64,000 nt of DNA from Escherichia phage ime09. The translations under genes were made by a program, and so were the position numbers. Below the pieces are notes generated by a model that saw only the letters and a list, made by a program, of their open reading frames with translations, ran no database searches and was not told where the DNA came from. The DNA lies in the sequence record NC_019503.1. One strand, written 5' to 3'. Every line of letters begins with the position of its first letter. The stretch's first letter is position 1. Shown piece after piece: positions 1 through 64,000 of the stretch.

Positions 1-1631
1 ACAGTAAACCGACCAACTTTCTTCATTTGGAGATGCTGACCATATGCTTGTGGGTCATGGTCTCTATGCGAAATAACAAAAACGTTAGTATTTTTTAAAC
101 TATCTAAAATAGTTGAAATAGCTTTTACACCTTCAACATCAGTTGCTGAATCAAAAACTTCATCGAGAATTAGTGTGTTTATTTTAACACCTGAAACTTT
201 TTCAGCAATATCACGCCAAGTAAATAAAAGAGCAATATCAATTCGTGCTTTTTCACCTTGACTAAATGAAGCATAACTAAAATCTTCACGACCACGGGAT
301 TTAATTGTTTCATTAAATTCTTCATCTAATGTAAACACATAATCCGCTTCCATTATTTTAAGATAATGGTTAATTTGCTTATTAAATAATGGAATGTACT
401 TTTTAATAATAGCACCTTTAATACCAGAATCTTTGAGCATATCAGTCAAAATTCCTCTGTGGTATTTTTCCATTACTAAATTAGTTTTTGTCTTAACAAT
501 TTTATCAAGTTCTTCTTGAAGCAGTGCTATTTCATCAGCATGGTCAATAAACTCGGATGATGCTTTTTCTATAGCTGCTTTAACTTTTTTAGCTTTATCT
601 ACAGTCGTGATTAGAGATTGCTTTTTATTGCGAATATCATTCGCCAGCGTCTGCTGGGTTTTAATATTATCTCGGTATTCATCAACGAGAACTTTTAAAT
701 TATCACGATGTGTTGAAAGCTGTTCAAACGAATGCGTGCATTCAGAAACTTTATCTTTAATTTTAGAAACAACTTTATCACCGGAACTTAATTGTGACAA
801 ACAGGTTGGACATAATCCACCTTCGTGATACATATTAATGACTTTATTATACGAGTCAATTTTTGATTTAATTAAAAATGCTTCTTGACCGATTTTATTA
901 AATGCATCAGTCGGGTCTTCATCCAAAACAATATTAACTAATCTTTCATTAGCTTCTTCTATTTCCGATTTTAGCGTTCTAGCTTCTTTTGCCAAATCAT
1001 CATACATATTCTGTAGACGAGTAAGGTTGTCACCAGTTAATTTTTTCTGGCGTTCAACGTTATCATTATATATTTTAATTTGCTGGATAATACTATCTTT
1101 TTTAACATCAAGCACTTGGTTTTGTGAATTTAATTCACGTATTAGTGCTTTATTAAGCTTATCCATTTCAGCTAATGTTCCTACCTCAAGCAGGTCTTCG
1201 ACGAGTTTTCTTCTTGCAGGAGTGGATAGGCCCATAAAAGGGGTATATCCAGCCGTGCCGAGTACGACGATCTGTTTGAAACTGGCGTATGACATTCCGA
1301 TAAGCTGTTCAAATTCTGCTTGGAAATCTTTACTGCTGGCAGATTCATTAAGACGTGTACCGTTAACGGTGATTTCGAAAACGTTTGGTTTTTGTCCTCT
1401 TTTGATGTAGTACTTTTTCTCATCATATTCCATCCACAGTTCAACTAAAAGTTCTTTCTTATTTGTGCTGTTTATTAATTGACCTTTCTTTACATCACGA
1501 AATGGCTTGCCAAAAAGCCCAAATGTGATGGCTTCTAACATAGTAGACTTACCACCGCCATTTCGCCCGGTAATAAGAGTTTTTTGAACCTTATCTAGTT
1601 GAATGTCAATAGGATTTCCACCTACTGACAT
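1..1631 (-). CDS. 46: Recombination endonuclease ATPase subunit gp46 (SbcC/Rad50-like); C-terminal end cut by window edge
   Basis: Minus-strand ORF starting ATG at 1629-1631 (MSVGGNPIDIQ...), Walker A GRNGGGKST, ABC signature SQGEKARIDIALLF, Walker B LILDEVFDS; sits downstream of 47 as in T4. Confidence 0.9.
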   Translation of the reverse strand, partial: MSVGGNPIDIQLDKVQKTLITGRNGGGKSTMLEAITFGLFGKPFRDVKKGQLINSTNKKELLVELWMEYDEKKYYIKRGQKPNVFEITVNGTRLNESASSKDFQAEFEQLIGMSYASFKQIVVLGTAGYTPFMGLSTPARRKLVEDLLEVGTLAEMDKLNKALIRELNSQNQVLDVKKDSIIQQIKIYNDNVERQKKLTGDNLTRLQNMYDDLAKEARTLKSEIEEANERLVNIVLDEDPTDAFNKIGQEAFLIKSKIDSYNKVINMYHEGGLCPTCLSQLSSGDKVVSKIKDKVSECTHSFEQLSTHRDNLKVLVDEYRDNIKTQQTLANDIRNKKQSLITTVDKAKKVKAAIEKASSEFIDHADEIALLQEELDKIVKTKTNLVMEKYHRGILTDMLKDSGIKGAIIKKYIPLFNKQINHYLKIMEADYVFTLDEEFNETIKSRGREDFSYASFSQGEKARIDIALLFTWRDIAEKVSGVKINTLILDEVFDSATDVEGVKAISTILDSLKNTNVFVISHRDHDPQAYGQHLQMKKVGRFT

Positions 1632-1669
1632 TATATTTTGATACCTAACTCGGTTTAGTTTAAAATTCT

Positions 1670-1933
1670 TCACAAAAGATTCCTTTTAATGTATCTTTTA
1701 GACCATTCTATCATATCATCATAATCTAAAAAGTATTCATCAAATTCAGCCATGCAAACAACACCTTGTGCTGCCTTTGATGTGATATAAATTATTCCAA
1801 CATATCTAGAATCTTCTTCGGTGTAATCAATATTTGCTATGAATTCATCGTTAATGTCAAATGTCGAAAACTTCACAGTATGCATCCTTAATGCAAGATA
1901 CAGCCATATCTTGTAATGATTTAGGTGTGTCAT
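1670..1933 (-). CDS. Hypothetical small protein (46.x position); likely starts at an internal Met
   Basis: ORF track 87 aa; overlaps next ORF by 77 bp in a different frame, so true start probably downstream (e.g. MHTVKF...). Confidence 0.4.
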   Translation of the reverse strand: MTHLNHYKIWLYLALRMHTVKFSTFDINDEFIANIDYTEEDSRYVGIIYITSKAAQGVVCMAEFDEYFLDYDDMIEWSKRYIKRNLL

Positions 1934-2120
1934 TATCTAAAATGTTGAAGTTAAAAGATACAGCCCAGTCAGTGCAGACCGTAACCTTTTTAATACAATT
2001 ATCTTCAACCTCTAGCGGTTCAAACCAATATTCAATAATTTCTTTATGCCCAATATCATCTTTTACTTCGCATTCAAAATGCTGACTCATCATAACATTT
2101 TTAAATTCATCAAAAGTCAT
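1857..2120 (-). CDS. Hypothetical small protein (46.x position)
   Basis: ORF track 87 aa; ATG overlaps stop of gene 47 (2117-2120). Confidence 0.45.
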   Translation of the reverse strand: MTFDEFKNVMMSQHFECEVKDDIGHKEIIEYWFEPLEVEDNCIKKVTVCTDWAVSFNFNILDNDTPKSLQDMAVSCIKDAYCEVFDI

Positions 2121-3136
2121 TGTGTTGCCTCTACATATAACTGATTTGCATATTGAATAAGTGCTTCGCGATCAGAATCAGTGATGTCTGGAATTGCATT
2201 AATGTATTCTTCCATCAACGTCTGAAGAGATTGAACTTCAACTTCTTCGCTATCATCTGACTCGACAGAGTTATCAATCTTTGACACAACTCGTAATGAA
2301 TGCACAACTTTTTCTAGTTCAGATTCGAACTTCGTTAGATTTTTGTCTACTTCGGTTACTATAACACGTACTGATAGATTTGTAAAATCTTTATAGTCAA
2401 TTTTTCCCTTAAATGGATATTGAATTCGACGATGCCAGGTGGTGTTGTTTGGAATAAATTCCATTCGTTCTGTTTCTGTATCAAACATCCAGAACCCACG
2501 AGGGTCATTCTCGTCACCTGCAGTTAGTGTCCATGGTGTCCCAATATATCTGACGTTAGCAGCCTCAGAGATAGTATGGAAGTGACCAGACCACACCTCT
2601 TTATAAGTCTTAAGGAAATCAGGTTCAAGACCGTGAGATTTCATTCCTTTATAAAAATAAAATCCATTCAGTTCCCAGTGACCGACACAAAAAGAAGCAG
2701 ATGAAGTTTTGATGTGTTCAAGAATTTCACCAGTATTTTCTTCGCACATCCAAGGAATTAAATCAATCAAACATCCGTCAAAATCTACTGTAGTAGGCTT
2801 ATCATATACTTTAACATTAGGATATTTAGCCAAAAGCTCAGTAGAAGCATTTGGAGTTAAAGTATTTTTAAAGTGCATATCATGGTTTCCTACAACAGTA
2901 TGTAGGGTAATACCAGCATCATCAAGCATTTGAACTATTTCACGGGCGAACTCCATAGTTTTATGTGTGATTGCTTTTCGCACATCAAAAATATCGCCAT
3001 ATTGAATCCATATAGTAATTCCGTTTTTCTTAGAATATTCTATTGCTTGTTTAATTCCATCCAACTGAATGGATTGAACCCACTCATCATCGGCTTTAAC
3101 ACCTAAATGCCAATCACCTAAATTTAAAATTTTCAT
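2117..3136 (-). CDS. 47: Recombination nuclease subunit gp47 (SbcD/Mre11-like phosphoesterase)
   Basis: 339 aa, MKILNLGDWHLG start, phosphoesterase motifs GDWHLG / GDIFD / GNHD; length and position match T4 gp47. Confidence 0.93.
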   Translation of the reverse strand: MKILNLGDWHLGVKADDEWVQSIQLDGIKQAIEYSKKNGITIWIQYGDIFDVRKAITHKTMEFAREIVQMLDDAGITLHTVVGNHDMHFKNTLTPNASTELLAKYPNVKVYDKPTTVDFDGCLIDLIPWMCEENTGEILEHIKTSSASFCVGHWELNGFYFYKGMKSHGLEPDFLKTYKEVWSGHFHTISEAANVRYIGTPWTLTAGDENDPRGFWMFDTETERMEFIPNNTTWHRRIQYPFKGKIDYKDFTNLSVRVIVTEVDKNLTKFESELEKVVHSLRVVSKIDNSVESDDSEEVEVQSLQTLMEEYINAIPDITDSDREALIQYANQLYVEATQ

Positions 3137-3296
3137 ATGTCAAGAACCGCCATTGAAATGCAAAATAAAATTATTGAAATAAATCCATCTGGAGTACTAA
3201 AGAACCCAATCCAACATGCTCTGGTGAACAAATAAAACGCTAGAAAAAGTATCACATATCCAAGAAATATCATTATATCAAACTCCGTATAAAGCT

Positions 3297-3319
3297 AAAG
3301 GGCCGAAGCCCTTTATTTT
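3297..3319 (-). terminator. Terminator-like hairpin overlapping a-gt stop
   Basis: AAAGGGCcgaaGCCCTTT stem-loop with flanking A/T runs. Confidence 0.45.
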
Positions 3320-4515
3320 GTAATAATGTCAAACTGTTCTTTAAAGCAGAAGCTTGAATCTTGATGCTGATACAAAAATTCATAAGCTTTTTCGCGTTCA
3401 CGGTCATAAAGAGCTCGGTCAGATGACAGTTCTTTAATACGTTCAAATGTTGATTCCATGTCATTTTCATCAAACCAAACGATACCACTATCATGAGAAA
3501 TTAACGGAGTATTATCAACACGGAATTTTAAATTTTCGCCAGTAGATTTCCAAAATACTGGAATTGTTCCGCACGCACCAAGCTCGAGATGAGTATATTC
3601 TAAAGAACGTTGTAGATATTTTTTATCCAACTTACTCAACTGATAACCAAATCCGGATTTACTCATGCGTTCAAGCATTTCGCTATTTACATAACGGTCG
3701 AGAATTTGCGTTGGCAAATTAGGAGCAATTTTAATTTGGTCTACTTGATGAAGACGATAATACTCGTATGGAATTCCTTTTTCTTTAATAGGAATGAACG
3801 CTGGAGAACGTTCCAGACCTTCCATAATAGTACTTAGTCCTGCAGGTTTAAGATGTTTTTCGTGAAAATCAAACATCTGATAAAAACCTTTCCATGTAGT
3901 CGTACGACCAATCCAGCGGTTGACATTCATGTTAATTTCAGAAACATCTTTCCAGTAGGTTGATCGAACCTTCGCAATATCCATAGGAGGCTGAAAGTTG
4001 TATACGGTCGGTGCTTCTTCAATATCATCAAACAGAGAAACTGTTTCTGGATACCATTCTTTCATCAGAACTTTATTAAAATCACCATTATCAGAATGAC
4101 TAAAAATAACATCAGCTCGACGAACAGTTTCTTCTAATCCCAAATTTCGGCGCAAAGAAAGAGAAGAATGGTCATGTTGATAAACTACAACACGAACTGA
4201 AGGTTTAATGTTATCAATAATTTTTTTATAGTTATTAATAGTGTCTTCTTCTACTGAAGTAGCAGGAACTGAATTGATAATTAGAATATCACAATCATTT
4301 ACCAGCTTAAGTGTTTTATCGTATTCTTTTGCCAATAAAACCGGAATTGAAAATGATTTATAATCATGCGCGCAATTACGAGTAAATGATTTATCTTTAG
4401 CATAAACCAAAGTTACTTCATGACCATTTTTAATAAACCAATCACGCTGCTCGAGAGAAAATTTAGTTACGCCGCAACCTTCAAGACCTCGAGCCATAAA
4501 AATACATACTTTCAT
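3313..4515 (-). CDS. agt: DNA alpha-glucosyltransferase
   Basis: 400 aa, same length and position (between 47 and 55) as T4 a-gt; N-terminus MKVCIFMARGLEGCGVTKFSLEQ. Confidence 0.88.
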   Translation of the reverse strand: MKVCIFMARGLEGCGVTKFSLEQRDWFIKNGHEVTLVYAKDKSFTRNCAHDYKSFSIPVLLAKEYDKTLKLVNDCDILIINSVPATSVEEDTINNYKKIIDNIKPSVRVVVYQHDHSSLSLRRNLGLEETVRRADVIFSHSDNGDFNKVLMKEWYPETVSLFDDIEEAPTVYNFQPPMDIAKVRSTYWKDVSEINMNVNRWIGRTTTWKGFYQMFDFHEKHLKPAGLSTIMEGLERSPAFIPIKEKGIPYEYYRLHQVDQIKIAPNLPTQILDRYVNSEMLERMSKSGFGYQLSKLDKKYLQRSLEYTHLELGACGTIPVFWKSTGENLKFRVDNTPLISHDSGIVWFDENDMESTFERIKELSSDRALYDREREKAYEFLYQHQDSSFCFKEQFDIITK

Positions 4516-4565
4516 TTAATATCCTCATTGTTTTGGTTTATTTTACCAAAAATTTATAAAGCAAT

Positions 4566-4584
4566 ATAGGAGCCGAAGCTCCTA
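4566..4584 (-). terminator. Terminator-like hairpin upstream of a-gt
   Basis: TAGGAGCcgaaGCTCCTA stem-loop followed by U-rich sequence on minus RNA. Confidence 0.45.
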
Positions 4585-4758
4585 TCCGCATAATACACCA
4601 TACAGAGGCTCATTAGAGCTTCTAAATTTTATACGCTTATATGTTATAGTTCCTTCTGCTTTAGCTTTATCATGAGACTCTTTAAAGCGTCTCATCATTT
4701 CTACTTTAGAGGAACGAATTTTATTATAATCTATTTCAGAAGTCTGGGTGTTCATCTT

Positions 4759-4965
4759 TCACAGTTGCCACCATTTTTTGACTTGATAGGAATCAACCCA
4801 CACTTTCATATTAGGGTCTGCTCTTACAATAGGAGGATTAACTTCTTTAATTGAACTATCATGGTATTCTTTTTCAGAAATTTTCACGCAAAGATGACCA
4901 TTCAAAGATTCAGTAAATCCTGCATTAATTTTAAGACGCTTGAATTTTACGTGTGTAAGCATCAA
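4759..4965 (-). CDS. Hypothetical small protein
   Basis: ORF track 68 aa in minus-strand gene train; start may be internal. Confidence 0.35.
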   Translation of the reverse strand: MMLTHVKFKRLKINAGFTESLNGHLCVKISEKEYHDSSIKEVNPPIVRADPNMKVWVDSYQVKKWWQL

Positions 4966-5248
4966 TCATATCCTCAATCTGCGATCTAGTAGTCTTCCAA
5001 AGAATACTAATAAGTTCATCGTTATATGGCTGTTTTAGAATATCCCGACTTTTCTTGATAGCATATTCGTATTGAGCAAAATTATTGTTTTCAGCTGCAA
5101 TCTGAGCGTGCTTATAAAGACGGTTCAGTTCGCGTTTGTTTTTAGACAATAACTTATTTGCTTTTCTTTCTGCTTCAAGACGGTTCTTTTCTTCAATAGA
5201 AGAAATAAGCTTTTCCACTTCATCATTAATTTCGGGTTTATCAGTCAT
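4931..5248 (-). CDS. Hypothetical coiled-coil protein
   Basis: ORF track 105 aa, charged helical sequence. Confidence 0.5.
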   Translation of the reverse strand: MTDKPEINDEVEKLISSIEEKNRLEAERKANKLLSKNKRELNRLYKHAQIAAENNNFAQYEYAIKKSRDILKQPYNDELISILWKTTRSQIEDMIDAYTRKIQAS

Positions 5249-5249
5249 A

Positions 5250-5468
5250 TTATTTCTCTAATATAAAATAAAAATCATCATCTGTTAAATGATACCGATA
5301 GTTTAATTCTACACCATTAGATTTAAAAGCGGTATCATACGGATTTTCTGGATCAATATCAATGTCAAGAGCTAAAACTTCCCTGAGATACATTTTAAGT
5401 AAATAGGGAATAGCTTCAACTTCAGGTATTTCTTCCAAGAATCCGGAGAGGTTAATCGTTAGCCTCAT
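5250..5468 (-). CDS. Hypothetical small protein
   Basis: ORF track 72 aa; start overlaps gp55 stop region. Confidence 0.45.
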
Positions 5469-6015
5469 ATAAAAAATCCAAACTAGGAGAATCGTCTACA
5501 ACACTTTTCTTTTCAGCCCCCGGTGTTCTATAGGTTGATTCTTCGTAATGCGTCATTTTATCGTAGATGTCTTGAATAAAAGTTTCATCTACTAACGCAA
5601 CCATATCGTCGTCACGACTGTCATAGACATTGTGAACGAAGTAACTGTATTTCTTTGCAACTTCCTTACGTTCTTTTTTAATACGTTGGACGAATGCATT
5701 AAAACAAGCTTGAGTTATATATGCATGTGGGTTTTTATATTTCGTTTCATCAAAATTATGAAGCCCCTTAATAGAAGCTTCTATACCATCTGCAATCATT
5801 TCTTGTTTCCAGGATTGGGTGTATCCTGAAAAGTTGAAACGTTTAGATAAGCCTTCTGCAATAAGCATAATGGCTAATCCGATAGTATCATTCTGACGAA
5901 CTACTTTATTTGGGTCTTTATTATTTGCTAATTCTGTTTTCCAATCAATAATAGCTTGTAAAAGCTCTTTATTGTTTACGTAATTATATTTAGGCTTAGT
6001 TTCTGACATTTTCAC
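5452..6015 (-). CDS. 55: Late-transcription sigma factor gp55
   Basis: 187 aa, [26 protein letters not shown]... matches recalled T4 gp55 sequence and position. Confidence 0.92.
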
Positions 6016-6087
6016 CTCTTAGCTCAATTCATAGATCTATTATATCATAATATTTGAAGATCTATCTTAAAGCATAGAGGATATCAG

Positions 6088-6357
6088 TTATCTAAGTAAG
6101 CAGTATGCTTGGAATACTTTCTCCATCATCTTTTTAAATTCATGAATATCTATATAATGACTAGTTAAATCAGCATGATATAAAAAGTCTAAAAACTTTT
6201 CATGTGTGCTAACATATTCACTTTCATTTAATTCAGAAACATGGCTTTCCCAATATCCAACACCAGTCTTATTTGGGAAAAATGAAATTTTCATGTATTG
6301 GTCAACATAGAAAATGCCATAATTTTCAATAGTAATAGAAATATTAATAAATTTCAT
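6088..6357 (-). CDS. Hypothetical protein (55.x)
   Basis: ORF track 89 aa, tightly packed with neighbours. Confidence 0.5.
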   Translation of the reverse strand: MKFINISITIENYGIFYVDQYMKISFFPNKTGVGYWESHVSELNESEYVSTHEKFLDFLYHADLTSHYIDIHEFKKMMEKVFQAYCLLR

Positions 6358-6575
6358 ACATTCATCAACTTAGCCGCTTCAAGAGCTGCATCTAACGAAT
6401 CAAACTGGTCAACGTATTCAATCAATTCGCCATAATTAGCGTATAACCACCATTGGCTAAATTCATACTCAAGGATGAATCCATTTCCTTCAATTTGAGT
6501 TAAACCAATGCCATTTGTATTTACTTCATATCCGGCAAGACGTAAATCGTTAATAAGAGCTTCGTTCATATTCAT
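6354..6575 (-). CDS. Hypothetical protein (55.x)
   Basis: ORF track 73 aa, 4-bp start/stop overlaps with both neighbours. Confidence 0.5.
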   Translation of the reverse strand: MNMNEALINDLRLAGYEVNTNGIGLTQIEGNGFILEYEFSQWWLYANYGELIEYVDQFDSLDAALEAAKLMNV

Positions 6576-6898
6576 ACCTTAGCAATTTTCAGGTCAGCAA
6601 ATTTTTTCTTGCGTTGATTTTTCATACGACGAATAGTTTTATCGGAAATTTCATGCTTTTGATAAGCTTTAGATTCTACACCAAAAGCTTTAACATCAAA
6701 TTCTGACAAGATATATTGAACCAACAATTCGCGGACAGTATTGCGTCCAATCTTCTGATCATTCTGTTTCATCGTCTGATGAAGCTCTTTTTCCCATTTA
6801 TCCAAAATTTGAGGAGTTACAATATCGCCTTTTTCTAGCAAAGAAACTACTTTATCATATGCGTAAGAATTGATGGCGTTTTTAATTTGAATAGTCAT
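6572..6898 (-). CDS. Hypothetical protein (55.x)
   Basis: ORF track 108 aa. Confidence 0.55.
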   Translation of the reverse strand: MTIQIKNAINSYAYDKVVSLLEKGDIVTPQILDKWEKELHQTMKQNDQKIGRNTVRELLVQYILSEFDVKAFGVESKAYQKHEISDKTIRRMKNQRKKKFADLKIAKV

Positions 6899-6937
6899 AC
6901 ATTATCCTCAATTGCATTAAAATTTTATTATCCAAAA

Positions 6938-6951
6938 AGGGCCGAAGCCCT
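6938..6951 (-). terminator. Rho-independent terminator
   Basis: GGGCcgaaGCCC hairpin followed by UUUUUGG on minus RNA. Confidence 0.6.
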
Positions 6952-7151
6952 TAGCTAAACTGTTTGGCACCCTTCCAGCCTTCGTACATCATTGCGGCTG
7001 ATATTAATATTGCTCCTGCGCATTTTGAATATTTGTGATTCCAAAACCAGTTTAGAAAAACTTCGTCATCAATACCTTGGGCTATCATATTTTCAAAGAA
7101 CTGACGACGAGCTTCAGCAATTCGTTGCGATAATTTAGATTCAGGATTCAT
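6951..7151 (-). CDS. Hypothetical small protein
   Basis: ORF track 66 aa; followed by terminator-like hairpin. Confidence 0.45.
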   Translation of the reverse strand: MNPESKLSQRIAEARRQFFENMIAQGIDDEVFLNWFWNHKYSKCAGAILISAAMMYEGWKGAKQFS

Positions 7152-7367
7152 TTAAATTTTCCAGTTACCATTTTCATCAATAAATTTAATCCAGTCATTT
7201 ACTGACCACCTGGTCGTATCGCCTTTTGGAGCAACATTTAAAGTGTATAATCCTTGTTTAAAAAGCATGCGTTTGATATTCATATTTTCCTCAGCTGTAA
7301 CGATAGCACTCGTTTGATTTACGCTTAGCAACTCGTTGAGAAGTATTGTAATCAAAATCATCGTCAA
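7152..7367 (-). CDS. Hypothetical small protein; true start possibly internal Met (MNIKRMLF..., 7283)
   Basis: ORF track 71 aa; N-terminal part overlaps upstream ORF end. Confidence 0.4.
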   Translation of the reverse strand: MTMILITILLNELLSVNQTSAIVTAEENMNIKRMLFKQGLYTLNVAPKGDTTRWSVNDWIKFIDENGNWKI

Positions 7368-7623
7368 TGTAAACTGATTTTTTCAACTTTCTTACTTCAC
7401 CACGTAATTGACGATTTAGCTCATCTTTAACTTCTGAATCGATGCCTTTCATTCTACGCCATTTATCTGAGCGAAAAATGTTTTCGACCATATCTTTATG
7501 ACTTACACCATCAGGAGCTTTACGCTTTCCGAAATAGTCATAATCACGAACTTTTAAGTCTTTACGACGATACGTTTTACCCATGGAGTTTAATTTCCTT
7601 AGCAACTGAACTAAATACAGCAC
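7291..7623 (-). CDS. Hypothetical basic protein; probable true start MGKTYRRK at 7584
   Basis: ORF track 110 aa; internal ATG overlaps stop of upstream 58-aa ORF in ATGGGTAA arrangement. Confidence 0.45.
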   Translation of the reverse strand: MLYLVQLLRKLNSMGKTYRRKDLKVRDYDYFGKRKAPDGVSHKDMVENIFRSDKWRRMKGIDSEVKDELNRQLRGEVRKLKKSVYIDDDFDYNTSQRVAKRKSNECYRYS

Positions 7624-7753
7624 GATCGCAAATCATCTGTTTATTCCATTTAAGTACAGTATAATGAACATCTAGATCATCTACTGCTGTAACAATAACA
7701 ATATGTCCGTTAACACGATAATACTGATCCCTTTTAATCTCTTTATCAACCAT
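7577..7753 (-). CDS. Small ORF (58 aa, MVDKEIKRDQYYRVNGH...) missed by the 60-aa ORF cutoff
   Basis: Hand translation of minus strand; GAGG Shine-Dalgarno upstream; lies downstream of an early promoter. Confidence 0.3.
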   Translation of the reverse strand: MVDKEIKRDQYYRVNGHIVIVTAVDDLDVHYTVLKWNKQMICDRAVFSSVAKEIKLHG

Positions 7754-7783
7754 ATCAAATCCTCAAAGGCAATTCATATGTTA

Positions 7784-7835
7784 ATAATACCACAGTTTGA
7801 ACTTCTTGTAAACAACTTTGTGAAAATTATTTTAG
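7784..7835 (-). promoter_or_regulatory. T4-type early promoter (minus strand): -35 GTTTACA, -10 TATTAT, AT-rich UP element
   Basis: Plus strand shows tgtaaac (7808-7814) and ataata (7784-7789) plus the recurring gtgaaaattatttt cassette. Confidence 0.55.
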
Positions 7836-7884
7836 GGAATGATAAGAAGGGAACGATAGCTTAGAATGGTAATATACAGAATGT

Positions 7885-7898
7885 GAGAAAGAAAGGCC
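7885..7898 (-). terminator. Rho-independent terminator-like hairpin after nrdH
   Basis: GGCCCagagGGGCC stem-loop followed by U-rich run on minus-strand transcript. Confidence 0.5.
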
Positions 7899-7911
7899 CA
7901 GAGGGCCCGTC

Positions 7912-8220
7912 TTAATCTTCTATGATATCTCTATCATATCCAAGTGAAATGAGAGTTTCTTTGAAGTGTTTAATGTTCTTTTGTCTAGAATCATTGATGA
8001 AAATGACTGGATAACGAATGTTAAGAGATGTGAATCCAGCGCGTTTAGCAAGAGATACAATCAGTGGACGATCATACTCAATCTTACCATTATTTGTAAG
8101 AACTTTATAGAAAGTAAAAGGAGCATTGAGCTCCTTTAGAAGTTTTGTAACTGATTGACATCCAGGACAACGACCTACTTCATCTGGAATTCCATAGATT
8201 TCAATCTTGTTTTGTTTCAC
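7912..8220 (-). CDS. nrdH: Glutaredoxin-like redoxin
   Basis: 102 aa, CPGC redox motif near N-terminus, located just downstream of nrdG as in T4. Confidence 0.75.
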   Translation of the reverse strand: MKQNKIEIYGIPDEVGRCPGCQSVTKLLKELNAPFTFYKVLTNNGKIEYDRPLIVSLAKRAGFTSLNIRYPVIFINDSRQKNIKHFKETLISLGYDRDIIED

Positions 8221-8222
8221 AA

Positions 8223-8459
8223 CTATTCCTTACTAAGAGCAGCATTCAGCTTGTTAGTAATTTTATCCAGACGCTCATTGAATTCGCTAGAAGATAGTCC
8301 TTTTTCTGGAGAAATCAAACTAATTACGAAAAATATAGCAATAAAAGGAATAAGGAAAATAGCTCCAACTGCCATAAACAGAAAGAATGTTACAGTTGTA
8401 AGAAAATCAGCTAAACCTTTGCGAAATTTATACATATTTACCCTTAATTGATTAACCAA
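8223..8459 (-). CDS. Small membrane protein
   Basis: 78 aa with a long hydrophobic helix (FFLFMAVGAIFLIPFIAIFFVISLI). Confidence 0.5.
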   Translation of the reverse strand: MVNQLRVNMYKFRKGLADFLTTVTFFLFMAVGAIFLIPFIAIFFVISLISPEKGLSSSEFNERLDKITNKLNAALSKE

Positions 8460-8549
8460 GCATTGATAAGCACTAAACTATATTGCGAATAAAATTCTGG
8501 ACCAAAATGAAAAATCATATCATTTATAGTGTCCATAATATAATTCAAT

Positions 8550-9020
8550 TTAATCATGTTTCCACACCCCATCGGTATTTGACCAAAGTCGCTGATTATC
8601 TGATCCTCGCCACAGCTTTTTGGTCGGAAGATTTTTCTCATACTTCCCATCAATAATAACATCAACATATTTAAGCATTTCTAGTTGTTTAATATCTTCA
8701 AACTTATATCCTGTCCACAACCAAATGCTTTTATTGGGATAAAGATTTTTTACTGTTTGAACAATGCAATGAACAACATCTCTATTATCAGGATAAAGAG
8801 GGTCTCCTCCGGTTATAGTTAATCCTTCTATATAATCATTATTCAAACATTCAATTAATTGTTCTAGTGTTTCACCAGTGAATGGAACGCCATTTCTAGC
8901 GTTCCATGTTGATTTATTATAACACCCTTCGCATTTATGCAAACAGCCTGTGACGAAAAGAACGACCCTGCATCCAGGGCCATTCACAAAATCGCAAGGA
9001 TAAAATCTATCATAATTCAT
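8550..9020 (-). CDS. nrdG: Anaerobic ribonucleotide reductase activating protein (radical SAM)
   Basis: 156 aa, CxxxCxxC cluster (CLHKCEGC), start overlaps nrdD stop. Confidence 0.9.
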   Translation of the reverse strand: MNYDRFYPCDFVNGPGCRVVLFVTGCLHKCEGCYNKSTWNARNGVPFTGETLEQLIECLNNDYIEGLTITGGDPLYPDNRDVVHCIVQTVKNLYPNKSIWLWTGYKFEDIKQLEMLKYVDVIIDGKYEKNLPTKKLWRGSDNQRLWSNTDGVWKHD

Positions 9021-10834
9021 TGGTGTTTAACCCTATGCATGATTTCTTTATTTTTGCCGAGATTAAATCCGCGTTCATTCGGATTTCCCAAATAACCACA
9101 AGTTCTTCTTATTGTGTTCATCTTTTTAGGATCAGTTTCTCCACAAATAGAACAAACAAACCCGTTTTCAGTAGGAGTCATTTCATGGGTACTTCCACAC
9201 GTAAAACATTTATCTACTGGCATGTTAACACCAAAATAATCTAAATGTTGTGCAGCATAATCCCATACAGCCTCAAGACCCTTTAGGTTATTTTTCATAT
9301 CAGGAAGTTCAACATAAGAAATGTGACCACCTGTCGCAATGAAATGATATGGTGCTTCGCGAGAAATCTTTTCAAACGGAGTGATATTTTCTTCTACTGA
9401 AACATGGAAACTATTAGTGTACCAGCCTTTATCAGTAACATCCTTTACACTTCCATATTTTTCAGTATCAAGTTTACAGAAGCGATAACAAAGGTTTTCA
9501 GCAGGAGTAGAATACAAGCTAAAAGCAAAACCGGTTCTTTCAGTCCACTGCTTAAGACGAGCATTCATTTTAGTTAAAATTTCCTGTCCAATATCACGAC
9601 CAACAAGAATATTCAATTCGTGAATACCAATGTATCCTAGGGACACTGAACTTCTACCGTTTTTAAATAACTCAATTATGTCATCATCAGGTTTAAGACG
9701 AACCCCGAATGCACCTTCTTGGTAAAGAATAGGAGCAACAGTCGCTTTAACTCCTTTTAAGGAACTGATTCTACACATCAAAGCTTCAAAACACAAATCC
9801 ATTCGTTCGTTGAACAATTCGGCAAATTTCTGTTCATTGAATTGTGTTCCAATATAAGAATCTAACGCAATGCGAGGAAGATTCAGTGTTACAACGCCAA
9901 GATTATTACGTCCATCAAGAATTTCATTACCAGTCGAATCTTTCCATACGCTCAAGAAACTACGGCAACCCATTGGAGAAACAGGAATAGATGAACCGGT
10001 GATAGCTTTATTGTTCTTAGCTGAAATAATATCAGGATACATTCTTTTGCTTGCACACTCTAGAGCAAGCTGCTTAATATCATAGTTCGGATCGTCTTTA
10101 TAAAGATTAACGCCTTCTTCAACGAACATAACAAGCTTAGGGAAAATAGGAGTTATCCCATCGCGACCAAGACCTTTAATGCGATTTTTCAGAATTGCTT
10201 TCTGAATCATTCGTTCAGTCCAGTCAGTTCCCGTACCAAATGTAATTGTTACAAAAGGCGTTTGTCCATTTGAACTAAAGAGAGTATTTACTTCATATTC
10301 ATAAGCTTGGAATGCATCATATACATCTTTTTCTGTTTTAGATTGGGCATAATTCAACGCATCAGCGATTTGCCATTTTTCTGCATCCTCAATATGTTTT
10401 GCATAGGTGCGTTTAACATAAGGAGAAAGTACTTTATCTACATTCGCAAAAGTCGTTCCGCCATATTGATGAGAAGCAACCTGTGCAGTAATTTGTGCCA
10501 TAATTGCAGTAGCAACGCCGATTGATTTAGGAGTTTCAATCTGTGCATTACCAAGCTTAAATCCGTTTTCAAGCATTCCTTTTAAATCTACTAAACAGCA
10601 ATTAGTAAATGGAAGAGCAGGGGAATAATCAATATCATGGAAATGGATAATTCCGCTTTCATGCGCTTTCATAATAAAAGACGGGACCATATTTTTGGCA
10701 ATGTGTTTAGACACAATACCAGCCATAAGGTCCCGTTGAGTTGGAAAAACACGAGAATCTTTATTGGCATTCTCGTTTAAAAGGTCTTTATTAGTTTTAT
10801 GAATCAATCCTTCAATTTCTTTTTCAATTGTCAT
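9017..10834 (-). CDS. nrdD: Anaerobic ribonucleoside-triphosphate reductase, uninterrupted (no intron)
   Basis: 605 aa, C-terminal glycyl radical motif RTCGYLG and Zn-ribbon CxxC...CxxC; single continuous ORF. Confidence 0.95.
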   Translation of the reverse strand: MTIEKEIEGLIHKTNKDLLNENANKDSRVFPTQRDLMAGIVSKHIAKNMVPSFIMKAHESGIIHFHDIDYSPALPFTNCCLVDLKGMLENGFKLGNAQIETPKSIGVATAIMAQITAQVASHQYGGTTFANVDKVLSPYVKRTYAKHIEDAEKWQIADALNYAQSKTEKDVYDAFQAYEYEVNTLFSSNGQTPFVTITFGTGTDWTERMIQKAILKNRIKGLGRDGITPIFPKLVMFVEEGVNLYKDDPNYDIKQLALECASKRMYPDIISAKNNKAITGSSIPVSPMGCRSFLSVWKDSTGNEILDGRNNLGVVTLNLPRIALDSYIGTQFNEQKFAELFNERMDLCFEALMCRISSLKGVKATVAPILYQEGAFGVRLKPDDDIIELFKNGRSSVSLGYIGIHELNILVGRDIGQEILTKMNARLKQWTERTGFAFSLYSTPAENLCYRFCKLDTEKYGSVKDVTDKGWYTNSFHVSVEENITPFEKISREAPYHFIATGGHISYVELPDMKNNLKGLEAVWDYAAQHLDYFGVNMPVDKCFTCGSTHEMTPTENGFVCSICGETDPKKMNTIRRTCGYLGNPNERGFNLGKNKEIMHRVKHQ

Positions 10835-11304
10835 TTTAAACTCTTTCTAAGCTGCTTCTTAAATGAAGCTATTAATTGTGTTTTAGTGTCAGATTCATTA
10901 TATTCAAATCCTCTTTGAAGCATCTCAGCCATCATTTCCTCTTTTCCTAAACGAGAAAATTCCTTTGATTTATCTCCAACGAAGTTAGGGTGAATATTAT
11001 TTTGGGTGTAATCGGATTTTAAATAAGTAAGTAAATTTTCCAACCATTCAAGATAATCAACACCTTGTCCCTTTAAGCCAGAACGATTAAATTTATGCTT
11101 CATTTGACCTTCCGCAGCATTGCAAAGATTACAGAGCAATCCACGCACCTTTCCTGCTTTTGGTCCATTTAATTCATGGTCATGGTCGAGGTGATTAGCT
11201 TGAACATCAGGATTTAGTTCTCGTTGGCAAATTAAGCATTTACCATTTTGCGCATTATAAAATTTTTGTTTTTCTTCTTTGTATAATTTGCCAGTCAATA
11301 ACAT
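10831..11304 (-). CDS. 49: Endonuclease VII (Holliday junction resolvase)
   Basis: 157 aa, MLLTGKLYKEEKQKFY..., His/Cys box HLDHDHELNG; matches recalled T4 gp49. Confidence 0.92.
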   Translation of the reverse strand: MLLTGKLYKEEKQKFYNAQNGKCLICQRELNPDVQANHLDHDHELNGPKAGKVRGLLCNLCNAAEGQMKHKFNRSGLKGQGVDYLEWLENLLTYLKSDYTQNNIHPNFVGDKSKEFSRLGKEEMMAEMLQRGFEYNESDTKTQLIASFKKQLRKSLK

Positions 11305-11353
11305 AATAAAAACCCTTACCTTGAATAGATAAGGGTATTTATTATTTCAAGTA

Positions 11354-11818
11354 TTAAAACGCTCGGTCAGAAAAAGAAATTTGAGTTTCAAGCCATTCAA
11401 TATATTCTGCCGCGGCTTGCATTAAATTTCCTTCGTAATCATCAATATCTTTTTTCAACGCCGATTTAGATAATGCATATGAAATTCGTTCACCCTGAAA
11501 TCCAGCTTTAGGTTTATGAAGAACTTGATCAATTCGTTCTACAACTTCTTCAATTTCGCCATTTTCTGCGGATTCAGTATTCCACAAGCACCAATACGTA
11601 ATTGGCTTATCATAGATGTTAATAATCTTTCCATCAGAAAGTTCAATTTCAATAATTCCAGTATCAGGTTCTATATCATCTTCGCATTCTTTTGCAAGTT
11701 CACGAACTTTAAAGACAGTACCTGCACTAAGTTCCGGCCAGTAATTACACAGCCCTTTATCAGCACGATTAATTCTAAACCACTTATCTACTGTAATCAT
11801 GTCCCATCTCCATATCAA
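11354..11818 (-). CDS. Hypothetical protein (pin/49.x position)
   Basis: ORF track 154 aa; position corresponds to pin/49.x in T4 but sequence not recognised. Confidence 0.5.
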   Translation of the reverse strand: MIWRWDMITVDKWFRINRADKGLCNYWPELSAGTVFKVRELAKECEDDIEPDTGIIEIELSDGKIINIYDKPITYWCLWNTESAENGEIEEVVERIDQVLHKPKAGFQGERISYALSKSALKKDIDDYEGNLMQAAAEYIEWLETQISFSDRAF

Positions 11819-11923
11819 TTAAGTCATTTATTGTTGGTTCATTATATACTGTTTCTTCATCAGTGTAAACCGGTTCTTCCGGCTCTGGCTCTACAGTTTC
11901 CCATCTAGCCGCCCACCAAGGTT

Positions 11924-12244
11924 TTATAGCGTAATCCATTCTCGTACTGTCTGAGTTATTACACGTTCACGGGGCTCGACTAGTTCAACAGTCGGAACTG
12001 CATAATACCAGTCAGAATGATAAGAACCTGAGCGAGTTTCATTTACGGAAACATGTACATTGTGTTTTGGACTAAAATAAACACACTGACGATATTGGCA
12101 TTTACCATCTTGCACCCAGTCTTCTATTTCGATAGGTTTAAGATAATCCGAAAAATCAAAATCATAATTTTCTGAAAATGCATCATGGTCTTCGATAATT
12201 TCACTCAGAACTGCATCAACATCTAATTTATTTTCAATAGTCAT
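11924..12244 (-). CDS. Hypothetical protein
   Basis: ORF track 106 aa. Confidence 0.5.
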   Translation of the reverse strand: MTIENKLDVDAVLSEIIEDHDAFSENYDFDFSDYLKPIEIEDWVQDGKCQYRQCVYFSPKHNVHVSVNETRSGSYHSDWYYAVPTVELVEPRERVITQTVREWITL

Positions 12245-12254
12245 TTTTCACCAA

Positions 12255-12464
12255 TTAATTTCGCAATTTATTAAGTTCTTCATAATCAATCCAGGATTCT
12301 AGTCCTGATGGCAAATCAGATTCAATTTCCCAAAGAAGCTCTTCAATTTTCTGAAGACGATCTAATTCTTCAGCTGGAATAGTAACCATTGACGGAGTTC
12401 TTGATACACTAATATCGTAAATCATATTTACCCCAGTTTGACCATACAATCGCCGTATTTCCAT
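12255..12464 (-). CDS. Hypothetical small protein
   Basis: ORF track 69 aa. Confidence 0.45.
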   Translation of the reverse strand: MEIRRLYGQTGVNMIYDISVSRTPSMVTIPAEELDRLQKIEELLWEIESDLPSGLESWIDYEELNKLRN

Positions 12465-12643
12465 TTAGAAATAGACTTTTCACCGTTAGAATAATAAACT
12501 TCGAGTTTAACACGATTATTTTTAATTTGAATAACCTTTGCTGTCATCAAAGTTCCATACCCGTAATAAACTGCAACCTCATCACCTACATATACCGCGC
12601 TTCCGCGGTAGTCATGGATATAATCAGTTCCTTCGAGCATCAT
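12428..12643 (-). CDS. Hypothetical small protein
   Basis: ORF track 71 aa; 4-bp overlap with nrdC start. Confidence 0.45.
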   Translation of the reverse strand: MMLEGTDYIHDYRGSAVYVGDEVAVYYGYGTLMTAKVIQIKNNRVKLEVYYSNGEKSISKWKYGDCMVKLG

Positions 12644-12903
12644 TTAAAGTATTCCCGCAATTGGTCAAATCCACCAATATGACTTCCATCAGGAGCAAAT
12701 ACTTGTGGCATTGTCAAACCAATTTGAGTATCACGACCCAGTTTAGTTAGAAGCTCAGCGATTTTCTCATCATCAAAAACACCTTTTTCCGGCATAATGT
12801 TGATAAATTCAAACGGCTGTTTCTTCACGGTCAAAAGACGTTTTGCATTATCGCAATACACACATTTATGGATGCTGCTATCATAACCATATACTTTAAA
12901 CAT
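12640..12903 (-). CDS. nrdC: Phage thioredoxin/glutaredoxin
   Basis: 87 aa, CVYC active site, MFKVYGYDSSIHKCVYCDNAKRLL matches recalled T4 thioredoxin. Confidence 0.88.
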   Translation of the reverse strand: MFKVYGYDSSIHKCVYCDNAKRLLTVKKQPFEFINIMPEKGVFDDEKIAELLTKLGRDTQIGLTMPQVFAPDGSHIGGFDQLREYFK

Positions 12904-12904
12904 A

Positions 12905-13162
12905 TTATTCCTTAATTCCTAGTACTTGTTTAAAAGTCTCGTCGTAATCAAGACTTTGGCCCGTTTGTTCTTTATGTTTGTATATAATATCACTTACTTC
13001 TGATAGCATATTTTTATATGAACGAGTTAAAGCAGATTTAAGCACGCTATATCTATCAGGAAATTTACCATGTTCATTATAATAAGCTATTGCTAATTCA
13101 CGGACTGCCTTTTCAGCAGTCTCCATATATTCTTTACGCTTTGTCATTTTCTTCTCGGTCAA
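12905..13162 (-). CDS. Hypothetical protein
   Basis: ORF track 85 aa. Confidence 0.5.
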
Positions 13163-13415
13163 ATCGGTGTTTACAACGACGACATTTATAGCGAAGATTA
13201 CTAGTCTGCCAATGAACTAATTGTACCTGTTCAGTACCGCATTCAGGACAATTAGGAACGTTTTTAGAAGCCCTTTCGCGACGTTCAACCATAGCCATAA
13301 TAGCATCCCATGCTGGAGGTTTAAAATCTAAATCGTCACAACCATGAATCTTTCCACGCATTTCTAAATCATCTTCTTCACCAGCCATAATAATTTTAAT
13401 TAGATGAAGCTGCAA
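13134..13415 (-). CDS. Zinc-ribbon protein
   Basis: 93 aa, CPECG...CRRC four-Cys ribbon. Confidence 0.5.
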
Positions 13416-13436
13416 TATCTTCTAATAAGCGCTTTT

Positions 13437-14366
13437 TCATTTCAATACCTCAATAGCATTACGTAAACCATTTGCTTTTGCATTAAGATCTTTTAACAAT
13501 TTGGTGTGTTCGGCAATCTGGGCTTCAACTTCAATCAAACGAGCATTGAGATATTCACGTTCTTCGCTCAAGTTATCAATCTTTTCTACTTTAGGCTCTT
13601 TTACAACTGTCTTATATGTATTAGGGTTCTTCAGTTTAATTAGAATGCGTGAACTGTATAACATTGAACCATTATCTTCGATTTCGTCATACATTTCTAC
13701 TACGTCCATGATTTTTAACATCATGCGAAGTTTATAAGACAACGAACGAATAGTTTTGTTGTGCTTATTAATTTCTCTAGAGTTCATGGTGCCGAGATTA
13801 CGTGAGTAATAATAAGGAACCTGGATATTAATTAACACTGATGAACCACCTGGCTTGTGTGTTACTTCATCAGCAATAACCCAATCCTTAACATGAACTG
13901 TATTTGTACGGTCATCACCCGCGGCAAACAGTTTGCGAGCATGCTTAAAAAGCATATTCACTTGGTCATTGAATTGACAAGCAAATTTATCAGCAAATTT
14001 AGTTTCAGGAATGGTAGATAACCAATCAGCCAAATGAGTCTTTTTAACATCGTTAACAATAGTAAATTCAACCAAATCAGTTATAGATGTCTCAGATTTA
14101 ATAAAGCTCGGCTTCATAAAGTTTTTAATGTTATCGCGAGCTACAGTAGAAGATAACATACGAGAACGTTTAAACCATTGAAGCAAATTGCCCAACGAAT
14201 GAGAATAAGCGTTTTGAGTATCTTTACAGATATGATTTTCCTGGCCAACATATTGAAGGAAATCACGAAGAATATTATTGATTACTGCTCTGTGTCCGAT
14301 CTGATAATTACGGTGTTTAGTAATAAGACTGTCAAAATAATCAATATAATGTTTACGAGTTTTCAT
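13437..14366 (-). CDS. Hypothetical protein with C-terminal coiled coil (array member 1)
   Basis: 309 aa; C-terminal ~50 aa heptad-like charged helix. Confidence 0.6.
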   Translation of the reverse strand: MKTRKHYIDYFDSLITKHRNYQIGHRAVINNILRDFLQYVGQENHICKDTQNAYSHSLGNLLQWFKRSRMLSSTVARDNIKNFMKPSFIKSETSITDLVEFTIVNDVKKTHLADWLSTIPETKFADKFACQFNDQVNMLFKHARKLFAAGDDRTNTVHVKDWVIADEVTHKPGGSSVLINIQVPYYYSRNLGTMNSREINKHNKTIRSLSYKLRMMLKIMDVVEMYDEIEDNGSMLYSSRILIKLKNPNTYKTVVKEPKVEKIDNLSEEREYLNARLIEVEAQIAEHTKLLKDLNAKANGLRNAIEVLK

Positions 14367-14418
14367 GTTCTTCTCACTTGGTTAATGGCTTATACTCCGA
14401 GCCATCCTTGGCTTTAAA

Positions 14419-15471
14419 TTACTTAATTAACTGTAAAGCTTGTTCCAAACGATCAAGGCGATTAACAGATTCTTCCCAAATCCTTTTAGCCTTCTCATAT
14501 TCTTTCTGCGCTTTATTAGAAATTTCTAGAACTTCTTTATAAGCTTTTTCTAGTGCAATAACTTCTGGACGAATTTCTACCGATTCAGGCGAATCATCAA
14601 GATTATCCATTAGTTCCTCAAGTGTAGTTTCTTCTTTAGGAGTATTCACAATTTCATCACATTTTTGTTGGTAAATTTCTTTATCAGTCGGTGAATAAGC
14701 ACATTTCACTTCACGAAGACTAACTACAATTTTGTATCCTTCCCAACCGCATATATTCTTAAAAGGATACGTATGAATATTTTCTACTGTTTCCATACAA
14801 AGTAATGCGGTTTCTAATTGACGAGTTATAGTGCTAGCAATTGAGAAAAATTTATTAATATTCCTTTGGTTAGTTTCTGGTGTAAAAAATCCATAATTCA
14901 CAAAAATAGATACTTTATTTTTATCAAGTTCATATTCTTTTATGATAATCATATCAGAAGCCAAAGGATGAATTTGACGATAATCGCCATAACATAATTT
15001 AGAAGCTGATTTTAGAATCTGTCCTTTGAAAAGCCTGAAATTACTAATCCAACGACGAGTAAAAATATTCTCAGGGTCTTCTTTATTATTAAGATGATAA
15101 GAATTAACATCACCGAACCAATTATATCCTACTACATCTTTGGTTCGTTTAATTTCTTTCCCAAAATTACCAAGAATATCTCGATTAACCAAATATGAAA
15201 GAAGACGAGACTCTTTAAAGGTTTTCTTGATAACATCTTTATCTACACGGCTAGAAATTTTACGAATTTCATGAATAAATTTAACAGAAGAAACAATACT
15301 TGCATCAACACTATTGAGCCATTGATTGATAATGGAAATAACGCTATTTTGGCCAAACATCGGTATAGCTTTATCATCAATAACGCTGTTGAATGATTTG
15401 ATATATTCGTTACGAGTCATATTAATCTCCTCAGTAGAAAGTAAGAACATTATACCACATCCTTGTGGCAA
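14419..15471 (-). CDS. Hypothetical protein with C-terminal coiled coil (array member 2); start may be internal Met
   Basis: 350 aa ORF; C-terminal coiled coil. Confidence 0.6.
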   Translation of the reverse strand: MPQGCGIMFLLSTEEINMTRNEYIKSFNSVIDDKAIPMFGQNSVISIINQWLNSVDASIVSSVKFIHEIRKISSRVDKDVIKKTFKESRLLSYLVNRDILGNFGKEIKRTKDVVGYNWFGDVNSYHLNNKEDPENIFTRRWISNFRLFKGQILKSASKLCYGDYRQIHPLASDMIIIKEYELDKNKVSIFVNYGFFTPETNQRNINKFFSIASTITRQLETALLCMETVENIHTYPFKNICGWEGYKIVVSLREVKCAYSPTDKEIYQQKCDEIVNTPKEETTLEELMDNLDDSPESVEIRPEVIALEKAYKEVLEISNKAQKEYEKAKRIWEESVNRLDRLEQALQLIK

Positions 15472-15477
15472 AGTAAA

Positions 15478-16506
15478 CTAGTTTAGTGCATTTAGTGCAT
15501 TGTTCAGTTTAGAACGTTGCTTCGTGAGATTTTTGACTTTTTCTTGAGCTTTTTCTAGCATCTTTTCAGCTTCTAACACCTCATTAGTTGCTTTAACGAG
15601 TTCATCATCTACTGCCTTTATAGACTTCTCAATCGCATCTGCATGCCATTTTTCAACAGGTTTAAGACTCGGATTTTCATCAGGAAGAAAATTCACTTTA
15701 TTGAATTTCCATGCATCCTTATTACCTGAACTATACATCCAAAATTTAGGATCGTTTGATGAGTAATTAGATAAATTTAAATTTAAGTTATCTTGCACTT
15801 CTTGCTTTTTCTCTTGTGTAACTTCGTCCTTTCTCAAAAATTCATATTTAAATGAAACGATCATATCAAGTTCATATGTTGTTGTGTCTAATTTAAATCG
15901 CTCAAAACGAGGTAAAATCTTAGACTGAACAGCGGCAACAACATCCATATACTTAAATGCTTCTGTCAACTGCGATTTAAGGCATTCGCAAATTGAAAGA
16001 GAATTTTTTGTATTAGGTTTAAAGCTAATTCGTGCAGTTCTGTTATTTTCTTTTAATGGTCTTACTTCCATCTGAAGAGTATAACCATCAAATTTCAGGT
16101 TCTTTAAGTTAATGTCAGAACCTTTTAATCGACTAGCCGTGGACAAAATTTGCTTTAATTGTTTACGGAATAGAGCAATAAATCTCCATTCAATACGATA
16201 ATGATTTGGATTGAAAAATCCAGATGATAAATCGACCTTACTTTGACCAACGCCTTGAACAAATAAAGGATTTTTATAATCAATAGTTTTACAGAAATCG
16301 GTGAGCTGCTCACGGGCCGTCATTTGTGTAATATATCCTGCTTTACTAAAATTACGCACCCATTCACTGCTATTCGTATACTTAAAGTGATGAATAACAC
16401 GATTAACTTTATCAGGGTCTAAATTATTTTCACACAAAAATGTCATAGCATCACGAGTATAGCTGGCATTACGAACCATATCTTCAATTTGAGAACGAGT
16501 TTTCAT
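15478..16506 (-). CDS. Hypothetical protein with C-terminal coiled coil (array member 3)
   Basis: 342 aa; C-terminal coiled coil. Confidence 0.6.
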   Translation of the reverse strand: MKTRSQIEDMVRNASYTRDAMTFLCENNLDPDKVNRVIHHFKYTNSSEWVRNFSKAGYITQMTAREQLTDFCKTIDYKNPLFVQGVGQSKVDLSSGFFNPNHYRIEWRFIALFRKQLKQILSTASRLKGSDINLKNLKFDGYTLQMEVRPLKENNRTARISFKPNTKNSLSICECLKSQLTEAFKYMDVVAAVQSKILPRFERFKLDTTTYELDMIVSFKYEFLRKDEVTQEKKQEVQDNLNLNLSNYSSNDPKFWMYSSGNKDAWKFNKVNFLPDENPSLKPVEKWHADAIEKSIKAVDDELVKATNEVLEAEKMLEKAQEKVKNLTKQRSKLNNALNALN

Positions 16507-16514
16507 GGTGTTCC

Positions 16515-17441
16515 TTAAGATTTAAGTAAATCAACAATTTTAATTAATTTTTCACGCTCAGATTTAGCTTTACTACTCAGTCCAGATAGTCTGAAAATTT
16601 CATCATCATATTGTTGAATAGAAATATTCAGCTCTTCAATCTGTTTATTAAAATAATCAATTTGTTCAGAATGTTTTTCGTTACTACGAACTGGTACAGG
16701 TTTCGTAGGCAATGTAGTTGAACTGGATTCATCCGGGCGATAAATTAAAATACAACTTGAACCAATAGGGCATTTTGCTCCAGATGAATATTCTAATGTT
16801 CCAGCTTCTTTTAAAACTTCAAAAGCTAAACAGAGATGATGCCCCATATTAACATAATCTGTAGAGCGAGCTCTGATGTAATAATCATCGCCGCGAATAC
16901 TAAATTTAAAACATTTAAGGTCTTCTGTATTATTGGTCTTAAAAATCATTTGTTTATCTAGACCTTTAGCTAATCGAGCGCCCAATGCTAATAATCGGCG
17001 TTGATTTTCCCACAAATCCGCAATCATTTGATCGAATGATAATTTTGGCATCAGTCGACCATAAAGGTCATATCCTTTATTATAATTACGAAGAATTTCA
17101 CTCGCATTAATACGAGACAACGCTCCAATTTTATTAAGGGCTTTCATAATACGATTAGATAAACTCATTCCAGACCCATTTGTTCGCTGTAGATGTTTTT
17201 CTAATCCAAATCCAATATCAACTTTAAACTTATCTAAAATTTCTGCATGAACATCTCTGTCGATAACATTCAAATCCAAAGTTGAGTTAAATCTATGAAA
17301 AAATTTATCTGGCTCTGCACTGCGAAATACAGTCCATTCATTCATCATTTTTTTATTAACTAAAGATTTAATTACTGCATTGACATTATTAATTACTACT
17401 GACATATTTTCCTCACTCAATTTCAATTTTACTAAATACAC
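16515..17441 (-). CDS. Hypothetical protein with C-terminal coiled coil (array member 4)
   Basis: 308 aa; C-terminal coiled coil. Confidence 0.6.
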   Translation of the reverse strand: MYLVKLKLSEENMSVVINNVNAVIKSLVNKKMMNEWTVFRSAEPDKFFHRFNSTLDLNVIDRDVHAEILDKFKVDIGFGLEKHLQRTNGSGMSLSNRIMKALNKIGALSRINASEILRNYNKGYDLYGRLMPKLSFDQMIADLWENQRRLLALGARLAKGLDKQMIFKTNNTEDLKCFKFSIRGDDYYIRARSTDYVNMGHHLCLAFEVLKEAGTLEYSSGAKCPIGSSCILIYRPDESSSTTLPTKPVPVRSNEKHSEQIDYFNKQIEELNISIQQYDDEIFRLSGLSSKAKSEREKLIKIVDLLKS

Positions 17442-17820
17442 AGAATATGATTGAACAGACTACATAAGCACCACACACAGATTGAACTAATACCATCCCA
17501 AAGAACCAAACAATATTATCAAACAGTGTCTGTTTTACGTCGAAAGGACGTAAACTTACAGTAATATTATCACCTTTTTCTATTGAAGAATACATCTCTG
17601 GGGAAATATATTCACTAAATCTATAACCGTCTTTGAGTTCATATACGGCAATAAACGATAAACTAGACCCTTTTCCTTGTGTTCCTGTAATGGTATTAAC
17701 TACAGTAACATTATAATCTTTATAATGCATATAATCATTAATTGCGTAATAACCGTATGCAACTACTACACATAAACAACATATCAATAAATTCAATCTT
17801 TTAATTATCAACTGTTTCAT
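17413..17820 (-). CDS. Membrane protein, N- and C-terminal transmembrane helices
   Basis: 135 aa, hydrophobic segments LLICCLCVVVAYGYY and FFGMVLVQSVCGAYVVCSIIFCVF. Confidence 0.5.
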   Translation of the reverse strand: MKQLIIKRLNLLICCLCVVVAYGYYAINDYMHYKDYNVTVVNTITGTQGKGSSLSFIAVYELKDGYRFSEYISPEMYSSIEKGDNITVSLRPFDVKQTLFDNIVWFFGMVLVQSVCGAYVVCSIIFCVFSKIEIE

Positions 17821-17875
17821 AATAATCTCAATTAAAAGGGCTTAGAACCATTATACCATCCTTGGTATAAAGCGG

Positions 17876-18403
17876 TTATGCGAGTACCGTCTTTAACCGT
17901 TCTTCAAACTTCCGAAGAGTATTTTGGCGTTCAGCTCTTTGCTTTTTGTAAGTTTCAATACGCTCTGAAATGAGAGTGTATCGTTCATTTACTGATTCTT
18001 TCATAAAATCAGGAATTTCACGAGAAGCTTTAATCTCGTCAAATTTATCAATAACAGCTTGCTCTTCAGCAATTAAGTTATCATACATTAAAATATCTTT
18101 CTTGATGAACTCAATATCTTCTTGAGTTACACGAGATAATTTAGATGCTTTATCCTTTTTGTACTGTTCGTTAGTATCACGAGACCAGTGTAATGTACGA
18201 TTTTTATTCGTATTTTTGTAAATTTCTACAATACCAATCTCATCAATAATAACGATCCAATTCCAACGGGATTTGTAAATTTGTCCTCCATCAACAGTGA
18301 TTTCACCTCCGATTGAGATGTCGTTAAAGAACTTGCTTTGTGCTTCAGATTTAAATTTACCATCGTTGTAATTTACCAAGTTGAAAATATCTTTAGCGTT
18401 CAT
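17876..18403 (-). CDS. Hypothetical protein
   Basis: ORF track 175 aa, preceded by early promoter. Confidence 0.55.
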   Translation of the reverse strand: MNAKDIFNLVNYNDGKFKSEAQSKFFNDISIGGEITVDGGQIYKSRWNWIVIIDEIGIVEIYKNTNKNRTLHWSRDTNEQYKKDKASKLSRVTQEDIEFIKKDILMYDNLIAEEQAVIDKFDEIKASREIPDFMKESVNERYTLISERIETYKKQRAERQNTLRKFEERLKTVLA

Positions 18404-18427
18404 TTTCTGTTCCTCCGTAGTTGATAG

Positions 18428-18470
18428 TTGTATAGTACCACAGAGGAACAGTCTTGTAAACCACTAAAAG
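18428..18470 (-). promoter_or_regulatory. T4-type early promoter (minus strand)
   Basis: plus-strand tatagtacc (18431-18439, -10 on minus) and tgtaaac (18455-18461, -35). Confidence 0.5.
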
Positions 18471-18778
18471 AAACTTCTTTCACAATTTTTTCCACTGAAC
18501 CATGCGCTCACTGCTTTCTTAGTCTCGGGAGCAGTGTTATCCATAAACCATTCAAAGGCAGCCTTTTTATGATTCTGGAGGGCTTCTCGGGCTTTAATCT
18601 GCTCACGGTCTATTAACACTAACATATGAGCCTTTCTTGTCACCATGGGCTTCTTATGATTTTTTGAATACTCCCAGTCATTTGTCCATCGCATTGTCGT
18701 TGCGAACTGAAATACTGCTTCTTTAATTTTAGTTTCGTAAATTTCACGAGCCTTTGAGTATAACATCATTACCTCCAT
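18464..18778 (-). CDS. Hypothetical protein
   Basis: ORF track 104 aa. Confidence 0.45.
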   Translation of the reverse strand: MEVMMLYSKAREIYETKIKEAVFQFATTMRWTNDWEYSKNHKKPMVTRKAHMLVLIDREQIKAREALQNHKKAAFEWFMDNTAPETKKAVSAWFSGKNCERSFF

Positions 18779-18867
18779 TCACCAGTTTAATTCTAGTCAT
18801 CTTTTTAATGGCAGTCCATATAATCTATTTCTGAACTGCCTTTTTGTCATAGAAGTCCTCTTATGAA

Positions 18868-19848
18868 TTATTTCAGAAGAGTAACCTCAGCGATTTCTTC
18901 CCAACCGTTTTTATCGGTCATAATAAAGTCAGCAAGATAAAGAGCAGTACGCAGTGAAACATTGCGTAAACGATTAACATTAACTTTCATCCATGATAAT
19001 GCTTTATAAGTTTCTTCATCAGAAAGACCGCGCTTTTGCATCATGTCAGTTGAAAGAATAACATCTTCAACCCTGACCATAATTTCTTCATTAGTGTGAA
19101 CACCCAAATCCAAATAAACCGAGCGGGACACTAATGCTTGTAAATGTGGAGCAAGTTTAGTACCACGGTCTAATTCGCGGTCAATGTCAACGTTTGTGAT
19201 AAAAACAATCGTTCCTTTAAATTCAAACTCACGGTCAATGCCTTTTTCTTCTAAGTAAGAAGATGCAGTGCTCCAGCAGACTTTACGGGTCTCTCCGGTG
19301 TCCAGAGCGGCTTTTAGAAGATTAAGAATGTCCATATCAGAGAAAACATCCACATCATCAATCAAAAGGACAGAATTCTCTTCACGATTATTCCAAAGCT
19401 GCTCATAAAGACCAATACCAGAGATTTTACCATTAATGCTTTTATATTCAATGTATCCAATATCATTTGCTTTATTTAAAGCTTTATCTAAAGAATACGT
19501 TTTACCAATACCTGCTGCGCCAGAGATAATCAATGAACGAATATTTCCGTTAATAATACCATTCGTCATCATTCCCATAACATTAAATCTTTTATTAATG
19601 CGGGTTTTCATATCTTCATACGATTCTTTAACTTCTTCAACTTTTACACCATCATATGAAATATCTGATTTGTAAACCCAAACACCGCGACGTTTACCGT
19701 CAATTTCAACAAAAACTTTACCATCTCCTTGTGCATCTACCGGAGCATTATCTGGGAACCATTCGCCTAAGAGCTCAAAAGTTCCAGAGATTTCTTTACC
19801 GAAGTAGATACCCTTATTGATAGTTACAGTTTTCATTTTATTCTCCAA
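18868..19848 (-). CDS. P-loop NTPase (AAA-like) with ~110-aa N-terminal domain
   Basis: 326 aa, Walker A GAAGIGKT, Walker B VLLIDDVD; own early promoter upstream. Confidence 0.6.
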   Translation of the reverse strand: MENKMKTVTINKGIYFGKEISGTFELLGEWFPDNAPVDAQGDGKVFVEIDGKRRGVWVYKSDISYDGVKVEEVKESYEDMKTRINKRFNVMGMMTNGIINGNIRSLIISGAAGIGKTYSLDKALNKANDIGYIEYKSINGKISGIGLYEQLWNNREENSVLLIDDVDVFSDMDILNLLKAALDTGETRKVCWSTASSYLEEKGIDREFEFKGTIVFITNVDIDRELDRGTKLAPHLQALVSRSVYLDLGVHTNEEIMVRVEDVILSTDMMQKRGLSDEETYKALSWMKVNVNRLRNVSLRTALYLADFIMTDKNGWEEIAEVTLLK

Positions 19849-19867
19849 ATCCGTATCAGTTGATAGT

Positions 19868-19920
19868 TGTATAGTACCATAAAGCTTTATGCTTGTAAAC
19901 TGTTTTGTGAAAATTTTTTG
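19868..19920 (-). promoter_or_regulatory. T4-type early promoter (minus strand) for the ATPase gene
   Basis: plus-strand tatagtacc (19871-19879), tgtaaac (19894-19900), gtgaaaatttttt UP element. Confidence 0.55.
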
Positions 19921-19932
19921 AAATAAAAAAAA

Positions 19933-19950
19933 AGGGAGCCCGAAGGCTCC
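19933..19950 (-). terminator. Rho-independent terminator after the NTase gene
   Basis: GGGAGCCcgaaGGCTCCC hairpin followed by a 9-U run on minus-strand RNA. Confidence 0.7.
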
Positions 19951-19953
19951 CTA

Positions 19954-20967
19954 TCATTTATAATAACTTCGGTGGTTTTCAAGATAAACCCTCTCAAGGA
20001 AGTCATCCCAAAAACCCATGTCTACTTTTTGCTGCATACCGTTCTTAGAAGCTTCAATAGATGCTGCTTCTACTTGATCGACCACATCTTCCAAAAACTC
20101 TTGAACAGTTTTAAATGGGTGTTTACCCAGCTTCACGTCGAGAATAAATGGAGCGTCTTGAAGTGGATAGACTAAGTCACCAGTTTTGTAAATTTCCAAT
20201 AGTTGGAGTCCACCACGACAAGCATGACTCAGTGCTTTCCAGTCAATGCCCTCATTCGCTTCAGCCTTACGAGCACGTTCACCGTATTCGGCATCAAGTT
20301 TATTCAAAGACTGCTTAAGCTCAATAAGAGAAAGTGTTGTCTGATATTTACGACCCAACACAGTGTAGAACGTTTGTGGACCGGTTTTCTCATGATTATG
20401 GAATACCCATTCACAAAACTCGTTTTCAGGGAGTCGGTGTTTGATATCTTCTACCTTAGTTCGGCGTAAACGATCTGGAATTCCCTCTTGGTAATCAACC
20501 CACTGGTCAGGGATTTGATTAACTACTTTCAATACATCACGTAATGCGGCCAAACGAGAACCCTTGACACCGTATTTAGAAGCTTGCTTGCGAACATATC
20601 CTAAATAGGATTTCATGTTAGTCGTATAAAAACGAGAACGATTGTCTTGAATAAACTTCCATACATCAGGCAAATCAGATTTAACTACCAGTTCAGGTGG
20701 AGTGTGGAGCATATCCAATGCTACGGTTTCACCATCTGCTGCTAATTTAAAGAAATACTTAAGACTGTATAGTTCATGGTCAATATCATCTTTGGTGTTT
20801 TTAGATGATGTGTTGTTAGTGTTTTTACTCATATGCTCTTTAACATTTCCAATAAGAATATCGCGAGCAGGAGGAACAAAGATTTCTTTAAAATCTACAT
20901 CAGATTCTGGAGTAGAAGTTCCATAAAGATGACTACCAAAATAGCTTTTCATTACTGTTTTCATCAT
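19954..20967 (-). CDS. Pol-beta-superfamily nucleotidyltransferase-fold protein
   Basis: 337 aa, N-terminal hG[S]x9-13DxD signature (FGSHLYGTSTPESDVDFKEIF) plus downstream acidic residue (ALDML); 4-bp overlap with upstream membrane protein gene. Confidence 0.6.
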   Translation of the reverse strand: MMKTVMKSYFGSHLYGTSTPESDVDFKEIFVPPARDILIGNVKEHMSKNTNNTSSKNTKDDIDHELYSLKYFFKLAADGETVALDMLHTPPELVVKSDLPDVWKFIQDNRSRFYTTNMKSYLGYVRKQASKYGVKGSRLAALRDVLKVVNQIPDQWVDYQEGIPDRLRRTKVEDIKHRLPENEFCEWVFHNHEKTGPQTFYTVLGRKYQTTLSLIELKQSLNKLDAEYGERARKAEANEGIDWKALSHACRGGLQLLEIYKTGDLVYPLQDAPFILDVKLGKHPFKTVQEFLEDVVDQVEAASIEASKNGMQQKVDMGFWDDFLERVYLENHRSYYK

Positions 20968-21425
20968 TCAGCCTTATATTCAATAACAGGACATACTTTA
21001 GCTTTACGCGCTTTTAAAAATTCGACGATAATAGATTTCTTTGGTTGAATAGGAGGTAAACCTTTATACGCCCTATCAATATTTTCTACATGTAAAGCAT
21101 AATCCTTTTTCCATTTATAATCTTTATATTTTTCATGCAGTTGTGCAGGAATAACAAATGAACCAATAATAAGTAAAACAAGCAAAATAGCAAGTATAAA
21201 TGCTGATGGAATAAGAGTCCATAAACTACCAAAAATAAGCCATTTCTGCATGATTTCTGCGCAGATGATAGTTAGACCTGCGAGTATAGTACATCCGAAA
21301 AAAGAAACGAAAAATGTAGGAATAACAATAGACCAAAAATACGCGCACAGTGTCTTAGGTCGTTTCCATTCGTCGTTAAACATTTTGAATAATTTATAAT
21401 GCCAAGAGTTTTCATTAATAATCAT
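20964..21425 (-). CDS. Integral membrane protein (about three transmembrane helices)
   Basis: 153 aa, hydrophobic segments; stop overlaps NTase start (translational coupling). Confidence 0.55.
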   Translation of the reverse strand: MIINENSWHYKLFKMFNDEWKRPKTLCAYFWSIVIPTFFVSFFGCTILAGLTIICAEIMQKWLIFGSLWTLIPSAFILAILLVLLIIGSFVIPAQLHEKYKDYKWKKDYALHVENIDRAYKGLPPIQPKKSIIVEFLKARKAKVCPVIEYKAE

Positions 21426-21427
21426 AA

Positions 21428-21949
21428 TTATCCTTTCATTGAAGGTGTAACAGTTGTTAAATACTTAATCATAGCTTCAGCTTCTGATTTTGATAATGAA
21501 ATTTCTCCATTGTTTTGACGAATAGAAATAAAATCCGGATGACGGTCACCACCAGCTTTCAAAACACACATATAAGTATCAGTTTCATCTTCAATATCTG
21601 AAATGATTGAAGCAGTTCCGCATGAATGTGGTTTTTGATAAATCAATGCAGCTTTTCTTCCACCGTTTGACTGTTCATAAACTTTTAACACATCAAACAA
21701 ATCACTTCTTTTATCAATAGCTAAGATGTTGTTTTCATCTTCAATGTTAAATCCTTCGGATACTTCATAAAGTGTCACCCATAAATCGCCAATATCAATG
21801 ACAGCATTCACCTTTCCATGATTTTCAAGAGCATTACAAATTTTCTTAATTTCATCATAACTCATTTTAATAATATCATCTCCTTGAATAAAGAAGATGT
21901 CATTTTTAAATTCAACGCGAATTAAACCACTTTCACTTGAAATAAACAT
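21428..21949 (-). CDS. Hypothetical protein (paralog pair member)
   Basis: 173 aa; C-terminus ...SKSEAEAMIKYLTTVTPSMKG resembles C-terminus of next gene. Confidence 0.5.
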   Translation of the reverse strand: MFISSESGLIRVEFKNDIFFIQGDDIIKMSYDEIKKICNALENHGKVNAVIDIGDLWVTLYEVSEGFNIEDENNILAIDKRSDLFDVLKVYEQSNGGRKAALIYQKPHSCGTASIISDIEDETDTYMCVLKAGGDRHPDFISIRQNNGEISLSKSEAEAMIKYLTTVTPSMKG

Positions 21950-21955
21950 ATTTCC

Positions 21956-22513
21956 TCACTTTGAAATCATAGTTGGAATGACAGAATCAAGATAAGTCTT
22001 TAGCGCAATAGCTTCGTCTTTGGTAAATGTGACAATATGCGATCGAAAATCATCAATTTGACGAATAGTTAAGACATCTCCATCTTCATAGCATTTTGAC
22101 ACATTTAAAACAGTTTCATCATTCTGATTGCAAGCGTTAGTAATAATAGCATTGCAATTTTTGAGCCATTTTAAACTATGTTTTCTTTCATTAGAATAAT
22201 AAAAATATTTAATCTTATCTATAAAACTATCCCAATGGATAACTGATAAGCACATTGACTCACTTTTAATATTAAATCCTGGGCATGAAGAATAAAAATG
22301 AATTTTGTGCTCATCATTGATGCTTACTATTTTATCAGTATAAGGATATTCAATTTGGGTTAAATGAATGATTTCACTAGGCGTAAAATATAGCATATCG
22401 TCTTCTTGCGTCAAACGATACATGTTATTTACTTTTTCTATAGCCAATTCGCCAAAAAGCGGACTAACTTCTAATACTAATCGTTTCATATTGATTCTCT
22501 TCGACTCACTCAC
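21956..22513 (-). CDS. Hypothetical protein (paralog pair member)
   Basis: 185 aa; C-terminus ...TKDEAIALKTYLDSVIPTMISK. Confidence 0.5.
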   Translation of the reverse strand: MSESKRINMKRLVLEVSPLFGELAIEKVNNMYRLTQEDDMLYFTPSEIIHLTQIEYPYTDKIVSINDEHKIHFYSSCPGFNIKSESMCLSVIHWDSFIDKIKYFYYSNERKHSLKWLKNCNAIITNACNQNDETVLNVSKCYEDGDVLTIRQIDDFRSHIVTFTKDEAIALKTYLDSVIPTMISK

Positions 22514-22644
22514 AATTACATACTCCTTTGAATAATATCAATAATGTTGTTCACCAGATTATAAGTAAACATTGGGTAATTATATTGAATCATCACATAC
22601 ACAACAAACAAAACTTTCATTCTCTTCTCCTTGGCAGTTGACAA

Positions 22645-22680
22645 GATTACTATACCATAACCTTGCCAACTTGTAAACCA
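22645..22680 (-). promoter_or_regulatory. T4-type early promoter (minus strand)
   Basis: plus-strand actatacc (-10 on minus) and tgtaaac (22672-22678). Confidence 0.45.
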
Positions 22681-22853
22681 TTAAATGACGTTTTCAATAA
22701 AATTCTGAAGCTTTGTGTGAGCATCAACCATGATTTTCATTTCTTCCTTTGCGAAAGCTGTACCTCTTTCACGAGAAGAATACTCATAGTCAGAAACTGC
22801 ATTAGCATATTCTTCAATTAGCTTCATTAAAAACATCTGCTTTTCAGTTTTCA
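22681..22853 (-). CDS. Small ORF (57 aa, MKTEKQMFLMKLIEEY...) below the ORF-track cutoff
   Basis: Hand translation of minus strand in otherwise ORF-free gap. Confidence 0.25.
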
Positions 22854-23038
22854 TTATTCCACCTAATCATTTCAAGATATTGAACTAACTTAGCTTTAGA
22901 TTTATCCAAATCCTTTTTAGCTGCTTCTATACCATCGTACGAATATCCTTCACAATGCTCAACTGCCAATTGGTATGAATCTATTTCAATATCACGTGCT
23001 AATTTAATGATTTTTTCAAACTGTTCACGTGTTAGCAT
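22844..23038 (-). CDS. Hypothetical small protein
   Basis: ORF track 64 aa. Confidence 0.4.
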   Translation of the reverse strand: MLTREQFEKIIKLARDIEIDSYQLAVEHCEGYSYDGIEAAKKDLDKSKAKLVQYLEMIRWNNEN

Positions 23039-23040
23039 AC

Positions 23041-23280
23041 TTAAACTCTCGTATTATGATCGATAATTTCATCAAGAAACATATCTAAAGCTTCTACAGC
23101 ATTATCAACTTTAGCTTCAAGTTCTTCAGCGCCTTTATTTGCAATGCCTGACGAAAACCAAGCAAAGTCACTAAGTTCCTCATCTGCTTTGCGAATTAAA
23201 GCCACCAATTCTTTAATTTTATCTGCTTGTTCAATACTAATCATTATTCCACCACATATGAAAGAGAGAATATTGCACAC
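23041..23280 (-). CDS. Hypothetical small protein
   Basis: ORF track 79 aa. Confidence 0.45.
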
Positions 23281-23432
23281 GCCATATGAGTTGCAGCTTC
23301 ATCACACATATCATAACGTTTCTTAAGAAGTTCTACAAGTTCTTCACTAGTAACTTCATCCATGTCGACGAAAAAATCACCATTAATAATGACGTAGATA
23401 TTTCCTTCTTGATTAAGTGCTTCAATTTTCAT
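23244..23432 (-). CDS. Hypothetical small protein (start trimmed to MKIEALNQ because a promoter -10 lies inside the longer ORF)
   Basis: ORF track 23244..23477; early promoter at 23456-23492 places the TSS inside the long version. Confidence 0.4.
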
Positions 23433-23455
23433 GATGTTCTCCTCTTTATCCGATG

Positions 23456-23492
23456 GTTGTATAGTATCACAGCTCAAATGGAAAGTAAACCG
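23456..23492 (-). promoter_or_regulatory. T4-type early promoter (minus strand)
   Basis: plus-strand tatagtatc (23459-23467) and gtaaac (-35). Confidence 0.45.
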
Positions 23493-23506
23493 GTAAAATG
23501 AAAAAA

Positions 23507-23522
23507 GTCTCCCGAAGGAGAC
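23507..23522 (-). terminator. Rho-independent terminator after rI.-1
   Basis: GTCTCCcgaaGGAGAC hairpin followed by UUUUUU on minus-strand RNA. Confidence 0.7.
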
Positions 23523-23527
23523 TAATG

Positions 23528-23914
23528 TTATTCGAGGGAAAGAAGATATTTACTCTGGTAAAACATCCCAGTAATATCATCTATCGTGCTTTGAATGGCT
23601 GGAGGCATTTCTTTATAAATGCTGTTAGATTGGTCTAGTATGCGATCAATCATTTTAATTGTGTCGGTAGGAAGTTTACTGGCATCTGGAATAGAAGGCG
23701 TGTATTTTCTACCAGAATACCCCAAATATTGCTCACCAAATTTATCAATCAAATCTGGCAACTCAGAGAAAATAAAATCGTATGCTTTGTGTCTAGCATA
23801 ACTTTTAGTTTCAAAATGTGCAGAATGAAAATAAGCTTGTGCAGCCATTAATAAACCTAAGTATTCATCTGCCTTTGAAGGTTTTCCACTTTGTGAAAAG
23901 TCGCTGAATTTCAT
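23528..23914 (-). CDS. Hypothetical protein at the rI.-1 position
   Basis: 128 aa, immediately downstream of rI with 4-bp overlap. Confidence 0.6.
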
Positions 23915-24204
23915 TCAGTCTCCAATTTAATGTTCATAATTCTAGCGTATGATTGTGCCATCTCCGCGCCTCGTTCTATACATTCAAAATCGGAAGAGCA
24001 CGGGTCATTTTTATAAGTCGTTCGCATAAAACTATAGAACTGTTCAGATGATTCTACGCTTTTATTTTCAAAAAGCATATAAACGTGTCTAATACCAGAT
24101 TCCATAAATTTATCAAAATGAGGATCGACATTCGCTTCAATTGGTGGAGATAAAGCAAACGCTAATCCTAGCATGGCAAATAGTGCCGTTGCTTTTAAGG
24201 CCAT
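23911..24204 (-). CDS. rI: Lysis-inhibition regulator rI (periplasmic antiholin-binding protein)
   Basis: 97 aa, MALKATALFAMLGLAFALSP signal-anchor, near-identical to recalled T4 RI. Confidence 0.9.
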   Translation of the reverse strand: MALKATALFAMLGLAFALSPPIEANVDPHFDKFMESGIRHVYMLFENKSVESSEQFYSFMRTTYKNDPCSSDFECIERGAEMAQSYARIMNIKLETE

Positions 24205-24216
24205 AAAGGCCTCCTA

Positions 24217-24429
24217 TCATTTTTGTCCTGTATTTACTTTATGCCGATGCACGGCCTTAACTTTATCAAGGTATTTTTCAAAATTTCGCAATCTAGTATA
24301 GTCTGCCGGAGATTGGTTGAGTGATACTTCTCGACGCAAAGCTGAAATGATATTTCCAACTTCCCTACGAATTTCATCTAATTGAAGAACAGTAAGATTG
24401 CGAAGTTGCTTTTCAGTTAATTGTAGCAT
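24217..24429 (-). CDS. Hypothetical protein (rI.1 position)
   Basis: ORF track 70 aa. Confidence 0.5.
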
Positions 24430-24471
24430 ATATACCCCTTTAGTTAGATAAACCTATTTATAACTTTTGCA

Positions 24472-25053
24472 CTAACCGAGCTTTTTAGTTAATTCATTCC
24501 AATGTTTTCTGCACAAAGAAACATAAATTTCATCACCAATACAGATTTGATTACCTTCTTTAACTGGTGTTCCATCTTCCATTAATCGAGCTGTCATAAT
24601 AGCTTTTTTACCACAATGACAAACTGCTTTTAGTTCAATAAGTTTATCTGCAATCGCCAAAAGTTCTTTAGAACCTTCAAATAATTTTCCAGCGAAATCA
24701 GTCCTTAGTCCATAAGCCATAACAGGAACATTATATGTATCAACAATTCGGCTTAATTGATGAACCTGTTCAGTTTTTAAAAACTGAGCTTCATCTACAA
24801 ATACACAATGAATATCTTTTTGTGCTTCAGCCCATTTATAGAACTCAAAAATATCCATATCATCCGTAATAATATTCGCTTCCTGTTTAATTCCAATGCG
24901 AGAAACGACTTCACAGACAGAATCGCGAGTATCAATAGCAGGTTTAAGAACTAATACACCCATTCCGCGTTCTTTATAATTATGCGCAGCAGTCAAAAGA
25001 GAAGCAGATTTTCCAGCATTCATTGCTGCATAAGTAAAAATTAAACTCGCCAT
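24472..25053 (-). CDS. tk: Thymidine kinase
   Basis: 193 aa, P-loop MNAGKSASLL, C-terminal Zn-binding Cys pairs; matches T4 tk length. Confidence 0.93.
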   Translation of the reverse strand: MASLIFTYAAMNAGKSASLLTAAHNYKERGMGVLVLKPAIDTRDSVCEVVSRIGIKQEANIITDDMDIFEFYKWAEAQKDIHCVFVDEAQFLKTEQVHQLSRIVDTYNVPVMAYGLRTDFAGKLFEGSKELLAIADKLIELKAVCHCGKKAIMTARLMEDGTPVKEGNQICIGDEIYVSLCRKHWNELTKKLG

Positions 25054-25062
25054 ATCACCTTC

Positions 25063-25269
25063 TTAAAGCGTATTCACATAAGCTATTAATTCGTTTTCTT
25101 TCTTATCAAACCGGTCAGCAAATTCTTCTTGCTGTTCGGGAGATAGCGGGCCGTATTCATCATAAAAGGTGTTTGCTTCTGTATGCTCATCTAGAAGTTC
25201 ATGGATAAGCTTAAACAATTTATCTTTTTGTTCTTTACTCAAACTCATAACCATGTAACCTTTAAGCAA
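25063..25269 (-). CDS. Hypothetical small protein
   Basis: ORF track 68 aa. Confidence 0.45.
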   Translation of the reverse strand: MLKGYMVMSLSKEQKDKLFKLIHELLDEHTEANTFYDEYGPLSPEQQEEFADRFDKKENELIAYVNTL

Positions 25270-25457
25270 TATTCTTCTACATGTTGTTTACGACCTTTCC
25301 TATCAATAAAGGTATATTCAACGAATGTTCCAATATAATCTTTATCTACATCATGAGAACTATTAATTGGGCATTTAGTACGGCAAATGCGTTCCCATTG
25401 ACGAATAATTTCTGCTTTGTTTTTAGGATCAAACGGATGCGGGTAATGTGCTTTCAT
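25245..25457 (-). CDS. Hypothetical small protein
   Basis: ORF track 70 aa. Confidence 0.45.
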   Translation of the reverse strand: MKAHYPHPFDPKNKAEIIRQWERICRTKCPINSSHDVDKDYIGTFVEYTFIDRKGRKQHVEEYCLKVTWL

Positions 25458-25908
25458 AATCCACCACTATTAAATCAATATCAGGAGTAAACATGTCGAT
25501 TAATTTAGAAACCTTATCCCAATCACCGCCAGCAATACCACAACCTATGCGTGGGATGTAAATTACTGGTTTAAACAAAAGGGTCTCTGCCTGTAGATTT
25601 AATTCTATCATGCAGTTTACTAAAGCACCATAATCAAGATTAGGACCTGGTTCGTATTGTGTATACAGATTATAGCATATACCAAATCCCGTAGGACTAT
25701 GTTTAAAAACAATAGACATATCGCCTAATTTATCGCGAGAACCGTACTCGGTAGTAGTTTTATCTATTTCTAAAATTTTGGGATAGGCTCTTGCTAATTG
25801 ACCCGCTACACCTGAACCCATAGTATGAAAACAATTGCACCCGTGCGCAATAATATTACCTTGAAGAAATAGGGCGACAATATCGCCCTTGATATATTTT
25901 ACAATCAT
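25429..25908 (-). CDS. Macro-domain-like protein (putative ADP-ribose binding/hydrolase)
   Basis: 159 aa; N-terminal GDI...AHGCNC...MGSGVAGQLARAYP resembles the macro-domain ligand-binding motifs. Confidence 0.55.
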   Translation of the reverse strand: MIVKYIKGDIVALFLQGNIIAHGCNCFHTMGSGVAGQLARAYPKILEIDKTTTEYGSRDKLGDMSIVFKHSPTGFGICYNLYTQYEPGPNLDYGALVNCMIELNLQAETLLFKPVIYIPRIGCGIAGGDWDKVSKLIDMFTPDIDLIVVDYESTLPASV

Positions 25909-26246
25909 CTAGTACTCAATCCTCGATTATAAGAATCTACTAAACGGTCAACCATTGAATGACAAGCGGCTTTATCTTTCTCCTCCGCAACTGAACATTC
26001 TAAGGTATTCCACTTTTTAGCATATCGTTTTAACAATGTATCATTTTTATATCTACTTGATTTATCTCTTTCTCCGTCTTTATATGCATATATTAATTTC
26101 TGCGCAAATTCAGCTTGGCATGCTTTATTTTTCCCGCAATAATCCGCGGCAGTACGGTTTACATACTCTCTAATTTCAGTATATGATGTATTTGCTAACG
26201 CAGAAAATGAAATTAATCCTATACATAAAACCAAAATTTTAGTCAT
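25905..26246 (-). CDS. Secreted small Cys-containing protein
   Basis: 113 aa with N-terminal signal peptide MTKILVLCIGLISFSALA. Confidence 0.5.
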   Translation of the reverse strand: MTKILVLCIGLISFSALANTSYTEIREYVNRTAADYCGKNKACQAEFAQKLIYAYKDGERDKSSRYKNDTLLKRYAKKWNTLECSVAEEKDKAACHSMVDRLVDSYNRGLSTR

Positions 26247-26784
26247 TTACTATTTCCAAAAGTTTATTATTTTTAAGGTAGTTAGCCTTTTCTAGGACTT
26301 CAGAAGCATATTTAGAACCTGCTTTAACATTCCATCCCGAATTATAAGAGGATATAGCCTTTCTTATATCGCCCTTATGTATATTTAACCAATAAGAAAG
26401 TTCAATGTACGCCCAGGAAGCTGAATTGGACCGTTTATTCAACATTCTTTTTATTTCAGTATCGGTCATATTATAACCAAGTTCCTTGACTCTCGCTCGC
26501 ATAGTAGGCAAATAATTTTGGAACATTCCATAGGCATGATGCTTTGGTTTAGATTTTAAATTAACTCCGGCAGAGCTTTCTTGCCATAAAATAGCAGCCA
26601 TTATATGACCCAATCCGCTCTTGTGGATATTTTTGTGTGTTTTATATTTTCCATCCTTAGAAAATTGTTCCCCGAATTGATACGCGTAACGCATGTTATC
26701 GAGTTGGACATTACTGAAAGTATGCTCGGAGCTATGTGCCATCATAGAAATGGCCAATAGACCAGCGAGTAGTGCTTTTCTCAT
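26239..26784 (-). CDS. Secreted lytic transglycosylase-like protein (SLT domain)
   Basis: 181 aa, signal peptide MRKALLAGLLAISMMAHS, SLT-like motifs WQESS (catalytic Glu), GMFQ, SYNSG. Confidence 0.6.
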   Translation of the reverse strand: MRKALLAGLLAISMMAHSSEHTFSNVQLDNMRYAYQFGEQFSKDGKYKTHKNIHKSGLGHIMAAILWQESSAGVNLKSKPKHHAYGMFQNYLPTMRARVKELGYNMTDTEIKRMLNKRSNSASWAYIELSYWLNIHKGDIRKAISSYNSGWNVKAGSKYASEVLEKANYLKNNKLLEIVND

Positions 26785-26791
26785 GCTTACC

Positions 26792-27253
26792 TCATTGAGT
26801 TTTAATTACTGCTTTAGAAGCCTTTCCTGGTAAACGACGACTGTTGATAATTGCCATCCTACACTGAAGTGACGGGTCTTTGAACTTCGCATTAGGTTTA
26901 CAAACTGTAAATCCAAGCCAAAGATTTCCATCTGTGATTTCTAAACGCCCAGGACGATATTCAACCCCATCAATAAAATCCTCGTCAATGTCAGGACGCG
27001 GAGGCATACTCAGGAATTCATTAACTTCTAAAACATGGTCTTTTATTTTATGGAATAATTCAAAAACATATGTCTCATCAATCTCCCGCTGAATTGCACG
27101 ATCAAGAAGATGCTGAGAATATTTTAGATGAAACGATGAGACTCCTGCTGCTTTTGATGCCTCACGAATCTCATTGTTAATTTGACGAAACTCCGACTCA
27201 AAGTGACGACGGAGCTTATTTCGACGGATAAAAACTTCTGTGTTGATAGTCAT
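26792..27253 (-). CDS. regB: Sequence-specific endoribonuclease RegB
   Basis: 153 aa, same length and position as T4 RegB; own early promoter upstream. Confidence 0.8.
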   Translation of the reverse strand: MTINTEVFIRRNKLRRHFESEFRQINNEIREASKAAGVSSFHLKYSQHLLDRAIQREIDETYVFELFHKIKDHVLEVNEFLSMPPRPDIDEDFIDGVEYRPGRLEITDGNLWLGFTVCKPNAKFKDPSLQCRMAIINSRRLPGKASKAVIKTQ

Positions 27254-27279
27254 GTTATTCTCCTCTTAACTGATAGAAA

Positions 27280-27312
27280 AATTATACCACAGTCAAGAGG
27301 AAAAGTAAACAG
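27280..27312 (-). promoter_or_regulatory. T4-type early promoter (minus strand) for regB
   Basis: plus-strand attataccac (-10 on minus) and gtaaac (27305-27310). Confidence 0.5.
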
Positions 27313-27633
27313 TTATTCTTTAAATCTAATCAATTTATTCATAGACTTTGAAACTTCTGCACGAACCTCATGTAGGTTTTTGAGCTGTTCAAGACGTTGC
27401 TCATAGTAAGCAATTTCATCTTCTTCGAGACAGTCCTGTGAATCTTCTTTAAGATATCGTGCATAGTCCTGGAAAGCTTTACGGACTACTTCCTGGAAGT
27501 CATCAAGACTTTGAATTTTCTTAGGAGCAGCAGATACACGACGAGGGGCAGTATAATACTCATAACCAAACCCTGCGCTTAATTGAGCCATTAATATTTT
27601 TCCTCTGGTTGAAACACTGCGCGACAAGCCCAC
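27313..27633 (-). CDS. Hypothetical protein (vs.3 position)
   Basis: ORF track 106 aa. Confidence 0.5.
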
Positions 27634-27893
27634 ATACTGGCTTCTTTGAGCTTCGTTTTAGCAATAGTTAACTGATCGATGCTTTCAGCATAATTCTTCG
27701 CGAATTCATAGTCTTCGCAATTATTTAGCACTTCCCAGAATTCGTCATATAAAGCATCAAAAATAAGTCCTAAACGAACTTCAGCATCTTTGATAGCATT
27801 CACTTTACCGATTTTCTCTTCAGTATGTGGCTTATAACCCTTAATATCTTCAATCATATTTGACTTCCTCACCAGTACATAAATCATATTCAA
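27591..27893 (-). CDS. Hypothetical protein at the vs.4 position; candidate Acb2-like anti-CBASS sponge by synteny only
   Basis: ~100 aa ORF two genes past regB; start may be internal (MIEDIKGYK). Confidence 0.45.
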
Positions 27894-28071
27894 CTAAACG
27901 AATAGGTTCATGAATGCCATATCCTTGAACAGAAATTTCTGTCGTAGGATAAATTCCATCAATATCACCCATGGTCCACGCTTCATTAAATTGCTGTTCG
28001 CCTGAATTACTAAACCATTCTGCGAAAGCATTTAACACATCTTTAGAACCTTCAATAATTATCTTTGCCAT
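27850..28071 (-). CDS. Hypothetical small protein
   Basis: ORF track 73 aa. Confidence 0.45.
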   Translation of the reverse strand: MAKIIIEGSKDVLNAFAEWFSNSGEQQFNEAWTMGDIDGIYPTTEISVQGYGIHEPIRLVEYDLCTGEEVKYD

Positions 28072-28433
28072 TACAAGCTCTCAGTAAAGGTACGAGCGAT
28101 AACGTCGCGCTGCTGTTCCGGAGTCAGAGAGTTAAAGCGAACTGCATAACCGGATACACGGATGGTCAGCTGCGGATATTTTTCCGGATGCTTAACTGCA
28201 TCTTCCAGAGTTTCACGACGCAGAACGTTAACGTTCAGGTGTTGACCACCTTCAATTTTAACCGCAGGTTGTGGTTCAATTTCAATTTCACGGGTATGCA
28301 AACCGTAGAAAATTTCTGGGTCTACAAAAGAGTCCTCTTTAAAAGTTTTAGAGACAATAATTCGTGCTTGAATACCATCTTCAAAATAAATAGTACCTTT
28401 ATGTGTGCCTTCAAGAATTTGATATGCTTTCAT
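28071..28433 (-). CDS. Autonomous glycyl-radical cofactor (GrcA/YfiD-like), host-like C-terminal half
   Basis: 120 aa; C-terminal ~60 aa carry the RVSGYAVRF glycyl-radical motif and appear identical to recalled E. coli GrcA; 3' half of gene is visibly GC-richer than surrounding phage DNA. Confidence 0.85.
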
Positions 28434-28440
28434 ATAAACC

Positions 28441-28821
28441 TCAATTAGAAAATAAATTTATCCAAGATTGCTCTTTAATTAAAAATGGCTCAGAATCATA
28501 TGCCATTAAACTTTGGGTGATTAGTCCTTTAAAAGGTCCATCAATAAATTCCATGGTAAAATATGGAATTTTATTCATTAATCTTGCATTAGGAGCAGTA
28601 CACAAAACTCTGCATCCTTTGAATACACCTTTTTGTAATTTATATTGCTTAGGATAAAATTCGCTCAAGACGTTATTATTTGCCAAAATTTCAAAATGAT
28701 TCACCAATTTATTTTTAATAGTTTTTGGCGAAAAATAAAGATATTCGAAAAGCTGTGTGTCTGTCATCATTGCATTCCGATTACGAAAAACTGCGGACGA
28801 GTAATACCACCAATGCAACAT
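28441..28821 (-). CDS. Hypothetical protein; probable start at MMTDTQ (28770), coupled to upstream gene
   Basis: ORF track 126 aa; internal ATG overlaps upstream stop in ATGA. Confidence 0.45.
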
Positions 28822-29354
28822 TTAATATTACAGCAGTAGTGTACAGTGTCAATATGGACGCTATAAATCTTATCCATATCAGGAGATTTAACAGGCTCAT
28901 CAATTATATACAAAATTCGCGAAAGCGATAAACCTCTGAACTTGCTTCCTTTATTACCGATAAAACTACGGACAGAATCGGTAAATAAGCGGAATCGAAT
29001 ATCATCGCCAGAATAACGAGAAAATTCTTTTTTAATGTGGCCCGCAGAAATTTTAGCGTAAGCTGAAGTATTAGAAAGAACAATAACTGTTCCACCATCA
29101 TACAGCCAATTAGCAGCAAAGTTAGTCACAGCAGTTGATTTACCGGATTGTCTGCCACCATCTAATCGAAGTGTGCAATACTGCTTGAGTAAGTCTTCAA
29201 ATGGTGGGATATAATCGTTTTTACAAATTTCTTCTACTCTAGCATCAGAATGGTGTGTAAAAGCATTCATCAGGGATAGATAAGGACCAGTTAAAAATGT
29301 TCTCATTTTGTTATCTCTAAATTTGGGCCATTCCATGGCGCATGAATTTTCCAT
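28767..29354 (-). CDS. P-loop protein with Cys-rich C-terminal tail
   Basis: 195 aa, Walker A GGRQSGKST, C-terminus [12 protein letters not shown]. Confidence 0.5.
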   Translation of the reverse strand: MENSCAMEWPKFRDNKMRTFLTGPYLSLMNAFTHHSDARVEEICKNDYIPPFEDLLKQYCTLRLDGGRQSGKSTAVTNFAANWLYDGGTVIVLSNTSAYAKISAGHIKKEFSRYSGDDIRFRLFTDSVRSFIGNKGSKFRGLSLSRILYIIDEPVKSPDMDKIYSVHIDTVHYCCNIKCCIGGITRPQFFVIGMQ

Positions 29355-29459
29355 TTCTGTATTTACCCATTACCGCACTTGGGCTCGACCTTATTACAGG
29401 TTGGCGGGAATCCCTCATAGAATCATGAGGTCCAGCTTGTTCCCATATTTCTTATTTGC

Positions 29460-29933
29460 TTATTTGAATGATTTGACGTACTGAACAGAACCTTTGCTAT
29501 TCACGAAAGCGATTTTACCATTTTTGTTATACATGGTAGCAGTACGCTGATAGCCATAAGTTTGCTTACCAGATTGATAACCAACTAATGCGAAATTATC
29601 TTCGCCCATTTTATTCTGCTTAGCGCGAATGCGTTCATGGCCGTGTGCCATAAGAACCTTAGCATCACCAGTTGAAATTGATCTACGAGTTTTTTCATCT
29701 TCAACTGTATTAACAAAGTCGTCAAATGAATCAAATTTAGCATGGGATTTATTATACAGTTTTCCATCTACTGCATAATTATATCCCTGTACATCCATCT
29801 CAACTTCTGTACCATCATCCAATACAGCAGTGATTTTTTGACCTTTTTTAAATTTCAAAAGATCAGTAAAAGATTCAGCAATAATTTGAGAATTAATAGC
29901 TGCTTCAGTGATAAATTCTTGATATGTTTTCAT
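29460..29933 (-). CDS. Internal-protein-like (capsid targeting sequence) protein
   Basis: 157 aa beginning MKTYQEFITEA, the T4 internal-protein capsid-targeting motif; directly downstream of denV. Confidence 0.6.
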   Translation of the reverse strand: MKTYQEFITEAAINSQIIAESFTDLLKFKKGQKITAVLDDGTEVEMDVQGYNYAVDGKLYNKSHAKFDSFDDFVNTVEDEKTRRSISTGDAKVLMAHGHERIRAKQNKMGEDNFALVGYQSGKQTYGYQRTATMYNKNGKIAFVNSKGSVQYVKSFK

Positions 29934-29942
29934 ATGTTTCCT

Positions 29943-30359
29943 TTAAATGTAAATATTTTTGCCGTAATACTTGTACCAGTGTGGCTTCATTAAAATTTTT
30001 TCATCGAGTCGTTGTTGACTCAATTTAATAGCTGATTTGCATGGATTATAATCATTTTTCCATTCTGCTGGAATATCGCTGATGTCAGGAACTTCAGTAT
30101 CTTTTATACTAAACTCACGTTTTAAGCATTCCGTTATAATGTCTGATTGACGCTTTCGCAAAAATTCTAACTTATCGTAAAAGAACGTAACATGACCAGA
30201 GCCTAAAATAAACTCGGAAGATATTTTAAAATCTTTAACCCGCTTACCATTTGCCACATGTTTACGAACTATACCAAAAACACGCGGCAATTCACGATAC
30301 TCAGCCATAAGATGTTGGTCGGTCAGTTCAGAAACAAGTGTTAAATTGATGCGAGTCAT
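29943..30359 (-). CDS. denV: Pyrimidine-dimer DNA glycosylase / endonuclease V
   Basis: 138 aa from [12 protein letters not shown] (ORF track extends 4 codons further); near-identical to recalled T4 endo V. Confidence 0.93.
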
Positions 30360-30382
30360 AATTTCCTCCAAGTAGTTGATGA

Positions 30383-30417
30383 ATGTATAGTATCAAAGTC
30401 CTTGGAGGAAGTAAACA

Positions 30418-30418
<1 letters not shown>
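30383..30418 (-). promoter_or_regulatory. T4-type early promoter (minus strand) for denV
   Basis: plus-strand tatagtatc (30386-30394) and gtaaac (30411-30416). Confidence 0.5.
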
Positions 30419-31220
<802 letters not shown>

Positions 31221-31676
31221 TTAAAAGAGGCTGTTCATTATTCGGTAAAGTGAAGGACCCATCACATATTGCCACTGAGTACGAGGAATAAGAGCAAAAG
31301 CATCCATCTCTGGAATCATAACACCATCTTTATTTTCAAAATAAGACTCACAACGGCAATTTCTGAACATCTCATGCTCTACTGGAATCGTATAATAAAA
31401 TAACTGTAAGTCTTTATTACTAGAATATTTAAATACACCTAGGTCTTCTAGAAGGTCTGGATTATAATTGCTAAAGCCAGTCTCTTCTAAGCATTCTCTT
31501 CGTGCTGCATCTAGTGCGCTTAAATCAGAACTTTCTACACGCCCCTTTGGAATATCCCAGCGGTGTGCCATCATTCCGGGCTTACGAGAACCAGTAACTC
31601 GTCCCATAAATAAATCTTTATCTTCTGTCATAAAGATAATACCAGCTGATAGTGTTTTCATTTTAATTTCCTGCAT
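31221..31676 (-). CDS. nudE: Nudix hydrolase
   Basis: 151 aa, Nudix box GRVESSDLSALDAARRECLEETGF. Confidence 0.8.
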   Translation of the reverse strand: MQEIKMKTLSAGIIFMTEDKDLFMGRVTGSRKPGMMAHRWDIPKGRVESSDLSALDAARRECLEETGFSNYNPDLLEDLGVFKYSSNKDLQLFYYTIPVEHEMFRNCRCESYFENKDGVMIPEMDAFALIPRTQWQYVMGPSLYRIMNSLF

Positions 31677-32146
31677 TCAGTGATAAAGTTATTTAAATTT
31701 TGAGTATATTTCTTTTCATCAAAAATCTTTTGCTGCCTACGTAACCGCCATGGCATTTCAATGAACATGCACCATATTCCTGATAGTACTGCTGCTGTAA
31801 AAATATTAACAAGTATAATTAAAAGAATCCAATCTTCCGTTCTGCCTACTGGACTTTCTCCAAAGAAGCAAAATACAAATGATGTCACAGGAAAACTAAT
31901 AATATACCACAGAATAACCTTCTTATCTGTAAACCAATCAGCGTTCGTTAACTTAGCACGACCATTTTGAATACACACGAATTTATCATCTGTTACAGTA
32001 GATGGCTTAACTGCTTGATATCCCATTCTAAACTCCCTAATTAATCGTTTCTTTGTATCTTCAGAACAACCACTCCAATCAACTCTATCGACTGAAATGC
32101 CATCGTCCCCATCGTCTAAATCATACCAGCGAGTTTTTAAAATCAT
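31658..32146 (-). CDS. Small two-TM membrane protein (tandem paralog 1)
   Basis: 162 aa, two hydrophobic helices, C-terminal ...FITECRKLK. Confidence 0.5.
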   Translation of the reverse strand: MILKTRWYDLDDGDDGISVDRVDWSGCSEDTKKRLIREFRMGYQAVKPSTVTDDKFVCIQNGRAKLTNADWFTDKKVILWYIISFPVTSFVFCFFGESPVGRTEDWILLIILVNIFTAAVLSGIWCMFIEMPWRLRRQQKIFDEKKYTQNLNNFITECRKLK

Positions 32147-32517
32147 TTGATTTTCCTACAATCATTCACGAATTCTTTCATTGATTCATTTTCAATATAA
32201 GACATGTAGTTATTATATTCTTTTAATTGTATTTTGTAATCCTTTTTTCTTTGCCAATTTATTTTAAAATTATCATAATGAAAATATAAAATGATACTAA
32301 AGAATGAAAATAATGAAATTGCTATAGTATAATGAAGTTCACTCCAAACTTCTATTATATCTACTATACCGCTGACGTTACTGCGGATGTTTAAAATAAT
32401 ACAGTCAATCGTTAATCCAATAAGACTACCAGCAAGAGCTGCAGCCAACGCCACAGCAAAAATTAAAAATGACTCAGAAAAAGAATATTTAACTTTATTT
32501 AGTTTTGGCTTTTGCAT
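32143..32517 (-). CDS. Small two-TM membrane protein (tandem paralog 2)
   Basis: 124 aa, two hydrophobic helices, C-terminal ...FVNDCRKIK. Confidence 0.55.
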   Translation of the reverse strand: MQKPKLNKVKYSFSESFLIFAVALAAALAGSLIGLTIDCIILNIRSNVSGIVDIIEVWSELHYTIAISLFSFFSIILYFHYDNFKINWQRKKDYKIQLKEYNNYMSYIENESMKEFVNDCRKIK

Positions 32518-32912
32518 CGTGATTCCTTAACAAATTTCATAATTTCATTAAATTCATACATATTTAGTTTAAGCTGGTGTTCCTTTTTAATCTTTTTACA
32601 CTGAGCTTTCCATTCACGTACACGTTTACGATAATGCCTTCCTTGATACCAATATCCTACCCAATTTACAGGTACCAATAAAAATGGAACTACTAATGGA
32701 AGAATTAATACTAACAAAAATATTACGCCAGATTCAATATCAGTCATAAAGTCTATAACCATTCCAACAATCAATAGAATTACAAATGATATAGCTGTCA
32801 CAGGACCTATTAATACATCAGTAGGAATTAGCTGACGCTTTAGTTCATACTTCACAGGTTTACTTGGAAGGTATAGTGATGGCTTTGACATATTCTCTAC
32901 ATTCCTTAACAA
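32499..32912 (-). CDS. Small two-TM membrane protein (tandem paralog 3)
   Basis: 137 aa, two hydrophobic helices, C-terminal ...FVKESRCKSQN. Confidence 0.55.
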   Translation of the reverse strand: MLRNVENMSKPSLYLPSKPVKYELKRQLIPTDVLIGPVTAISFVILLIVGMVIDFMTDIESGVIFLLVLILPLVVPFLLVPVNWVGYWYQGRHYRKRVREWKAQCKKIKKEHQLKLNMYEFNEIMKFVKESRCKSQN

Positions 32913-33465
32913 ATTTTTCTAATAATAAATCGCTTTCAAAATTAGGATTTTCTACGAATTTATCAAAAAGATCATCAACAATAGTCAAGATATTCTTTTT
33001 ACTAAGAATACGTTTATTTTCATGTTTTGTTTCAGAATCAACTATAAGAGTAAAGAAATATTTCTTTCCCTGAAATTTTACCGTAGTATCAATATAAAAT
33101 AAATTTGACTTTTGTAAATTACGTTTAAACCATGCGTCACTTAAACTATAAACGCCAAGATAATCATAATCGTCATTTAAATAACAAACTGTCCATTCAG
33201 GAGAAATGAAATCTGTAAATTCAACATCAAAATCACATGTCAATGAATGAATTGATTCAATACTTTTAATGAGTATTCCAGGACGTATTAAAGACTTTTT
33301 ACCTTTATAAAATCCAGAAAGACTTTCATCAGTTTCATATGAAGAGCTCCAATAGTAATTACGTCCTTCTGCCATGTGTTTAAGAGCATTTAGTAATTGG
33401 TCTGGAACATCAACTTGTCTTTGGAACTCTTCAAACATTGAATTGAAATCACTTTGCATTTTCAT
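32860..33465 (-). CDS. Hypothetical protein
   Basis: ORF track 201 aa. Confidence 0.55.
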   Translation of the reverse strand: MKMQSDFNSMFEEFQRQVDVPDQLLNALKHMAEGRNYYWSSSYETDESLSGFYKGKKSLIRPGILIKSIESIHSLTCDFDVEFTDFISPEWTVCYLNDDYDYLGVYSLSDAWFKRNLQKSNLFYIDTTVKFQGKKYFFTLIVDSETKHENKRILSKKNILTIVDDLFDKFVENPNFESDLLLEKFVKECREYVKAITIPSK

Positions 33466-33486
33466 TCCTATTTACTCCAAGTAATA

Positions 33487-33500
33487 GGGGCCGAAGCCCC
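33487..33500 (-). terminator. GC-rich intergenic stem-loop (terminator-like / RNA stability element)
   Basis: GGGGCcgaaGCCCC hairpin; weak U-run. Confidence 0.35.
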
Positions 33501-33506
33501 TTATCA

Positions 33507-34100
33507 TTATTTCAGAGAATTAATATATTCCTGAACATCGGCAGAGGTAGTTTCAACCCCAGAAATATTACCATTAAAGGTTTCAACTCGAGCAAGGGTA
33601 TCTTCAATATCAACCTTAGTCAGTGCTGCAATTTCAACTACATCATCTGCAGTACTAATTCCAAGGGCATTTGCCGCACGAGTTTCACGGATATATTCCA
33701 ATTTAACTGCAAGTTCTTGACGAGCATCATCTAACTCAACTACTTTCTTGGCGATTTCAATTCGCATTTCAGCATAACCGTCAGCTTTAGTAGTCAATTG
33801 CTCAGCTGTTCGACGATATAGTAAACCGAGTTTAGCATGCATTGTTACATCTTGACCTTCGGAAAGAAGTTTACGAATTTCGCGTTCTTTTGATTCGGCC
33901 TGTCGATTCTTTTCGATAACAAGTTCACGAATACGTTTTTCTTCATTAATAGATTTAATAGAAGCAGTTTTTAGATCTTTAATTTTATCAAGTAGTTTTG
34001 CTGCTGCAACGGTATACTGTTCTTCGACAGATAGATTTTTAGCCATAGCAGAACCAAGTTTAGTGCGAATAAACTCAACAATTTTCTTCAGTGTGTTCAT
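33507..34100 (-). CDS. Charged coiled-coil protein (weak PspA/IM30-like resemblance)
   Basis: 197 aa, almost entirely helical/charged; resemblance to PspA is compositional only. Confidence 0.5.
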
Positions 34101-34174
34101 AATATTTCCTTAGGTTGATTAAGATTTAAAATCCGTGTAGAATTATATCCTGTTATTTGAGAAATGTAAACGTG

Positions 34175-34573
34175 TTATTTCATTTTTGCGAGACAGATTT
34201 CATTGGCTTCCCATTGAGCTTGCTTAATAATAGCTTTGGATACAGGAACCTTTTGACCATAAGTTTTTGACGTTGAGAGAACAATATATTTGTTTGCCTC
34301 ATTATGCCAGCCCCATGATTCTTCGCCATGAGTACCTTTAACTACAGCTGACACCTCAACAGAGCAGCCATCAGAACTAATCTTGGTGTTTACAATCCAT
34401 TCATTTCTCTCGATAGCTTCATTTTCAGACCTCATTTTTTCTTCATACACGGCGGCCCAATCAGTTTTTGTCAAGCTTAAACTAAGAGCTTTCTCTAATT
34501 CTTTGGCAGCTTTTTGTTGTTCGGGTGTTAATGAATTATATAACTCTCGCATTTCTTTATCTTCAATATTCAT
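34175..34573 (-). CDS. Hypothetical protein
   Basis: ORF track 132 aa. Confidence 0.5.
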   Translation of the reverse strand: MNIEDKEMRELYNSLTPEQQKAAKELEKALSLSLTKTDWAAVYEEKMRSENEAIERNEWIVNTKISSDGCSVEVSAVVKGTHGEESWGWHNEANKYIVLSTSKTYGQKVPVSKAIIKQAQWEANEICLAKMK

Positions 34574-34628
34574 TATGTTCTCCTCAAGTTACAGGCTCAT
34601 AATATCTCAATCATGAGCCTGTGTAAAC

Positions 34629-34958
34629 TTATTTCATATTATTGAAATATTCTTCTGCGATTTCGTCGTTATCATGGTAAACTTTAGAAGACAGTTTAAC
34701 ATAACCTTCTGCTGTAAACATGTTAATCACAACCTTTACAGTATACCACTGACCATCTTCATTACCCATTACTGCGTAAGTTTCAAACATCGGATGATCA
34801 GGACCGATAACTTTAATATCATTCACTGTACGACCGAAATCTTCTGAAACGCATTTCATAAAGAAGTTGAACAGTTCGCCGTAATTATCCATTTCATTCT
34901 CCAAGTGTTGTTTTTCTGTATCAGTAGTTGATAGTTGTATAGTACCATGGAAGAACAT
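34629..34958 (-). CDS. Hypothetical protein; true start probably internal (MDNYGELF, 34892) because promoter -10 lies inside the long ORF
   Basis: ORF track 109 aa; early promoter at 34934-34985. Confidence 0.45.
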   Translation of the reverse strand: MFFHGTIQLSTTDTEKQHLENEMDNYGELFNFFMKCVSEDFGRTVNDIKVIGPDHPMFETYAVMGNEDGQWYTVKVVINMFTAEGYVKLSSKVYHDNDEIAEEYFNNMK

Positions 34959-34985
34959 GGATGTAAACAGTTTTGTGAAAAAAGT
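34934..34985 (-). promoter_or_regulatory. T4-type early promoter (minus strand)
   Basis: plus-strand tatagtacc (34937-34945), tgtaaac (34961-34967), gttttgtgaaaa UP element. Confidence 0.55.
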
Positions 34986-35092
34986 TTTAGTGAATTCTAG
35001 GGCAGGGAGGGGCAGTTAAAGGATAGGATAATATATTATAAAGGGTAGAAACTAAATGATGCCTAGAGAGGTCCAGAAAGGCCTAGATGCCA

Positions 35093-35121
35093 AAAAGCCC
35101 TATCATTTAGATAGGGATTTA
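35093..35121 (-). terminator. Rho-independent terminator after IP-like gene 35125..35688
   Basis: CCCTATCtaaatGATAGGG hairpin followed by CUUUUU on minus RNA. Confidence 0.55.
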
Positions 35122-35124
35122 AAA

Positions 35125-35688
35125 TTATTTATCTAGTTTAGTTATTATAGCTTCTGCGGCAGCTTTTAGCTTAGATGCGGTGTTAATACGATTTTTAATT
35201 TCAGTATAAGCGTCGCCAAGAACATCAAGGCTATCAGAATAAACACTTACACTATTGCGTTCGCTATTTGAAATAGAACCTTTAGTTTTACGATCAAAAT
35301 CGGTGTACACGTCTTGAAGATCACGGGCTGCCTTCTTTGCATCATCCAATGCATCAAGAGCTTTATTCAAAGCATTAACGTATTTTTTAGTGTCGAACAT
35401 ATTCTTAGAAATTTTAACAGGTGCGCGTTCAGGAGTAGCTAACACAGATTTAGGAACCTGAGCGCCAGATGCCAATTTCTTAGAAATTTTGAAAAATGCT
35501 TTGTTGAATTTATTTTCTTGACTCATTGTAAAAGAACTATTATCGATGTTGTACATTTCAATAGCTTTAGCTTTCCACTTAAGAAAATCGCCGCGGTCTT
35601 TTGGGTCCAAGTGGAAAAATACTTTAGTAAGATCTGCTTCAGATGGTAATTTTGCTGCTTCGGTTAAAAATTCGGCATAGGTTTTCAT
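35125..35688 (-). CDS. Internal-protein-like (capsid targeting sequence) protein
   Basis: 187 aa beginning MKTYAEFLTEA; own terminator. Confidence 0.6.
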   Translation of the reverse strand: MKTYAEFLTEAAKLPSEADLTKVFFHLDPKDRGDFLKWKAKAIEMYNIDNSSFTMSQENKFNKAFFKISKKLASGAQVPKSVLATPERAPVKISKNMFDTKKYVNALNKALDALDDAKKAARDLQDVYTDFDRKTKGSISNSERNSVSVYSDSLDVLGDAYTEIKNRINTASKLKAAAEAIITKLDK

Positions 35689-35778
35689 TTAAAATCCTTG
35701 AAATAATTTATCGGTTGGTTATTAATTATTTATTACTTTGTTATTATCCGTAACAGCATTCTATATGTGATTCAAACT

Positions 35779-35806
35779 AAAAAGCCCCAACCTTTTGGTC
35801 GGGGCT
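35779..35806 (-). terminator. Rho-independent terminator after IP-like gene 35814..36287 (copy A)
   Basis: GCCCCGACCaaaaGGTTGGGGC hairpin followed by UUUUU on minus RNA. Confidence 0.7.
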
Positions 35807-35813
35807 AAGAATG

Positions 35814-36287
35814 TTATTTGATTTGTTTAGCAGACCAAATGCGGTCTTTAATAATTTTTTGGATGTCTTCAACATACTCAAGAGAGTGAACATGTGGGTT
35901 ATCTTTGAAACTATAAGCACGGGCTAACTTTTGGCCTTCGGTTTTGATTACTAAAAGCTCTTTAAGGATAGCTTCATATTTAGCGATAATTCCTTTAACG
36001 ATATTTTTTTCTTGTGCAGCTTTAGGATCTGCTTTAGGAGCAGGTTTACCCGAAGCCTTTGCAAAAGCAGCGCCAGTAGCAACTAAACTTTTCCAGGCCA
36101 TACTAACTGCATTTCCCGTAAATCCTTCTGCTTTCATGTCGCGAGCAAATTGGAATCGTGATTCGTCAGAAGCATCTTTATAGGAATATTTACCCGCTGC
36201 AATGGCTGCTTTTGCGACAGCTTGAATTTCGGTGCTAGATGCTTCATTTAACACCGCTTCATTTAAAAATTGAGCATATGATTTCAT
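35814..36287 (-). CDS. Internal-protein-like (capsid targeting sequence) protein
   Basis: 157 aa beginning MKSYAQFLNEA; late-promoter motif ~40 nt upstream; own terminator. Confidence 0.6.
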   Translation of the reverse strand: MKSYAQFLNEAVLNEASSTEIQAVAKAAIAAGKYSYKDASDESRFQFARDMKAEGFTGNAVSMAWKSLVATGAAFAKASGKPAPKADPKAAQEKNIVKGIIAKYEAILKELLVIKTEGQKLARAYSFKDNPHVHSLEYVEDIQKIIKDRIWSAKQIK

Positions 36288-36327
36288 CTTATTTCCTGTT
36301 TTAATTCGTGGATTTAATATACTACTA

Positions 36328-36335
36328 TATTTATA
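36328..36335 (-). promoter_or_regulatory. T4 late-promoter motif (TATAAATA on minus strand) upstream of IP-like gene
   Basis: plus-strand tatttata at 36328-36335. Confidence 0.5.
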
Positions 36336-36345
36336 CTAAAAAGCC

Positions 36346-36365
36346 CCAACCTTTCGGTCGGGGCT
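36346..36365 (-). terminator. Rho-independent terminator (copy B, near-identical to 35779-35806) ending the GC-rich noncoding segment
   Basis: GCCCCGACCgaaaGGTTGGGGC hairpin followed by UUUUU on minus RNA. Confidence 0.7.
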
Positions 36366-36369
36366 AAGC

Positions 36370-36676
36370 CTTGCGGCAACCTTGTCGGGGTTCCACCTGC
36401 TAAGGCAAGTGTTTGTACGAAACGCCGGGATTCGAACCCGGTTATTAAGCAGTTGACGCTACTCAATATTTTTAAAAGGCCATATCTCGACCATATCCGA
36501 ACGTTCCGTCAAAAACGCTACTCGGCTTACGGCAAAGATATTTCCTCGAATCGATAATTCTGTGCGCCGTTTCTGCTGTGATGTAAGGGGACATTAACAG
36601 ATCGTAAAGATTTGTTAATGCCAGTCCTTACCCAGGGAACATCAGTCCGACGACTTACCGGTAGCGACCCGGTTTC
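36370..36676 (-). ncRNA. Candidate stable structured RNA(s) adjacent to the tRNA cluster (possibly species-1/2-like)
   Basis: ~300 bp without any ORF of 60 aa or more, GC-richer than flanks, contains tRNA T-arm-like element CCGGG-TTCGAAT-CCCGG (plus 36424-36442) and ends at a strong terminator. Confidence 0.3.
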
Positions 36677-37027
36677 TTAATATTCTTTTAAAGCATCAAT
36701 CTGTTCACGGCGTTTACGCCATAAATCAATTACTTCATACGCAGATTCAGCATTTCGAATTGGACGGCATTTATATAAAGACTTGTGATTTTGATATTGC
36801 GTAGATAACGGAATTTTATCTAAAAGGTCTTTACGTTCAAAGTATTCGTAACCATCTAAGCCAAATGAACGATTTTTGAGAAATTGCCAATGACCATATT
36901 CGTTTTCGACATAAACATAATCCGCGTGTTGATAAAGCAAATTAATTACACGTTCAGAAATAACAGTGTCATTGTGATTAAAATAGAATGTCAAATCATG
37001 GACTACTAAATAAACATTACCTTTCAT
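36677..37027 (-). CDS. Hypothetical protein between tRNA-Arg and the candidate RNA region
   Basis: ORF track 116 aa; no recognisable motif. Confidence 0.5.
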   Translation of the reverse strand: MKGNVYLVVHDLTFYFNHNDTVISERVINLLYQHADYVYVENEYGHWQFLKNRSFGLDGYEYFERKDLLDKIPLSTQYQNHKSLYKCRPIRNAESAYEVIDLWRKRREQIDALKEY

Positions 37028-37043
37028 ATTTTCCTCACTTAAT

Positions 37044-37119
37044 TGGTCGAGGCAGTAGGGATCGAACCTACGACCTAGGACTTAGAAGGTCCTTGCTCTT
37101 CCTTCTGAGCTATGCCTCG
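37044..37119 (-). tRNA. tRNA-Arg (anticodon TCT)
   Basis: Hand-folded cloverleaf on minus strand; anticodon loop CTTCTAA; CCA encoded. Confidence 0.85.
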
Positions 37120-37123
37120 TATT

Positions 37124-37198
37124 TGGCGGACGTGATAGGATTCGAACCTATAACCAATCGCTTAACAGGCGATCGCTCTGCCATTGAGCTACACATCC
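37124..37198 (-). tRNA. tRNA-Asn (anticodon GTT)
   Basis: Hand-folded cloverleaf; anticodon stem ATCGC/GCGAT, loop CTGTTAA; T-loop TTCGAAT; CCA encoded. Confidence 0.8.
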
Positions 37199-37202
37199 AA
37201 AT

Positions 37203-37289
37203 TGGTGGGGAGTGATGGAGTCGAACCACCCGAGTCGCAATGACAATGGATTTACAGTCCACACCGCTACCTCTACGGGATAACTCCCC
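37203..37289 (-). tRNA. tRNA-Tyr (anticodon GTA), long variable arm
   Basis: Hand-folded; acceptor GGGGAGT/ACTCCCC, anticodon loop CTGTAAA, long extra arm; CCA encoded. Confidence 0.8.
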
Positions 37290-37302
37290 TTAATTCTTAA
37301 TT

Positions 37303-37377
37303 TGGTGGCCCTGGGTGGAATTGAACCACCATCTGGCGATTATGAGTCGCTTGCTTGAACCTTCCAGCTACAGGGCC
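37303..37377 (-). tRNA. tRNA with CAT anticodon (Met, or Ile if lysidine-modified as for T4 tRNA-Ile)
   Basis: Hand-folded; acceptor GGCCCTG/CAGGGCC, anticodon loop CTCATAA, T-loop TTCAATT. Confidence 0.75.
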
Positions 37378-37378
37378 T

Positions 37379-37454
37379 TGGTGCTGATTGACGGAATCGA
37401 ACCGCCGACCTTCTCATTACAAGTGAGTTGCTCTACCTACTGAGCTAAATCAGC
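37379..37454 (-). tRNA. tRNA-Thr (anticodon TGT)
   Basis: Hand-folded; acceptor GCTGATT/AATCAGC, anticodon loop CTTGTAA, T-loop TTCGATT. Confidence 0.85.
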
Positions 37455-37459
37455 AAAAC

Positions 37460-37549
37460 TGGCGGAGGCGATAGGATTTGAACCTATGAGTCGCCGGAGC
37501 GACTGCCGGTTTTCAAGACCGGTGCATTAAACCACTCTGCCACGCCTCC
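37460..37549 (-). tRNA. tRNA-Ser (anticodon TGA), long variable arm
   Basis: Hand-folded; acceptor GGAGGCG/CGCCTCC, anticodon loop CTTGAAA, long extra arm. Confidence 0.85.
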
Positions 37550-37551
37550 AG

Positions 37552-37625
37552 TCTCCATACAAGGATTTGAACCTTGGACCTCCTGATCCCAAATCAGGCG
37601 CTCTACCAAACTGAGCTACACGGAG
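37552..37625 (-). tRNA. tRNA-Pro (anticodon TGG), CCA not encoded
   Basis: Hand-folded; anticodon loop TTTGGGA, T-loop TTCAAAT; abuts tRNA-Ser. Confidence 0.85.
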
Positions 37626-37635
37626 TAAATTAAAT

Positions 37636-37709
<74 letters not shown>

Positions 37710-37714
37710 AAATT

Positions 37715-37801
37715 TGGTGCGAGAAGTGGGACTCGAACCCACAAGGAAATCATTCCGCAGCATTTTAAGTGCTGTGCCTTTACCAATTTGGCCATTCTCG
37801 C
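37715..37801 (-). tRNA. tRNA-Leu (anticodon TAA), long variable arm
   Basis: Hand-folded; acceptor GCGAGAA/TTCTCGC, anticodon loop CTTAAAA, T-loop TTCGAGT. Confidence 0.85.
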
Positions 37802-37802
37802 G

Positions 37803-37875
37803 CTGGGAATAAAGGACTCGAACCTTTGCATCCTGGAATCAAAATCCAGTGCCTTACCAACTTGGCTAATTCCCA
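37803..37875 (-). tRNA. tRNA-Gln (anticodon TTG), CCA not fully encoded
   Basis: Hand-folded; acceptor TGGGAAT/ATTCCCA, anticodon loop TTTTGAT, T-loop TTCGAGT. Confidence 0.85.
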
Positions 37876-37972
37876 ATTATTAACAAAGGCTCTTAAGCAA
37901 GAACCCTTGATGATAGAGGGTATTAATCAGTGCGATATGAGTTAATAATAACAAATAATTCTTAAAGCATAT

Positions 37973-38266
37973 TTACCATTTATGATAATACATATTTACG
38001 ATGCATTCAAGACCCAAAGGATTCTTGAAAATATCATATTCAAGAGGACCTTTTTCTGTTTCAATAAAGAAATCAAAATTTACTGTATTAAATTTACGGT
38101 CTTCCTTCACTAATTTAACTTGTGAAGATGAACGGTCAATGTAAACCTTTTCAACTTCAAAATATGTTAAAATGCCATAATCATCAATCAAGGCTTTAGC
38201 CGCGTCTTGATCATATTTATATCCATTTTCAATGGATGATACTTTCGCATAAAGAATCATTATCAA
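37973..38266 (-). CDS. Hypothetical protein
   Basis: ORF track 97 aa. Confidence 0.5.
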   Translation of the reverse strand: MIMILYAKVSSIENGYKYDQDAAKALIDDYGILTYFEVEKVYIDRSSSQVKLVKEDRKFNTVNFDFFIETEKGPLEYDIFKNPLGLECIVNMYYHKW

Positions 38267-38685
38267 CCTTCATCAACAATAGTGTGCGTATTGGCATTTA
38301 CAATTTGCCACCAATCAAAGCGATTAGAACCATAATCTGGTTTGTTTTCATTTTCTTTGATAATGTCACGGAGTTCATCTTCGGTAGCGGCTTTCGCTAT
38401 TAAATCAGCATATCCACCACGAGGATAATAATTATCACCTGCAAAAAGTAAAAAGTTTGGTTTAATGTTATTGAACTCTTCAAGAGTAATAACTTTTCCT
38501 GATGGTAGTTGAACAATCTCTACATATTTATATCCTAATTTTTGAGCAGCATCTACTGCTTCAAGCAAAGTATCATGAGCCCATCCAATTTGACAACCTG
38601 GCTTTTCCGATGGATTAGCCTGATAATCCGCATACACTTTGTACATTCTATTCACCTTTAGAAATTTTATCCATAACGATAGCAA
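38263..38685 (-). CDS. Hypothetical protein (start possibly internal MYKVYADYQ)
   Basis: ORF track 140 aa. Confidence 0.5.
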   Translation of the reverse strand: MLSLWIKFLKVNRMYKVYADYQANPSEKPGCQIGWAHDTLLEAVDAAQKLGYKYVEIVQLPSGKVITLEEFNNIKPNFLLFAGDNYYPRGGYADLIAKAATEDELRDIIKENENKPDYGSNRFDWWQIVNANTHTIVDEG

Positions 38686-38833
38686 TTAAACCAATTAAAA
38701 ATGCTACTACAAGTGAAAACACATTTTCTGCTGTAGTCAATAATCCGCATATAAATCCAACAAACATTGAAAAACTAAAAGCAGAAGCAGAAATTGCAAT
38801 AGCAACATTTCGAATTAATTCACAGCGTTTCAT
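38648..38833 (-). CDS. Small membrane protein
   Basis: 61 aa, two hydrophobic helices. Confidence 0.4.
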   Translation of the reverse strand: MKRCELIRNVAIAISASAFSFSMFVGFICGLLTTAENVFSLVVAFLIGLIAIVMDKISKGE

Positions 38834-38857
38834 TTTATTCTCCTCAGTAGTTGATAG

Positions 38858-38910
38858 GGTAATAGTATCACAACTAAAACCCTATGTAAACAACTTTGTG
38901 AAATTATTTT
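38858..38910 (-). promoter_or_regulatory. T4-type early promoter (minus strand)
   Basis: plus-strand aatagtatc (38861-38869), tgtaaac (38885-38891), UP cassette identical to the one at 39215-39240. Confidence 0.55.
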
Positions 38911-39161
38911 AAATCTTCTAATCGTTTCTTCATCTTAGAACCATTTTTAGCAATTTCTCCTGCATCGGAGCATAACGCTAAAAGTGCTTTAACTTTAGTT
39001 TGGTCTCCTTTAAAAGACGAAGGATCGACTGCAGCAGCAAGTTCTTTAATACGAGAGAAAAGACGCTCAGCTTCAGCTAAAGCCATTCCAAGCTTTACTT
39101 CCATACCGTGAGAAGATTCAGTGATAGTAGTTTTTGTAGCAAACTCTTTGAAAGTTTTCAT
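38904..39161 (-). CDS. Internal-protein-like small protein (ipI-position), paralog of 30418..30699
   Basis: 85 aa beginning MKTFKEFATK (CTS-like); located just downstream of 57B as ipI is in T4. Confidence 0.65.
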   Translation of the reverse strand: MKTFKEFATKTTITESSHGMEVKLGMALAEAERLFSRIKELAAAVDPSSFKGDQTKVKALLALCSDAGEIAKNGSKMKKRLEDLK

Positions 39162-39187
39162 TTTATTTTCCTAATTAATTTTGATGA

Positions 39188-39930
<743 letters not shown>

Positions 39931-39931
<1 letters not shown>

Positions 39932-40644
39932 TATAGTACCTTTAGTGTATTTTTAATTTTAGAAAAAAGTTCTTCAAGAGAACCATCGTTTGTAATTACT
40001 AAATCGCCATCACGAATTGGCAATCCAGCTTCTGTAATATGAGTATCATTGGATTTTTGACCAGGACGAACTACATGAATTACTGTAGCACCCATCGCCC
40101 TAGCCGCATCCATTTCATGATCTTGACGAGTATCAGGAACGATATAATAATCATAACCTGAGTTAAATTTATCAAGATAATCTAAAGCAAATAATTTTAC
40201 CCAATACATGCGGTCGAAGTTATTAACAATCAAATCCGTACCTAGGGCTTGCATCAGACGACGGACTGACCATTGATCTTCAATATTATTTATAACGTCA
40301 GCAATCTTGTTAAATGCTACGAAATTAACTGCGTCATCAAAAACAAACACACCCTTAATTGGGCTTTTACTATTAAGATAGCAAAATGCTTGTTCCATAA
40401 TCGTGATTACTTCTGATTTAGTCAGATTTAAAATAGTCTCACGATCATAGTCAATTCCTTCAAACTCTTTACGAGTTAAGCAAGGATAGTCAGTGTTTGC
40501 TGCAAATACACCCCATGCATAAGCCAATGCATCCTTAATAGGACCAGCAAGTTGATATTTAACTGCAGAATAATTATTCATGATAAAATCTGCAGTAGTA
40601 TCTTTTCCACTACGCTTTACACCACTTAAAAAGATTAGTTTCAT
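39931..40644 (-). CDS. 1: dNMP (deoxynucleoside monophosphate) kinase
   Basis: 237 aa, P-loop LSGVKRSGKDT, MKLIFLSGVKRSGKDTTADF. Confidence 0.92.
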
Positions 40645-40693
40645 ATGTTTCTCCTCAAATTTAGTTAAGATTATAACACATGAAACTGAAGCA

Positions 40694-41224
40694 TTAAACT
40701 TCTGCTATAATTTTGCCATCTTTTTCTACTTGAAAATACGTATAAGGAATCGTTGCTGTGCATACTAAGGCTGGGTCTGAATCTTCTGTGTAGCTAAATT
40801 CTACTTCAGAGAGGTCAGAAACCCAAGGCTTATAAAAATTTATTGACATCACGATTTCAGTTTTACTATTATCTAAAATGTAAAGCGTAATGTATTCAGG
40901 ACCTGTTTTTTGGGCAGTATTTTCGCCTGTAAGATAGTTACTAGTTCCTAGCATCCATTCATACATTCCTATCCACGACTTAAGCTCTTCATCAACTATA
41001 AATCTCACGATGAGTGGATCGTACTCAAATGTAACTCCTGGACGCTGTGCTCTACCTAGTCCAAACGGCCCAGTCACGGTATCAGTAACAGGTATTCTAA
41101 TTCCCGGAATAGGAACTGACTGAGCATTTAAAGTAAAAGCAGATGTAGTACTACTATGCGGTATTGATACTACAAAGTTAGTTGTATTTGCTTGGTTAAA
41201 AATTTGTTGCAGTGCTTGCGACAT
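40694..41224 (-). CDS. 3: Tail completion / sheath stabiliser gp3 (start set at MSQALQQ, 176 aa)
   Basis: ORF track gives 203 aa; internal Met yields the 176-aa T4 gp3 length. Confidence 0.8.
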   Translation of the reverse strand: MSQALQQIFNQANTTNFVVSIPHSSTTSAFTLNAQSVPIPGIRIPVTDTVTGPFGLGRAQRPGVTFEYDPLIVRFIVDEELKSWIGMYEWMLGTSNYLTGENTAQKTGPEYITLYILDNSKTEIVMSINFYKPWVSDLSEVEFSYTEDSDPALVCTATIPYTYFQVEKDGKIIAEV

Positions 41225-41330
41225 ATATTCCTCATAATGCTTTATAAATGTTGGTGGTATAATGGGTCTAAGTCCCTTCCATTCAATTCCAATTAGAACA
41301 AACAATAGAAAAGAATGGAAGATAATAGAA

Positions 41331-42155
41331 TTAAATATTTGACCAGACTTTGTTTGCAGAGAAACGTTTTCCTTTTGAAACGAACTGCTGAAGTGGCATT
41401 AATACAACGTTCGCCCAGTCTTTCGGGGCGATTTCAACAAGGCTACCCATAATATTACCGGGTATATATGCCTTAATCATTTGGTCTGCACCCCTAAATC
41501 CTTTCACTTGACTCCAATCAATTTTTAATTTCGTTTTATTAGTAATAGTAGGTGTATTTGAATATTGCTTTAAAAGCTCTTCTAGAAATTGCTGACGAGC
41601 TTTAGGCGGAATATAGTGCAAGTTCAATCCGTACATTAAATTATGTTTACCTAAACCAAGGTAAATTATCAAAGGAAATTTATCCCAGTAAGGAAGAGTT
41701 TCCTTGTGTTTAGCATCATAAGCAAAAGCATATATTCGTCCCGGCTGAGGGCGAACAACTTTATGTCCTTTTACTTGCTTAATAGTTTCAGCAAACCACT
41801 TTCTGGTTTTATTATTAATTGCTGCACCTTCATTACGAATTTTATCACGCAATGTTTGCCTGAATGAATTTATCATAAGCAGTTGTCTTTCTTGCTTATT
41901 GAGTTTATTCATTGGTTTTGATTCAAGCTTTTGAATCTTTTCAGCCGTTTTAATTCCTGAAGCATATTTTGACATTGCCGAAGTAAACGTAGAGTATTTG
42001 ATTCCTCTTTCTTCGGCAAATTGCTTTCCTGTCATTCCTTTTGCTTTGGCCTTTTTGTATTCAAGACCTATCTGAATCCATTTCTTTTCGTTTAATGATT
42101 GCTTAACCTTTGGAACTTGGGGAGTGCTTTCATTAATTATTTGAAAAATAGCCAT
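41331..42155 (-). CDS. 2: DNA end protector protein gp2
   Basis: 274 aa, same length and position as T4 gp2. Confidence 0.88.
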
Positions 42156-42607
42156 TATGCCCCCTTAAAGCCAAGAGCTCGTAATCCATCTTCTGTTAGA
42201 ATTCTAAATTTTATTCCACGCTTTTCAGCTAAAGCTTGCGCTGCTTTCCATTTGTCAGTATTAACGGAATATGTATAAATTTCATTCATAAATCTTTTCT
42301 TCGCTGCAGTTGTTAGATGTGCTGGTTTAACTGGTGGTTGTGTTTCTTTTTTAGGTTTTATTTCAATAAAAAATTCTTGCCCAGAAGAATCTTTCATCCA
42401 AATATCCATGAAGTATCTACGTTTTTTCCCTTCTGCATTACAAAAATAAGGAATTACTGCTGTTTCACTACCCCATGCAATAATTTCTGGATTTTTATCT
42501 AACCATTCAAAAAAGAATTTTTCCCAATTTGATCTATACGTAATTTTTTTAGGGTCACCTCTATATTTTGATATATTTTTAGGAACCCATTTTCCAGAAT
42601 ATGCCAT
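42155..42607 (-). CDS. 4: Head completion protein gp4
   Basis: 150 aa, same length and position as T4 gp4; late promoter upstream. Confidence 0.88.
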
Positions 42608-42618
42608 TGGATTCTCCT

Positions 42619-42626
42619 TATAAATA
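42619..42626 (+). promoter_or_regulatory. T4 late promoter TATAAATA for gene 53 operon
   Basis: exact TATAAATA 29 nt upstream of gene 53 ATG, AGGAGG Shine-Dalgarno between. Confidence 0.7.
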
Positions 42627-42633
42627 GATAATA

Positions 42634-42641
42634 TATTTATA
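42634..42641 (-). promoter_or_regulatory. T4 late promoter TATAAATA (minus strand) for gene 4
   Basis: plus-strand tatttata; divergent from the gene 53 promoter. Confidence 0.65.
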
Positions 42642-42654
42642 AACAGGAGGGCCC

Positions 42655-43245
42655 ATGCTCTTTACATTTTTTGATCCGATTGAATATGCGGCCAAAACGG
42701 TGAATAAAAACGCGCCGACTATTCCTATGACAGATATTTTTAGAAACTATAAAGACTATTTCAAACGTGCTCTTGCGGGATACCGTTTACGCACTTATTA
42801 TATTAAAGGTTCACCACGCCCGGAAGAATTAGCAAATGCTATATATGGAAATCCGCAGTTGTATTGGGTTTTATTGATGTGTAATGATAATTATGATCCG
42901 TATTATGGATGGATTACTTCGCAAGAAGCTGCTTATCAAGCATCTATACAAAAATACAAAAATGTAGGTGGAGACCAAATAGTATATCATGTGAATGAGA
43001 ACGGTGAAAAATTTTATAATTTAATATCATACGATGATAATCCATATGTTTGGTATGACAAAGGCGATAAAGCTAGAAAATATCCTCAATATGAAGGAGC
43101 ACTTGCTGCGGTCGATACGTATGAAGCTGCTGTTCTTGAAAATGAAAAACTTCGTCAAATAAAAATAATAGCAAAATCAGACATCAATTCATTTATGAAC
43201 GACCTTATACGTATAATGGAGAAATCTTATGGAAATGATAAGTAA
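42655..43245 (+). CDS. 53: Baseplate wedge protein gp53
   Basis: 196 aa, same length and position as T4 gp53. Confidence 0.9.
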   Translation: MLFTFFDPIEYAAKTVNKNAPTIPMTDIFRNYKDYFKRALAGYRLRTYYIKGSPRPEELANAIYGNPQLYWVLLMCNDNYDPYYGWITSQEAAYQASIQKYKNVGGDQIVYHVNENGEKFYNLISYDDNPYVWYDKGDKARKYPQYEGALAAVDTYEAAVLENEKLRQIKIIAKSDINSFMNDLIRIMEKSYGNDK

Positions 43246-44956
43246 TAACCTTAATTGGTTTGTTGGTGTTGTTGAAGATAGAATGGACCCATTAAAATTA
43301 GGTCGTGTTCGTGTTCGTGTAGTTGGTCTGCATCCACCTCAAAGAGCACAAGGCGACGTAATGGGTATTCCAACTGATAAATTACCATGGATGTCAGTTA
43401 TTCAACCTATAACTTCTGCAGCAATGTCTGGAATTGGAGGCTCCGTTACTGGTCCGGTAGAAGGAACTAGAGTTTATGGTCATTTTTTAGACAAATGGAA
43501 AACTAACGGAATTGTCCTTGGCACGTATGGTGGAATAGTTCGCGAAAAGCCTAATAGACTTGAAGGATTTTCTGACCCGACTGGACAGTATCCTAGACGT
43601 CTAGGAAATGATACTAACGTATTAAACCAAGGCGGAGAAGTAGGATATGATTCGTCTTCTAATATTATCCAAGATAGTAATCTAGACACTGCGATAAATC
43701 CTGATGATAGACCGCTATCAGAAATTCCAACTGATGATAATCCAAATATGTCAATGGCTGAAATGCTTCGCCGTGATGAAGGATTAAGACTAAAAGTTTA
43801 TTGGGATACTGAAGGATATCCGACAATTGGCATTGGTCATCTTATCATGAAGCAGCCAGTTCGTGATATGACTCAAATTAATAAAGTTTTATCAAAACAA
43901 GTTGGTCGTGAAATTACCGGAAATCCAGGTTCTATTACAATGGAAGAAGCGGTAACTTTATTTGAACGTGATTTAGCTGATATGCAACGTGACATTAAAT
44001 CACATTCTAAAGTTGGCCCAGTTTGGCAAGCAGTTAATCGTTCTCGTCAAATGGCATTAGAAAATATGGCATTTCAGATGGGTGTTGGCGGTGTAGCTAA
44101 ATTTAACACAATGTTAACTGCTATGTTAGCCGGAGATTGGGAAAAAGCATATAAAGCTGGTCGTGATTCATTGTGGTATCAACAAACAAAAGGCCGTGCA
44201 TCTCGTGTTACCATGATTATTCTTACAGGGAATTTGGAATCATACGGTATTGAAGTGAAAACACCGGCTAGGTCTTTGTCTGCAATGGCTGCTACTGTAG
44301 CAAAGTCTTCTGATCCAGCTGACCCTCCTATTCCGAATGATTCGAGAATTTTATTTAAAGAACCTGTTTCTTCATATAAAGGCGAATATCCGTATGTTCA
44401 TACAATGGAAACTGAAAGCGGTCATATTCAGGAATTTGACGATACCCCGGGACAAGAACGATACAGATTAGTTCATCCGACTGGAACATATGAGGAAGTA
44501 TCACCGTCAGGAAGAAGAACAAGAAAAACTGTTGATAATTTGTATGATATAACAAATGCTGATGGTAATTTTTTGGTAGCTGGCGATAAAAAGACTAACG
44601 TCGGTGGATCAGAAATTTATTACAACATGGATAATCGTCTCCACCAAATAGATGGAAGCAATACAATATTTGTACGTGGCGATGAAACTAAGACGGTTGA
44701 AGGTAATGGAACTATCCTAGTCAAAGGTAATGTTACTATTGTAGTTGAAGGTAATGCTGACATTACAGTTAAAGGGGATGCTACCACTTTAGTTGAAGGA
44801 AATCAGACTAATACAGTAAATGGAAATCTTTCTTGGAAAGTTGCTGGGACGGTTGATTGGGACGTTGGTGGTGATTGGACAGAAAAAATGGCATCTATGA
44901 GTTCTATTTCATCTGGTCAATACACAATTGATGGATCGAGGATTGACATTGGCTAA
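43229..44956 (+). CDS. 5: Baseplate hub / tail lysozyme gp5
   Basis: 575 aa, MEMISNNLNWFVGVVED, lysozyme domain (MAEMLRRDEGLRLKVYWDTEGYPTIGIGH), C-terminal beta-helix repeats. Confidence 0.97.
   Translation: MEMISNNLNWFVGVVEDRMDPLKLGRVRVRVVGLHPPQRAQGDVMGIPTDKLPWMSVIQPITSAAMSGIGGSVTGPVEGTRVYGHFLDKWKTNGIVLGTYGGIVREKPNRLEGFSDPTGQYPRRLGNDTNVLNQGGEVGYDSSSNIIQDSNLDTAINPDDRPLSEIPTDDNPNMSMAEMLRRDEGLRLKVYWDTEGYPTIGIGHLIMKQPVRDMTQINKVLSKQVGREITGNPGSITMEEAVTLFERDLADMQRDIKSHSKVGPVWQAVNRSRQMALENMAFQMGVGGVAKFNTMLTAMLAGDWEKAYKAGRDSLWYQQTKGRASRVTMIILTGNLESYGIEVKTPARSLSAMAATVAKSSDPADPPIPNDSRILFKEPVSSYKGEYPYVHTMETESGHIQEFDDTPGQERYRLVHPTGTYEEVSPSGRRTRKTVDNLYDITNADGNFLVAGDKKTNVGGSEIYYNMDNRLHQIDGSNTIFVRGDETKTVEGNGTILVKGNVTIVVEGNADITVKGDATTLVEGNQTNTVNGNLSWKVAGTVDWDVGGDWTEKMASMSSISSGQYTIDGSRIDIG
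44690..44890 (+). repeat. Octapeptide VxGxxxxx beta-helix repeat coding tract inside gene 5
   Basis: translated VEGNGTILVKGNVTIVVEGNADITVKGDATTLVEGNQTNTVNGN periodicity. Confidence 0.8.
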
Positions 44957-45485
44957 TATACTTCCAATGAGCGCTGATTTAGGAGAATCCATGGAAGGTT
45001 CTTCTATCGACGTCACCTTTACCGCTCAATTAGAAACAGGTGAAACGTTAGTATCTATAAATATAACTAGTTACGAAGAAACTCCTGGGGTTTTAGTAGA
45101 AGAAAATCGTTTATATGGAACGTATGAATCTGTATTTGGATTTGGAAATGATGCGTTGAAATATCGTTTAGATAATGAATTTAAAACCGCTGCTTCATGG
45201 GAAGACCTTCCAACTGATTCTAATACTCAGTTATATTTATGGAAAGCTCCTCAAAACCTCCAGAAGACATTCACTTACGAAGTAACATTAATATATGACT
45301 ACCAAGAACAAAGTGAATCTGGAGGTTCTGGCAGTAATTCTAGGTCATCTTCTGATACTACTGAACCAACGAATCCTCCAGCTCCAATAAGAAAAACTCT
45401 TGTTAAAAATTATACAAAAACTATAGTTGGAAATTGGAGTCGTTGGGCTAATAAATTGAGAAGCTACGTGTATGAGAGGCCATAA
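44928..45485 (+). CDS. gp5.1-position protein (start may be internal)
   Basis: ORF track 185 aa overlapping gene 5 end. Confidence 0.6.
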
Positions 45486-45779
45486 ATGTCAGGATTAAGT
45501 TATGATAAGTGTGTTACTGCCGGCCATGAAGCATGGCCTCCAACAGTTGTGAATGCTACACAAAGTAAAGTATTCACTGGAGGAATTGCTGTTCTCGTAG
45601 CAGGTGATCCAATTACAGAACATACAGAAATTAAAAAGCCATATGAAACACATGGCGGAGTGACACAACCTAGAACTTCTAAGGTATATGTCACTGGAAA
45701 GAAAGCTGTTCAAATGGCTGATCCAATATCATGCGGTGATACTGTGGCTCAGGCATCATCTAAAGTATTCATTAAATAG
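45486..45779 (+). CDS. 5.4: PAAR-repeat spike tip protein gp5.4
   Basis: 97 aa, same length and position as T4 gp5.4. Confidence 0.85.
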
Positions 45780-45787
45780 GATTTAAA

Positions 45788-47770
45788 ATGGCAAATACCC
45801 CTGTAAATTATCAATTAACAAGAACAGCAAATGCTATTCCCGAGATATTCGTCGGGGGTACATTTGCTGAAATAAAACAAAACCTCATTGAATGGCTTAA
45901 TGGCCAAAATGAATTTTTGGATTATGATTTTGAAGGCTCAAGATTAAACGTTCTGTGCGACCTTTTGGCTTATAATACATTGTACATTCAACAGTTTGGT
46001 AATGCTGCCTTGTATGAAAGCTTTATGCGTACTGCTAATTTGCGTAGTTCAGTAGTTCAAGCTGCACAAGATAATGGATATTTACCTACTTCAAAATCAG
46101 CTGCTCAAACTGAAATTATGCTAACTTGTACAGATGCATTGAATAGAAATTACATTACTATTCCTCGTGGTACTCGCTTTTTAGCATATGCAAAGGATAC
46201 TTCCGTTAATCCTTATAACTTTGTATCTACCGAAGATGTTATTGCTATTCGCGATAAAAATAACCAATATTTTCCGCGTTTAAAATTAGCCCAGGGGCGT
46301 ATAGTAAGAACTGAAATCATTTATGATAAATTAACACCTATTATCATTTATGACAAAAATATAGATAGAAACCAAGTTAAACTATACGTTGATGGAGCAG
46401 AATGGATTAACTGGACAAGAAAGTCAATGGTTCATGCTGGTTCTACATCAACAATTTACTACATGCGTGAAACTATTGATGGAAATACCGAGTTTTATTT
46501 TGGTGAAGGTGAGATTTCTGTTAATGCGGCAGAAGGAGCATTGACTGCTAATTATATTGGAGGTCTTAAGCCTACCCAGAACTCTACAATTGTTATTGAG
46601 TACATCAGTACTAACGGTGCAGATGCGAATGGCGCAGTCGGATTTTCATACGCAGATACATTGACAAATATAACTGTCATCAATATTAATGAAAATCCAA
46701 ACGATGACCCAGATTTTGTTGGGGCAGATGGCGGCGGTGATCCAGAAGATATTGAACGTATTCGTGAATTGGGTACTATTAAACGTGAAACCCAGCAACG
46801 CTGCGTAACTGCAACTGACTATGATACATTTGTTTCAGAGAGATTTGGTTCTATTATTCAAGCAGTTCAGACTTTCACTGATTCTACTAAACCTGGTTAT
46901 GCATTTATTGCTGCTAAACCTAAATCAGGACTATATTTAACTACTGTACAGCGCGAAGATATTAAAAATTATCTCAAAGACTATAATTTAGCTCCTATTA
47001 CGCCATCAATTATTTCTCCTAATTATCTTTTTATTAAGACTAATTTAAAAGTCACATATGCTTTAAATAAGCTGCAAGAATCCGAACAGTGGCTTGAAGG
47101 TCAAATAATTGATAAAATTGATCGTTATTATACCGAAGACGTAGAAATTTTTAACTCATCTTTCGCTAAATCTAAGATGTTGACATATGTAGATGATGCA
47201 GATCATTCTATCATTGGTTCATCAGCGACAATTCAAATTGTTCGTGAAGTACAAAACTTCTATAAAACGCCTGAAGCAGGTATTAAATACAATAATCAAA
47301 TAAAAGATCGTTCTATGGAATCTAATACATTTTCATTTAATTCTGGACGAAAGGTTGTAAATCCTGATACTGGTTTAGAAGAAGATGTATTATATGACGT
47401 TCGCATAGTATCAACAGACCGAGATTCTAAAGGAATTGGTAAAGTTATTATTGGTCCATTTGCTTCTGGCGATGTTACAGAAAATGAAAACATTCAGCCA
47501 TATACAGGCAACGATTTTAACAAATTAGCAAATTCTGATGGACGCGACAAATACTATGTTATCGGTGAAATAAATTATCCAGCTGATGTGATTTATTGGA
47601 ATATCGCTAAAATTAATTTAACATCTGAAAAATTTGAAGTTCAGACTATTGAATTATATTCTGACCCAACCGATGATGTTATCTTTACTCGCGATGGTTC
47701 ACTGATTGTATTTGAAAATGACTTACGTCCACAATACTTAACTATCGATTTGGAGCCTATATCACAATGA
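45788..47770 (+). CDS. 6: Baseplate wedge protein gp6
   Basis: 660 aa, length and synteny. Confidence 0.95.
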   Translation: MANTPVNYQLTRTANAIPEIFVGGTFAEIKQNLIEWLNGQNEFLDYDFEGSRLNVLCDLLAYNTLYIQQFGNAALYESFMRTANLRSSVVQAAQDNGYLPTSKSAAQTEIMLTCTDALNRNYITIPRGTRFLAYAKDTSVNPYNFVSTEDVIAIRDKNNQYFPRLKLAQGRIVRTEIIYDKLTPIIIYDKNIDRNQVKLYVDGAEWINWTRKSMVHAGSTSTIYYMRETIDGNTEFYFGEGEISVNAAEGALTANYIGGLKPTQNSTIVIEYISTNGADANGAVGFSYADTLTNITVININENPNDDPDFVGADGGGDPEDIERIRELGTIKRETQQRCVTATDYDTFVSERFGSIIQAVQTFTDSTKPGYAFIAAKPKSGLYLTTVQREDIKNYLKDYNLAPITPSIISPNYLFIKTNLKVTYALNKLQESEQWLEGQIIDKIDRYYTEDVEIFNSSFAKSKMLTYVDDADHSIIGSSATIQIVREVQNFYKTPEAGIKYNNQIKDRSMESNTFSFNSGRKVVNPDTGLEEDVLYDVRIVSTDRDSKGIGKVIIGPFASGDVTENENIQPYTGNDFNKLANSDGRDKYYVIGEINYPADVIYWNIAKINLTSEKFEVQTIELYSDPTDDVIFTRDGSLIVFENDLRPQYLTIDLEPISQ

Positions 47771-50700
47771 CAGTAAAAGCACCTTCAGTCACTAGTCTCA
47801 GAATTTCCAAGTTATCCGCAAATCAGGTGCAAGTACGCTGGGATGACGTTGGTGCTAATTTCTACTATTTTGTAGAAATCGCTGAGACAAAAACAAACTC
47901 GGGGGAAAATCTCCCGAGTAATCAATACAGATGGATTAACTTGGGATATACTGCAAATAACAGCTTCTTTTTTGATGATGCTGACCCATTGACATCATAC
48001 GTTATTAGAGTAGCTACAGCTGCACAAGATTTTGAGCAGTCTGATTGGATTTATACCGAAGAGTTTGAAACTTTTGGTACAAATGCTTATACATTTCAAA
48101 ACATGATTGAAATGCAATTAGCCAATAAATTCATTCAGGAAAAATTTACTCTTAATAATTCTGATTATGTTAATTTTAATAATGACACTATAATGGCTGC
48201 ATTGATGAATGAATCATTTCAATTCAGCCCATCGTATGTTGACGTTTCATCAATAAGCAATTTTATTATTGGTGAAAATGAGTATCATGAAATACAAGGT
48301 TCTATTCAGCAAGTATGTAAGGATATTAACCGAGTTTATTTGATGGAATCAGAAGGGATTCTATACCTTTTTGAGCGTTATCAACCTGTAGTTAAAGTAT
48401 CCAATGATAAAGGACAAACTTGGAAAGCTGTAAAGCTCTTCAATGACCGCGTAGGATATCCTTTATCTAAGACAGTATATTACCAATCTGCGAACACAAC
48501 ATACGTTCTAGGATACGACAAGATTTTCTATGGCCGCAAATCGACTGATGTTAGATGGTCAGCTGATGATGTCAGATTTAGTTCTCAGGATATAACATTC
48601 GCTAAACTTGGCGACCAATTACATTTAGGATTTGATGTAGAAATTTTTGCCACTTACGCAACTTTGCCAGCGAATGTATATCGCATTGCAGAAGCTATTA
48701 CTTGCACCGATGATTACATTTACGTTGTCGCCAGAGACAAAGTTAGATACATAAAAACGAGTAATGCACCTATAGATTCTGATCCATTATCTCCAACATA
48801 TTCGGAAAGGCTTTTTGAACCTGATACAATGACTATAACCGGAAATCCTAAAGCAGTATGCTATAAAATGGATTCTATCGGTGATAAAGTTTTTGCTCTT
48901 ATTATTGGTGAAGTTGAAACATTAAATGCTAATCCTAGAACATCAAAAATAATTGATTCTGCTGATAAAGGAATATATGTTTTAAATCATGACACAAAAA
49001 CGTGGAAAAGAGTTTTTGGCAATACTGAAGAAGAAAGAAGACGTATTCAACCAGGGTATGCGAATATGTCAACTGATGGTAAATTAGTTTCTCTATCATC
49101 GAGCAATTTTAAATTTTTAAGTGATAATGTTGTTAATGACCCTGAAACTGCAGCAAAATATCAGTTAATCGGTGCTGTTAAATATGAATTTCCTCGTGAA
49201 TGGTTAGCTGATAAGCATTATCATATGATGGCATTTATAGCAGATGAAAAGTCTGATTGGGAAACTTTTACTCCTCAGCCGATGAAATACTATGCAGAAC
49301 CATTCTTTAACTGGTCTAAAAAATCTAACACACGTTGTTGGATAAACAACTCTGATAGGGTTGTAGTAGTTTATGCTGATTTAAAATACACTAAAGTTAT
49401 AGAAAATATTCCTGAAACATCACCAGATAGATTAGTTCATGAATACTGGGATGATGGCGATTGCACTATAGTAATGCCAAATGTTAAATTCACTGGATTT
49501 AAAAAATATGCATCTGGGATGCTTTTCTATAAAGCTTCTGGTGAAATAATTTCTTACTATGATTTTAACTATCGTGTTAGAGACACTGTCGAAATTATTT
49601 GGAAGCCAACTGAAGTATTTTTAAAAGCATTTTTACAAAACCAAGAGCATGAAACTCCTTGGTCGCCTGAAGAAGAGCGTGGATTAGCTGACCCTGATTT
49701 AAGACCGTTGATTGGCACAATGATGCCTGATTCTTATTTGTTACAGGATTCGAATTTTGAGGCATTTTGCGAAGCATATATTCAATATCTTTCTGATGGA
49801 TATGGAACCCAGTATAACAATTTACGAAATTTAATTCGTAACAAATATCCACGAGAAGAGCATGCATGGGAATATTTGTGGTCAGAGATATATAAAAGAA
49901 ACATTTATTTAAATGCTGACAAACGTGATGCTGTTACAAGATTTTTCGAATCACGTAGCTATGATTTTTATTCTACTAAAGGAATTGAAGCATCATACAA
50001 ATTTCTTTTTAAAGTTCTTTATAATGAAGAGGTTGAAATTGAAATTGAATCTGGAGCTGGTACTGAATATGATATAATCGTTCAATCTGATTCTTTAACT
50101 GAAGATTTAGTAGGACAAACGATTTATACAGCTACAGGAAGATGTAATGTTACTTATATAGAAAGAAGTTATTCTAACGGTAAATTGCAATGGACCGTAA
50201 CTATTCATAATCTTTTGGGAAGATTAATTACCGGTCAAGAAGTTAAAGCAGAAAGACTCCCTAGTTTTGAAGGCGAAATTATTCGCGGGGTTAAAGGGAA
50301 GGATTTGCTTCAAAATAATATAGACTATATTAATAGAAGTCGATCATATTATGTAATGAAAATTAAATCCAATTTACCTTCTTCCCGCTGGAAATCTGAC
50401 GTTATTCGTTTTGTTCATCCAGTAGGATTTGGATTTATAGCAATTACCCTTTTAACAATGTTTATTAATGTTGGTTTAACTCTTAAACATACAGAGACTA
50501 TAATTAATAAATACAAAAACTACAAATGGGATTCTGGATTGCCTACTGAATATGCTGATAGAGTAGCTAAATTAACTCCAACCGGTGAAATTGAGCATGA
50601 TTCGGTAACAGGCGAAGCAATTTATGAGCCTGGCCCAATGGCTGGCGTAGAATATCCTCTTCCTGATGACTATAATGCTGAAAATAACAATTCAATATTT

Positions 50701-50865
50701 CAAGGTCAATTGCCGTCTGAACGACGCAAATTAATGAGTCCTTTATTTGATGCATCTGGAACAACATTTGCACAATTTAGGGATTTAGTTAATAAACGTC
50801 TAAAAGATAATATAGGAAATCCAAGAGACCCTGAAAATCCAACACAGGTTAAAATAGATGAATGA
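47767..50865 (+). CDS. 7: Baseplate wedge protein gp7
   Basis: 1032 aa, length and synteny. Confidence 0.95.
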   Translation: MTVKAPSVTSLRISKLSANQVQVRWDDVGANFYYFVEIAETKTNSGENLPSNQYRWINLGYTANNSFFFDDADPLTSYVIRVATAAQDFEQSDWIYTEEFETFGTNAYTFQNMIEMQLANKFIQEKFTLNNSDYVNFNNDTIMAALMNESFQFSPSYVDVSSISNFIIGENEYHEIQGSIQQVCKDINRVYLMESEGILYLFERYQPVVKVSNDKGQTWKAVKLFNDRVGYPLSKTVYYQSANTTYVLGYDKIFYGRKSTDVRWSADDVRFSSQDITFAKLGDQLHLGFDVEIFATYATLPANVYRIAEAITCTDDYIYVVARDKVRYIKTSNAPIDSDPLSPTYSERLFEPDTMTITGNPKAVCYKMDSIGDKVFALIIGEVETLNANPRTSKIIDSADKGIYVLNHDTKTWKRVFGNTEEERRRIQPGYANMSTDGKLVSLSSSNFKFLSDNVVNDPETAAKYQLIGAVKYEFPREWLADKHYHMMAFIADEKSDWETFTPQPMKYYAEPFFNWSKKSNTRCWINNSDRVVVVYADLKYTKVIENIPETSPDRLVHEYWDDGDCTIVMPNVKFTGFKKYASGMLFYKASGEIISYYDFNYRVRDTVEIIWKPTEVFLKAFLQNQEHETPWSPEEERGLADPDLRPLIGTMMPDSYLLQDSNFEAFCEAYIQYLSDGYGTQYNNLRNLIRNKYPREEHAWEYLWSEIYKRNIYLNADKRDAVTRFFESRSYDFYSTKGIEASYKFLFKVLYNEEVEIEIESGAGTEYDIIVQSDSLTEDLVGQTIYTATGRCNVTYIERSYSNGKLQWTVTIHNLLGRLITGQEVKAERLPSFEGEIIRGVKGKDLLQNNIDYINRSRSYYVMKIKSNLPSSRWKSDVIRFVHPVGFGFIAITLLTMFINVGLTLKHTETIINKYKNYKWDSGLPTEYADRVAKLTPTGEIEHDSVTGEAIYEPGPMAGVEYPLPDDYNAENNNSIFQGQLPSERRKLMSPLFDASGTTFAQFRDLVNKRLKDNIGNPRDPENPTQVKIDE

Positions 50866-51862
50866 TTCAAGTGTTATCTATCGTGCGATAGTTACTTCAA
50901 AATTTAGAACAGAAAAAATGTTGAATTTTTATAATTCAATTGGAAGTGGTCCGGATAAAAACACTATCTTTATCACATTTGGAAGATCAGAACCGTGGTC
51001 ATCAAATGAAAATGAGGTGGGCTTTGCTCCACCTTATCCTACTGATTCTGTATTAGGCGTAACTGACATGTGGACGCATATGATGGGAACCGTAAAGGTT
51101 CTTCCATCTATGCTTGATGCAGTTATTCCTCGTCGAGATTGGGGAGATACTAGATATCCGGATCCATACACATTTAGAATTAACGATATTGTAGTGTGTA
51201 ACTCAGCTCCTTACAATGCTACTGAATCAGGTGCAGGCTGGTTAGTATATCGTTGTTTAGATGTTCCTGACACAGGAATGTGTTCAATTGAGTCTTTAAC
51301 TAATAAGGATGAATGCCTTAAGTTAGGTGGAAAATGGACTCCTTCTGTTAGGTCAATGACTCCTCCTGAAGGTCGAGGAGACGCGGAAGGAACAATCGAA
51401 CCCGGCGACGGATATGTTTGGGAATATCTTTTTGAAATTCCGCCTGATGTATCTATAAATAGATGCACGAATGAATATATCGTGGTTCCTTGGCCTGAGG
51501 AATTAAAAGAAGACCCGGCTAGATGGGGATATGAAGATAATCTCACTTGGCAACAAGATGATTTTGGATTAATTTACCGTGTTAAGGCAAATACTATCCG
51601 TTTTAAAGCATATTTAGATTCAGTTTATTTTCCTGAAGCTGCATTGCCGGGAAATAAAGGATTTAGACAAATATCAATAATCACGAATCCTCTTGAAGCT
51701 AAAGCTCATCCAAATGACCCAAACGTTAAAGCTGAAAAGGATTATTATGATCCGGAAGATTTAATGAGGCATTCGGGCGAAATGATTTATATGGAAAATA
51801 GGCCACCTATTATTATGGCAATGGATCAAACAGAAGAAATCAATATTCTGTTTACATTTTAA
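50858..51862 (+). CDS. 8: Baseplate wedge protein gp8
   Basis: 334 aa, length and synteny. Confidence 0.95.
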   Translation: MNDSSVIYRAIVTSKFRTEKMLNFYNSIGSGPDKNTIFITFGRSEPWSSNENEVGFAPPYPTDSVLGVTDMWTHMMGTVKVLPSMLDAVIPRRDWGDTRYPDPYTFRINDIVVCNSAPYNATESGAGWLVYRCLDVPDTGMCSIESLTNKDECLKLGGKWTPSVRSMTPPEGRGDAEGTIEPGDGYVWEYLFEIPPDVSINRCTNEYIVVPWPEELKEDPARWGYEDNLTWQQDDFGLIYRVKANTIRFKAYLDSVYFPEAALPGNKGFRQISIITNPLEAKAHPNDPNVKAEKDYYDPEDLMRHSGEMIYMENRPPIIMAMDQTEEINILFTF

Positions 51863-51867
51863 CTTAA

Positions 51868-51890
51868 GGGAGCCCATGGGCTCCCTTTTT
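51868..51890 (+). terminator. Rho-independent terminator after gene 8
   Basis: GGGAGCCCATGGGCTCCC hairpin followed by TTTTTCTTT. Confidence 0.75.
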
Positions 51891-51893
51891 CTT

Positions 51894-51901
51894 TATAAAT
51901 A
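51894..51901 (+). promoter_or_regulatory. T4 late promoter TATAAATA for gene 9
   Basis: exact TATAAATA ~25 nt upstream of gene 9 ATG. Confidence 0.7.
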
Positions 51902-51925
51902 CTATAAACTCATAAGGAAACCGCT

Positions 51926-52792
51926 ATGTTCATTCAAGAACCAAAGAAATTGATTGATACCGGCGAAATTGGTAACGCTTCTACTGGTGATATCTTATTC
52001 GACGGTGGTAATAAAATTAATAGTGATTTTAACGCAATTTATAATGCGTTTGGCGATCAACGTAAAATGGCAGTAGCAAATGGCACTGGAGCAGATGGCC
52101 AAATTATCCATGCTACTGGATATTATCAAAAACACTCTATTGCAGAGTACGCAACTCCAGTAAAAGTTGGCACTAGGCATGATATTGATACCTCTACTGT
52201 AGGTGTTAAAGTTATCATTGAAAGAGGCGAACTTGGCGACTGCGTTGAATTTATTAACTCAAATGGATCTATATCAGTTACTAATCCTTTAACAATTCAA
52301 GCCATTGATTCAATTAAAGGTGTTTCGGGTAATTTAGTAGTAACTAGCCCATATAGTAAAGTAACTTTACGTTGTATTTCATCTGATAATTCTACATCGG
52401 TTTGGAATTATTCTATTGAAAGCATGTTTGGACAAAAGGAATCACCAGCTGAAGGTACATGGAATATTTCTACATCCGGATCAGTTGATATTCCACTATT
52501 TCATCGTACTGAATATAACATGGCTAAATTGCTAGTTACATGTCAATCAGTAGATGGAAGAAAAATTAAAACAGCAGAAATAAATATTCTTGTGGATACT
52601 GTTAATTCAGAGGTCATTTCTTCTGAATATGCTGTCATGCGGGTTGGGAATGAAACCGAAGAAGACGAAATCGCTAATATTGCATTTAGTATTAAAGAAA
52701 ATTATGTAACGGCGACTATAAGTTCTTCAACTGTCGGTATGAGAGCAGCAGTTAAAGTTATCGCTACGCAGAAAATCGGGGTGGCTCAATAA
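51926..52792 (+). CDS. 9: Baseplate wedge / long-tail-fibre socket protein gp9
   Basis: 288 aa, MFIQEPKKLIDTGEIGNASTGDILFDGG. Confidence 0.95.
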   Translation: MFIQEPKKLIDTGEIGNASTGDILFDGGNKINSDFNAIYNAFGDQRKMAVANGTGADGQIIHATGYYQKHSIAEYATPVKVGTRHDIDTSTVGVKVIIERGELGDCVEFINSNGSISVTNPLTIQAIDSIKGVSGNLVVTSPYSKVTLRCISSDNSTSVWNYSIESMFGQKESPAEGTWNISTSGSVDIPLFHRTEYNMAKLLVTCQSVDGRKIKTAEINILVDTVNSEVISSEYAVMRVGNETEEDEIANIAFSIKENYVTATISSSTVGMRAAVKVIATQKIGVAQ

Positions 52793-54600
52793 TGAAACAA
52801 AATATTAATATCGGTAATGTTGTTGATGATGGTACCGGTGACTACCTGCGTAAAGGTGGTATAAAAATAAATGAAAACTTTGATGAGCTTTATTACGAGC
52901 TTGGTGATGGAGATGTTCCATATTCAGCCGGTGCCTGGAAAACTTATGATGCTTCATCTGGTCAAACACTAAAAGCCGAATGGGGAAAATCATACGCTAT
53001 TAATACCTCTTCTGGAAGAGTAACTATAAATCTTCCAAAAGGAACTGTCAATGATTACAATAAGGTAATTAAAGCTAGAGACGTATTTGCTACATGGAAC
53101 GTCAACCCAGTTACACTAGTAGCTGCTTCCGGCGATACGATTAAAGGGTCTGCAGTACCAGTTGAAATTAATGTTCAATTCAGTGATTTGGAATTGGTGT
53201 ATTGCGCCCCAGGACGTTGGGAATATGTCAAAAATAAGCAAATTGACAAAATTACCAGTTCAGACATCAGTAATGTAGCTCGTAAAGAATTTTTAGTCGA
53301 AGTCCAAGGACAAACTGACTTTTTAGATGTTTTCCGTGGAACTAGTTATAACGTCAATAACATCAGAGTAAAACATCGTGGTAACGAATTGTATTACGGC
53401 GATGTATTTAGTGAAAACAGCGATTTTGGCTCTCCGGGCGAAAACGAAGGTGAATTAGTTCCTCTTGATGGATTTAATATTCGATTAAGACAGCCTTGTA
53501 ATATTGGTGATACTGTTCAAATTGAAACATTTATGGATGGCGTATCACAGTGGAGAAGTTCATATACAAGACGTCAAATTAGAGTGTTAGATTCAAAATT
53601 AACGTCAAAAACTTCTTTAGAAGGAAGCATTTACGTTACTGATTTATCAACAATGAAATCAATTCCGTTTTCAGCTTTTGGATTAATTCCAGGTGAACCT
53701 ATTAATCCTAATTCTCTTGAGGTCCGTTTTAATGGAATTTTACAAGAATTGGCTGGAACAGTTGGAATGCCATTATTTCATTGTGTTGGTGCCGATTCAG
53801 ATGATGAAGTAGAATGCTCTGTTTTAGGTGGAACTTGGGAACAGTCTCATACAGACTATTCAGTTGAAACTGATGAAAACGGCATACCAGAAACATTGCA
53901 CTTCGATAGAGTATTTGAACATGGCGACATTATCAATATCACCTGGTTTAATAATGATTTAGGTACATTATTAACAAAAGATGAGATTATTGATGAAACT
54001 GATAATCTCTATGTATCGCAAGGACCAGGAGTAGATATTTCCGGTGATGTAAATTTAACAGACTTCGATAAAATTGGTTGGCCAAATGTAGAAGCAGTTC
54101 AATCCTATCAACGTGAATTTAATGCTGTTTCAAATATCTTTGATACGATTTATCCTATTGGAACTATATATGAAAACGCTGTTAATCCAAATAACCCTGT
54201 TACATATATGGGATTCGGCTCATGGAAATTATTTGGGCAAGGAAAAGTTTTAGTTGGATGGAATGAAGATATTTCGGACCCTAACTTTGCTCTAAATAAC
54301 AACGATTTAGATTCGGGTGGAAATCCTTCACATACTGCAGGCGGAACAGGTGGTTCTACTTCTGTTACATTGGAAAATGCTAATCTTCCTGCAACTGAGA
54401 CAGATGAAGAAGTTCTAATAGTTGATGAAAATGGATCAGTCATTGTTGGTGGATGTCAATACGATCCAGATGAATCCGGTCCAGTTTACACGAAATACCG
54501 TGAAGCTAAAGCATCTACTAACTCTACTCACACTCCGCCAACATCAATAACTAACATTCAACCATATATTACAGTTTATCGTTGGATAAGGATTGCATAA
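52792..54600 (+). CDS. 10: Baseplate wedge protein gp10
   Basis: 602 aa, length and synteny. Confidence 0.95.
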
Positions 54601-55259
54601 TGAGTTTACTTAATAATAAAGCGGGAGTTATTTCCCGCTTAGCCGATTTTCTTGGTTTTAGACCTAAAACTGGCGACATCGATGTAATGAATCGTCAATC
54701 AGTTGGGTCAGTGACAATTTCTCAACTAGCGAAAGGATTTTATGAACCAAACGTAGAATCAGCTATTAATGATGTTCATAATTTTTCTATAAAAGACGTT
54801 GGTACAATTATTACTAATAAAACTGGTGTTTCTCCTGAGGGTGTTTCTCAAACTGATTATTGGGCGTTTTCGGGAACTGTAACAGATGATTCGCTTCCTC
54901 CTGGTTCTCCTGTTACTGTATTAGTATTTGGTCTTCCAGTTTCAGCAACAACCGGAATGACAGCTATCGAGTTTGTTGCCAAAGTTCGTGTTGCGCTACA
55001 AGAAGCTATTGCGTCATTTACTGCTATCAATTCATATAAAGACCATCCAACAGATGGTAGTAAATTAGAAGTTACTTATTTAGATAATCAAAAACATGTA
55101 TTAAGCACATATTCTACATATGGAATAACTATTTCCCAAGAAATTATTTCAGAATCTAAGCCTGGATATGGCACATGGAATTTGCTTGGTGCACAAACTG
55201 TAACTTTAGATAATCAGCAAACTCCAATAGTACTTTATCATTTTGAGAGAACAGCATGA
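54600..55259 (+). CDS. 11: Baseplate wedge / short-tail-fibre attachment protein gp11 (start at MSLLNNKAG)
   Basis: 219 aa from ATG overlapping gene 10 stop (TAATG); ORF track extends 6 codons upstream without a start. Confidence 0.95.
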
Positions 55260-56839
55260 GTAATAATACATATCAACACGTTTCTAATGAATCTCGCTAT
55301 GTAAAATTTGATCCAACTGGTACAAATTTTCCGGCAGAGATTACTGATGTTCAGGCTGCTATAGCAGCCATTTCTCCTGCTGGTGTAAATGGAGTTCCTG
55401 ATGCATCATCAACAACAAAGGGAATTTTATTTCTTGCCACTGAACAGGAAGTTATCGACGGAACTGATAATACCAAAGCAGTTACACCAGCAACGTTGGC
55501 AACAAGATTATCTTATCCAAACGCAACTGAAACTGTTTATGGATTAACAAGATATTCAACCAATGATGAAGCAATTGCCGGAGTTAATAATGAATCTTCT
55601 ATAACTCCTGCTAAATTTACTGTTGCCCTTAATAATGCCTTTGAAACTCGTGTTTCAACTGAATCATCAAATGGAGTTATTAAAATTTCATCTCTACCGC
55701 AAGCATTAGCTGGCGCAGATGATACTACTGCGATGACTCCATTAAAAACACAGCAGTTAGCTATTAAACTAATTGCGCAAATCGCTCCTTCTGAAACCAC
55801 AGCTACCGAATCAGACCAAGGTGTTGTTCAATTAGCGACAGTAGCTCAAGTTCGTCAAGGAACCTTAAGAGAAGGCTATGCAATTTCTCCTTATACGCTA
55901 ATGAATTCTACTGCTACTGAAGAATATAAAGGCGTAATTAAATTAGGAACACAATCAGAAGTTAACTCGAATAATGCTTCTGTTGCGGTTACTGGCGCAA
56001 CTCTTAATGGTCGTGGTTCTACAACGTCAATGAGAGGCGTAGTTAAATTAACTACAACCGCCGGCTCACAGAGTGGAGGTGATGCTTCAACGGCATTAGC
56101 TTGGAATGCTGACGTTATCCACCAAAGAGGTGGTCAAACGATTAATGGAACACTTCGCATTAATAATACGCTCACAATAGCTTCAGGCGGAGCAAATATT
56201 ACCGGAACAGTTAACATGACTGGTGGTTATATTCAGGGTAAGCGTGTTGTAACGCAGAATGAAATAGATAGAACTATTCCTGTCGGAGCTATTATGATGT
56301 GGGCGGCTGATAGCCTTCCTAGTGATGCTTGGCGCTTCTGTCATGGCGGAACTGTTTCAGCATCAGATTGTCCATTATATGCTTCTAGAATTGGAACAAG
56401 ATACGGCGGAAGCTCATCAAATCCTGGATTACCTGATATGCGTGGTCTTTTTGTTCGTGGCTCTGGTCGTGGCTCTCACTTAACAAATCCAAATGTTAAT
56501 GGTAATGACCAATTTGGTAAGCCTAGATTAGGTGTAGGTTGTACTGGTGGATATGTTGGCGAAGTGCAAAAACAGCAGATGTCTTATCATAAACACGCTG
56601 GCGGATTCGGTGAGCATGATGATTCTGGAGCATTCGGTAATACCCGTAGATCAAATTTTGTTGGTACACGTAAAGGACTTGACTGGGATAACCGTTCATA
56701 TTTCACCAATGACGGATATGAAATTGACCCAGCATCACAACGAAATTCCAAATATACACTAAATCGTCCTGAATTAATTGGAAATGAAACACGTCCATGG
56801 AACATTTCTTTAAACTACATAATTAAGGTAAAAGAATGA
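55256..56839 (+). CDS. 12: Short tail fibre protein gp12
   Basis: 527 aa, length and synteny. Confidence 0.95.
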
Positions 56840-58299
56840 CAGATATTGTACTGAATGACTTACCATTCGTTGACGGCCCTCCTGCAGAGGGCCAGAGCCG
56901 CATTTCCTGGATTAAAAACGGCGAAGAAATATTAGGAGCTGACACGCAGTATGGAAGTGAAGGTTCAATGAATAGACCTACAGTTTCTGTACTAAGAAAT
57001 GTTGAAGTTCTTGATAAAAACATTGGAATACTTAAAACATCTTTAGAAACCGCAAATAGTGATATTAAAACAATTCAGGGCATCTTAGATGTATCTGGTG
57101 ATATTGAAGCTTTGGCCCAAATAAGTATCAATAAAAAGGATATTTCTGACCTTAAAACGCTAACCAGTGAACATACAGAAATATTAAATGGAACTAATAG
57201 TACAGTTGACAGCATTCTTGCTGATATTGGTCCATTTAACTCCGAGGCTAACTCTGTATACAGAACGATCAGAAATGATTTACTGTGGATAAAGCGTGAA
57301 CTTGGACAATACACAGGCCAAGATATTAATGGTCTTCCTGTTGTAGGAAATCCTAGCACAGGAATGAAGCATCGCATTATTAATAATACTGATGTCATCA
57401 CTTCACAGGGAATACGTTTAAGCGAATTAGAAACAAAATTTATTGAATCTGATGTAGGTTCTTTAACTATTGAAGTTGGTAATCTCCGTGAAGAGCTTGG
57501 ACCTAAACCACCGTCATTTTCACAAAACGTTTACAGCCGCTTAAATGAAATTGACACTAAACAGACAACAGTTGAGTCTGACATTAGCGCTATTAAGACC
57601 TCAATAGGATATCCAGGAAATAATTCGATTATTACGAGTGTTAATACAAACACTGATAATATTGCATCTATTAATTTAGAGCTAAATCAAAGTGGAGGTA
57701 TTAAACAGCGTTTAACCGTTATTGAAACTTCTATTGGTTCAGATGATATTCCTTCGAGTATTAAAGGCCAAATCAAAGATAATACAACTTCAATCGAAGC
57801 TCTAAATGGAATCGTTGGTGAAAACACTTCATCTGGTTTAAGAGCGAATGTTTCGTGGTTAAACCAAATTGTTGGAACTGATTCTAGCGGTGGACAACCT
57901 TCTCCTCCTGGGTCTCTTTTAAACCGAGTTTCTACAATTGAAACTTCTGTTTCAGGCTTGAATAACGATGTTCAAAACCTACAAGTAGAGATTGGTAATA
58001 ACAGCGCAGGAATTAAAGGGCAAGTTGTAGCGTTAAATACTTTAGTAAATGGAACTAATCCAAATGGTTCAACTGTCGAAGAACGTGGATTAACCAATTC
58101 AATAAAAGCTAACGAAACCAACATTGCATCAGTTACACAAGAAGTGAATACAGCCAAAGGTAGTATATCTTCTCTGCAAGGTGATGTTCAAGCTCTACAA
58201 GAAGCAGGTTATATTCCTGAAGCTCCAAAAGATGGTCAAGCTTACGTTCGTAAAGACGGCGAATGGGTATTACTTTCTACCTTTTTATCACCAGCATAA
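56836..58299 (+). CDS. wac: Fibritin (whisker antigen control)
   Basis: 487 aa, extended coiled-coil segments, C-terminal foldon-like [27 protein letters not shown]. Confidence 0.95.
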
Positions 58300-58302
58300 C
58301 AT

Positions 58303-58318
58303 GGGGCCGCAAGGCCCC
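58303..58318 (+). terminator. Terminator-like hairpin after wac
   Basis: GGGGCCgcaaGGCCCC stem-loop; weak T-run. Confidence 0.4.
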
Positions 58319-58331
58319 AAAGGATTTTTAA

Positions 58332-60033
<1,702 letters not shown>

Positions 60034-60074
60034 TAAATATTATAAACTAATTAAAGCCCAGATTAGGAGAAATC

Positions 60075-63215
<3,141 letters not shown>

Positions 63216-63243
63216 TATTAAAGCATATTAAAGAGGATTAAAA

Positions 63244-64000
63244 ATGACTTTATTATCTCCGGGCATTGAGCTCAAAGAAACTACGGTTCAAAGCACCGTG
63301 GTTAATAACTCTACTGGTACAGCAGCTTTGGCCGGTAAATTCCAGTGGGGTCCTGCTTTTCAAATTAAACAGGTTACAAACGAAGTAGATTTAGTTAATA
63401 CTTTTGGTCAACCTACAGCTGAAACTGCTGACTATTTTATGTCTGCAATGAATTTCTTACAATACGGAAATGATTTGCGAGTTGTGCGTGCTGTCGATAG
63501 AGATACCGCTAAAAACTCATCTCCGATTGCCGGTAATATTGAATACACTATTTCTACCCCAGGTAGTAACTACGCGGTTGGAGATAAAATCACGGTTAAG
63601 TATGTTTCAGAAGACATTGAAACAGAATGTAAAGTTACCGAAGTAGATGCTGATGGAAAAATTAAGAAAATTAATATTCCTACCGCAAAAATTATCGCTA
63701 AAGCGAAAGAAGTAGGCGAATATCCAGCACTAGGTTCTAACTGGACCGCGGAAATTTCTTCGTCTTCCTCTGGTTTAGCTGCAGTAATAACTCTTGGAAA
63801 AATTATTACTGATTCTGGTATTTTATTAGCTGAAATTGAAAATGCCGAAGCTGCCATGACAGCTGTTGACTTTCAAGCAAATCTCGAAAAATATGGAATT
63901 CCAGGAGTAGTAGCTCTTTATCCAGGCGAGTTGGGCGATAAAATTGAAATTGAAATCGTATCTAAAGCTGATTACGCAAAAGGTGCTTCTGCATTACTTC
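63244..64000 (+). CDS. 18: Tail sheath protein gp18, 5' part (runs off window end)
   Basis: ATG at 63244, MTLLSPGIELKETTVQSTVVNNSTGTAALAGKFQWGPAFQIKQV; open to the window edge. Confidence 0.95.
   Translation, partial: MTLLSPGIELKETTVQSTVVNNSTGTAALAGKFQWGPAFQIKQVTNEVDLVNTFGQPTAETADYFMSAMNFLQYGNDLRVVRAVDRDTAKNSSPIAGNIEYTISTPGSNYAVGDKITVKYVSEDIETECKVTEVDADGKIKKINIPTAKIIAKAKEVGEYPALGSNWTAEISSSSSGLAAVITLGKIITDSGILLAEIENAEAAMTAVDFQANLEKYGIPGVVALYPGELGDKIEIEIVSKADYAKGASALL

Follow-up and report, generated by a model that had tools for sequence, protein, structure and literature searches.

What is encoded by the roughly 390 bases (36288-36676) that lie between two minus-strand reading frames close to the tRNA genes of a T4-like phage? 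The window analysed here, a stretch of 64,000 nucleotides of Escherichia phage ime09, comes from a Tequatrovirus, and 421 bases around the segment are 100% identical to those of phages IME339, UGKSEcP1 and others, with matches in 805 phage records. The original prediction for this segment, made from its letters alone, was one or two stable small RNAs of the kind that T4 carries next to its tRNAs, or else a tRNA-like element. Its compositional observations are borne out. Between the ORFs 35814-36287 and 36677-37027, both on the minus strand, no reading frame reaches 60 codons, the longest measuring 50, 40 and 34 aa, and the GC content of the segment is 45.2%, as compared to 38.4% and 31.6% in the two flanking ORFs. 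For the part from 36366 to 36676 it amounts to 47.9%, while the entire window has a GC content of 35.3%. The description of the segment as lying beside the tRNA cluster needs to be qualified, since the cluster is nearby but does not touch it: a 116-aa ORF (36677-37027) intervenes before tRNA-Arg. It should be noted as well that the first 49 bases of the segment (36288-36336) are merely the intergenic leader of the next gene.

The rnaD-rnaC pair, mapped in T4 as early as the 1970s, provides the best explanation for this locus. We put the probability at roughly 0.93 that the minus strand encodes the small stable RNAs of the T-even phages, in the order rnaD and rnaC, followed by a conserved trailer and, as the end of the operon, the intrinsic terminator (Table 1). 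The T4 record carries annotations for rnaC ('species 1 RNA') and rnaD ('species 2 RNA') between tRNA-Arg and gene e.8, and both sequences, to which an alignment had been proposed as a check, are colinear with the segment. A three-way alignment of the window, T4 and phage RB68 stays colinear through rnaD, rnaC, trailer and terminator, and RB68, which is 97% identical here, has the ncRNAs rnaC and rnaD annotated at the aligned positions. The T2L GenBank record likewise annotates rnaD at the corresponding place. In T4, the tRNA cluster is transcribed as one precursor of ~1.75 kb that holds eight tRNAs together with the species I and II RNAs, and transcription stops after the species I gene (PMC2330249). 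RNA-seq and northern blotting have identified RNAC and RNAD as late RNAs 'of yet unknown functions' (PMC9697503). The colinear alignment with T4, the annotation of RB68 and this agreeing literature together support the earlier reading of small stable RNAs, in which the base-for-base correspondence to T4 rnaD and rnaC is joined by a tRNA-like, covarying fold of rnaC; we found nothing that contradicts the identity.

Table 1. Positions of the RNA genes, their predicted structural elements and neighbouring signals in the window. The mature ends of rnaC and rnaD are taken from the T4 GenBank annotation.
Feature	Position	Strand	Description
tRNA cluster	37044-37875	minus	10 tRNAs (ARAGORN and Rfam)
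rnaD (species 2 RNA) homologue	36561-36680	minus	~120 nt; full-length alignment with T4 rnaD
rnaD hairpin H1, ACCGG-GUCGCUA-CCGGU	36657-36673	minus	predicted in 11/11 homologues
rnaD long arm	36562-36654	minus	predicted basal stem GUCGUCG / CGGCG-C-AC (36654-36648 with 36569-36562) and inner helix UGUU/AGCA
rnaD hypervariable apical arm	36581-36633	minus	predicted long hairpin
rnaD-rnaC spacer GAAUUA	36555-36560	minus	rnaD 3' end here is ...GGCGCACA
rnaC (species 1 RNA) homologue	36416-36554	minus	139 nt; predicted tRNA-like four-way junction; 137/139 identical to T4
rnaC acceptor-like stem	36547-36553 (5' strand CGAUUCG) with 36424-36418 (CGUUUCG)	minus	predicted; 5 Watson-Crick pairs around tandem U.U
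rnaC long arm P2 (D-arm position)	36477-36546	minus	predicted apical hairpin 36517-36502, loop UUGACG 36512-36507
rnaC hairpin P3	36443-36468	minus	predicted 10-bp stem, loop CGUCAA 36458-36453; compensatory changes in 8/10 pairs
rnaC T arm, CCGGG-UUCGAAU-CCCGG	36425-36441	minus	acceptor 3' strand follows immediately
Conserved 3' trailer	36366-36415	minus	50 nt; small predicted hairpins; nearly identical in T4
Intrinsic terminator of the tRNA operon, AGCCCCGACC-GAAA-GGUUGGGGCU and U run (UUUUU)	36337-36365	minus	stem-loop 36365 to 36342
Second terminator copy	35777-35808	minus	behind the next gene, outside the RNA genes; 1 mismatch in 32 nt

How closely do the two genes resemble those of T4? 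For rnaC (NC_000866 70908-71046) the two copies differ by two substitutions only and are alike in strand, position and predicted fold; T4 rnaC is likewise the last RNA of the tRNA operon, ahead of a matching trailer and terminator. The rnaD of T4 (NC_000866 71053-71171) is alike in position, and the window matches it almost perfectly over the 5' 46 nt and 3' 22 nt, whereas the apical arm differs by many substitutions and indels. The alignment covers T4 rnaD positions 4-118, with the divergence concentrated in this central arm, and places the gene directly upstream of rnaC. The 3' end reads ...GCGCACCA in T4 versus ...GCGCACAG in the window. The two phages also differ upstream: in T4, rnaD comes directly after tRNA-Arg, whereas the phage of the window, which is of the RB32/RB51/T2 type, has the 116-aa ORF in between, with the 5' end of rnaD overlapping the stop codon of that ORF.

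A protein-coding reading would attribute the conservation to small proteins, encoded by the 40-codon ORF at 36472-36594 or the 50-codon ORF at 36314-36466, both on the minus strand, or by an antisense ORF of 34 codons. All three frames do occur in the window, and many related phage records have a 'hypothetical protein' annotated over the segment. The 40-codon frame, already named in the original prediction as a possible reason for the conservation, is however not kept among the homologues, being truncated in T4 and shifted to a different frame in RB68, while SP18 and KIT01 lack it. On neither strand do the genera have an ORF of at least 25 aa in common, and in eight homologues there is no such ORF at all. 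Furthermore, the homologues differ from each other by 1-nt indels and by compensatory changes in helices, a pattern that is not codon-like. Since in RB68, SP18, KIT01 and every homologue outside Tequatrovirus the frames are interrupted or lacking, small proteins are largely refuted as the source of the conservation, and we regard them as extremely unlikely.

The downstream end of the locus is marked by the trailer and the terminator. The duplicated terminator that had been pointed out beforehand was recovered by a terminator scan, as two minus-strand copies (36365 to 36342, and 35806 to 35783) that each consist of a 10-bp stem, in which 7 of the pairs are G-C, a loop of 4 nt and a T run. The 32-nt terminator repeat is present in exactly two copies in the window, where 0 are expected by chance. 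In Dhakavirus phages without rnaC, the trailer ACACUUGCCU..., which in T4 follows rnaC, comes directly after rnaD. A conserved trailer, closed by a terminator at the 3' end of an operon, would also be expected if the segment were merely a cis-acting 3' untranslated or regulatory region (with processing signals, a 3' stabiliser and the terminator) that yields no free RNA products, and 'non-coding regulatory region' is indeed the term used for it in PMC12685909. Yet in four other genera rnaC sits in the middle of an array, among tRNAs and not at the end, and rnaC and rnaD occur independently of one another. Moreover, stable RNAs of ~140 and ~120 nt are documented for T4 (PMC9697503, PMC2330249; GenBank annotations of T4 and T2L), and a purely cis-acting role is highly improbable.

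So what structure does rnaC adopt? The single-sequence MFE of rnaC is -50.2 kcal/mol (z = -4.55), and RNAalifold, applied to 12 sequences, results in a four-way junction that matches the MFE fold. Comparative modelling shows a predicted architecture in which the ends of the RNA form a 7-position acceptor-like stem that is stacked on a canonical T arm, with a 70-nt arm (P2) in the position of the D arm and a 10-bp hairpin (P3) in the position of the anticodon or variable arm; an A-rich linker runs between the P2 arm and the P3 hairpin. The T-stem-loop sequence CCGGG-TTCGAAT-CCCGG, which had been spotted from the DNA, is indeed present and lies inside rnaC (minus strand 36441-36425). Covariation was assessed by aligning 19 distinct sequences, taken from seven genera and from viral contigs, with plain MAFFT. 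On this alignment 92.5% of cells pair, as opposed to 35-46% when the partners are slid by 1-3 columns, and compensatory changes are found in 16 of the 36 pairs; the observed values were reached by 0 of 500 shuffles. In an alignment of 24 sequences that is fitted to the model, pairing amounts to 97.1% of cells and compensatory changes occur in 31 of 45 pairs, although these figures lean towards the model by construction. A conserved secondary structure, the absence of which had been put forward as an argument against a structured RNA, is thus present in the form of a covariation-backed fold.

The compensatory changes are spread over the helices to different extents. In the P2 arm they are found in all five pairs of the apical stem (MAFFT alignment) and in all twelve of the main helix (model-fitted alignment). 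The Watson-Crick pairs of the acceptor-like stem are maintained in all 19-23 sequences, with a compensatory change in 1 of 7 positions, namely the third pair, which is A-U in Tequatrovirus and G-C elsewhere. The T stem pairs in 100% of cells and has one compensatory pair out of five, the middle one, which can be G-C, U-A or A-U. Its loop is canonical in 16 of the 19 sequences, the other three having the non-canonical UGCAUCC or UGCAUGC.

With an acceptor-like stem and a T arm, rnaC is partly tRNA-like, yet it is not a tRNA. The case for a tRNA would be that the 3' 94 nt form an odd, class II-like decoding tRNA, with the internal CGGAACG serving as the 5' strand of its acceptor. This internal strand can pair with CGUUUCG in Tequatrovirus, and does so perfectly in the homologue L023, in which ARAGORN reports a 95-nt tRNA-Met. 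In addition, rnaC has a UUU within a CUUUUAA context, and the RefSeq record of G4507 annotates the 3' part of rnaC as tRNA-Lys(UUU). In the segment, Rfam gives a weak tRNA-Sec match, at 16.6 bits versus a gathering score of 47, and a covariance model built from the rnaC fold, which locates a single copy within the window (169.6 bits), weakly matches genuine tRNAs (14-23 bits). In the window itself, however, neither ARAGORN nor the Rfam tRNA model (RF00005) detects a tRNA at 36288-36676. The tRNA fold of the 3' part is equalled or surpassed by 407 of 500 shuffles, its acceptor is without any compensatory change, and its stability is lower by 13 kcal/mol. It cannot coexist with three helices of rnaC that show strong covariation (the apical stem, P2 and P3), it leaves the supposed anticodon stem unpaired, and the annotated 5' end of T4 rnaC is located 46 nt further upstream. 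On account of the shuffle test, the stability and the helix conflict we rejected it as the functional fold, and we consider a decoding tRNA very unlikely. That rnaC descended from a tRNA gene is plausible nonetheless, but this concerns its origin and not its present function.

The four-way junction of rnaC brings two hairpin loops into the picture that are related in sequence: the P2 loop UUGACG and the P3 loop CGUCAA are fully complementary, and the complementarity is found in 19 of 19 sequences. Four Marfavirus-type sequences have UUGGCG together with CGCCAA instead, a double change in two otherwise invariant segments that turns one A-U pair into G-C, and UUGGCG is there exactly the loop that is closed by CACGU/ACGUG. 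This suggests that the P2 and P3 loops of rnaC form a kissing interaction. As a single evolutionary event underlies the evidence for it, the interaction is well indicated, short of proven. For some rnaC homologues, pseudoknot-free folding prefers a long-range helix between the P2 and P3 loops over the two hairpins, a preference that would be explained by the strong loop complementarity.

Another possible tertiary contact involves G75, the first G of the GG that precedes CCU in rnaC. At this position a C is found in exactly those three sequences that have UGCAU(C/G)C as their T loop instead of UUCGAAU, and no other column outside the T loop divides the sequences in this way. A contact resembling that between the D loop and T loop of tRNA may tentatively be proposed via G75. 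In the rnaC of LC53, C75 can extend the P2 helix instead, and the contact stays tentative because of this alternative pairing.

The fold of rnaD is of a different make. Its MFE is -39.9 kcal/mol (z = -3.68), and the comparison of 11 sequences shows a modelled structure that consists of a 5' hairpin (H1) and a long arm, whose base is invariant and whose tip is hypervariable. Among these 11 sequences, almost no change is seen in the 5' 46 nt and the 3' 22 nt; since the core of rnaD varies so little, covariation says little about its fold. H1 has one compensatory change, from A-U to G-C, in mar005p1, and the basal stem is paired in 100% of cells without any variation. For the inner helix, the pair U38-A105 has 3 compensatory changes and gives a better fit than the MFE alternative, which was set aside as the version with weaker support. 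The apical arm, on the other hand, comes in three non-homologous versions (the T4 type, the JS98/SP18 type and the IME540/T2L type), each of them a hairpin between invariant flanks. T2L carries the version that is otherwise found in the Dhakavirus IME540. A shorter rnaD-like element was seen in the tRNA region of Marfavirus. A kink-turn in the conserved internal loop, considered upon inspection by eye, was dropped since, on the non-bulged strand, the GA dinucleotide does not directly border the C stem. UAGCG, a sequence present twice in rnaC, is a complement of the H1 loop GUCGCUA; we take this complementarity as chance because it is lost in Marfavirus-type homologues.

The distribution of both RNAs among the T4-like phages indicates that they behave as separate modules. 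We found rnaC to be conserved in at least seven genera. Tequatrovirus, Gaprivervirus, KIT01 and Marfavirus-type phages carry both rnaC and rnaD, while Karamvirus, Moonvirus, Gelderlandvirus and Winklervirus have rnaC without rnaD, and several Dhakavirus phages (JS10, IME540, IME341, MX01) have rnaD without rnaC. As several Dhakavirus phages do without rnaC, and Karamvirus and Moonvirus without rnaD, neither RNA is indispensable. In Karamvirus, Moonvirus and Gelderlandvirus, rnaC occupies a place in the order tRNA-Trp or tRNA-Met, rnaC, tRNA-Gly, filling a gap of ~150 nt flush between these tRNAs in Moon, Melville, Entb_43, VPA32 and ZX13, whereas in the Winklervirus LC53 it is located between tRNA-Phe and tRNA-Trp. 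The spacers that flank it in the tRNA arrays of these other genera measure 5-6 nt per side, as they do among ordinary tRNAs, and the spacer that corresponds to the one between rnaD and rnaC is a 5-nt AAUUA or AACAA between the CCA end of a tRNA and rnaC. Occupying an ordinary tRNA slot, with tRNA-like spacers, rnaC is thus inherited like a tRNA gene. Loose gapped patterns of the form TTCGAGGA...GGCGTTCCGT against metagenome and genome collections gave 120+120 listed loci, among which nhmmer found no true homologue, and tighter patterns on viral contigs yielded nothing beyond the T4-like contigs that were already known.

How would such RNAs be released? RNA D and RNA C may be transcribed as the distal part of a polycistronic tRNA precursor, from which the tRNA-processing enzymes of the host would release both. 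In T4 precursors it is the tRNA domain, with its acceptor and T arm, that RNase P recognises, and for some T4 tRNAs the CCA is not encoded (PMC11143913). Given the acceptor/T-arm module, RNase P could cut RNA C at its 5' end, with 3' trimming taking place next, and the 3' end of RNA D could then arise from that same cut, followed by trimming back to its basal stem. Judging by the ordinary tRNA slot and the tRNA-like spacers in other genera, rnaC is probably excised by tRNA-processing enzymes. Three features fit this proposal less well: the conserved tandem U.U in the acceptor-like stem, the U-ACA tail and the three non-canonical T loops.

As to function, we can offer a guess, to which we ourselves give perhaps one chance in four: RNA C, without decoding, could imitate the upper half of a tRNA and bind or titrate a host or phage factor that binds tRNA, and might, together with RNA D, tune the infection in a host-dependent manner. 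Somewhat less likely still is the wider proposal that RNA C is the founder of a class of tRNA-shaped phage RNAs, present in at least seven genera and inherited in a tRNA-like way, which would have kept the acceptor/T-arm half and locked its arms by kissing loops in order to pass for a tRNA with some host factor (RNase P, the CCA-adding enzyme or a defence nuclease directed at tRNAs, for example), while it would set a host-specific efficiency of infection along with RNA D. For the host-specific role of RNA D, two points can be cited. The only convergent mutation in a T4-like phage adapting to a semi-permissive host lay in rnaD, being one SNP that arose in three lines adapting to the host ECOR34 (PMC12685909), and the apical arm of rnaD has been swapped between phages.

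The feature itself is not new: it is the long-known rnaD-rnaC pair of T4, which was already known with identical sequences in hundreds of GenBank phage records. What is added here is a fold for rnaC that has covariation behind it and includes a candidate kissing interaction, and the distribution and modularity of rnaC and rnaD. Most of these records leave both genes unannotated, while others carry a spurious 'hypothetical protein' and one a false tRNA-Lys. An Rfam scan, which had been suggested as a check on the prediction, matched no family on the coordinates of rnaC or rnaD, at gathering or at permissive thresholds, in the window or in four divergent loci, and Rfam has a family for neither RNA. 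Given this missing family and the poor annotation, a covariance model for rnaC would correct the records across a large group of phages. Furthermore, the question of function is ~50 years old, the biological roles of RNAC and RNAD being given as unknown in PMC3014915 (see also PMC9697503), and the present findings provide handles for experiments, namely the kissing loops, the acceptor/T-arm module, the synteny with tRNA slots and the independent natural presence or absence of rnaC and rnaD.

Compared with known tRNA-like systems, rnaC resembles tRNA in its predicted acceptor-like stem, which joins its two ends, and shares with it the 5-bp T stem with a UUCGAAU loop right before the 3' strand of the acceptor. 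It also has a GG just 5' of the 3' strand of a 3-bp helix in the D-arm position, and its place in tRNA arrays, with spacers of 5-6 nt, is that of a tRNA. Unlike tRNA, rnaC has no anticodon arm, it carries a 70-nt arm where the D arm would be, and its acceptor includes the tandem U.U. The counterpart of the anticodon arm is a 10-bp stem with the 6-nt loop CGUCAA, versus the 5-bp stem and 7-nt loop with U33 of tRNA, and the 3' tail in the window is U-ACA and not CCA, U-CCA being found only in Marfavirus-type homologues.

An acceptor-like stem and a T arm in an RNA without an anticodon arm are also seen in the tRNA-like domains of tmRNA and of the Y-RNA-like YrlA, which raises the question whether rnaC might be a miniature version of either. 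ARAGORN, however, reports no tmRNA in the window, and no tmRNA or YrlA match from Rfam covers rnaC in the window or in the four divergent loci; the weak matches to YrlA (RF02553), below 26 bits versus a gathering score of 69, are all on genuine tRNAs. Moreover, the third acceptor pair of rnaC is A-U or G-C, not G.U like the G3.U70 of tmRNA, a tag reading frame is lacking, and at 139 nt the RNA is far below the size of tmRNA. We therefore assign almost no probability to rnaC being a tmRNA-like or YrlA-like molecule. As the RNA C of T4-like phages, it has another size and other additional domains than tmRNA and YrlA, and the likeness is in design principle only: each retains the acceptor/T-arm half of a tRNA but does not decode.

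Downstream of rnaC, the homologue of the species 1 RNA, lie two genes, each preceded by a copy of the 32-nt terminator repeat (see table). The products of these genes begin with MKSYAQFLNEA (35125-35688) and MKTYAEFLTEA (35814-36287), which are identical at 8 of 11 positions, and beyond these first 11 residues the two proteins are scarcely alike. From the sequences, the terminator repeat together with the gene start looks like a repeated module.

An exact match to the T4 late-promoter core, TATAAATA, was found directly after the T run of the terminator, and ORF 35814-36287 starts approximately 40 nt downstream of it; the Shine-Dalgarno-like AGGAAAUAAGAUG belongs to this same ORF. Since both elements are located there, the first 49 bases of the ORF-free segment in which the original prediction had placed one or two stable small RNAs (36288-36676) are the leader of the next gene, and fall outside the RNAs. 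A second motif, TATAAATG, matches the late-promoter core at 7 of 8 positions and is located within ORF 36677-37027, approximately 90 nt upstream of rnaD, the species 2 RNA homologue. As judged by this match, TATAAATG could be a source of late rnaD and rnaC transcription that does not depend on the tRNA promoter; this would agree with the published classification of both as late RNAs (PMC9697503).

Features of the region between the downstream genes and the tRNA array
Feature	Position	Strand	Remark
Two genes downstream of rnaC	35125-35688 and 35814-36287	-	
32-nt terminator repeat copies	35777-35808 and 36336-36367		One before each downstream gene
TATAAATA	36328-36335	-	
TATAAATG	36768-36775	-	
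116-aa ORF	36677-37027	-	Its TAA stop overlaps the predicted rnaD 5' end (36677-36680)
tRNA array	37044-37875		Ten genes: Gln, Leu, Gly, Pro, Ser, Thr, Met-CAU, Tyr, Asn, Arg

The predicted 5' end of rnaD overlaps the TAA stop of the 116-aa ORF, and the annotation of T2L (locus L009) contains the same overlap, with a CDS at 1164-1514 and rnaD at 1511-1626. The hypervariable apical arm of this T2L rnaD is the version otherwise found in the Dhakavirus phages IME540 (L010) and IME341, although T2L is a Tequatrovirus. This match suggests that the arm has been swapped among phages, by recombination within its invariant flanks.

Variation was also observed among the rnaC homologues. In Marfavirus F48 and related viral contigs (L017, L019-L021), the acceptor 3' strand of rnaC is followed by an encoded U-CCA (GUUCCGUCCAA), whereas U-ACA stands at this position in all other homologues; L017 and L019-L021 also carry the compensated kissing-loop pair. 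In LC53 (L018), L022, L025 and L026, the T loop is UGCAUCC or UGCAUGC in place of UUCGAAU. The GG preceding the CCU strand is changed to CG in LC53, L025 and L026, and only in those three within the T-loop comparison, from which L022, likewise reading CG, was left out. This joint change possibly reflects a contact like that between D loop and T loop, or a coincidence of lineage.

Public records annotate the locus inconsistently. A few name rnaC and rnaD, while most have nothing, or a 'hypothetical protein' across both; one record bears the label 'Early E3 16 kDa glycoprotein' or 'endonuclease' here, and in the RefSeq entry of phage G4507 (L271, NC_054919) the 3' part of rnaC (578-671) is labelled tRNA-Lys(ttt).

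The segB homing-endonuclease gene is absent from the tRNA array of the window. The T4 array, in contrast to these ten tRNAs, combines eight with segB, and that of RB68 carries a truncated segB where tRNA-Pro would stand.
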